Positions 1-35,441 of a stretch of 35,441 bases of DNA are shown here, piece after piece. Each line of letters starts with the position of its first letter. Position 1 is the stretch's first letter. This DNA is from Pseudomonadales bacterium (lineage in GTDB: Bacteria > Pseudomonadota > Gammaproteobacteria > Pseudomonadales > JANQMK01), in contig JANQMK010000062.1 of assembly GCA_028280085.1 (NCBI GenBank), forward strand, positions 1-35,441. The letters are read 5' to 3'. The translations under genes were made by a program, and so were the position numbers. The notes beneath the pieces are model-generated. The model saw only the letters and a program-made list of their open reading frames with translations. It was not told the DNA's origin and did no database searches.

Positions 1-620
1 CGACTTGGTACTTCTTTTTAGTACTCTTTAACTTTTCGTACGCATTACTCTTAGATTTATTTTTATAATGAGTGAGTAAACTAATTGGGTACGCTTCTTT
101 GGCTCCGCCCAAACTTTATTTAACACTGCATCCTTTCGTTAATACTTGTCTTGTTACTTGCTTGTCTTGTAAATTTCGTGCGACTTGCTCTTAGTTACAC
201 CTTGTATCTATCCACCAGGTAACGGGTACCGCCAAGATCGATATTTAAGCGGAAATTTCCTTAGACTACATAATAATTGTATCACTGATATCAGCTGCCC
301 TCGACAGACCAAATCCACAAAAAAACTGCGAAATAATTACGTTGCCAGACTATCAGTTGAGCCCTTACTAAACATAAAAAAATATGTGCTTTACAGGCCC
401 GCAAGTGATTGAATTTCACATGAAAAACACCTGCTAACCCATTAAAAATAATGCATTATTGGCTGTAATTGGCAACGTATAAAAGGAGCTAATCTAAGGT
501 CATTTTGAAGTGTTATCGACCATTACTTTCGATCGTATTAATCATATTACTGCAGATCCAAATTAATGGCGTTAATGTTTGAGCGGCCACATCTTCGTAG
601 CATGTCAATGCAACAAAAAC

Positions 621-1274
621 TTAATAGGCCGTCGGCAGCTTACCATGAATAACTATATAGCGCTTATCAAAACTGATATAATTACCTGTAGTCAAATCTT
701 TTAGTATACGTGCCACCATCTCGCGGGATGCACCAACCCGATCTGCAATATCTTGTTGTGTGAGTCGTTCAGAAACGATGTATTCGTCATTACCTCTCGG
801 CTCAGCCAATTCAGTTATTACCTTAACTAAACGCCCATAAACATCCTTGAGAGCGAGACTCTTAACGTTCTCTGTGATGTGACGCACCTGACGCGTCAAG
901 TTCTTTAGCAAAGTAATAGAAATAGAAGGATAGCGTTCTAACAATTCTTTAAAGTCATTTTTATAAATAATGTAAAAGCTCGCATTATCTAGTGTCATTA
1001 CCGATGCTGATCGTTTCTCATCGTCCAATAAGGCTAACTCACCAAAGTACTCACCTTCTCCCATGGTGTTAATGACATACTCCTTGCCTCCTTTGTCGCT
1101 CAGAAAAACCTTTACCTTGCCACTTTCAATAACGTAAAGAGAATCAGCATTATCATCTTCATTGATAATAACAGTATTCTTGGAAAACTTACGATGAACG
1201 CTAACCTCTTCAATAGCCTGTATTTCTTCACCACCGAGACCCTCGAATAATTCCACTCCTGCAAATATAGACAT
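621..1274 (-). CDS. Crp/Fnr-family transcription factor (cyclic-nucleotide-binding domain + C-terminal HTH)
   Basis: 217-aa ORF. It has a cNMP-binding signature, FGELALLDDEKRSASV, with the Arg-Ser phosphate clamp. It also has a CRP-type recognition helix, QQDIADRVGASREMVARILKDL. Confidence 0.9.
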   Translation of the reverse strand: MSIFAGVELFEGLGGEEIQAIEEVSVHRKFSKNTVIINEDDNADSLYVIESGKVKVFLSDKGGKEYVINTMGEGEYFGELALLDDEKRSASVMTLDNASFYIIYKNDFKELLERYPSISITLLKNLTRQVRHITENVKSLALKDVYGRLVKVITELAEPRGNDEYIVSERLTQQDIADRVGASREMVARILKDLTTGNYISFDKRYIVIHGKLPTAY

Positions 1275-1620
1275 AGCGATTTTTCACCTTCAATTCAATT
1301 GTTAAATCACAATAACAGACATTGACCTCAGTTGCAGTAAACTGTTCCTCGCGCCCACATCAGCCATACACCTGAAACCCAAGCCGCCGCAAAAGCAGAC
1401 AATGGCAGAGTTAGCAAAGACTTAGAACAATAATAGACCAATTCAACAGTGATGTTACAACTGTCAACACAACAAGGCTATAATGGAACGCGAACAAAAC
1501 CAATAATACGCTGTCTCAGCTAATAAATTAGCCGCTTAAATAGTAAATATTGTCATTTTTCTTTGAATGCCGGACAATTAGACTACTTACTAACCCAGAT
1601 TATACTGATTAAAGTCAAAC

Positions 1621-3147
1621 ATGGACTCCAGCCAATTTCTGCATGAGATTCAACGCCAAAGTCAAAAAATCTGTAAATTAATCACACAGCTTGTTTCCGC
1701 CATCCATGGCTGTTCTTCGATTGACTTCGCTGACAACGTGAGCCGGCTTTCCCAAAGCGCTATCGAACTCACCGACTTTACCAAACAATTAAATCAAATG
1801 CAGGCACACAGCGAAGAACAATTAAGGGATGTGCGACATGATTTCAGAAACCTATTAAACGCCGTCACCGGCTATTGCGAAATGGTTGATGAAGATTGTG
1901 AAGGTCACCCCGCCATTCAACCGCACACCACGGCACTACTAGAAGCGACAAGTAAAGCACAACACCTATTTCAAACAACAACTCAAACACCACAACATTA
2001 TTCCGCCACATTTTTCAATGACGACAAACCGTTTGCTGAAATACCAACAGAACCCGGTCATCTGTTGGTGATTGACGACAAACAAAGTAATCGTGATATT
2101 CTCAGTCACTATTTGCAAAAACTTGGTCATAGTGTATCGGCTGTCAGTTCAGCTAAACAAGCGCTGGAAGCCTTGAACCAACAGAGCTTCGATCTCATAT
2201 TACTGGACCTCATTATGCCGGAAACCGACGGTTTTCAGCTGCTAAAACAACTAAAAGCAGACGAAGATAAGCGGGCAATTCCCGTAATTATGGTGTCTGG
2301 TATTGATGATACTGAAGGTGTTATTCAATGTATTAAAGCAGGTGCAGAAGACTATCTTACCAAACCATTTAATCCCATATTATTGGAAGCTCGACTTAGC
2401 GCCTGCCTTGAGCGCAAGCGCTGGCATGATCGAGAAATTTCAATTCTTAACGAGTTAGAAAAGCGCAACCGATTTATTCGTCATACCTTCGGCCAGTACC
2501 TAACAGATGAAATCGTGAATAACCTATTAGAAAACCCTGATGGCCTCGATTTAGGCGGCGCCTATCGGCAAGTAACGATTTTAATGACAGATATACGTAA
2601 TTTTACCAATCTGTGTGAACAAATGAAGCCAGAAAGAGTCGTAAAATTACTTAATAATTATTTGGGCGTCATGACCAACGTTATTATGGATTATCGCGGC
2701 ACGGTAGACGAATTCATCGGTGACGCCATCCTAGCCCTATTTGGCGCACCGGTTCAACGTGAAGACGATACTGATCGCGCCGTTGCCTGCGCTATAGCGA
2801 TGCAGCTAGCCATGGAAGAAGTTAATAGTAAGAATCGACAAGATGGTTTACCGGAAATCAGTATGGGCATTGGCATTAATACCGGCGAAGTAATCGCTGG
2901 CAATATTGGTTCAGATAAAAGACTAAAATACGCTGTTGTCGGCAGGCATGTAAATCTAACTGCACGCGTCGAAAGCTTCACCAAGGGCGGTCAAATTCTC
3001 GCTTCACAGTATACCATCGACGCTATGACTTCACCTTTAACTATTACTCACAGTGAATCTGTGCAGTTGAAGGGTATACAAGATAAAGTCCTTATCCATA
3101 ATATCCAAGGTATATCCGGCAACTATAATCTAGCGCTAAAAGATTAA
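1621..3147 (+). CDS. Multidomain signalling protein: N-terminal H-box/DHp-like segment, REC receiver, class III nucleotidyl cyclase
   Basis: 508-aa ORF. H-box-like VRHDFRNLLNAVTGYCEM (His73). REC motifs: LVIDDKQ, DLILLDLIMPETDG (Asp196), VIMVSG, YLTKPF. Cyclase motifs: VTILMTDIRNFT (Asp324), EFIGDAILALFGAP (Asp368), GINTGEVIAGNIG, VGRHVNLTARVES (Asn445, Arg449). Confidence 0.9.
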   Translation: MDSSQFLHEIQRQSQKICKLITQLVSAIHGCSSIDFADNVSRLSQSAIELTDFTKQLNQMQAHSEEQLRDVRHDFRNLLNAVTGYCEMVDEDCEGHPAIQPHTTALLEATSKAQHLFQTTTQTPQHYSATFFNDDKPFAEIPTEPGHLLVIDDKQSNRDILSHYLQKLGHSVSAVSSAKQALEALNQQSFDLILLDLIMPETDGFQLLKQLKADEDKRAIPVIMVSGIDDTEGVIQCIKAGAEDYLTKPFNPILLEARLSACLERKRWHDREISILNELEKRNRFIRHTFGQYLTDEIVNNLLENPDGLDLGGAYRQVTILMTDIRNFTNLCEQMKPERVVKLLNNYLGVMTNVIMDYRGTVDEFIGDAILALFGAPVQREDDTDRAVACAIAMQLAMEEVNSKNRQDGLPEISMGIGINTGEVIAGNIGSDKRLKYAVVGRHVNLTARVESFTKGGQILASQYTIDAMTSPLTITHSESVQLKGIQDKVLIHNIQGISGNYNLALKD

Positions 3148-3162
3148 AAGGATGTGATTGTC

Positions 3163-3528
3163 ATGGCAGTTATATTATTAGTTGAAGATAATGAAATGAA
3201 CCGAGACATGCTTTCTCGGCGCTTAACACGCAAGAGCCACACGGTATTACTTGCGCAAGATGGTCAACAAGCAGTTGACATGGCTATCGAGCACAAACCT
3301 GACATTATCCTTATGGACATGAGTTTGCCAATCAAGGACGGCTGGGAGGCAAGCAAAGAAATCAAGGCCAATCCCTCGACAGAGGACATTCCCATTATTG
3401 CTTTAACCGCCCATGCAATGGAGGGAGATAAGCAAAATGCAATTGAAGCAGGCTGTGTCGACTATGATACGAAACCCATTGATCTGCCAAGACTATTAAA
3501 GAAAATAGATCACTGGACCACAACCTAA
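3163..3528 (+). CDS. Single-domain CheY-like response regulator
   Basis: Motifs VEDNEMNRD, IILMDMSLPIKDGWE, IIALTAHA and DYDTKP. It starts 16 nt after the cyclase stop, so an operon is likely. The start is ambiguous: ATG 3163 follows AAAGGA, and GTG 3154 is the alternative used by the ORF track. Confidence 0.88.
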   Translation: MAVILLVEDNEMNRDMLSRRLTRKSHTVLLAQDGQQAVDMAIEHKPDIILMDMSLPIKDGWEASKEIKANPSTEDIPIIALTAHAMEGDKQNAIEAGCVDYDTKPIDLPRLLKKIDHWTTT

Positions 3529-3632
3529 TATAACTTAGCCTATATGCTAATTTATCTCATACTATGATTTACCCAGATGTTCATTGACCAAGCCAAACAC
3601 TATCAATTAGCTTAAAACAACTTGCAATATTT

Positions 3633-5084
3633 ATGTCCGTACCAATAAAGCAATATTCATCAACAAAGCAGCAACGTGTGAAACGGCATACGATATTGGT
3701 ACTGATTATGATCGCTATGCAGGGCTGTGCAACAACCAGCGTTTTTATTGCCTATCCAGGCAAGGTTCAACCCTTGCTAAATAAAGTCAACCAGAATGGC
3801 ACTATTGATTTACCACCAGTATCAACAAGTAGTGGACCAGATGAAGTTCTTGACTACTTAGAAAAGGGGCGTTTGGCGCAAATTACTCAACAGCCCGAAC
3901 TCAGCAAAAGCTATTTCAAACTCGCTATTGCTTACTTTAATCAGTTATCCCATCAAGCGCAAATTAGTGCGACTGATATTGGCCAACAAAGTACGTCTTT
4001 GTTATTAAACGACAATATCATTAATTACCAGATACCAGGCTATGAACAACTCTATGTGCATCATTTCCAAGCGCTTAATTATTTATTTGAAGGTAATCTC
4101 GAAGCAGCCGGTGTAGAAGTTAGGCGAGCCAATCAGGTACAAAAGAAAATAAAGACGCAATATGAAGCCGACCTCAGTAAAGCTCGTCAACGCGCCGAAG
4201 AACTGCCCATCAACATTGGCCCAGCAGAAGATCAGGTTAACGCTCTTTTTAGTACTACAGAGCATGAATCAAATAAAATAAAAAGCTCATTTGATAATGG
4301 CTATGCTTTTTACGCCTCCGCACTAATCTATGAGCTGAGAGGAGAGTATGACCACGCTTATATTGATTATAAAAAGGCGCTAGCTATAAACCCCTCAAAC
4401 CAAATATTATTGCGCGATGTACAGCGTGTAGCGCGACAACTGGGGCGCCATGAAGATCTGGCAAGAATAACGGCTGAAGTAGGTCCACCCATGTTAAAAG
4501 AATCAAATGATGCGGAAATTATCATCTTTTACGAAGCTGGCTTCGTGCCGGCAAAAACAGATGTTACTATTCCAATCACCAATTACCATGATCGCGCAGT
4601 TGTTATTTCTTTTCCTATGTACCAACAGCCTCTTTCCAACCATTATCCACTTGAACTCTACACTGAGTTGAGTCCTCCCACCATTTCATACCCTCTAACT
4701 AATACCTACATCTTAGCAAGTACTGCGCTCAAGGAGCGCAGTATCAGTACTATAGTACGACAAGTCGGCCGCGCAATTACCAAAGTTGAACTGACCCATA
4801 AATCAGAGAAGGCTGGCGGTAACGTCGGGGCTGTATTAGCGAGTATTTATAATCTTGTCTCCGAACAAGCCGACCTGAGAAGCTGGCTCTCGCTACCTTA
4901 TCGAGTAGATGTTATCCGAAAAACGATTAAACCTGGGACAAAAGAGGTTGTTTTTAGACCACAGGCAAGTACCCTCTCGAAAACAGTTCCCCTAAATATC
5001 GAACCAAACACGGTTACTGTAATCCAACTAACGAATACGGGAAACCAATTATTTTCACGCACGACCACCTACGATCGCCAGTAG
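3633..5084 (+). CDS. TPR-containing lipoprotein of unknown function
   Basis: 483-aa ORF. Signal peptide with lipobox (LIMIAMQGC). TPR-like segment YAFYASALIYELRGEYDHAYIDYKKALAINPSN. It is the first gene of a tight three-lipoprotein cluster. Confidence 0.75.
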   Translation: MSVPIKQYSSTKQQRVKRHTILVLIMIAMQGCATTSVFIAYPGKVQPLLNKVNQNGTIDLPPVSTSSGPDEVLDYLEKGRLAQITQQPELSKSYFKLAIAYFNQLSHQAQISATDIGQQSTSLLLNDNIINYQIPGYEQLYVHHFQALNYLFEGNLEAAGVEVRRANQVQKKIKTQYEADLSKARQRAEELPINIGPAEDQVNALFSTTEHESNKIKSSFDNGYAFYASALIYELRGEYDHAYIDYKKALAINPSNQILLRDVQRVARQLGRHEDLARITAEVGPPMLKESNDAEIIIFYEAGFVPAKTDVTIPITNYHDRAVVISFPMYQQPLSNHYPLELYTELSPPTISYPLTNTYILASTALKERSISTIVRQVGRAITKVELTHKSEKAGGNVGAVLASIYNLVSEQADLRSWLSLPYRVDVIRKTIKPGTKEVVFRPQASTLSKTVPLNIEPNTVTVIQLTNTGNQLFSRTTTYDRQ

Positions 5085-5105
5085 AGAACAATGGGAGAAA
5101 TGGAT

Positions 5106-5564
5106 ATGAAAAAAATGACTAATAGACTTGCCCTGGCTGCGTTAGTCTTAATGACAGCCTCACTCACATTGATTGGCTGCCAAAACAATGCCGGACTTCA
5201 AGTACAGCATGATCCCTATAACATAGAAACCAATAACCAAGTGACCGATTACAAATTTGGCAATAAACTGATTGTCTCACAGATCATAGGTGATATTAGT
5301 GGAGGTTTACACAATGGTAATGTCGTTATTAAAAATACCACTAAATCGAGCATGAACTTGCAATATCAATTTACCTGGTACGACCAAAATAATCGCGAAA
5401 TGGACATTGACGGAAGTGCTTGGACTCCCATTACCGTCTATGCTAAGAACCAAAAGACCCTCAGTAGTATCGCACCGAATCCAACAGCAACTCAGTTCCG
5501 TGTTAGTATTCGAGAGTTAAATGCAACTAAAGTTTTTAAAACGAACTTGCTGGGCATAAAATAG
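5106..5564 (+). CDS. YcfL-like (DUF1425-type) small lipoprotein
   Basis: Signal peptide with lipobox LTLIGC and a beta-rich ~130-aa mature part. It sits immediately upstream of an LpoB-like gene, as ycfL does in E. coli. Start chosen at ATG 5106, 8 nt after GGGAG; the ORF track starts at 5091. Confidence 0.6.
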   Translation: MKKMTNRLALAALVLMTASLTLIGCQNNAGLQVQHDPYNIETNNQVTDYKFGNKLIVSQIIGDISGGLHNGNVVIKNTTKSSMNLQYQFTWYDQNNREMDIDGSAWTPITVYAKNQKTLSSIAPNPTATQFRVSIRELNATKVFKTNLLGIK

Positions 5565-5615
5565 TTCGTGTTAACAAGACACTTAGCAACACCCAACAAA
5601 ACGAGAGGATTACCC

Positions 5616-6209
5616 ATGAAAATCTTTACCCTGATCACCCTATCTTTTATTTTGGCTTTAACTGCTGGGTGCGCCAGTAAAGTCCAATACGGTGATGCCC
5701 AAGCCGTAGAAACAGTTGATATAACTTTTGGCTCAACCGACTTGCAACAAATCGCGGGGAAAATGGCAGATTCACTCCTCGCATTTCCACCGATGGTTAA
5801 AATTACTCAACAAAAGCGACCGACACTCTTAGTCGATCGTATAAAAAACAAAACCACTGAACATATTGATACCGAATCTGTTACTGATACCATCGTCAAT
5901 AAACTACTGCGGTCAGGCCAATATCGTTTTGTCGACATGTCCAACATTGACGCAATTCGCAAACAGTTGAACTATCAAGCAACGGGAGGCTTAGTTGATC
6001 CGGCTAAGGCTGCGAAAATCGGCAAACAAACGGGCGCCGAATATATGATTTACGGCAATTTAAGCTCAATCGAAAAATCTAACAAAAAGGAAAAGGATGT
6101 CTATTATAAATTTACCCTTAAACTAGTCAATCTAGAATCCGGTATTCTTGAATGGCAGGATGAAAAGGAAATTCGCAAAAACGTTTCACGCAGTCTGTTT
6201 GGTCTTTGA
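5616..6209 (+). CDS. lpoB: LpoB-like penicillin-binding-protein activator family lipoprotein
   Basis: Lipobox LTAGC. The pattern PTLLVDRIKNKT...YRFVD...GAEYMIYGNL...LKLVNLESGILEW matches the LpoB/COG3417 fold pattern. Start set at ATG 5616 after GAGAGGA; the ORF track's GTG 5568 adds an unlikely N-terminal extension. Confidence 0.7.
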   Translation: MKIFTLITLSFILALTAGCASKVQYGDAQAVETVDITFGSTDLQQIAGKMADSLLAFPPMVKITQQKRPTLLVDRIKNKTTEHIDTESVTDTIVNKLLRSGQYRFVDMSNIDAIRKQLNYQATGGLVDPAKAAKIGKQTGAEYMIYGNLSSIEKSNKKEKDVYYKFTLKLVNLESGILEWQDEKEIRKNVSRSLFGL

Positions 6210-6244
6210 GGTTAAGTTCTACATATCTAGCGCCAACAATAAAA

Positions 6245-6290
6245 CCAGGCCATCTCTGAATAATTAAGAAATGCCTCAGGGGTGACCTAG
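6245..6290. repeat. Copy D of a ~45-nt hairpin-forming intergenic repeat (core CTGAATAAT)
   Basis: Sequence ccaggccatctctgaataattaagaaatgcctcaggggtgacctag. The arms are partly complementary. It starts 36 nt after the lpoB-like stop and resembles the copies at 17859, 24972 and 35098. Confidence 0.75.
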
Positions 6291-6406
6291 CAATAAAACA
6301 TCTGATAGCCTCAGTAACAACGCTTTGATTTATGCAACGGCTGGGGCTACCACATTGTCTCTATTCGCTACCCACTGCGCTGGCACCGTATTATCTATAA
6401 GTGGTT

Positions 6407-6448
6407 ATCCATAAGTAGTTACCTATAAGTTATTAACCACAAATCGTT
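6407..6448. repeat. Three tandem degenerate 14-bp direct repeats
   Basis: ATAAGTGGTTATCC / ATAAGTAGTTACCT / ATAAGTTATTAACC lie head to tail, about 135 bp upstream of the metallophosphoesterase start. A TAATAGCCA pair follows at 6466 and 6482. Confidence 0.7.
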
Positions 6449-6581
6449 AACTCTATCTCGCCAACTAATAGCCAAAGTCATTAATAGCCACGTCACTTAT
6501 TACTCATCCAACTAGTCCAACTATGTAATGACGTCTATGCTAATAAAGAGATAGCATTCACTTTATTCGTGTAGTATTGAG

Positions 6582-7439
6582 ATGTATACATTCAAATTCG
6601 ATAAAGGGTCAAATACAGCTGTATTACTATCTAAGGTAATCAATCTGCTTTCTCTTAAAAATCAAGCTATTAAAAATACACTGGACTACAATATATCGTT
6701 CAATGTTATTCCAGTTAAAGGGCTCGACCCAGCTTTTGAAAACTATCGTATCTTACACCTCTCTGACCTCCATATTGATGCCATCGCCGACAACGCGACG
6801 AAATTATTCAACACCATCAAAAAGCTCAGCTATAACTGTTGCGTGTTAACGGGCGACTACAAGTTTGATGCTTACAATTCAAATAACGATTGCTGCAAAA
6901 CATTAATGAAGACACTAATTGACAAGATCGATAAACAAGATGGTGTTTTCGTCGTCTCAGGCAATCATGACCCTGATGAAGTTATTGACTACATAGCCAA
7001 TACTAATGCCCATATGCTTAACAATAGTGCCCATAGCATTATAAAAAATAACGCTCGACTCAACATCATTGGCGTCATTGATCCAGTCCGCCGACAAACC
7101 CATGATTTGGCTAAAGCTACTCATTACGTCACTCGGGCAGATACGAATATTCTATTAGTGCACTCGCCTGAGCTAGTTTATGACGCCGTACAATACCCTG
7201 TCGATATCTATTTGTGCGGCCATACCCATGGGGGACAAATGTGCCTACCAGGTAACATCCCCGTGCAGAACAGGCCTGGTTGCGAGCGGCAGTTTATATC
7301 AGGTTGCTGGCAATATCAGCATATCACTGGCTATACCTCCCGCGGTGTCGGCACAACAGGTGTAACTGCTCGATTTTACTGCCCACCAGAGATAACTGTG
7401 CACACCCTAAGACGCTTCAAAGAGCCAAAATATCATTAA
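6582..7439 (+). CDS. Calcineurin-like metallophosphoesterase (YaeI/CpdA-like motif set)
   Basis: 285-aa ORF with the ordered motifs LSDLH, GDY, GNHD, VHSP and GHTHGGQ. Confidence 0.85.
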   Translation: MYTFKFDKGSNTAVLLSKVINLLSLKNQAIKNTLDYNISFNVIPVKGLDPAFENYRILHLSDLHIDAIADNATKLFNTIKKLSYNCCVLTGDYKFDAYNSNNDCCKTLMKTLIDKIDKQDGVFVVSGNHDPDEVIDYIANTNAHMLNNSAHSIIKNNARLNIIGVIDPVRRQTHDLAKATHYVTRADTNILLVHSPELVYDAVQYPVDIYLCGHTHGGQMCLPGNIPVQNRPGCERQFISGCWQYQHITGYTSRGVGTTGVTARFYCPPEITVHTLRRFKEPKYH

Positions 7440-7778
7440 CACAACAACCATAAAAATATATTCATATAGCTGCGTCAAGCAATACCAAATATAAGCCATC
7501 CGTTTTTTCAAACCTACCGCTTCATCATTGCAGCCTCAATATTCCATCAGCATAACGACAAAATTAAGTTGCATATTTTTCTATCACAGCAAAGAAAAGC
7601 TATAGAAAACCACCAACTCTGTAGCAGCGTATCACCATAAAGTAAGTTACACTAGGCAGTGTCCGTAGCCGTTACGCTCTACCATCAAAAACAATGAGGG
7701 GCCAATCAACTGGCAACCGGACTGGCTACTAAAAGTTAAGTCAATTAAGACAATAGAGTAGACTAAGCAGGGATAGCA

Positions 7779-8207
7779 ATGATTCTCATTATTTTTTCTA
7801 ACATATTTCTGGTGAGCGTCTGCGTGCTCATTCACTTTGAAATGCTGCTCATGCTATCCAAGATTATCCCTAAATTATCTGTACTACACCGATTAAGAAT
7901 TGTTTTTGGTATTTTCGGTTCTCTATGCGCACACGTTGTTGAGGTGTGGATTTTTGCACTGGGCTATTACGTGTTAATACAATCAGGTCACTACGGAGAA
8001 CTAAATGGCGAATTTCACGGCACGCTGCTCGACTGCGTTTACTTTTCTTTTACTACCTATACCTCCTTAGGGCTCGGAGATATCTACCCAACCGGACCAC
8101 TTCGCTTTCTTGTCGGCATTGAATCACTGACTGGCCTTGCATTAATCACCTGGACCGCATCATTTATGTTTCTTGAAATGCAGAAATTTTGGAACTCTAA
8201 ACACTGA
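7779..8207 (+). CDS. Minimal two-TM pore-loop ion channel (Ion_trans_2-like), no regulatory domain
   Basis: 142-aa ORF with hydrophobic helices flanking the pore-loop signature FTTYTSLGLGDIYP (a T-x-G-x-G-D filter). Confidence 0.72.
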   Translation: MILIIFSNIFLVSVCVLIHFEMLLMLSKIIPKLSVLHRLRIVFGIFGSLCAHVVEVWIFALGYYVLIQSGHYGELNGEFHGTLLDCVYFSFTTYTSLGLGDIYPTGPLRFLVGIESLTGLALITWTASFMFLEMQKFWNSKH

Positions 8208-8571
8208 TCATTTAGGTGTTAGTCTGTGCATTTTTCACCTCTCATTAATAGGCTGTTAATACTGACTAACGAGATGCCGCTACCCTATAGCCACAAAGAT
8301 TACACTCTAAACACTGACTATATTATCCGTAGGAAATTATCTACATTGAATATATTTTCTCTATACACATTGATAACCGTCAACTATTCATCCAATCACA
8401 TACCAACTATGGATAGACCTAAATAGGCAAAATCAATAAAAAAGTTAAATGCACAGATAGCTTTGCAATAATAAACCGTGACATCGGTAAACGCTTTAAA
8501 CTCTACCCTGATACCATTTTTGCGCTATGCTTATTTTTATTTACTAAACATTACAGCGAAGGTGGTATTTT

Positions 8572-9627
8572 GTGGATATGGAAGTCATATCATCTAATGA
8601 ACAACAACGTCTTATTCAAGCCGCACAAGGTTTAAAAGTTACGCTTACGCGTATGAAGAAGTTGAATATTCCTCCCATTCCTGAAAACTATACCGTGTGG
8701 TACGAATATGCCATGGGTACAATTCTTGAACTCAATGAGGCAATAGACGATCTACTTAATAAAGGTGTCTCGTTTTCGGCTAAAATCAACCACGATTTAT
8801 ACACTAAATATGTGGCTGATCGTCCCGTTAAGATGATTGATCAAATTCAACAGCAAACGGAGCAATTAGTTACTAACCTGCTAAACAACATTAAAAACGC
8901 TGACGAAAGCAATAGCCAGTTCTCGAAAACACTCGAACATTGCGATAGAGAATTAAAACAAAATCCCAGCCTCGATTCACTGTCCGACCTAGTAAACTGT
9001 ATTCTGGAAGAATCCAACAAAATGAAGGAATCTAACCGCGCCATGGAGGATTCTCTCTCTAGCATGAGCGATGAAGTAAAAGAACTGCGTGGACACATGG
9101 AGAAGTTAAACAATGTCGTTATGAAAGATCCATTAACCGGCATTGCCAATCGACGCGCATTTGATGAGAAGCTAGCAGAACTTTGTAGTAGATTCATTGA
9201 TACACAGAATAAATTCAGTATCATTATCATCGATATAGACTATTTCAAAAAGTTCAATGACACCCATGGGCATATGGTAGGCGATAAGGTTCTTACCTTT
9301 GTCGCCAACATTATGGATAAGCAAATTGGCGAAGGCGGTACGTTAGCGCGTTTTGGCGGTGAGGAATTCGTATGTCTGTTACCGGACACAGAGTATAGCC
9401 AAGCAAAAGAAATTGCAGAACGGCTACGTACTAAGGTATCCGAAAAGGCCCTCACCTCTGGTTCCGAGAAGAAAAAGCTCGGCACCATTACCATCTCTCT
9501 CGGCGTTGCCATGATACAAGCTGAAGATGATGATGTCTCGTTGTTACAGCGAGCAGACCAGATGTTATACCAAGCTAAACGTCAAGGTCGAAACCGGGTT
9601 GTTGGAGAGAACGACAATTTAAGCTAA
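8572..9627 (+). CDS. Diguanylate cyclase (GGDEF domain) with coiled-coil/unknown N-terminal sensor region
   Basis: 351-aa ORF. DPLTGIANRRAF, DIDYFKKFNDTHGH, RFGGEEFVCLL (active-site GGEEF) and LYQAKRQGRNRV. No RxxD I-site is visible immediately upstream of GGEEF (sequence QIGEGGTLA). Confidence 0.9.
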   Translation: MDMEVISSNEQQRLIQAAQGLKVTLTRMKKLNIPPIPENYTVWYEYAMGTILELNEAIDDLLNKGVSFSAKINHDLYTKYVADRPVKMIDQIQQQTEQLVTNLLNNIKNADESNSQFSKTLEHCDRELKQNPSLDSLSDLVNCILEESNKMKESNRAMEDSLSSMSDEVKELRGHMEKLNNVVMKDPLTGIANRRAFDEKLAELCSRFIDTQNKFSIIIIDIDYFKKFNDTHGHMVGDKVLTFVANIMDKQIGEGGTLARFGGEEFVCLLPDTEYSQAKEIAERLRTKVSEKALTSGSEKKKLGTITISLGVAMIQAEDDDVSLLQRADQMLYQAKRQGRNRVVGENDNLS

Positions 9628-9676
9628 ACGCTATCTATATAATGTTAGAAGATGTACTAAATTAATGGTGCACCAA

Positions 9677-10363
9677 CTAAACGGCATTACCAAACTCAAC
9701 AATCTGTGAGTAAACATAGCCGTAAAGCGCAATATAATTTTCTTCCGACACCTCTACAAACTGTATGCCATAGTTGTAGCTAAACTCATCGTCACCACGT
9801 GCCCCAGATTTGTCATCAGTTTTTAGATCAAGTATGGCACGGACAATGGCTTCCAAACTGACAACTCGTGTTATACCACCGAGCGAGACCGTGGCTACGA
9901 CCGTTATCCTGTCGCCAATTTCAGCAATTTCTTCAGTACAACCCAATTTCGCACCATCCGTACTCAAATCAATAATGCTGCCAATAGCCTTTTCAGAAGA
10001 CTTATTATCCGGTTGATAAATAACAGAACATCTCAAGTTGACCGCAACGCGGCGCGAATTTCTCACAGAATCCGCGGCAATATCTTCTGGATAAGCTAAA
10101 TGAAGATAAGGAAACGGATGGGTGCAAACACCGACAATAGTCGTAGGAAAAGCACAAACCGTAGTATTAGAAAATAGACGAACATTCACCTGCTGCTTGA
10201 GGCGAACCAGAACAAGACGGCCTTTACTTTTAGGCGTGTGCACAATCAAACTTTTGCCACTAGCATAGCCTATTACCCGACTCACATAGCGATCTTCGGC
10301 GCGGTTAACAAACTCGAGCTGAACCGCAGATCCTGGCAATAGGTTTAAATCTGACAACTTCAT
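9677..10363 (-). CDS. YcgR-like PilZ-domain c-di-GMP receptor
   Basis: 228-aa ORF with the PilZ motifs RNSRRVAV (RxxxR) and DLSTDGAKL (D-x-S-x-x-G), preceded by a PilZN-sized N-terminal domain. Confidence 0.8.
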   Translation of the reverse strand: MKLSDLNLLPGSAVQLEFVNRAEDRYVSRVIGYASGKSLIVHTPKSKGRLVLVRLKQQVNVRLFSNTTVCAFPTTIVGVCTHPFPYLHLAYPEDIAADSVRNSRRVAVNLRCSVIYQPDNKSSEKAIGSIIDLSTDGAKLGCTEEIAEIGDRITVVATVSLGGITRVVSLEAIVRAILDLKTDDKSGARGDDEFSYNYGIQFVEVSEENYIALYGYVYSQIVEFGNAV

Positions 10364-10720
10364 CCACTTCTCCAGGACAACCTACTTATGATTCATTCAT
10401 CAATTTTTACAAACTATTTTCAAGTACTACCCAATATAATCATAGATCATAGAGCAGATTACGGCGCTACCAGCTAACACCAAATAGGTATTACTGTTAA
10501 TCGAGTAGCTATACATAATTTGAATAAAAACCAGCTTGCCTCATCGCGAACTGATTTTAAGCTAACTCATGATGTCGCACTTATACAAAATCTGACGGTG
10601 GGTCGGAGTTGATCGGAGAAAACGATGAAATGAGGAAATATTACCTATATGAAAAGGCATCAGTACCTAACTATGGATATTAAAAGCCCTGATATTATTG
10701 TGACGCTAGCCACTAGTCGT

Positions 10721-13012
10721 TTATACCGTAGAATTAAAGTTATGGCGTATTCTCTTACCAGCCATAAAATCCATAAAGCCCAATAGATCATCTATTATGT
10801 TTAAATCGGGTAAATTCTTTTTGGTAAATGGCAAACCATCATAACGTGCTAACGACTCAGCATCTTTAAGCAGATTTTTGAAATACTCCCTATCTTTTTC
10901 TTGCATTGATACTTCCCAAACTGCTAAACCACCGGTACATTCAACACCAGATATAAGACCTTCGCACCATTCAGCCAAAGGAATATAGCCATATCCTTGC
11001 TGTTCAATATTTAAATCACAAGGAATAAAACTATCGCCAGCATCGGCAGCAATCATAATGTTATTATAATACTTAAAGAGAGTTTTTAATTGCTCGTTCC
11101 AAAGTGGATCATCTTCACTGGGTAGCGTACCTGCAAATGCCACTTGAAGCCACTCCGAAGGTAACGGTAGCTGGGGCGCACAAATTGTTGCGTACATCAA
11201 ACCATGAATTTTGTGAAAATTATAAGTGTTTTCAGGCACAGTATTACTTACTAAAAAGTTCTCTATCGCAACCTCTTGAGCGACCGTGATAGTATATTCG
11301 CTAGCGTCCATATCAGCGTCAATGACATGGCTACCACTGTCCAAATCAGTATCATCCATATCGTCTTTGTTAACAAAGTTTGCTAACGAATCGCTCGCAA
11401 TAGCCACCATCAGCGGAATGTCGAATATCTGTTTCTTCTCATCAAGTGCTAACGCTAAAACAAGAAAGTCTTCTATTTCGATATTACTCTTTTCGGTACA
11501 GTGCTGAGCCCAGAGAGTCAATATAACAAATCGACTTAGCCACTTATCTCTAACAGGTTCCATCAATGTTTGGCAGAGGTACTGTTCTAACGGTAAATCA
11601 TTTTCCCCTAGTCGCAACGCATCTAACACCTTTCCCAACGTTGCAGTAGTTACATCATTTTGTTCAAACCAGCCTTGTGTAAAACGTTCATTGCCAAGCC
11701 ATTTTGCGCTATTTTTTTGTCGCTTATCGACATAGCTATCCGTTAATTTATCGGCATACTTAGCCCGCCATGTTCTTATAAGCGCGCTTTCATTCAGCGC
11801 CTGTGGTTGCCAGCATTCAATACCTAACAGTTCAACCCATCGCAAAACATCTGGACTGATGCCATGGCCAGACTCAACATTGATGGCAATAAAGTGTGGC
11901 AACAGTAATTCAATATAAGAAGGAGTCACATCTATAGTAAATACTTCATTGTCAATACGAGCGATAATATTCTCGCATTCTGATCGTTCGGTTAATGTTG
12001 TCACCCAGGTATCAATGACACCAAATCGCTCCTTAAACACAGAGCCGGCTAGGCGATACATCTCTCCCTCTTTAAATACGGTTACAATAGTTTGGGCTCC
12101 CGCACCATCAATTGATGACGCCACAACTTTTTCAACGCTCACCCCATCGGCTACTACAGAAGACTCACAGCCAATGCCCATTTTACGCAATCGCTTCACC
12201 ACCAGATCTAGCCGCCGACGCTCACTCGCTTGCAGCCAGTTTCTTATTGTAATCAAACGCCGCAAACTTCTAGAACTCAAGCGTTTCGCATAGAAACCCA
12301 ATTCAAATAGATGTAGCACGATGGAGCGAATTTCTTCCTGTGGGTGCAGTAGGAACAAAACAGCGGCTTCATGCAAAATAGGATTGTCAGCTTCTAAAAA
12401 GCTGGCTATCATTTCTTCTCCCACACTGGTTGGCAAGTGAGTCAGCTGATTGAAAAACAGCTCATAGACTTCATATTCATTTTCAATACCATAATCTATC
12501 AGCATTTCTTGCAACGTATCAGACAGCACATCTTGACTGGCATGGTAATCAACCTGTTCTATGCGCGACTCAAATATCTTAGTTTGCCATACACGATCTG
12601 CTGCGAGAAATTCCTCAGTTGGCACGAGTCCCATTTCTGTAATACTATGCAACAGCCAATGTAACACTTCTGCGTTAATACCCGGGTCAAGCATATACTT
12701 TGTCAAGGTATCTTGTAGATGCAACCAACCATCTAATGCACGCTGATGTTTCTCTCTTACCGCGATGACAAGCTCTTGCAGGCAGCAGTAAACAATATCT
12801 TCAAACGCACTTTGCAACCATTCTGTCGATTCGAGTTCGCTTAAATCTAAACGGACTGCAGGCGCGACGAGAGATAACAATAACTCTACCGGATCACGCC
12901 AGCCCAAAGCGCTTAATTCCTGCCAATCAAGCTGACCAGTATCTTCTTCAAGAAACTCTGCAACGGTTTTCAGCAGCTCCAGCGCTCTGATTTGATTGTG
13001 GGTTAAATTCAT
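10721..13012 (-). CDS. Large (763 aa) acidic hypothetical protein; C-terminal region resembles UPF0149 (YgfB/YecA-type) domain
   Basis: Long uninterrupted ORF. The C-terminus, IHGLMYATICAPQLPLPSEWL...LAEWCEGLISGV, looks like UPF0149. I recognised no domain in the first ~570 aa. Confidence 0.6.
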   Translation of the reverse strand: MNLTHNQIRALELLKTVAEFLEEDTGQLDWQELSALGWRDPVELLLSLVAPAVRLDLSELESTEWLQSAFEDIVYCCLQELVIAVREKHQRALDGWLHLQDTLTKYMLDPGINAEVLHWLLHSITEMGLVPTEEFLAADRVWQTKIFESRIEQVDYHASQDVLSDTLQEMLIDYGIENEYEVYELFFNQLTHLPTSVGEEMIASFLEADNPILHEAAVLFLLHPQEEIRSIVLHLFELGFYAKRLSSRSLRRLITIRNWLQASERRRLDLVVKRLRKMGIGCESSVVADGVSVEKVVASSIDGAGAQTIVTVFKEGEMYRLAGSVFKERFGVIDTWVTTLTERSECENIIARIDNEVFTIDVTPSYIELLLPHFIAINVESGHGISPDVLRWVELLGIECWQPQALNESALIRTWRAKYADKLTDSYVDKRQKNSAKWLGNERFTQGWFEQNDVTTATLGKVLDALRLGENDLPLEQYLCQTLMEPVRDKWLSRFVILTLWAQHCTEKSNIEIEDFLVLALALDEKKQIFDIPLMVAIASDSLANFVNKDDMDDTDLDSGSHVIDADMDASEYTITVAQEVAIENFLVSNTVPENTYNFHKIHGLMYATICAPQLPLPSEWLQVAFAGTLPSEDDPLWNEQLKTLFKYYNNIMIAADAGDSFIPCDLNIEQQGYGYIPLAEWCEGLISGVECTGGLAVWEVSMQEKDREYFKNLLKDAESLARYDGLPFTKKNLPDLNIIDDLLGFMDFMAGKRIRHNFNSTV

Positions 13013-13207
13013 TCAGAACATTGCCTTATACTAAAGAATGGCGTAGATACTTAAATTATTGAACAACAAACGGTATTAGTCCACATGGAGCTTGAAAATA
13101 GCTAAGTTAATGCTAACACCGCGATTGGCAGGGAATATAGATGTCATTGACACTGCAAAGTGTATCATTCACTGGCTATAATCCTTGCCTGGTCTGTGAT
13201 ACACACT

Positions 13208-14230
13208 TTAATTTGATCGTCGGTTAACATACCATCCTACAGGACGAGAATACAAATCAATATGATCAACCACATCAAGTATCAAAGCAAATAGTGCCAT
13301 ACGCACAACTATACCATTGTCTGCTTGACGAAAAATCGCTAGATTAGGATTAAGGTTCAAGTCATTATCTAATTCATTAGCAGTGGAACGGGAGTCGCGC
13401 GGTAACGGGTGCATAATCACGGTATTTGGTTCGCAGTATTTCGTGTAGATAGCTTGGTTAAGACGAAACTTTCCTCGATAAAGATCAGCTTCCTCTTGTG
13501 AGGCAAATCGTTCTTCCTGAATACGAGTTGAGTAGGCAATATCAACATGGCCAATACCATCTTCTAACTGATCCGAAATAATAACGTCATGGCCAGCAAG
13601 GCGCATATCTTCAACCAGTTCTTCCGGCAATTGTAATTCTTTTGGTGAGATAAGAATGACTTTTACGTCGCTAAACAAAGTCAATAAGCGACTCAGCGAG
13701 TGGACCGTACGCCCATATTTTAAATCACCGATCATCGCAATCCGCAAACCGTCAACAGCACGATGTTTGGCGGCCAGCTCCTTTTTTATGGTGTAAAGAT
13801 CCAATAGCGCTTGGCTGGGATGTTCATTTGCGCCATCACCGCCATTGATGACCGGCACACGGCTAGCCGAAGCAAATTCGGCAACAGAGCCCGCGACGGG
13901 ATGACGCATCGCAATAATATCACTGTAGCCACTGAGAACCCGTGCAGTATCATAAAGCGACTCGCCCTTGGCTAAAGCAGAGTTTTGCACACCCGTCGTT
14001 TCTCTGACTTCCCCGCCCAACAGATTAAACGCGCAACCAAAACTCACCCGCGTTCTGGTGCTTGGCTCAAAAAACATATTGCCCAAAATTGCGCCTTCTA
14101 ATACTCGGGTAACTCTTTTTCTCTGTGCATAAGGTTCCATTCTATCTGCGACATTAAAAATAAGATCGATATGCTCTCTTTCAAATTGAGAAATACTCAA
14201 AATATGTGTCCCAGTCAAATCTAGATTCAT
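13208..14230 (-). CDS. pyrB: Aspartate carbamoyltransferase catalytic chain
   Basis: FFEPSTRTRVSF, HPSQALLD and HPLPR (the ATCase form, not the OTCase HCLPA). 340 aa. Confidence 0.93.
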   Translation of the reverse strand: MNLDLTGTHILSISQFEREHIDLIFNVADRMEPYAQRKRVTRVLEGAILGNMFFEPSTRTRVSFGCAFNLLGGEVRETTGVQNSALAKGESLYDTARVLSGYSDIIAMRHPVAGSVAEFASASRVPVINGGDGANEHPSQALLDLYTIKKELAAKHRAVDGLRIAMIGDLKYGRTVHSLSRLLTLFSDVKVILISPKELQLPEELVEDMRLAGHDVIISDQLEDGIGHVDIAYSTRIQEERFASQEEADLYRGKFRLNQAIYTKYCEPNTVIMHPLPRDSRSTANELDNDLNLNPNLAIFRQADNGIVVRMALFALILDVVDHIDLYSRPVGWYVNRRSN

Positions 14231-14790
14231 ATCGTAATCTCACTTCATATTAAAGGCTTAGTGAACGCCATAAAAACACATTTAGCTATCCAGGCCAATT
14301 CAGACAGCATGAGGTGGCAAGCAAACTCACCTATCTGGTCAAGCGCGAACAAGCCATCACGAATAACTATATTGTTTAGCTAGCACAGTAGAGCAAATTC
14401 ACAACAAAGTCCATATATATTCGAATTCCACGCAATTCGATCATAATTAGTAATTTATAAACAATAGGGCGCCTTTCTTTATCACCGAGCGCTCAGGTTG
14501 ATTCCATGTCCCGAAAAAGGCAAGGCCCATCATTTTTTAGAGATGGTGACAATATATCAACACTCAGTCTTAGTCTTTGAATACCTACTCATGCTCGTTA
14601 GAATTTAATGCTATGGATTAGAATTATTTGTCGGATTCTGGCCCGTAAGATATTGATCATTCCCGCAAATATGCTAATTTTTTTAAAATAAACAATACTT
14701 TTACTGTTACAAAAATAGACCATTTGCAATGGGTCAGAAGAGCTTCAACACAGTCAAAAATATAACTCTTATTTGGCAAAGGGAGTCGCC

Positions 14791-15687
14791 GTGTCAAATA
14801 ACGCGCCCATTTCTTTAAACAAATTTTGCGCCGCGCAAACTGCTTTGGATATTCTACGTGAACAGGCTTTACGCTGGAGCGCGCCCCACTTATTTGATGA
14901 CCCCTTTGAGTTAAGTTCACAAAGTAAGCTGCCCTTTACCACCAATGATCTGACCGAAGCCGCCGTCCTTGAAGCTTGTGCCATGATTTTCTCGCGGGAG
15001 TCCCCGCGCGGTACAGGCAGCTTCATTAACGCTATTAAACGATGGCGCACAGAAGAGAGATTTCAGTCTCAGGAAGAGGCTGAGGAAGTACTCAAAGGCC
15101 TTTTACCGACAATGATTAACTACCACGAAGAGGTTGTTAAAGAGATCTATAGAGACTGGAAAGCTTTTTCCAATTCTTTACGTATCTGTTGTTTTGTCTA
15201 CAAAAGTACTAGTATGGCGGCTTGGCAACGTTATGGCGACGTCCACCGCGGTGTCGTGCTGCGATTCAAGTGCGGCGAGGACACAGCTCTTGAGAATCCT
15301 CGAGCTATGACCTATCCAAACAAGCGGCCTGAAATTACATCCGTAAAGGAACAAATGAGTATTATGCTTGCGGGGTCAACCTATAGACCGCAAGAACATT
15401 TTTACGAAAAGTTCCTGACTAAGTCAGCTATGGATAAACATGAAAGGGAATGGCGTTGTTTTAAAGAAGTGCAGAATGAAGATCTCATGTTCGAGCATCT
15501 CAACGTACCATTCCGTGAGGACGAACTCACTGGCGTTTTCTTTGGGTTAGAAACGAGCTTAGAAGATCGTCAAGCCATCTTCAGCCTCGTCAAAGAAGAT
15601 TACCCAAAGACCAAAATATATCAAGCCGTTGCAATGCCAGGGCACTACGAAATTGAGTATATCAAAATCACTGGCAAAAAATTATAG
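14791..15687 (+). CDS. DUF2971-like protein of unknown function
   Basis: The N-terminal pattern LDILREQALRWSAPHLFDDPFE matches the 'l.fs.p..fNDPfE' pattern I associate with DUF2971. Start set at GTG 14791, 5 nt after GGGAG (14781-14785); the ORF track uses TTG 14773. Confidence 0.55.
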   Translation: MSNNAPISLNKFCAAQTALDILREQALRWSAPHLFDDPFELSSQSKLPFTTNDLTEAAVLEACAMIFSRESPRGTGSFINAIKRWRTEERFQSQEEAEEVLKGLLPTMINYHEEVVKEIYRDWKAFSNSLRICCFVYKSTSMAAWQRYGDVHRGVVLRFKCGEDTALENPRAMTYPNKRPEITSVKEQMSIMLAGSTYRPQEHFYEKFLTKSAMDKHEREWRCFKEVQNEDLMFEHLNVPFREDELTGVFFGLETSLEDRQAIFSLVKEDYPKTKIYQAVAMPGHYEIEYIKITGKKL

Positions 15688-15720
15688 CGCTTAAACCACT
15701 TCACTATAAATTAACGCTCA

Positions 15721-17181
15721 TTACAGTAATTCGTCAGCATAGTCAGATAGTGCAGATAGGAGCGCTCTTTTCTCTATCTGTTGTCCATCAGTTACATGTT
15801 CATCGTCCCGCATGTGGATAGCAATTTCCTCACGGAAAGTATCAATTGTCAGCCCAGGAGCGATAGTATTATCAGTTAACCGCTGCCGTCTAAAATCATT
15901 CCAGCGCGCCTGCTCAGCTTCATTCAATGTCTCTGGGTAATTTCTTGCTCTATATCGAAACAACATTTCGGTCAAACGCTCATCGTTAAAATCCGGTTGT
16001 AAACTTGCCAATTGATCTGGGCTAGTTTTACGTACGGTCGACATAGCTTGTCTATCAGCTTCGCTAAAAAAACCGCCACTATAGAGCATACGATCAGGAT
16101 CCGTAATTGGCTCAAATTCACGACCGCCAAATACCACATGAAGCTTGTCCGTCATACCTACGGCATTTAACAGCATCTGATAGTGCTTGTTACAGAGAGC
16201 CAAATCTATTCTCAATCGATCGGCAGCAGCGTCATCCAAGAGTTTGGGCGTGGCAACAACGGGGCATTTATTGATATGAATGGTCTTTAGCGGAATTCGA
16301 TCAACGCCCTCAGGCAGATCTGCCTTAGCAGTATAGAGCCGAGTTGATACTTCTTCAGCCGAAAGCTGTATTAGCGGCTCCGGATTGACACTTAAATCAT
16401 AGCATATTACGCCATTTGTATTGGTCGGGTGTAAAGCTAGCGGCATCACTAACGCCAAACACATATGATCAGTCGAGAACATTGACGACACATGAATAAC
16501 AGGCTTCTTTTTCACCACATCAAGCATTGCTGCTACACTACGTTTGTTGCGTATCGCAAATACATAATCATAGAGCTTCGGTTGTTTTTCCTTTATCATG
16601 CGAGCAACTGCAATTGTGGCATAGACATCTGACAACGCATCGTGTGCACTGGCATGATCGATGCCATTCGCTGCGGTAATTTGCTCTAAACGAAAACTAG
16701 GCCGCCCGCTATATTCACCCGTGGTGTGAATTGGCCATTCGATCCCATCTGGGCGTAGTGCCCGTGTTAAGCGCACCATATCAATAATATCCCAGCGTGA
16801 ATTGCCATTGCGCCATTCACGCTCATACGGATCATAGAAATTACGGTATAACGTGTAGCGCGTAACTTCGTCATCAAAACGAATAGTGTTGTAACCTACA
16901 CCACACGTACCAGCCAAAGAGAGTTCCCGATGGACTTTGGCAATAAATTCTGCTTCATTTAAGCCATGTTGCAGCGCTTTTTGTGGTGTTATGCCCGTTA
17001 CCAAACAGGCCATCGGGTCAGGCAACATATCATTTGCAGGTTTACAATAGGCGACCAACGGTTCACCGATGATATTAAGGTCTTCATCAGTGCGAACACC
17101 TGCAAATTGAGCAGGCCGGTCAACGCTAGGGTTGGCTCCCCAGGTTTCATAGTCATGCCAATAAAGGGAAGTATGTTTCAA
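15721..17181 (-). CDS. sbcB: Exodeoxyribonuclease I
   Basis: 486-aa ORF. The N-terminus YWHDYETWGANPSVDRPAQFAGVRTD (DEDDh exonuclease Exo I motif) and the overall length are typical of SbcB. Confidence 0.93.
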   Translation of the reverse strand: MKHTSLYWHDYETWGANPSVDRPAQFAGVRTDEDLNIIGEPLVAYCKPANDMLPDPMACLVTGITPQKALQHGLNEAEFIAKVHRELSLAGTCGVGYNTIRFDDEVTRYTLYRNFYDPYEREWRNGNSRWDIIDMVRLTRALRPDGIEWPIHTTGEYSGRPSFRLEQITAANGIDHASAHDALSDVYATIAVARMIKEKQPKLYDYVFAIRNKRSVAAMLDVVKKKPVIHVSSMFSTDHMCLALVMPLALHPTNTNGVICYDLSVNPEPLIQLSAEEVSTRLYTAKADLPEGVDRIPLKTIHINKCPVVATPKLLDDAAADRLRIDLALCNKHYQMLLNAVGMTDKLHVVFGGREFEPITDPDRMLYSGGFFSEADRQAMSTVRKTSPDQLASLQPDFNDERLTEMLFRYRARNYPETLNEAEQARWNDFRRQRLTDNTIAPGLTIDTFREEIAIHMRDDEHVTDGQQIEKRALLSALSDYADELL

Positions 17182-17341
17182 TATCAGCCTCTTTACAATC
17201 CGCTTTTTAAAATACAGTCTAAAACAATGCGATCTAAAACGGTATTGCTAGATTGTGCGAATTATATTAGCTTGACTTTAACTTAGGCAAGAACAGGCAA
17301 AAATCTTCTGTCTAACTTGCAAGAACAATACATTTTTATCG

Positions 17342-17743
17342 TTAAGCAACCATTTCTACTGGGACGGAGTACTCTACAAGGCGGTCCTGTGGCTTAATTA
17401 CCAACTCATCAGCCCAACTATTTGCCGCTTCACAATAATCCAAACCTGACAAATAACGGACTTTGCTTTTACGCTCCTCAAGCCATTCGTGAGAAAAAGC
17501 TATTTCGACTTCATTAAACTGTTGATAAAATTTAACATCGCGAGCATCGTCTATGACCAGCCATATGACTCGGCAACCACCAATCCCATACGCCAGTCCT
17601 CTCTCATGTAACCCTTCTGCTAAGTTCTTTAAAGCAGGGTCTTTCTTATCTACAGATGAATCAATAACAATGGCCGAGTGGCGTCTAAAAGCTGCTTTGG
17701 CGTCACTAATATTGCGGATACGAAGTGCGATATACTTCTTCAT
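17342..17743 (-). CDS. Hypothetical protein (133 aa), no recognisable domain
   Basis: ORF preceded by GGAGGA about 12 nt upstream of the ATG. I recognised no motif. Confidence 0.55.
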   Translation of the reverse strand: MKKYIALRIRNISDAKAAFRRHSAIVIDSSVDKKDPALKNLAEGLHERGLAYGIGGCRVIWLVIDDARDVKFYQQFNEVEIAFSHEWLEERKSKVRYLSGLDYCEAANSWADELVIKPQDRLVEYSVPVEMVA

Positions 17744-17858
17744 TTATCGTCAAATTCCTCCAGAATGCTAAAGTGGTAGGTTATCGGTAACTATTAAATT
17801 TAAATTAAATCATATATTGGAAAAGATGAGGTTCTAAGCAAGAATAACGGATAACTGG

Positions 17859-17904
17859 CTAGGGGACCTCTGAATAATAGGGAGATACTTCAGAGGTCCC
17901 TTAG
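17859..17904. repeat. Copy A (best hairpin) of the ~45-nt intergenic repeat
   Basis: Sequence ctaggggacctctgaataatagggagatacttcagaggtcccttag. The 12-bp perfect stem gggacctctgaa/ttcagaggtccc encloses a 14-nt loop. Confidence 0.8.
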
Positions 17905-18078
17905 CTTAAATTTTATTATTTAAGTATAACACCAGATTTTCATGATAATAAATTATCTAGCTAGATTTTTTATGCTCTATAGAGGTAAATATTGAAAAGT
18001 GTAAGTTGGTTTAATGTCTTAATGTGGCCAGCATAATATATTTTTATTGTTAGACTTAAAACCTAGAGGCCCCACTTC

Positions 18079-19083
18079 TTACTTATCTTTACCACGAAAC
18101 TGACTTGGTGATACACCGCACCATTTCTTAAACGCTCGACCAAAGTTAGAAGGGTCGTTATATCCTAAAAAAAATGCTATCTCACTGACTGACAACCGAG
18201 TGTTTTTTAGATAATCAACAGCAATATCACGCCGCACACCATCTAAAATATCTTGGAAACATGTACCCGCCTCAGCCAAGCGCCGGCGCAACGTACGTGC
18301 AGTCATATTGAGTTCCTCCGCTATTCTTTCCAGCGACGGGAAAGGGCCTCTATTGGCCGCCAGCCGACGCTGAATTTGCATAGCCACATCATTGGGGACT
18401 TCAAGAATTTCTCGTTCACACTGCTCTACCGCCTTACTTTTTGTCGTTTTATCATAGTTCGGTAACGCAACTTTCAGCTGCTCCGGCTCAAATATCAGCT
18501 CCATATAGGGCTGGTCAAATTTTGCTGGACACAAAAAAATGCCCTCGTATAAACTACTATACTCCGGCTCACTATAGCTGCACCGAATGAGCTTACTATA
18601 ACAACGACCGCCGGCTATAAAACGCAATGCGCCAATCAGTGCGCTCATCACCGTTTCCAAAAAAACCACTTTAACTTCACTAGGGACTTTTGTTTCTATA
18701 ATACGCAGCGCAATCCCTGAACTATCCTCACTAAACTCAATATCAATCAGTGGCGTTCTAACTTGGATATACCGACCAATTAGATCTGCAGCTTCAGCCA
18801 CAGAGGCACTGCTCATGGCGGCTAACCCTAGCGAACCATGATTGGTAATAGTCATACGGCTACCTAACAACAGACCAATAGCGGGTTCACCCGTTAATTC
18901 AATGGACCGCCGCAACACGAAAGTAAACTGTTCTAGTGAAATAGTTGCATCTTCTCCAGCATCTATTTCTCTTGCAGTAATACCGGCCTCTTCAAATAGC
19001 TTTGCGCTATCTGCACCGAGCGAATCAACCAATTCCATATGATTGTCAATGTAATACAGTGGTACCCTATCTATAGGAGACAT
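18079..19083 (-). CDS. AraC/XylS-family transcriptional regulator
   Basis: 334-aa ORF. The C-terminal double HTH (SLERIAEELNMTARTLRRRLAEAG...VSEIAFFLGYNDPSNFGRAFKKWCGVSPSQFR) is typical of AraC. It is divergent from the ferredoxin-alkB pair. Confidence 0.9.
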   Translation of the reverse strand: MSPIDRVPLYYIDNHMELVDSLGADSAKLFEEAGITAREIDAGEDATISLEQFTFVLRRSIELTGEPAIGLLLGSRMTITNHGSLGLAAMSSASVAEAADLIGRYIQVRTPLIDIEFSEDSSGIALRIIETKVPSEVKVVFLETVMSALIGALRFIAGGRCYSKLIRCSYSEPEYSSLYEGIFLCPAKFDQPYMELIFEPEQLKVALPNYDKTTKSKAVEQCEREILEVPNDVAMQIQRRLAANRGPFPSLERIAEELNMTARTLRRRLAEAGTCFQDILDGVRRDIAVDYLKNTRLSVSEIAFFLGYNDPSNFGRAFKKWCGVSPSQFRGKDK

Positions 19084-19291
19084 TTAACCCACCACGCCGT
19101 TAACCGTATTTGACGAATTGACAAAACACCGAGACATGATCAAACCATATACAGTCAAAACAGGATGTCCTGATATGACCGGCCATTGGCCCAGTATACC
19201 CTTTTTTTCAGTCAAATAACGAGCCATACTTAATCCTACCAAAACAAGAATAAACAGGTAGCAGAAACCTAATAATATAATAGGTAGGGGA

Positions 19292-19648
19292 ATGTTTGAT
19301 TTTTTAAAGGGTAACCGCCAAAAGCGTCATGAGTTAACCTTTTCCAACTCTGACCAATCAGTCACAACGTTACCTAACGAGACTGTTTTACAAGCAGCAG
19401 AGCGAGCTGGCGTTACTATGCCCTATCGATGTCGAGTCGGCGGTTGCGGCACATGTAAATGCAGACTTTTAGCCGGTGAAATAAAACCCTTAACCGAATT
19501 TTCTTACGTTTTAAGTAGCGAACAGCTTCAAGAAGGTTATATTTTAGCGTGTCAAAGCGTACCAAAATCAGATATTAAAGTAGAAATAGACTTACAGAAA
19601 CTGGCCATACTAATAGAAAAAAACCTCATTAAAACTCAAGTTGGCTGA
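19292..19648 (+). CDS. Plant-type [2Fe-2S] ferredoxin (stand-alone)
   Basis: 118-aa ORF with the cluster ligands in CRVGGCGTCKC (C-x4-C-x2-C) plus a later LACQS. Confidence 0.85.
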   Translation: MFDFLKGNRQKRHELTFSNSDQSVTTLPNETVLQAAERAGVTMPYRCRVGGCGTCKCRLLAGEIKPLTEFSYVLSSEQLQEGYILACQSVPKSDIKVEIDLQKLAILIEKNLIKTQVG

Positions 19649-19672
19649 CACCAATCATAGGGAGAGGGTGGA

Positions 19673-20857
19673 ATGTTTCACTACATTAAATTTATTTTAT
19701 TTCATTTAACGGTCTTACCCGCGATTATCGGATTTACACTAGGCGGCTCATGGCTCAGTTTAGGTATATTTTCGATGATCATATTTATCGTCAGTGGCGA
19801 CCTGTTACTAGGGGAGGATACAACAACTCCAAACTATCGTCATAAGTGGTTACTCAACCTTCAGCTTTATGCTGCTCTGCCCCTAATTTTTTTGGTTTTA
19901 TTTGTGTTTCTTTGGACGGTCACTGATGGTGACCCGCTGGGTTATGGCGCTTGGATCCAGTCGACTTTCGGCTATGATGCCCTTGCCGCGCGTGAAACCA
20001 ACGATATCGGTGGTTATGTCGGTGCGATATTTTCCGCCGGTCTATTTATTGCTGTTGTCGGCACTAATATCGGCCACGAACTTACCCACAGGACGTGGGA
20101 CCCGCTAGCATTAATTGTTGGCAGATGGTTGCTATCTTTCAGTTTTGACGCTGGTTTTTCAATCGAACACGTCTATGGACATCATGTGAGACTTGGCTCA
20201 AAAAAAGACCCAGCGACAGCGCCGAGAGGAAGAAGTGTTTATCGACATATAGTTATGTCGACCTATCTCGGCAACATCAGTGCGTATAACATTGAAAAAA
20301 ACCGGCTCGAAAAAAGTAACTTACCCGTCATTAGCATTCACAATCGCTATTTACGCGGCTGGCTCATGACAGCGGCAATACTCGTGCTGTCTTACGTAAT
20401 CGCGGGTGTTGCTGGTGTTGTTATGTTTACATTCGCCGGGCTTTGGGGCAAAAGCATATTAGAAATAGTTAACTACATGGAGCACTACGGCATTGTACGC
20501 AATATCGAAGTACCCGTTGAACCGAAACATTCATGGAACTCCAACAAGAAAATTAGCAGTTGGGCATTATTTAACTTACCTCGCCACTCACATCATCATG
20601 CCAAAGGAGACGTGCCTTTTTGGGATCTCAAACCTTATGAAGGGGCGCCAATGATGATTAACGGCTACTTAACTACCGTGCTGATAGCTTTGATACCACC
20701 ACTATGGCACCATTTCATGACACCGAAGCTAATAGAATGGGATGAAAAATATGCCAACGATGAAGAACGTATCATGGCAGCTCGAGCGAACCGAGAAAGT
20801 GGGTTAGCAGACCTGCAAGATAACGGCTATCTAAAAGCAATGGGTGTACCCGTTTAA
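19673..20857 (+). CDS. alkB: AlkB-family integral-membrane di-iron alkane/alkyl hydroxylase
   Basis: 394-aa hydrophobic ORF with HELTHR, EHVYGHH(VRLGSKKDPATAPRG), NYMEHYG and LPRHSHHHA. These are the four AlkB/XylM histidine motifs, in the expected order. Confidence 0.85.
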   Translation: MFHYIKFILFHLTVLPAIIGFTLGGSWLSLGIFSMIIFIVSGDLLLGEDTTTPNYRHKWLLNLQLYAALPLIFLVLFVFLWTVTDGDPLGYGAWIQSTFGYDALAARETNDIGGYVGAIFSAGLFIAVVGTNIGHELTHRTWDPLALIVGRWLLSFSFDAGFSIEHVYGHHVRLGSKKDPATAPRGRSVYRHIVMSTYLGNISAYNIEKNRLEKSNLPVISIHNRYLRGWLMTAAILVLSYVIAGVAGVVMFTFAGLWGKSILEIVNYMEHYGIVRNIEVPVEPKHSWNSNKKISSWALFNLPRHSHHHAKGDVPFWDLKPYEGAPMMINGYLTTVLIALIPPLWHHFMTPKLIEWDEKYANDEERIMAARANRESGLADLQDNGYLKAMGVPV

Positions 20858-20962
20858 TAACCATAACGCTAGTAGAAGATATATAGAACTTTACTTAGCA
20901 AGCACGGCAGTATGCCCCGTTACACCGCGTATAGTTCTTAACTTAATTTCTTACTTTAGTGC

Positions 20963-22483
20963 TTAGCTCGCTTTAGCCGCGTCGGCTATCTTTACCTGCC
21001 AAATAGCCGGCGCAGTTTGATGCACAGATTCTCCATTAACATCAACAGCGACACTAACAGGCATGTCTTTTACTTCAAATTCATGAATCGCCTCCATGCC
21101 TAGCTCAGGGAATGCTACAACTCGTGACCCAGTTATTGCTTTCGACACTAGGTAAGCCGCTCCCCCAACTGCCATCAAATAAGTTGATCGGTGCTTTTTA
21201 ATGGCGTCAATAGCTACAGCCCCACGCTCAGCCTTACCTATCATGCCAAGCAAGCCCGTTTTTTCTAGCATCATATCGGTGAACTTATCCATACGCGTTG
21301 CCGTTGTTGGTCCTGCCGGGCCGACCACTTCATCACGCACTGCATCGACAGGGCCAACGTAATAAATAAACTTACCTTTAAGATCTACACCCGCTGGTAA
21401 TTCTTCGCCACGGTCAAATATTTCTTGTATTTTCTTATGCGCTGCATCCCGCCCAGTAAGCATTTTCCCGCTCAGTAACAGCGTTTCACCAGGCCGCCAC
21501 TCTTCTATGTCCGCTTGGGTAACAGTATCAAGATTAACGCGGCGTGCAGTAGGTCCCACATCCCACGTAATCTCAGGCCAATCATCAAGACTCGGTGGCG
21601 TTTGTAGTGCTGGGCCAGAACCGTCTAACACAAAATGGGCATGCCGGGTAGCAGCGCAATTTGGAATCATCGTTACCGGCAGAGAGGCTGCATGGGTGGG
21701 ATAGTCCTTAATTTTAACATCCATCACCGTTGTTAACCCACCAAGGCCTTGGGCGCCAATACCAAGCGCGTTGACCTTTTCCATAATCTCTAGGCGCAGC
21801 TCCTCAATACGATTTTTAGGGCCGCGTTCACGCAATGCCTGAATATCAATGGGCTCCATTAACGCTTCCTTCGCCAACACAGCAGATTTCTCCGCTGTAC
21901 CTCCGATACCTATACCCAACATGCCTGGCGGGCACCACCCGGCCCCCATAGTCGGCACGGTTTTTACGACCCAATCTACAATGCTATCAGAAGGGTTTAA
22001 CATGACCATTTTTGATTTGTTTTCTGACCCACCGCCTTTAGCCGCCACCTGAATATCAACGGTATTTCCAGCAACGATTTCGGTATGAATAACAGCGGGC
22101 GTATTGTCTTTGGTATTTTTTCTTGCGCCAGCAGGGTCGACTAATATAGACGCTCGTAAGACATTATCCGGATGGGTATAAGCGCGGCGCACACCCTCAT
22201 TAATCATATCGTTCAAGCTCATCTCTGCGTCCCAGGTTACGTCCATACCAACTTTAACGAATACGGTAACAATCCCCGTATCTTGGCAAATAGGCCGTTT
22301 ACCTTCAGCACACATGCGCGAATTAATGAGGATTTGAGCCATAGCATCTTTTGCTGCCTGGCTTTCTTCTTTTAGATAGGCTGCATGCACAGCTTGAATA
22401 AAATCGATAGGATGGTAATAAGAAATAAACTGCAGCGCATCAGCAACACTGTCGATAAGATCATCTTGGCGAATAACCGTCAT
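20963..22483 (-). CDS. fumA: Class I (Fe-S, FumA/FumB-type) fumarate hydratase
   Basis: 506-aa ORF with fused alpha and beta regions (ICQDTGIVTVF, GGGSENKSK, GPVDAV..., GKAERG), characteristic of class I fumarase. Confidence 0.92.
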   Translation of the reverse strand: MTVIRQDDLIDSVADALQFISYYHPIDFIQAVHAAYLKEESQAAKDAMAQILINSRMCAEGKRPICQDTGIVTVFVKVGMDVTWDAEMSLNDMINEGVRRAYTHPDNVLRASILVDPAGARKNTKDNTPAVIHTEIVAGNTVDIQVAAKGGGSENKSKMVMLNPSDSIVDWVVKTVPTMGAGWCPPGMLGIGIGGTAEKSAVLAKEALMEPIDIQALRERGPKNRIEELRLEIMEKVNALGIGAQGLGGLTTVMDVKIKDYPTHAASLPVTMIPNCAATRHAHFVLDGSGPALQTPPSLDDWPEITWDVGPTARRVNLDTVTQADIEEWRPGETLLLSGKMLTGRDAAHKKIQEIFDRGEELPAGVDLKGKFIYYVGPVDAVRDEVVGPAGPTTATRMDKFTDMMLEKTGLLGMIGKAERGAVAIDAIKKHRSTYLMAVGGAAYLVSKAITGSRVVAFPELGMEAIHEFEVKDMPVSVAVDVNGESVHQTAPAIWQVKIADAAKAS

Positions 22484-22868
22484 TGTTAAAGTCGCTCCTT
22501 ATTATTCAGCTAAACCCGCGGGTCATTTCATTTACTATGGGATTTAGGCTGTCATGATTATCAAAATAATGAAGAAATTGTTTAGGCCAGCATTAATAGC
22601 AGTTCCGTTCCACAAAGATTGCTATATGATCAATATAAGACGCTATTGTACACTATTATCACGCGACACGGTGTCAAAATCTCAATATGCATTGTCGTCA
22701 CCAAATGACAGACTAAAAATGACAAACCAACGTTGTCACCAAGTCTTAATCTCATCCAATACACTGATCAATTCCTGCCTCTTTAACATGGTATTAATGA
22801 TTGACTGAGGGCGCTCAAATTGACAACATACCCTAATCTAAAACAACCCAATCTAAAACACGTACTGC

Positions 22869-23648
22869 ATGTCGGAGTTCACTATGTCTCATATTCTTAC
22901 GTCTACTAACGGCAGAACATTAACAATTCAAATGAATCGGCCTGACAAAAGAAATGCGCTCACCCAAGAAATGTACGCGAAATGGGGTGACGCTTTGATT
23001 GAAGCCGACAACGATAACAATATCCGCGCTATATTAATACGCGGTACTGATGACTGTTTTACCGCGGGTAATGATTTAACAGATTTTGCCGGTCGTAGCG
23101 ACGGTGATGAAGAAACCCCTGTAGCCCGACTTTTATCTCTACTTGTGACCACGAAGAAGCCAATTGTCGCTGCCGTTAACGGTCCCGCGGTCGGTATCGG
23201 AACAACCGCATTATTACATTGCGATATCGTAGTTGCGGCTGACCAGGCTGTTTTTAAACTGCCTTTTACGCCGTTAGGCGTGTGCGCAGAAGCCGCCTCT
23301 AGCTTCTTAATGCCTATGTTGGTCGGTCACGCTAAAGCATCCGAGCTATTGTTACTAGGTGATAAATTTAGTGCAGCTGACGCACTCAATTATGGCATCG
23401 TTAATGCTGTCACCACTGAGGAAAACTACTTAGCTAAAGCACATGAATATTGTCAAAGACTCGAAGCACTCCCACCCACGGCACTGCAAACAACTAAGTC
23501 ATTACTCAAACAAAGCTATCAAGAACAAATTACCGCAACGATGCAAAGGGAATTTAAATTGTTCGAGCAGTTACTCAAAGGACCTGAGTCTCGTGAAGCT
23601 ATGACAGCTTTTCTGGAAAAGCGCGCACCTGATTTTTCTTCATTTTAA
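22869..23648 (+). CDS. Enoyl-CoA hydratase/isomerase (crotonase) family protein
   Basis: 259-aa ORF with LNRPDKRNAL, FTAGNDL and PIVAAVNGPAVGIGTT (oxyanion-hole segments). An alternative start is ATG 22884. Confidence 0.9.
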   Translation: MSEFTMSHILTSTNGRTLTIQMNRPDKRNALTQEMYAKWGDALIEADNDNNIRAILIRGTDDCFTAGNDLTDFAGRSDGDEETPVARLLSLLVTTKKPIVAAVNGPAVGIGTTALLHCDIVVAADQAVFKLPFTPLGVCAEAASSFLMPMLVGHAKASELLLLGDKFSAADALNYGIVNAVTTEENYLAKAHEYCQRLEALPPTALQTTKSLLKQSYQEQITATMQREFKLFEQLLKGPESREAMTAFLEKRAPDFSSF

Positions 23649-23670
23649 ACGCATTTAATTTTTGCATTCA

Positions 23671-24555
23671 TTAACCAGGATTGGGAGTGATGCCTTGTAG
23701 GCGTTGTATCTCTTGCTTTAGCTGCAACAACTCTTTGTTAATCTGTTTTCTGTGGGCATTAATGCCTGTGACCGCATCAGTGTTACGCCTGATGCCTTCT
23801 TCGAGCTTCTTCACCTTCACCCCCCCGTTATCATTGGTTACTGTAGTAGCTAACTTATCTATTGTATCAACTCTCAGCTCCAACATTTTATAGTCTGATG
23901 CCAATTGGCCTAATGTTGAATTATTCGCTGTACCAGTTTCATCCAAACTAATAAGACGAGCGTCCATCGCTTGTAGTAAACCAGCATGCTGCTCAACTTT
24001 ATTCGTGTGGCTTTTTATTTGGCGTTGCATCGCTTCTAGAGCGGCCTGATTGTTACCCACACCACTTGTGTTGGTGGTAATTAATTTTTCTTGAGCGGCT
24101 AAATCTTCCTGGTTCTTGGCAACATTTTCCTTATTTTCCGCGATAGCTTGCTTATTCTTATTGTATGATATTGCCCACAGTTTGCGAATTTCAGAGTCAT
24201 GTTCTTTTAGTTTCATCTTTAACACAACTGCTGACTCACTAGCGTGTTCATCAGTAATCGACAAGCGATCTTCCAGCAGTTTTACTCGTTTTTGCGAGGA
24301 CGCAATATGCCCATTCGCTTTATCCAGCTCAAGCTTCAAATATAGAGCTAAGCCGACTGCACCACAGGCAATGATAAACGCAATAAATATAAACAACTTA
24401 ACACTGGTCTTGACCGGCGGGGCGACACTGGCAACATTACCAGTGGAGGTGGCAGCTGCGTTACCATGTCGACTTCTATAAGAAGCGATCTCATCTCTTT
24501 CAGGAATAATGGCAAAATCGTCAGGTTTCGGTTCTTTCACAACGCTCGTTCCCAT
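23671..24555 (-). CDS. Single-pass membrane-anchored coiled-coil protein, unknown function
   Basis: 294-aa ORF with one TM helix (LFIFIAFIIACGAVGLALYL) followed by about 210 aa of heptad-like, charged, Gln/Lys/Glu-rich sequence. Confidence 0.6.
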   Translation of the reverse strand: MGTSVVKEPKPDDFAIIPERDEIASYRSRHGNAAATSTGNVASVAPPVKTSVKLFIFIAFIIACGAVGLALYLKLELDKANGHIASSQKRVKLLEDRLSITDEHASESAVVLKMKLKEHDSEIRKLWAISYNKNKQAIAENKENVAKNQEDLAAQEKLITTNTSGVGNNQAALEAMQRQIKSHTNKVEQHAGLLQAMDARLISLDETGTANNSTLGQLASDYKMLELRVDTIDKLATTVTNDNGGVKVKKLEEGIRRNTDAVTGINAHRKQINKELLQLKQEIQRLQGITPNPG

Positions 24556-24971
24556 TTATCCAAATCAGGCGCACACGTTCAGTTCCACTAATATCGAGAT
24601 TAATTACCGCTTGCTCAGCTAATGCTAGGCCCTGGTGCACTCCTAGTTCACTATAGTACTGTGAAGAGTGCCGTGTAAGCCTTCCACACTGCCTTCACTA
24701 CTAGTTTACCGACCCAGACAGCGACGGAAAGATCAGGTAATAGTAAAGCATTAGGCTGTCGGTAATATACCCAGTATCGTAAAAGTTGAATGGCAGCCAG
24801 ACTTTAATTACTTAATTAGCTTACTGTTTTAGCTGAATTTTACCTATTCGTAAATACCATTTATTTACAGTTACCGCTACTCCTCATGATTGAAGATGAG
24901 AAAAATAGCGGCAAAGTACCTCTCTGACATTTTTTATACGCCATCAATCACACAAGTCACTGCAGTAAAAA

Positions 24972-25016
24972 CTAGGCCGCTCCTGAATAATGAGAAAATG
25001 ACTCAAGGTGCCCTAG
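24972..25016. repeat. Copy B of the ~45-nt intergenic repeat
   Basis: Sequence ctaggccgctcctgaataatgagaaaatgactcaaggtgccctag, directly beyond the groEL terminator. Confidence 0.75.
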
Positions 25017-25020
25017 AAAC

Positions 25021-25048
25021 AAAAAAGCCTCGAGTTAATCGAGGCTTT
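25021..25048 (-). terminator. Rho-independent terminator of groESL
   Basis: On the minus strand, aaagcctcg-attaact-cgaggcttt forms a 9-bp stem and runs into a T tract. It lies about 60 nt after the groEL stop. Confidence 0.7.
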
Positions 25049-25107
25049 CCATGTTTCACGCAATTTGCGCTATGACCAGGTTTATGGCCGAATATACAAA
25101 GGGCTGA

Positions 25108-26760
<1,653 letters not shown>

Positions 26761-26881
26761 TCAATTTCCTATATTGTCAAATTCTTAAGTGTATTCAATA
26801 TCTTGGACGGGCCATACACATCTTGGAGCGCCCCCAAATTTAGCACGTTCCGGTAATGCAGGGCTCTGGTCAACTATCGTC

Positions 26882-27175
26882 CTAGCCTTCAAGCACACCC
26901 AGCACTTCACTTTCGTTCATAATGATCAGCTCTTCACCACCAACTTTCACCGTATTTGAACCAGAATATTGGCCAAAAACTACGGTATCGCCAACCTTAA
27001 CTTTAAGCGGGCGAATTTCACCGTTATCTAATACAGCACCTTCACCAATTGCAACAACTTCTCCACGGTTTGGCTTTTCCGATGCCGCTCCTGGTAGAAC
27101 AATACCACCAGCTGATGTTGTCTCCTCTTCCTCGCGACGCACCACAATGCGATCGTATAACGGACGAATATTCAT
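26882..27175 (-). CDS. groES: Co-chaperonin GroES (Cpn10)
   Basis: [14 protein letters not shown]...GIVLPG. Start set at the ATG (27173-27175), which follows GGGAGA. The 13-codon N-terminal extension in the ORF track is not expected for GroES. Confidence 0.96.
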
Positions 27176-27244
27176 TGAACTGTTTCTCCCAGTATCATCT
27201 ATTTTTGTTAACAAATTCTCCGGACTTAGCCGGCAGAGTGGGTC

Positions 27245-27277
27245 TATATATAGTGCCTGAAATCGCTATTTCAAGGG
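27245..27277 (-). promoter_or_regulatory. Candidate sigma-32 (heat-shock) promoter of groESL
   Basis: The minus strand reads CCCTTGAAA, then a 13-14-nt spacer, then CACTATAT. The sigma-32 consensus is CCCTTGAA-N13-17-CCCCATNT. The -35 matches well and the -10 only partly. It lies about 70-100 nt upstream of the groES ATG. Confidence 0.45.
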
Positions 27278-27474
27278 AAATAGCTGAGCATGCAAATTTA
27301 GTACAATACTAACTTTGCATAAAGTACAGGCAAATAGGTACGGGATAGATGGGGTGTTTTTTGGGTATTTCAACTACTATTGTGACAAAATTTTCTTAGC
27401 AACTTAAATTACTACAAAATTTAAGCATTTTTCATACTGAAATAGCCCAGCCACCTTAGCTTAGTAGTCACTAA

Positions 27475-27990
27475 CTAAACATTGTCATCATCACGAGAAA
27501 ATTCCCCTTCCAGTGTTTCTGATGAATTTCTCTTATTGCTATTTGTATTCTGTTTAAAGGGGCTAGACCCGCTGTGGTCAAATCGCTCCTGTGTCCACGC
27601 ACGTTGGTGTGTATGAATATTGGCAGCAAACATCGCTCGCTGACTCAGCTTAGCAATAGCAACATGCCGCGTTTGCGGTAACAAACAAAGAAAACCCATA
27701 AAGTCGGTCACAAACCCCGGTGTTATTAACAGCGCACCACCAACCGCCAATATCAAGCCTTCGATAAGTTCATGCGCGGGTATTTCGCCACTATCTATTC
27801 TCGCCCTGGCCCTAAATAAGGTATCCAGACCCTGTTGACGTAACATCACACTACCTAATAGCGCCGTAAACAACACTAAGCCAATTGTTGAAAGCGCGCC
27901 TATACGGGTTCCCACGGCGATCAAGATCGACATCTCAACAATAGGCATAATGACAAATAGTAAAAATAATAGGGGCACGTTTACTCCCAC
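27475..27990 (-). CDS. fxsA: FxsA-family inner-membrane protein
   Basis: The N-terminal hydrophobic region IMPIVEMSILIAVGTRIGALSTIGLVLFTALLGSVMLRQQG is typical of FxsA. It is near groESL, as fxsA is in E. coli. GTG start. Confidence 0.82.
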   Translation of the reverse strand: MGVNVPLLFLLFVIMPIVEMSILIAVGTRIGALSTIGLVLFTALLGSVMLRQQGLDTLFRARARIDSGEIPAHELIEGLILAVGGALLITPGFVTDFMGFLCLLPQTRHVAIAKLSQRAMFAANIHTHQRAWTQERFDHSGSSPFKQNTNSNKRNSSETLEGEFSRDDDNV

Positions 27991-28329
27991 ACGCTCAAAC
28001 CGAGCCGCAATCGATCGAAATTTATACCAAAAACACCGATAAAAAAATTCAAGATGACAAAAAACATCCCATCGGCCGACTATTCTATCAATTCGTCGGC
28101 TTAGAACAAATTTAGTTCCTCGTGTTCAGATGTATTTTATTGCCCAAGCCGGCAAAACAAATTTTAATAAAAATCAAACGTATTTTTGAATTTAAATTAG
28201 CCAATGCGAAATGACTATCACAAATACAGGTAAAAAAGTTCGGATAAATCATGCAATAACTGGCGGGCCTCAAATATTTCTGTAAAGCTTAAGAGAATAG
28301 GAATAAGCAACTATACATAGAGGCCGAAA

Positions 28330-29091
28330 ATGGATTTAAAAGATAAAGTCATAGCCATCACCGGAGGTGGACAAGGCCTAGGAAGAGCGATGGCAACAGG
28401 CTTAGCGAGCAAAGGCGCGAAATTGGCGTTACTCGATTTAAACGAGGAAAAATTGCAAGAAACATCGACGTTGTGCGAAGAGTTAGGTGGTGCCGGTCGC
28501 GGCTACCTCGTCAATATTTCGCGCGAAATAGAAGTTGAGGATACCTTTAATCAAATTATTGAAGACTATGGACGACTTGATGGTCTGATCAATAATGCTG
28601 GCATTTTACGCGACGGCCTGCTGATAAAAGCAAAAGATGGAGAAGTTACCAAGCGCCTGTCATTAGAAGAATGGCAAGCAGTCATTGACGTCAATTTAAC
28701 TGGCGTCTTCCTATGCGGTCGCGAAGCGGCCACTAAAATGATCGAAGGCAATACGGCCGGCGTAATCATCAATATTGCCAGCATCTCTAAAGCAGGCAAC
28801 ATGGGCCAAAGCAACTATTCTGCCGCTAAGTCTGGCGTTGAAGCTCTCACGGTGACATGGGCAAAAGAACTGGCCCGCTACGGTATTCGAACAGCGGCAA
28901 TCGCACCGGGCTTTATTGCTACCGAAATGGTTGCTAGCATGAAACCGGAGGCGCTAGAAAAGATGGCGTCTTTTATTCCGCTCAAACGACTGGGTAAACC
29001 AGAAGAAATTGCACACACCGCTGTATATATTTTTGAGAATGATTATTTATCTGGACGTACAATAGAAATTGATGCAGCATTAAGGTTATAA
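28330..29091 (+). CDS. Short-chain dehydrogenase/reductase (FabG-like)
   Basis: TGGGQGLG (cofactor-binding glycine motif), NNAG and the catalytic S...YSAAK. Confidence 0.9.
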   Translation: MDLKDKVIAITGGGQGLGRAMATGLASKGAKLALLDLNEEKLQETSTLCEELGGAGRGYLVNISREIEVEDTFNQIIEDYGRLDGLINNAGILRDGLLIKAKDGEVTKRLSLEEWQAVIDVNLTGVFLCGREAATKMIEGNTAGVIINIASISKAGNMGQSNYSAAKSGVEALTVTWAKELARYGIRTAAIAPGFIATEMVASMKPEALEKMASFIPLKRLGKPEEIAHTAVYIFENDYLSGRTIEIDAALRL

Positions 29092-29140
29092 GTCTTAACT
29101 TTTGCCAAAATGCCAAAATCTTAAATTTAAATGAGGCCCC

Positions 29141-29168
29141 AAAACAGCAACTCTTGCTGTTTTGTTGC
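29141..29168 (+). terminator. Possible rho-independent terminator after the SDR gene
   Basis: aaaacagcaa-ctc-ttgctgtttt forms a 10-bp stem followed by gttg. The stem is AT-rich and the U tract is interrupted. Confidence 0.45.
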
Positions 29169-29198
29169 ATATATATTGTATTGTGACAGATAAAGATT

Positions 29199-29537
29199 GT
29201 GACAAATAATAAATATCACAATGATAAGTCTAGCTATAGCGATAAGCAGCAGCAGATTATTCAGGTTATTGCTCAAATACCTGCTGGAAAGGTCCTAAAC
29301 TACGGAGAAGTAGCGGCACTTGCAGGCTTACCCGGCGCCGCGCGCTTAGTGGGTAATACACTAAAAAACCTACCCAAAGATAGTACATTACAATGGCATC
29401 GTGTAATTAATAGCCGGGGCATGATTTCTTTAGCAAATAGCTCTTCAGGCCGAGTACAAAAAAAACGCCTAGTGAGAGAAGGCATCAAATTTAAAAACGA
29501 TAGGGTAGATCTGCAAACTTACCTCTGGCGCCCTTAG
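29199..29537 (+). CDS. Alkyltransferase-like (ATL) protein: MGMT DNA-binding fold lacking the acceptor cysteine
   Basis: IPAGKVLNYGEVAALAGLPGAARLVGNTLK, then LQWHRVIN where active methyltransferases have PCHRV (Trp in place of Cys). GTG start. Confidence 0.78.
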   Translation: MTNNKYHNDKSSYSDKQQQIIQVIAQIPAGKVLNYGEVAALAGLPGAARLVGNTLKNLPKDSTLQWHRVINSRGMISLANSSSGRVQKKRLVREGIKFKNDRVDLQTYLWRP

Positions 29538-29636
29538 CAACTCAGACGATATGAGTCTACATGTTATTTTATATAAACCACTCCATAGGCAATCCAATTC
29601 AGTTTTTTTCAACAATTGCGGTAAGCAGGGCTAATA

Positions 29637-31007
29637 ATGGCAGATAATCAGCTGAGCTGGAAAGAATCACTGCTGGTCTATCGCCACCCCCGTATCGCTG
29701 CGATGTTATTTTTCGGTTTCTCTGCAGGCCTACCCTATTTACTCATTTTCTCAACGCTGTCAGCTTGGTTAAGAGATGAAGGCATAAGCCGGACAACTAT
29801 CGGTTTCTTTAGCTGGGTTGGCATCCTGTTCTCTATTAAGGTACTTTGGTCCCCGATTGTGGATAGTAAAAAATTGCCTTTATTAACCGACATCATGGGA
29901 CAGCGCAGGTCATGGTTGCTACTAGCTCAACTCGGCATCATGCTGAGCCTGGCCGCCATGGCGTTCATGGAACCAACCACCGCTATAAGCACACTGGCGA
30001 AATTAGCTATCGCGGTCGCTTTTTTTTCCGCTACCCAAGACATTTGTATCGATGCCTATCGAATTGAAGCGGCAGACAAAACTTTACAAGGCGCGATGGC
30101 AGCCAGTTATATATTAGGTTACCGATCGGCAATGCTGGCCGCGGGGGCAGGTGCATTTTATATCGCTGATTGGTCCACCTGGAACTATGCCTATTTTACC
30201 ATGGCAGGCTTGATGGTAGTCGGTGTCATAACCACACTACTGGTAGCGGAACCTAAGAAGGTTGTTGACCATGAGACACAGCAATTACAACAGAGAATTG
30301 TTGATGTAAGCGACAAAATACCTGCTATTCCCGTCATTTTGCCGCGAAAATTAATAGCATGGTTCTCTACCGCTGTGGTCGCACCATTCGTTGAATTTTT
30401 CAAACGCAACGGCGTACTGGCTTTTGTCATCTTAATCTTTATCGCAGTCTTCAGAATCAGTGACATCACAATGGGTGTTATGGCTAATCCTTTTTACCTG
30501 GATTTAGGCTATAGCAAAAGTGAAATCGCTTCCATCGCAAAAGTATTCGGTTTCTTTATGACAATCGCTGGTTCAATATTAGGAGGGCTACTAGTGGCGC
30601 GCTTTGGCTTATTTCGCCCGCTGATTATCGGCGCCATTCTGGTGGCATCTACCAACCTATTGTTTGCATGGATGGCAATACAGCCTAAAAGTTTAGTTCT
30701 ACTCAGCGTAATAATAAGCGCTGACAATTTATCAGGCGGCATATCTAATGTCGTTTTCATAGCCTATTTATCAAGTTTAACCAACACATGTTATACCGCG
30801 ACTCAATACGCATTATTTAGTTCTCTCATGACGTTACCTGGGAAATTTATTGGCGGCTTCTCCGGTATGATTGTCGATAGCACTAGTTATGAAGCTTTTT
30901 TTCTCTATGCCGCCATACTCGGCCTGCCGGCAATTTTACTGGCTATTTATCTGATGAAAAAACAAGTAAACTCGAATATACAGGTAGAAAATGTCTCAAA
31001 CACCTAA
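29637..31007 (+). CDS. ampG: AmpG-family MFS muropeptide permease
   Basis: 456-aa polytopic ORF. The N-terminus (FGFSAGLPYLLIFSTLSAWLRDEGIS...), RRSWLL and ATQDICIDAYRIE are typical of AmpG. Confidence 0.85.
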   Translation: MADNQLSWKESLLVYRHPRIAAMLFFGFSAGLPYLLIFSTLSAWLRDEGISRTTIGFFSWVGILFSIKVLWSPIVDSKKLPLLTDIMGQRRSWLLLAQLGIMLSLAAMAFMEPTTAISTLAKLAIAVAFFSATQDICIDAYRIEAADKTLQGAMAASYILGYRSAMLAAGAGAFYIADWSTWNYAYFTMAGLMVVGVITTLLVAEPKKVVDHETQQLQQRIVDVSDKIPAIPVILPRKLIAWFSTAVVAPFVEFFKRNGVLAFVILIFIAVFRISDITMGVMANPFYLDLGYSKSEIASIAKVFGFFMTIAGSILGGLLVARFGLFRPLIIGAILVASTNLLFAWMAIQPKSLVLLSVIISADNLSGGISNVVFIAYLSSLTNTCYTATQYALFSSLMTLPGKFIGGFSGMIVDSTSYEAFFLYAAILGLPAILLAIYLMKKQVNSNIQVENVSNT

Positions 31008-31132
31008 CGCAAATCATCCAACTGTGACAGTACATTTTTACTAGCTTTAATACGGTAATACCGTTATTAGTTGCAACACAATATAATTTATAGTGACCTA
31101 ATTTAATACAACCCAGCCCGACAACATACTCT

Positions 31133-32017
31133 ATGAAAGCTATTCTAGAAGTACAAGAACTTTGCAAATATTACGATAAGACTATTGCCGTAAATAATAT
31201 CAGTTTCACCGTTAGTGAAGGTATTTGTTTAGGACTTTTAGGCCCTAATGGCGCAGGTAAAACGACAACCGTCGAGATGATCGAAGGCATAAAAGAGCCC
31301 TCGTCTGGCGACATTCTCTATCGCGGAGAAAAAAGAGATAAAACTTTTTCTCAGGTTGCCGGTATTCAATTTCAATCAACAGCGATGTTTAGCTTTTTAA
31401 CGGTGAAAGAAACCCTAAAACTATTCCACAGTTTATACGCCCATACATCATCCATTGAACAACTCATTGAAACCTGCGATCTCCATGATTTTATTGATAA
31501 ATACACCACAAAAATATCCGGCGGCCAAAAACAACGTCTATTATTAGCACTGGCACTGATCAACAACCCTGATATCGTTTTTTTAGATGAACCAACGACT
31601 GGCTTAGATCCACAATCAAGGCGCCATTTTTGGCAAGTTATCAAACAAATAAAACAGCAAGGTAAAACTATTCTGTTGACTACACACTATATGGAAGAAG
31701 CGGAATACCTCTGCGATCAACTCCTCATCATTGATAAAGGCCAAGTTATTGCCGAAGGTTCTCCAGAACATTTACTAAAAAGCCATTTTAACTATAACTA
31801 TATTTGCCTTGACGCCTCACTCAAAACACAGACACAATTAGAAGAGTTAGGGGTAAAATTTGTCATGGGAGATCAAATAGAGATTTACTCTAACAATATA
31901 GAATTCACGCTGCAGCAACTTATCCAACACAATATTAATCTCAACTCACTGCGTGTACGCAGCCCCACGTTAGAAGACCTTTTTATTAAATTGACAGGTT
32001 CAACACTCAGAGATTAA
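31133..32017 (+). CDS. ABC transporter ATP-binding protein (ABC-2 type)
   Basis: Walker A GPNGAGKTT, signature ISGGQKQR, Walker B IVFLDEPTTGLD and an H-loop in TTHYMEEA. Confidence 0.92.
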   Translation: MKAILEVQELCKYYDKTIAVNNISFTVSEGICLGLLGPNGAGKTTTVEMIEGIKEPSSGDILYRGEKRDKTFSQVAGIQFQSTAMFSFLTVKETLKLFHSLYAHTSSIEQLIETCDLHDFIDKYTTKISGGQKQRLLLALALINNPDIVFLDEPTTGLDPQSRRHFWQVIKQIKQQGKTILLTTHYMEEAEYLCDQLLIIDKGQVIAEGSPEHLLKSHFNYNYICLDASLKTQTQLEELGVKFVMGDQIEIYSNNIEFTLQQLIQHNINLNSLRVRSPTLEDLFIKLTGSTLRD

Positions 32018-32043
32018 ATTAAGCCAACAAATTCGCAACCATT

Positions 32044-33057
32044 ATGAAAAATTTTTTAGCTTTATTAGTAGCACGCAACAAAGAATACTATCGCGACAAA
32101 GGCGCCTTAGCCTGGTCTTTTATATTTCCCATTTTTATTATCATGGCCTTTACCTTCGCCTTTTCTGACAATCAACCTACCATTTTTAAGATTGGAGTAT
32201 TACAACCTACCGATGTAAACACTACCGCAGACAAACTGCCCAAAGTATTACAGGCCGACTATATACAGCAACTGCCATTCGACGATCTCGACAAAGCACT
32301 CAGCAGAATCAAACACCATCAAATTGATTTACTTTTTGATATACAGAAAAAACAGTACTGGATAAACAAACGGTCCTCCGCTGGACAAGCGTTAGAAGTA
32401 TTATTGTCAACAGATTCACGGCAATACCATAAACAAGTTATCGAAGGCAAAGAAATACGCTACGTGGACTGGGCTATGCCAGGAGTTCTGGGGATGAATC
32501 TCATGTTTAGCGCACTGTTTGGCGTCGGCTTTGTCATTGTACGTTACCGTAAAAATGGTGTACTCAAAAGACTCCAAGCAACACCAGTCACCGCACTAGA
32601 GTTTTTAGCAGCACAAGTTATATCACGTCTTTGCGTTATCATTACCGTAGTCACGATTATTTACATAGGCTGTGATCTATTCATCGATTTTCTGATGATT
32701 GGCAATTACTGGCTACTCTATGTTATTGCCTTTTTGGGCGGGTTCTCGATGATAAGTTTTGGCTTAGTCCTTACTAGCCGTACTGAAAGCGAAGAACTCG
32801 CCGGCGGTTTGCTAAACTTTGCTAGCTTTCCCATGCTACTATTGTCAGAACTATGGTTTGCATTGGATAGCGCGCCTAATTGGCTGATTGGTATTTCACA
32901 ACTGCTACCGCTAACTCACACAGTACAGGCCGCCAGAGAGGTCATGATTAACGGCGCAACGCTCGCTGATATCAGTCATCATCTATGGGCACTAACGTTT
33001 ATGTGCATCATATTTTTATTTATTGCCTCAATGCTATTTCGTTGGTATAGAGAATGA
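32044..33057 (+). CDS. ABC-2 type transporter permease
   Basis: 337-aa ORF: one N-terminal TM helix, a ~110-aa extracytoplasmic loop, then five more hydrophobic helices. It is adjacent to the ATPase gene. Confidence 0.82.
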   Translation: MKNFLALLVARNKEYYRDKGALAWSFIFPIFIIMAFTFAFSDNQPTIFKIGVLQPTDVNTTADKLPKVLQADYIQQLPFDDLDKALSRIKHHQIDLLFDIQKKQYWINKRSSAGQALEVLLSTDSRQYHKQVIEGKEIRYVDWAMPGVLGMNLMFSALFGVGFVIVRYRKNGVLKRLQATPVTALEFLAAQVISRLCVIITVVTIIYIGCDLFIDFLMIGNYWLLYVIAFLGGFSMISFGLVLTSRTESEELAGGLLNFASFPMLLLSELWFALDSAPNWLIGISQLLPLTHTVQAAREVMINGATLADISHHLWALTFMCIIFLFIASMLFRWYRE

Positions 33058-33076
33058 GAACGCAAGTTATTACCTA

Positions 33077-33559
33077 TTAATCTCTAAAATTAGTAAACTG
33101 CAACGGCATATCGATATTCTGTTCTTTTAAATGTCCAATAACAGTTTGCAAATCATCGCGCTTTTTACCGGTAATGCGCACTTGTTCGCCCTGGATAGAT
33201 GCTTGGACTTTAGATTTCATCTCTTTAACGATTTTAACAATCTTTTTCGTCAGCTCTTTATCTAAACCATGACGCATGGTTATTCGCTGTCTTGCCTGTT
33301 TACCAGAAATCTCAACATCACCTGCATCAATACACTTGGGATCAATATTATTTTTGATTAGCGTATCTCTCAACATATCCAGCATTTGGGTTACTTGAAA
33401 ATCCGCATCGGCAAAAATAGTGACAACACGCTCATCCCGCTCAAACTTGGCGTCGACGCCTTTAAAATCAAACCGAGTGTTGACAACGCGGGCAGCCTGA
33501 TCAACAGCATTGGTCAAGGCATGAATATCAATTTCTGACACGACATCAAAAGATGGCAT
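33077..33559 (-). CDS. yajQ: YajQ-family (UPF0234) nucleotide/c-di-GMP-binding protein
   Basis: 160-aa ORF with MPSFDVVSEIDIHALTNAVDQAARVVNTRFDFKG, the hallmark YajQ N-terminus. Confidence 0.92.
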   Translation of the reverse strand: MPSFDVVSEIDIHALTNAVDQAARVVNTRFDFKGVDAKFERDERVVTIFADADFQVTQMLDMLRDTLIKNNIDPKCIDAGDVEISGKQARQRITMRHGLDKELTKKIVKIVKEMKSKVQASIQGEQVRITGKKRDDLQTVIGHLKEQNIDMPLQFTNFRD

Positions 33560-33669
33560 AAAACAATTCCTCCTAACAAATAAAGCTATTCATTAAGCTC
33601 ATCCCATATGGCTAACGCGTTGTTGTATCACCACTGTTGTATCACCACCATCGACATTATTGGGCAACA

Positions 33670-34257
33670 TTATTGATGATTGGGAATCAAAGCCACAGTG
33701 GCAGCAAACAGCCCTAAACACCCCACGATCAGTGGCTCGCTCGGCAAATCGGCAATCATCGATAACATAAGTCCAACCACATAGGACAAGCTGCCCCATC
33801 AAATACGCCATGATAATACGCTTTTTTGTCTGCCATTTCACCGTCGCTAACGCTGGTATGATCAGACTGCCAAACACTAGGTAAACTCCTACTACCTGAA
33901 CTGATAAGGTAATCGCCACAGCAAAAATGAGGTATAAGCCAGCAGCCCCCATCAAATTGGTCACAAAACGCCAATAACAAAGTAGAATCAGATACACTAT
34001 AGCAATAGGAACCAGCTGAGAATACTCTACCCAAAGAATTTGTCCCATTAATACCGTACACAGTGTTTCATTGGCATGAGGCTCCCCCGCCAGAATTAAC
34101 ACACTGCCAGTCGCAGCTAGTATAAAAAAGCCTCCGATAACAGGCTTCTGATATGGGCGCCACTTTTTTTTCTGTCTAGGTATTAAAGAACACCGCCAAG
34201 CACCGCTGCAACAATCGCACTTGCTTTCACAGCCCAACCGTTCTTACCCCATCCCAT
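33670..34257 (-). pseudogene. Frameshifted remnant of an ABC-3 (ZnuB/MntB-like) metal-transporter permease
   Basis: Permease-like sequence is spread over three reading frames. Frame 1: MGWGKNGWAVKASAIVAAVLGGVL*. Frame 2: ...VIGGFFILAATGSVLILAG...LMGQILWVEYSQLVPIAI...VGVYLVFGSLIIPALA...AYLMGQLVL. Frame 3: VVGLMLSMIADLPSEPLIVGCLGLFAATVALIPNHQ*. In its own frame, the tail of the listed 212-aa ORF is Cys/Arg-rich nonsense. Confidence 0.45.
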
Positions 34258-34420
34258 CTATTAGAGAAATAAGCTCTACTATACTGCCGACCATCTGCTC
34301 GCTGCTTTAATTTTAAGCGTTATTACTCGCTAAAAAGCTTGGTTATAAATTGCGAATATCGCCGTGTTGGCGTTACACTAGCGCACTACTTTAAAAAAAT
34401 GGGGTAAGTCGGTAAGTATT

Positions 34421-34969
34421 ATGGGCAATAGACTATCTAAAATTGTCACCAAAACAGGTGATAAAGGAACAACTGGCTTAGGTGACGGTAGCCGCGTCGC
34501 AAAATCTAGCCTTCGTGTTAACGCCTATGGAGACGTGGATGAATTAAATTGCCTAATCGGGGTTCTTATTGCCGAGCTCAATGCAGGACATCGATTTCTC
34601 AGCTTATTTAATACAATCCAACACCAACTCTTCGATCTCGGTGGCGAGCTTTGCATCCCCGGCTACACCATTATCGTTGAAGAAAAAATAGCGGCTCTGG
34701 AACAACAAATAGATCTACTCAACGAGGAACTACCAGCATTAAAAAATTTTATCCTACCCGGCGGCAATAAAGCCGCCGCCCATTGCCATCATGCCCGAGC
34801 TGTTTGCCGTCGCGCCGAGCGTACAGTAGTGAAGCTAGCAGAATCAGAAGAGATCAACCAACAGGGAATGATTTACCTCAATCGACTTTCAGATTTGCTA
34901 TTTGTCTGCGCTCGCCTATTGGCTCGAGAAGGTGGCGGGCAAGAAGTACTGTGGAATAGAAAACAATAA
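34421..34969 (+). CDS. PduO-type ATP:cob(I)alamin adenosyltransferase
   Basis: 182-aa ORF with TKTGDKGTTGL at the N-terminus and FILPGG...HHARAVCRRAER. Confidence 0.88.
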   Translation: MGNRLSKIVTKTGDKGTTGLGDGSRVAKSSLRVNAYGDVDELNCLIGVLIAELNAGHRFLSLFNTIQHQLFDLGGELCIPGYTIIVEEKIAALEQQIDLLNEELPALKNFILPGGNKAAAHCHHARAVCRRAERTVVKLAESEEINQQGMIYLNRLSDLLFVCARLLAREGGGQEVLWNRKQ

Positions 34970-35097
34970 CGACCGAGACTGGCAATTTGCGACGATTCAA
35001 TGTGTATCTAAAGCAAGTAGTGCAGTAGTACCGCTAGCAGATATGAAAGCGTTGATACCCTTTTAATTGATACCCTCTTAAATTGTTATTCTGATTA

Positions 35098-35132
35098 CTA
35101 GGGCACCTCTGAATAATGAGGAAATGCCCCAG
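35098..35132. repeat. Copy C (shorter) of the ~45-nt intergenic repeat
   Basis: Sequence ctagggcacctctgaataatgaggaaatgccccag, ending 9 nt from the ROK-kinase stop codon. Confidence 0.7.
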
Positions 35133-35140
35133 TCATGGTT

Positions 35141-35441
35141 TTATAACCAAGCGGCACCTCTAACGCCACTCGAGTCTCCCCACTGCGCACGGAGTAGCTT
35201 AGTATGGACTTCATCAGAAAAAATATGCGGCCGCCAAAGTAACGGAATATCATTATAAAGACTGGCGATATTAGACAGTCCACCGCCTAAAACAATAACT
35301 TCCGGATCGATAATATTCACTATCTGCGCTAACGATACGGCCAACTGCAGCTTATAGATCGCCACGGTATGAGCAGCATCTTCATCGTCCTGTTCTGACA
35401 GGGCAACAATCTCTTGCACATTAATATCATGTTTTTTTCCA
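35141..35441 (-). CDS. ROK-family sugar kinase (NagK/Mak-like), C-terminal part; 5' end lies beyond the window
   Basis: The frame is open to the window edge (GKKHDINVQEIVAL...). VIVLGGGLSNI and the C-terminal WGDSSGVRGAAWL match ROK kinase ends. Confidence 0.75.
   Translation of the reverse strand, partial: GKKHDINVQEIVALSEQDDEDAAHTVAIYKLQLAVSLAQIVNIIDPEVIVLGGGLSNIASLYNDIPLLWRPHIFSDEVHTKLLRAQWGDSSGVRGAAWL

Follow-up and report, generated by a model that had tools for sequence, protein, structure and literature searches.

A conserved Crp-like factor and receiver-linked class III cyclase predicted to form a cyclic-GMP signalling switch in a Pseudomonadales bacterium

Introduction

A class III cyclase gene that lies divergently from the gene for a Crp-like transcription factor raises the question of which cyclic nucleotide the cyclase makes and whether its neighbor is the protein that reads it. 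Such a pair, followed by a gene for a CheY-like protein, occurs in the window analyzed here, by which we mean the whole 35,441-nucleotide stretch of contig JANQMK010000062.1. A first-pass annotation had proposed that the cyclase product may not be cAMP and is possibly cGMP, that the Crp-like protein is its receptor, and that phosphorylation gates the cyclase. From the sequences and predicted structures described below, we consider it somewhat better than an even chance that the locus is a two-component-controlled cyclic-GMP module, with cGMP as both predicted product and predicted ligand.

Results

Architecture of the locus

The three open reading frames exist as first described (Table 1). The CheY-like reading frame begins with a GTG codon 6 nt downstream of the cyclase stop codon, and no histidine kinase gene is encoded anywhere in the window. 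Translation places cyclase residues D196, D324, E364, D368, A438, N445, and R449 exactly where the annotation had put them. Four features described below had escaped the annotation: the N-terminal H-box domain with H73, Ala448 at the third Cya2 determinant, Ile133 where CAP has Thr127, and the lack of a histidine kinase gene.

Table 1. Coordinates of the locus and of its predicted functional features.
Feature	Position	Strand	Basis or detail
Crp-like transcription factor, 217 aa	621..1274	-	ORF and Pfam; cNMP-binding domain, C-helix, helix-turn-helix
Divergent intergenic region, 346 nt	1275..1620		Between Crp-like gene and cyclase gene
Block GATGTTACAACTGT	1451..1464	+	Common to 67%-identity relative; alignment, promoter scan, Gibbs motif
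Perfect -10 hexamer TATAAT, putative cyclase-operon promoter	1479..1484	+	Conserved in locus L001 as GCTATAATG
Response-regulator cyclase, 508 aa	1621..3147	+	DHp-like domain, receiver, helical linker and cyclase transducer element, Cya2-type class III catalytic domain
N-terminal four-helix domain, residues 1-120	1621..1980	+	H-box R-H73-D-F-R-N77-LLNAVT-G84-Y85-C-E87 (H73 codon 1837-1839)
Receiver, residues 147-262	2059..2406	+	D152-D153 acidic pocket, phospho-acceptor D196 (codon 2206-2208), S226, Y245, K248
Long helix (252-290) and cyclase transducer element F290-G-Q-Y293	2374..2532	+	AlphaFold, family consensus FGRY; links receiver to cyclase
Class III cyclase catalytic domain, residues 314-498	2560..3114	+	Pfam, Cya2 alignment, Foldseek
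Metal residues D324 (2590-2592), D368 (2722-2724); also R326, K484	within 2560..3114	+	
Transition-state N445 (2953-2955), R449 (2965-2967)	within 2560..3114	+	
Glu364, first base-specifying residue (= Cya2 Glu488; Lys in adenylate cyclases)	2710..2712	+	GAA codon, VDEFIGDA
Ala438, second base-specifying residue (= Cya2 Gly562; Asp/Thr in adenylate cyclases)	2932..2934	+	KYAVVGRHVN
Ala448 (position N445+3; = Cya2 Tyr572, = Ma1120 Ala167)	2962..2964	+	Third Cya2 determinant
CheY-like single-domain receiver, 124 aa	3154..3528	+	ORF and Pfam Response_reg; E11-D12, D55 (codon 3316-3318), T85, K107

The catalytic domain is closely related to that of the guanylate cyclase Cya2

The Pfam Guanylate_cyc model matches residues 315-495 of the cyclase with 109.2 bits. 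By both sequence and fold, its nearest characterized relative is Cya2 of Synechocystis sp. PCC 6803 (PDB 2W01), the one proven bacterial guanylate cyclase whose structure is solved. The two catalytic domains can be aligned over 197 residues with no gap, 102 of them identical (52%, E = 1.4e-61). The alignment equates E364 with Cya2 E488, A438 with G562, D324 with D448, D368 with D492, N445 with N569, R449 with R573, and K484 with K608, which takes the assignment of E364 and A438 to the base-specifying positions beyond a motif guess. An AlphaFold model of the 508-residue cyclase (mean pLDDT 88.8, linker helix unbroken) superimposes on Cya2 with a TM score of 0.94 and an rmsd of 1.9 A. Cya2 is the top Foldseek match among natural cyclases, only the engineered Cya2 fusion 6FHT standing above it, and the next matches are the adenylate cyclases CyaB and CyaC at 32-34% identity. 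In the alignment with Cya2, Glu and Ala occupy the specificity positions, where adenylate cyclases have Lys and Asp or Thr.

Positions 364 and 438 are occupied by E/G in 100 of the best 120 homologues, by E/A in 10, by E/S in 4, and by Q/G in 6, and D324, D368, N445, and R449 are retained in all 120. The residues preceding Ala438, K436 and Y437, are invariant in the family, and the same K-Y pair occurs in Cya2. On these alignments the family is large and has mostly E/G, with Glu/Ala as a minority state rather than an exotic one. Because Glu/Ala has already been cited as a GTP-specifying pair (PMC6592433), the window cyclase represents a minor variant.

Cya2 strongly prefers GTP, a specificity set by its Glu-Gly pair (PMC6005667), and the single change E488K converts it to an adenylate cyclase (PMC5995499). 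Contact of the Glu with guanine N1/N2 is the main determinant in guanylate cyclases, and the second specificity residue, which shows little conservation, works through its shape (PMC7384201). Against a cGMP product, the Tyr of Cya2 that "greatly enhanced GC activity" (PMC4215837) is replaced by Ala448, at a position where the family has Ala or Ser. Moreover, K-to-E and D-to-G swaps in the adenylate cyclase Ma1120 raised its guanylate cyclase activity but left it better as an adenylate cyclase by kcat/Km, so specificity residues alone do not guarantee the product. We found no enzymatic or binding data for members of this cyclase family in the searchable literature. The proposal of a product other than cAMP, possibly cGMP, remains a prediction, but a strengthened one: the proximity of Cya2 favors it, and the missing Tyr counts against it.

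The Crp-like protein keeps a nucleotide-binding cassette but is not a canonical cAMP-CRP

Pfam identifies cNMP_binding and HTH_Crp_2 domains in the Crp-like protein. The former carries FGELAL, E79, and R88-S89-A90-S91; the C-helix bears the pair I133-T134, and the recognition helix reads S183-R184-E185-MVA-R189. The protein is 33% identical to E. coli CAP, with which it has fold and domain order in common; CAP G71/E72, R82/S83, and R180/E181/R185 are all conserved. The alignment of R88-S89 with CAP R82-S83 and of R184/E185/R189 with CAP R180/E181/R185 bears out the Arg-Ser clamp and the SRExxxR recognition helix that had been read from the sequence. Across 46 orthologues the helix-turn-helix LTQQDIADRVGASREMVARILKDL is invariant, and the phosphate-binding cassette (FGELALLD, R88, S/T89, A90, S91) is invariant or nearly so.

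The protein scores 121.8 bits against the NCBIfam CRP equivalog, for which the cut-off is 266, and by this measure it is not a canonical cAMP-CRP orthologue. At the position of CAP Thr127, which contacts adenine N6, it has Ile133 (Leu in 90% of orthologues), and Thr134 replaces CAP Ser128. Ile133 corresponds to the E. coli CRP* substitution T127I; T127I and T127L are typical changes in CRP* alleles, whose dependence on nucleotide is altered (PMC2743635; PMC11445507). All phosphate and ribose contacts of cAMP-binding CAP are kept, however, which counts against a cGMP ligand. The family profile gives Clr, which responds to cGMP, 101.5 bits, compared with 121-125 bits for CAP, Mycobacterium CRP, and GlxR. 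CRPs activated by cGMP cannot be told from those activated by cAMP by any sequence rule (PMC10187061).

An intact receiver and a kinase-like N-terminal domain precede the cyclase

The Pfam Response_reg model matches cyclase residues 149-259 with 101.6 bits. D196 is kept in 120 of 120 homologues; across 65 homologues, D153, D196, S226, Y245, and K248 are invariant and D152 is nearly so. Judged by its residues, the receiver is intact, and phosphorylation gating is a supported prediction, with all phosphorylation residues present and a histidine kinase encoded in the same operon in relatives. The transducer element that follows carries the described FGRY-type motif (PMC5995499).

The N-terminal region matches Pfam HisKA with 24.4 bits, below the cut-off of 26.9, and no HATPase_c domain lies downstream of its H-box in the cyclase protein. 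AlphaFold places helices at residues 3-30, 34-59, 65-92, and 100-119. H73, N77, G84, Y85, and E87 are invariant across 65 homologues, H73 is retained in 104 of 120 homologues and throughout the Crp-linked set (30 sequences), and the family profile matches the HK853-type kinase 4JAS on the H-box (E = 0.0015). By these sequence criteria, the region is a histidine-kinase-like helical (DHp-like) domain with an H73-D-x-x-N77 motif and without an ATPase.

The gene pair is conserved

Eighty metagenome loci were fetched by a Crp-like profile, with the Crp-like protein as the sole query. Conservation of the gene pair, which the annotation had suggested checking, is evident: 22 of the 24 informative loci (about 55% Crp-like identity or more and enough upstream DNA) carry a divergent cyclase, a single receiver, and a HAMP histidine kinase. 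The Crp-linked cyclases, counted over metagenome loci, earlier loci, and the window, comprise 29 complete sequences (26 E/G and 3 E/A) and one truncated sequence. A relative at 67% identity has the gene order of the window, and the Crp-like gene is divergent from a cyclase, receiver, and kinase in Oceanicoccus sagamiensis as well as in three lineages reached from the Crp side. The single receiver lies 3' of the cyclase in every complete related locus; relatives encode the kinase (HAMP-HisKA-HATPase, sometimes hybrid) directly behind it in the same operon. The Crp-like/cyclase pair is thus conserved across many uncultured gammaproteobacteria, and its recurrence with Glu plus Gly or Ala cyclases, including the four further lineages, strengthens the prediction that the Crp-like protein is the receptor. 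Among more distant relatives, the Crp-like protein is paired with CHASE2-cyclases that have an unclassifiable Asp/Arg pair; the receptor family is therefore not tied to one kind of cyclase.

The shared promoter region

The 346-nt intergenic region contains no canonical TGTGA-N6-TCACA site, and a Gibbs motif search and site scan of it yielded no convincing binding site for the Crp-like protein. The block at 1451..1464 overlaps a weak -35 sequence, TTACAA (1455-1460), for the cyclase operon; on the opposite strand it gives GTAACA-17-TATTAT, a promoter-like match for the crp-like gene. This block is a candidate operator or promoter element. Other loci have a TATACT-like hexamer at the position equivalent to 1479..1484.

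Discussion

The sequences show the domain anatomy, the identity of the residues, the homology to Cya2, and the conserved gene neighborhood. The mechanism that we propose goes further: in it the product, the ligand, the direction in which regulation runs, and what the small receiver and the H-box domain do are all predictions. A histidine kinase encoded outside the window would phosphorylate receiver Asp196. The long helix and the transducer element (FGQY, 290-293) would carry the signal from the receiver to the homodimeric catalytic domain, where Glu364 would select the guanine base, the small Ala438 would make room for it, and GTP would be converted to 3',5'-cGMP. The co-transcribed small receiver probably competes for, or drains, phosphoryl groups, and the ATPase-less DHp-like domain (H73-D-x-x-N77) may relay phosphate to the receiver or serve as a phosphatase or dimerization scaffold. 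The divergently transcribed Crp-like dimer would read cGMP through the phosphate clamp E79 plus R88-S89 and the C-helix pair I133-T134, and would bind DNA through its invariant R184/E185/R189 recognition helix.

Several known systems resemble parts of this scheme. Like the window cyclase, Cya2 is a class III enzyme with a cyclase transducer element, of homodimeric type, and the Glu, the metal Asp pair, the Asn, the Arg, and the Lys are common to both; the Gly562 and Tyr572 of Cya2 correspond to Ala438 and Ala448. Cya2 is, however, a membrane protein under extracellular CHASE2 control, whereas the window cyclase has a cytoplasmic DHp-like domain and receiver, and Cya2 cGMP has no known receptor (PMC10187061), whereas the window cyclase has a conserved Crp-like neighbor. 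In gcyB-gcyC-cgrA of Rhodospirillum centenum, which serves cGMP-controlled cyst formation and is compared here by description, guanylate cyclase genes likewise adjoin a CRP-family receptor gene, but in one alphaproteobacterial operon rather than as a divergent pair. CgrA retains the nucleotide-binding signatures of CAP except that RT stands in place of RS, a reading also seen in some orthologues of the window protein, but it belongs to CRP cluster G with Clr, whereas the window family scores nearer CAP-type CRPs. The CRP-family factor Clr from Sinorhizobium meliloti (PDB 7PZA/7PZB) is activated by cAMP as well as by cGMP, and the cyclases it works with have CHASE2 domains, like those that accompany distant relatives of the window Crp-like protein. 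Clr takes cGMP in the syn conformation through an E/R-S clamp and a T-T C-helix pair, in contrast to I/L-T in the window family, and its profile score of 101.5 bits compares with 125 bits for CAP.

Precedents also exist for two-component control. CyaC of Spirulina and Anabaena is reportedly a two-component-regulated adenylate cyclase (Kasahara and Ohmori 1999). Its class III catalytic domain (1WC0 and related entries), our third-best structural match at 33-34% identity, is fused to receiver and histidine-kinase modules; unlike the window cyclase, it has Lys/Thr specificity residues, a cAMP product, and a complete kinase with an ATPase domain. The 2c-Cyclops of Chlamydomonas and Volvox have the order histidine kinase, receiver, guanylate cyclase, which parallels the predicted window system, and their guanylate cyclase activity requires phosphorylation of the receiver Asp, as mutagenesis established (PMC6284317). 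They are eukaryotic, and each joins an opsin sensor and a complete kinase to the cyclase in a single giant polypeptide, whereas the window cyclase protein is without an ATPase domain and its kinase is either encoded separately or missing from the locus.

Three other readings deserve weighing. The cyclase could be promiscuous or make another product (both cAMP and cGMP, or cIMP, cCMP, or cUMP), with the Crp-like protein a dual or non-cGMP receptor like Clr, which both nucleotides activate (PMC10127613). Class III specificity is determined in the course of catalysis, and small rearrangements readily affect it (PMC7384201). Discrimination may be relaxed where the Cya2 Tyr is lost and the second position is Ala, and the distant pairings with Asp/Arg CHASE2-cyclases fit this reading. 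Yet with Glu364 and the invariant K436 and Y437 the pocket is that of Cya2 except at two small residues, and no effector typical of pyrimidine-cyclase defence systems lies near the locus. Eukaryotic guanylate cyclases have Ser at the third specificity position, and the E/G/S and E/A/A combinations of the window family resemble theirs (E, C/S/A). On balance we hold a promiscuous or differently directed cyclase to be unlikely.

We find it distinctly unlikely that this is an ordinary cAMP circuit, in which the cyclase would make mainly cAMP despite Glu364, with the Crp-like protein as a second, specialized cAMP receptor. Public annotations of homologues do read "adenylate cyclase", [quoted passage not shown], and "cyclic AMP receptor protein", but these are automatic, Pfam-derived labels. 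The adenylate-cyclase-like Ala448 and the behavior of Ma1120 fit a cAMP product, as the full CAP phosphate clamp and the profile nearest cAMP-CRPs fit a cAMP receptor. Set against this, none of the cited characterized adenylate cyclases has Glu at the Lys position; the nearest characterized relative, a guanylate cyclase, becomes able to use ATP through the E488K change; Glu is retained in 114 of the 120 homologues and in all linked cyclases; and the Crp-like protein falls under the equivalog cut-off, with Ile or Leu in place of the CAP residue that contacts adenine N6.

Very unlikely, in our view, is that the Crp-like protein is no receptor of the cyclase product but merely represses or activates the neighboring operon, in a largely ligand-independent (CRP*-like) or otherwise-regulated way, with the nucleotide acting elsewhere. 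In favor of this reading, Ile/Leu at CAP Thr127 is the classic CRP* change, by which affinity for DNA rises in the absence of cAMP, regulators are commonly divergent from the operon they control, and our look for other cNMP-binding proteins covered the window; but so nearly invariant a cassette would be unexpected had the ligand been lost, and the partnership with cyclases persists over two cyclase architectures.

Because its catalytic domain is closely related to that of Cya2 and a dedicated Crp-like factor adjoins it, the locus is most likely, as predicted from sequence, a cyclic-GMP signalling switch, which would be a rare kind of circuit in bacteria.

Catalytic domain of the cyclase and its likeness to Cya2

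By domain score and residues, the 508-aa ORF is predicted to encode a catalytically competent class III nucleotidyl cyclase. Pfam matches PF00211 to residues 315-495 with 109.2 bits (cut-off 21.9). When this domain was searched against all solved structures, the top match was the Synechocystis guanylate cyclase Cya2 (2W01; E = 1.4e-61); the engineered Cya2 fusion 6FHT, which carries E488K, is also matched, and the adenylate cyclases CyaB and CyaC rank far below. The alignment with Cya2 extends over 197 residues with 0 gaps and 102 identities (52%), so the functional residues can be mapped unambiguously. The metal-binding Asp pair corresponds to that of Cya2 (D324=D448, D368=D492), as do the transition-state residues (N445=N569, R449=R573) and the phosphate-binding Arg and Lys (R326=R450, K484=K608). 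An AlphaFold model built from 65 homologues (mean pLDDT 88.8) superimposes on Cya2 with a TM score of 0.94 and an rmsd of 1.9 A. The two proteins differ ahead of the catalytic domain: Cya2 has an N-terminal CHASE2 sensor and a membrane anchor, whereas the cyclase described here has a soluble helical H-box domain and a receiver instead.

A protein search yielded 5,899 homologues of the cyclase at E ≤ 1e-10. D324, D368, N445, R449 and the receiver residue D196 are invariant in the best 120 of these (120/120). In the same 120 sequences, the pairs at positions 364/438 are E/G (100), E/A (10), Q/G (6) and E/S (4), so that Glu occupies the first position in 114/120, together with Gly at the second in 100/120. 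The window cyclase sits in a small E/A clade, and its closest relatives are 62-67% identical to it.

Base-specifying residues

The first-pass annotation had placed Glu364 and Ala438 at the two positions that specify the base, and the ungapped alignment to a cyclase of known specificity leaves them there. Glu364 (GAA; VDEFIGDA) aligns with Cya2 Glu488, and Ala438 (KYAVVGRHVN), a small residue, stands where Cya2 has Gly562. Cya2 strongly prefers GTP and recognizes the base through its Glu (PMC6005667), and the single change E488K turns it into an adenylate cyclase (PMC5995499). Structural work on RhGC identifies the contact of Glu to guanine N1/N2 as the main determinant, and finds the second specificity position to be variable and to work by shape (PMC7384201). 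The proposal that Glu/Ala hints at a product other than cAMP is supported: the pair is explicitly named as GTP-specifying (PMC6592433). For that reason it is not a new signature, and within the family it is a minor variant.

A third determinant in Cya2, the guanine-pocket residue Tyr572 (Asn+3), boosts guanylate cyclase activity (PMC4215837). Its equivalent here is Ala448, and the position is occupied by Ala (87), Ser (33) and never Tyr (0) in the family. In the Ma1120 adenylate cyclase, K-to-E and D-to-G swaps raise guanylate cyclase activity while adenylate cyclase activity persists. Given the absence of the Tyr and the behavior of the Ma1120 swaps, cGMP is a predicted product and a relaxed specificity is possible.

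The Crp-like protein

The divergently encoded 217-aa protein matches PF00027 (cNMP_binding) with 86.4 bits and PF13545 (HTH_Crp_2) with 41.4 bits, and shares 33% identity with E. coli CAP. Its score against the canonical CRP equivalog NF008732 of NCBIfam is 121.8 bits, under the cut-off of 266. The orthologous family is tight (60-91% identity); the helix-turn-helix LTQQDIADRVGASREMVARILKDL is invariant, and the phosphate-binding cassette varies little or not at all. E79 and R88-S89, which form the phosphate clamp, correspond to CAP E72 and R82-S83 and are conserved in orthologues, and the recognition helix reads S183-R184-E185-x3-R189. Translation of the window places these clamp (R88-S89) and helix residues, together with D196, D324, E364, D368, A438, N445 and R449 of the cyclase, where they had previously been reported.

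The C-helix carries the pair Ile133-Thr134 (Leu-Thr in 90% of orthologues), and the Thr at the CAP Ser128 position is invariant. A T127L variant of CRP responds to cGMP. The Gram-negative signature is a base-contacting Thr-Ser or Thr-Thr pair in the C-helix (PMC10187061), which is not matched here, the residue at CAP Thr127, where CAP contacts adenine, being Ile or Leu. T127I and T127L are typical CRP* substitutions that alter nucleotide dependence (PMC2743635; PMC11445507). An Ile or Leu at this position would fit a changed base preference and would equally allow partial ligand independence. No sequence rule separates cGMP-CRPs from cAMP-CRPs (PMC10187061). Clr (7PZA) scores 101.5 bits against the Crp-like family profile, as compared to 121-125 bits for CAP, Mycobacterium CRP and GlxR, and an affiliation with the cluster G cGMP-activated CRPs was not found, as judged on Clr. 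If the Crp-like protein reads cGMP, it would do so in a lineage separate from that of Clr.

Receiver and H-box domain

The receiver of the cyclase is intact (D152-D153, D196, S226, Y245, K248; 101.6 bits in Pfam), and the corresponding residues of the small receiver are E11-D12, D55, T85 and K107. As indicated by the AlphaFold model and the alignment, the link from the receiver to the cyclase domain consists of a helix of 39 residues and the motif FGQY (family consensus FGRY); FGRY is the motif of the cyclase transducer element in Cya2 fusions (PMC5995499). The algal 2c-Cyclops provide a proven precedent for a guanylate cyclase that is switched on by phosphorylation (PMC6284317).

Ahead of the receiver, AlphaFold places a four-helix domain at residues 1-120. 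It contains the H-box R-H73-D-F-R-N77, which combines a phosphorylatable His with an E/D-x-x-T/N phosphatase-type motif (D-x-x-N); all 65 aligned sequences have H73, N77, G84, Y85 and E87. The domain's profile matches the H-box of the HK853-type kinase 4JAS (E = 0.0015), Pfam HisKA matches its first helix alone (residues 65-99; 24.4 bits, below the cut-off of 26.9), and several homologues have a precomputed PF00512 hit. HATPase_c is absent from the cyclase, and a disordered linker (122-136) runs straight into the receiver. Because no ATPase domain follows, we read the N-terminal domain as a DHp that lacks its catalytic partner and could act as a phosphate relay, as a phosphatase through the D-x-x-N motif, or as a scaffold. 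That it plays an obligatory Hpt-like role, in a four-step phosphorelay from a hybrid kinase, is unlikely since the partner kinases of relatives are mostly non-hybrid, 17 of the 19 linked kinases in metagenome loci being without a receiver domain. In some homologues (P0015, P0020 and P0055), a Pfam Hpt domain is present in place of the H-box domain.

Conservation of the gene pair

The three-ORF layout of the first-pass annotation is borne out: a Crp-like gene (cNMP_binding + HTH_Crp_2) is divergent from the cyclase gene (Response_reg + Guanylate_cyc), and a 124-aa ORF (Response_reg) starts 6 nt after the latter. In the 67%-identity relative, which comes from a groundwater metagenome, the Crp-like gene is likewise divergent from the cyclase, and downstream of the latter stand the receiver, a gene for a lipoprotein, DUF1425 and LpoB. 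Oceanicoccus sagamiensis has the Crp-like gene divergent from the cyclase, the receiver and a hybrid HAMP kinase, and three further lineages, reached independently from Crp-like homologues, carry the same four genes. One E/A relative keeps the receiver and kinase and is missing the Crp-like gene.

Scanning metagenomes with the profile of the Crp-like family yielded 80 loci. A divergent cyclase with receiver and kinase is present in 22 of the 24 loci that have a Crp-like protein of ~55% identity or more and enough upstream DNA; in 4 more loci, the cyclase is truncated at the contig end. H73 and D196 are found in every linked cyclase, and the base-specifying pairs are E/G (26) and E/A (3), with one sequence truncated; this set takes in the window cyclase and that of one E/A relative without the Crp-like gene. 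L097, one of only two exceptions to linkage among close homologues, has a Crp-like homologue 63% identical to that of the window and 6 kb of upstream DNA without a Cya2-like cyclase; many long ORFs overlap on its contig. A contig scan with the full-length cyclase gave only receiver-domain matches (26-43% identity), which are of no use for synteny.

Histidine kinases are present in related loci, and no HisKA/HATPase_c protein was found among 29 ORFs scanned in the window, a set that includes each non-nested ORF of 100 aa or more up to position 32017. In the window, the receiver gene is followed by genes for a TPR lipoprotein, a DUF1425/YcfL-like protein and LpoB, and no terminator-like site was seen on the + strand over 3633-6209. 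Since other relatives have a HAMP histidine kinase where these three genes stand, the window lineage has either lost the kinase or relocated it away from the locus.

In four loci with Cellvibrionales-type genomes, xseA-guaB-guaA lies on the far side of the crp-like gene, guaB and guaA encoding IMP dehydrogenase and GMP synthase. This flank puts the predicted cGMP module beside guanine-nucleotide synthesis genes, which may be plain synteny. Ten loci encode Crp-like homologues of 47-58% identity, each divergent from the gene of a ~750-aa cyclase. The base-specifying positions of these CHASE2-cyclases are Asp and Arg (VSDIIGDA ... EYRAVGD.VN), a pair that is by its residues neither adenylate- nor guanylate-cyclase-like; their metal Asp, Asn and Arg are intact.

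Features of the window and of related loci
Feature	Location	Strand	Remarks
Crp-like gene	621-1274	-	217 aa
Intergenic region	1275-1620		
GATGTTACAACTGT	1451-1464		shared with the 67%-identity relative
-10 box	1479-1484		perfect; within GCTATAATG
Cyclase	1621-3147	+	508 aa
N-terminal H-box domain	1621-1980	+	residues 1-120
Glu364 codon	2710-2712	+	
Small receiver	3154-3528	+	124 aa
TPR lipoprotein	3633-5084		
DUF1425/YcfL-like	5091-5564		
LpoB	5568-6209		
Metallophosphoesterase	6582-7439		YaeI/LpxG-like
Small K+-channel-like ORF	7779-8207		
GGDEF diguanylate cyclase	8572-9627		N-terminal 170 aa without assignment
YcgR-like PilZ protein	9677-10363		
763-aa ORF	10721-13012	-	C-terminal UPF0149 (YgfB/YecA-like) the only recognizable part
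~750-aa cyclases	L123:3460-5826, L132:3540-5771	-	CHASE2 confirmed by Pfam; architecture that of Cya2
~750-aa cyclases	L131, L134, L135, L137, L139, L148, L157, L164		CHASE2 assigned because the proteins strongly resemble that of L132
xseA-guaB-guaA flank	L085:848-3918, L088:8241-12611, L091:7620-12280, L093:7718-12449		
Linkage exception	L097:1-6000		

Promoter region and neighborhood

The window and the 67%-identity relative share GATGTTACAACTGT and, 14 nt downstream, GCTATAATG, which includes a perfect -10. The window holds 12 TGTGA-N6-TCACA sites with at most 2 mismatches (15 would be expected by chance), and none of them lies in the intergenic region. Palindrome and Gibbs motif searches of 22-29 crp-cyclase intergenic regions revealed no shared palindrome and no convincing operator, giving only TATACT-like -10 boxes and a GTGCaATAsTAACCC-like block. 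In many loci (the window's intergenic region and L104-L130), this block is found 25-40 nt ahead of the crp-like start codon; it is a candidate promoter element or operator. Five loci (L104, L107, L108, L109 and L124) share TTTCCACA, preceded by a symmetry of the GAAA-N6-8-TTTC type that lies upstream of the -10 box of the cyclase. The window gave no hits in Rfam and tRNA scans, so a riboswitch in the ~130-nt leader is unsupported.

Further signaling genes lie close by (6582-10363). The metallophosphoesterase was rejected as a linked cNMP phosphodiesterase, being YaeI/LpxG-like and not CpdA. The N-terminal 580 aa of the 763-aa ORF have no Pfam or NCBIfam match. The window's GroEL is at most 84% identical to Porticoccaceae, Pseudomonas and Halioglobus sequences, which places the source, roughly, among uncultured Pseudomonadales/Cellvibrionales; the G+C content is near 42%.

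Significance

Taken together, these data confirm the observation made in the first-pass annotation and support its interpretation. From sequence, the most plausible account of the locus is a Cya2-type guanylate cyclase that is gated by a receiver and has a Crp-like protein as its dedicated receptor. Its components have precedents in Cya2, in the cGMP-CRP pair CgrA and in two-component cyclases. Of greater interest than the Glu/Ala pair are how widely and tightly cyclase and receptor are paired, the H-box domain that lacks an ATPase, and the CRP*-like residue of the receptor. The module is not described in the literature searched, and a published survey of bacterial guanylate cyclases might already list such proteins.

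A broader reading, which we consider possible and rather doubtful as a whole, is that the locus represents a cGMP regulon, widespread and uncharacterized, of uncultured Pseudomonadales/Cellvibrionales from marine and groundwater settings. As its receptor, it would have a Crp of the CAP type rather than the Clr/CgrA type, made cGMP-specific on its own through a natural equivalent of CRP* T127I/L. The ATPase-less DHp of the cyclase would be an internal histidine phosphotransferase or phosphatase, a wiring undescribed for any nucleotide cyclase, and the sister pairs of Crp-like proteins and Asp/Arg CHASE2-cyclases would point to a further cyclic-nucleotide signal.

Bacterial cGMP signaling is established in very few organisms, such as Rhodospirillum centenum and, through Cya2, Synechocystis. 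Xanthomonas is another. According to a 2023 review, no receptor is yet known for the cGMP made by Cya2 (PMC10187061). The locus pairs a Cya2-type cyclase with a predicted dedicated Crp-family receptor and has a defined input, receiver phosphorylation; many uncultured gammaproteobacteria of marine and groundwater origin have the pairing too. Should the prediction be confirmed, cGMP-CRP signaling would reach beyond the Alphaproteobacteria, the natural variants (E/G/S, E/A/A, and Ile or Leu at CAP 127) would inform base selectivity in cyclases and CRPs, and thousands of "adenylate cyclase / cAMP receptor" annotations would need correcting.
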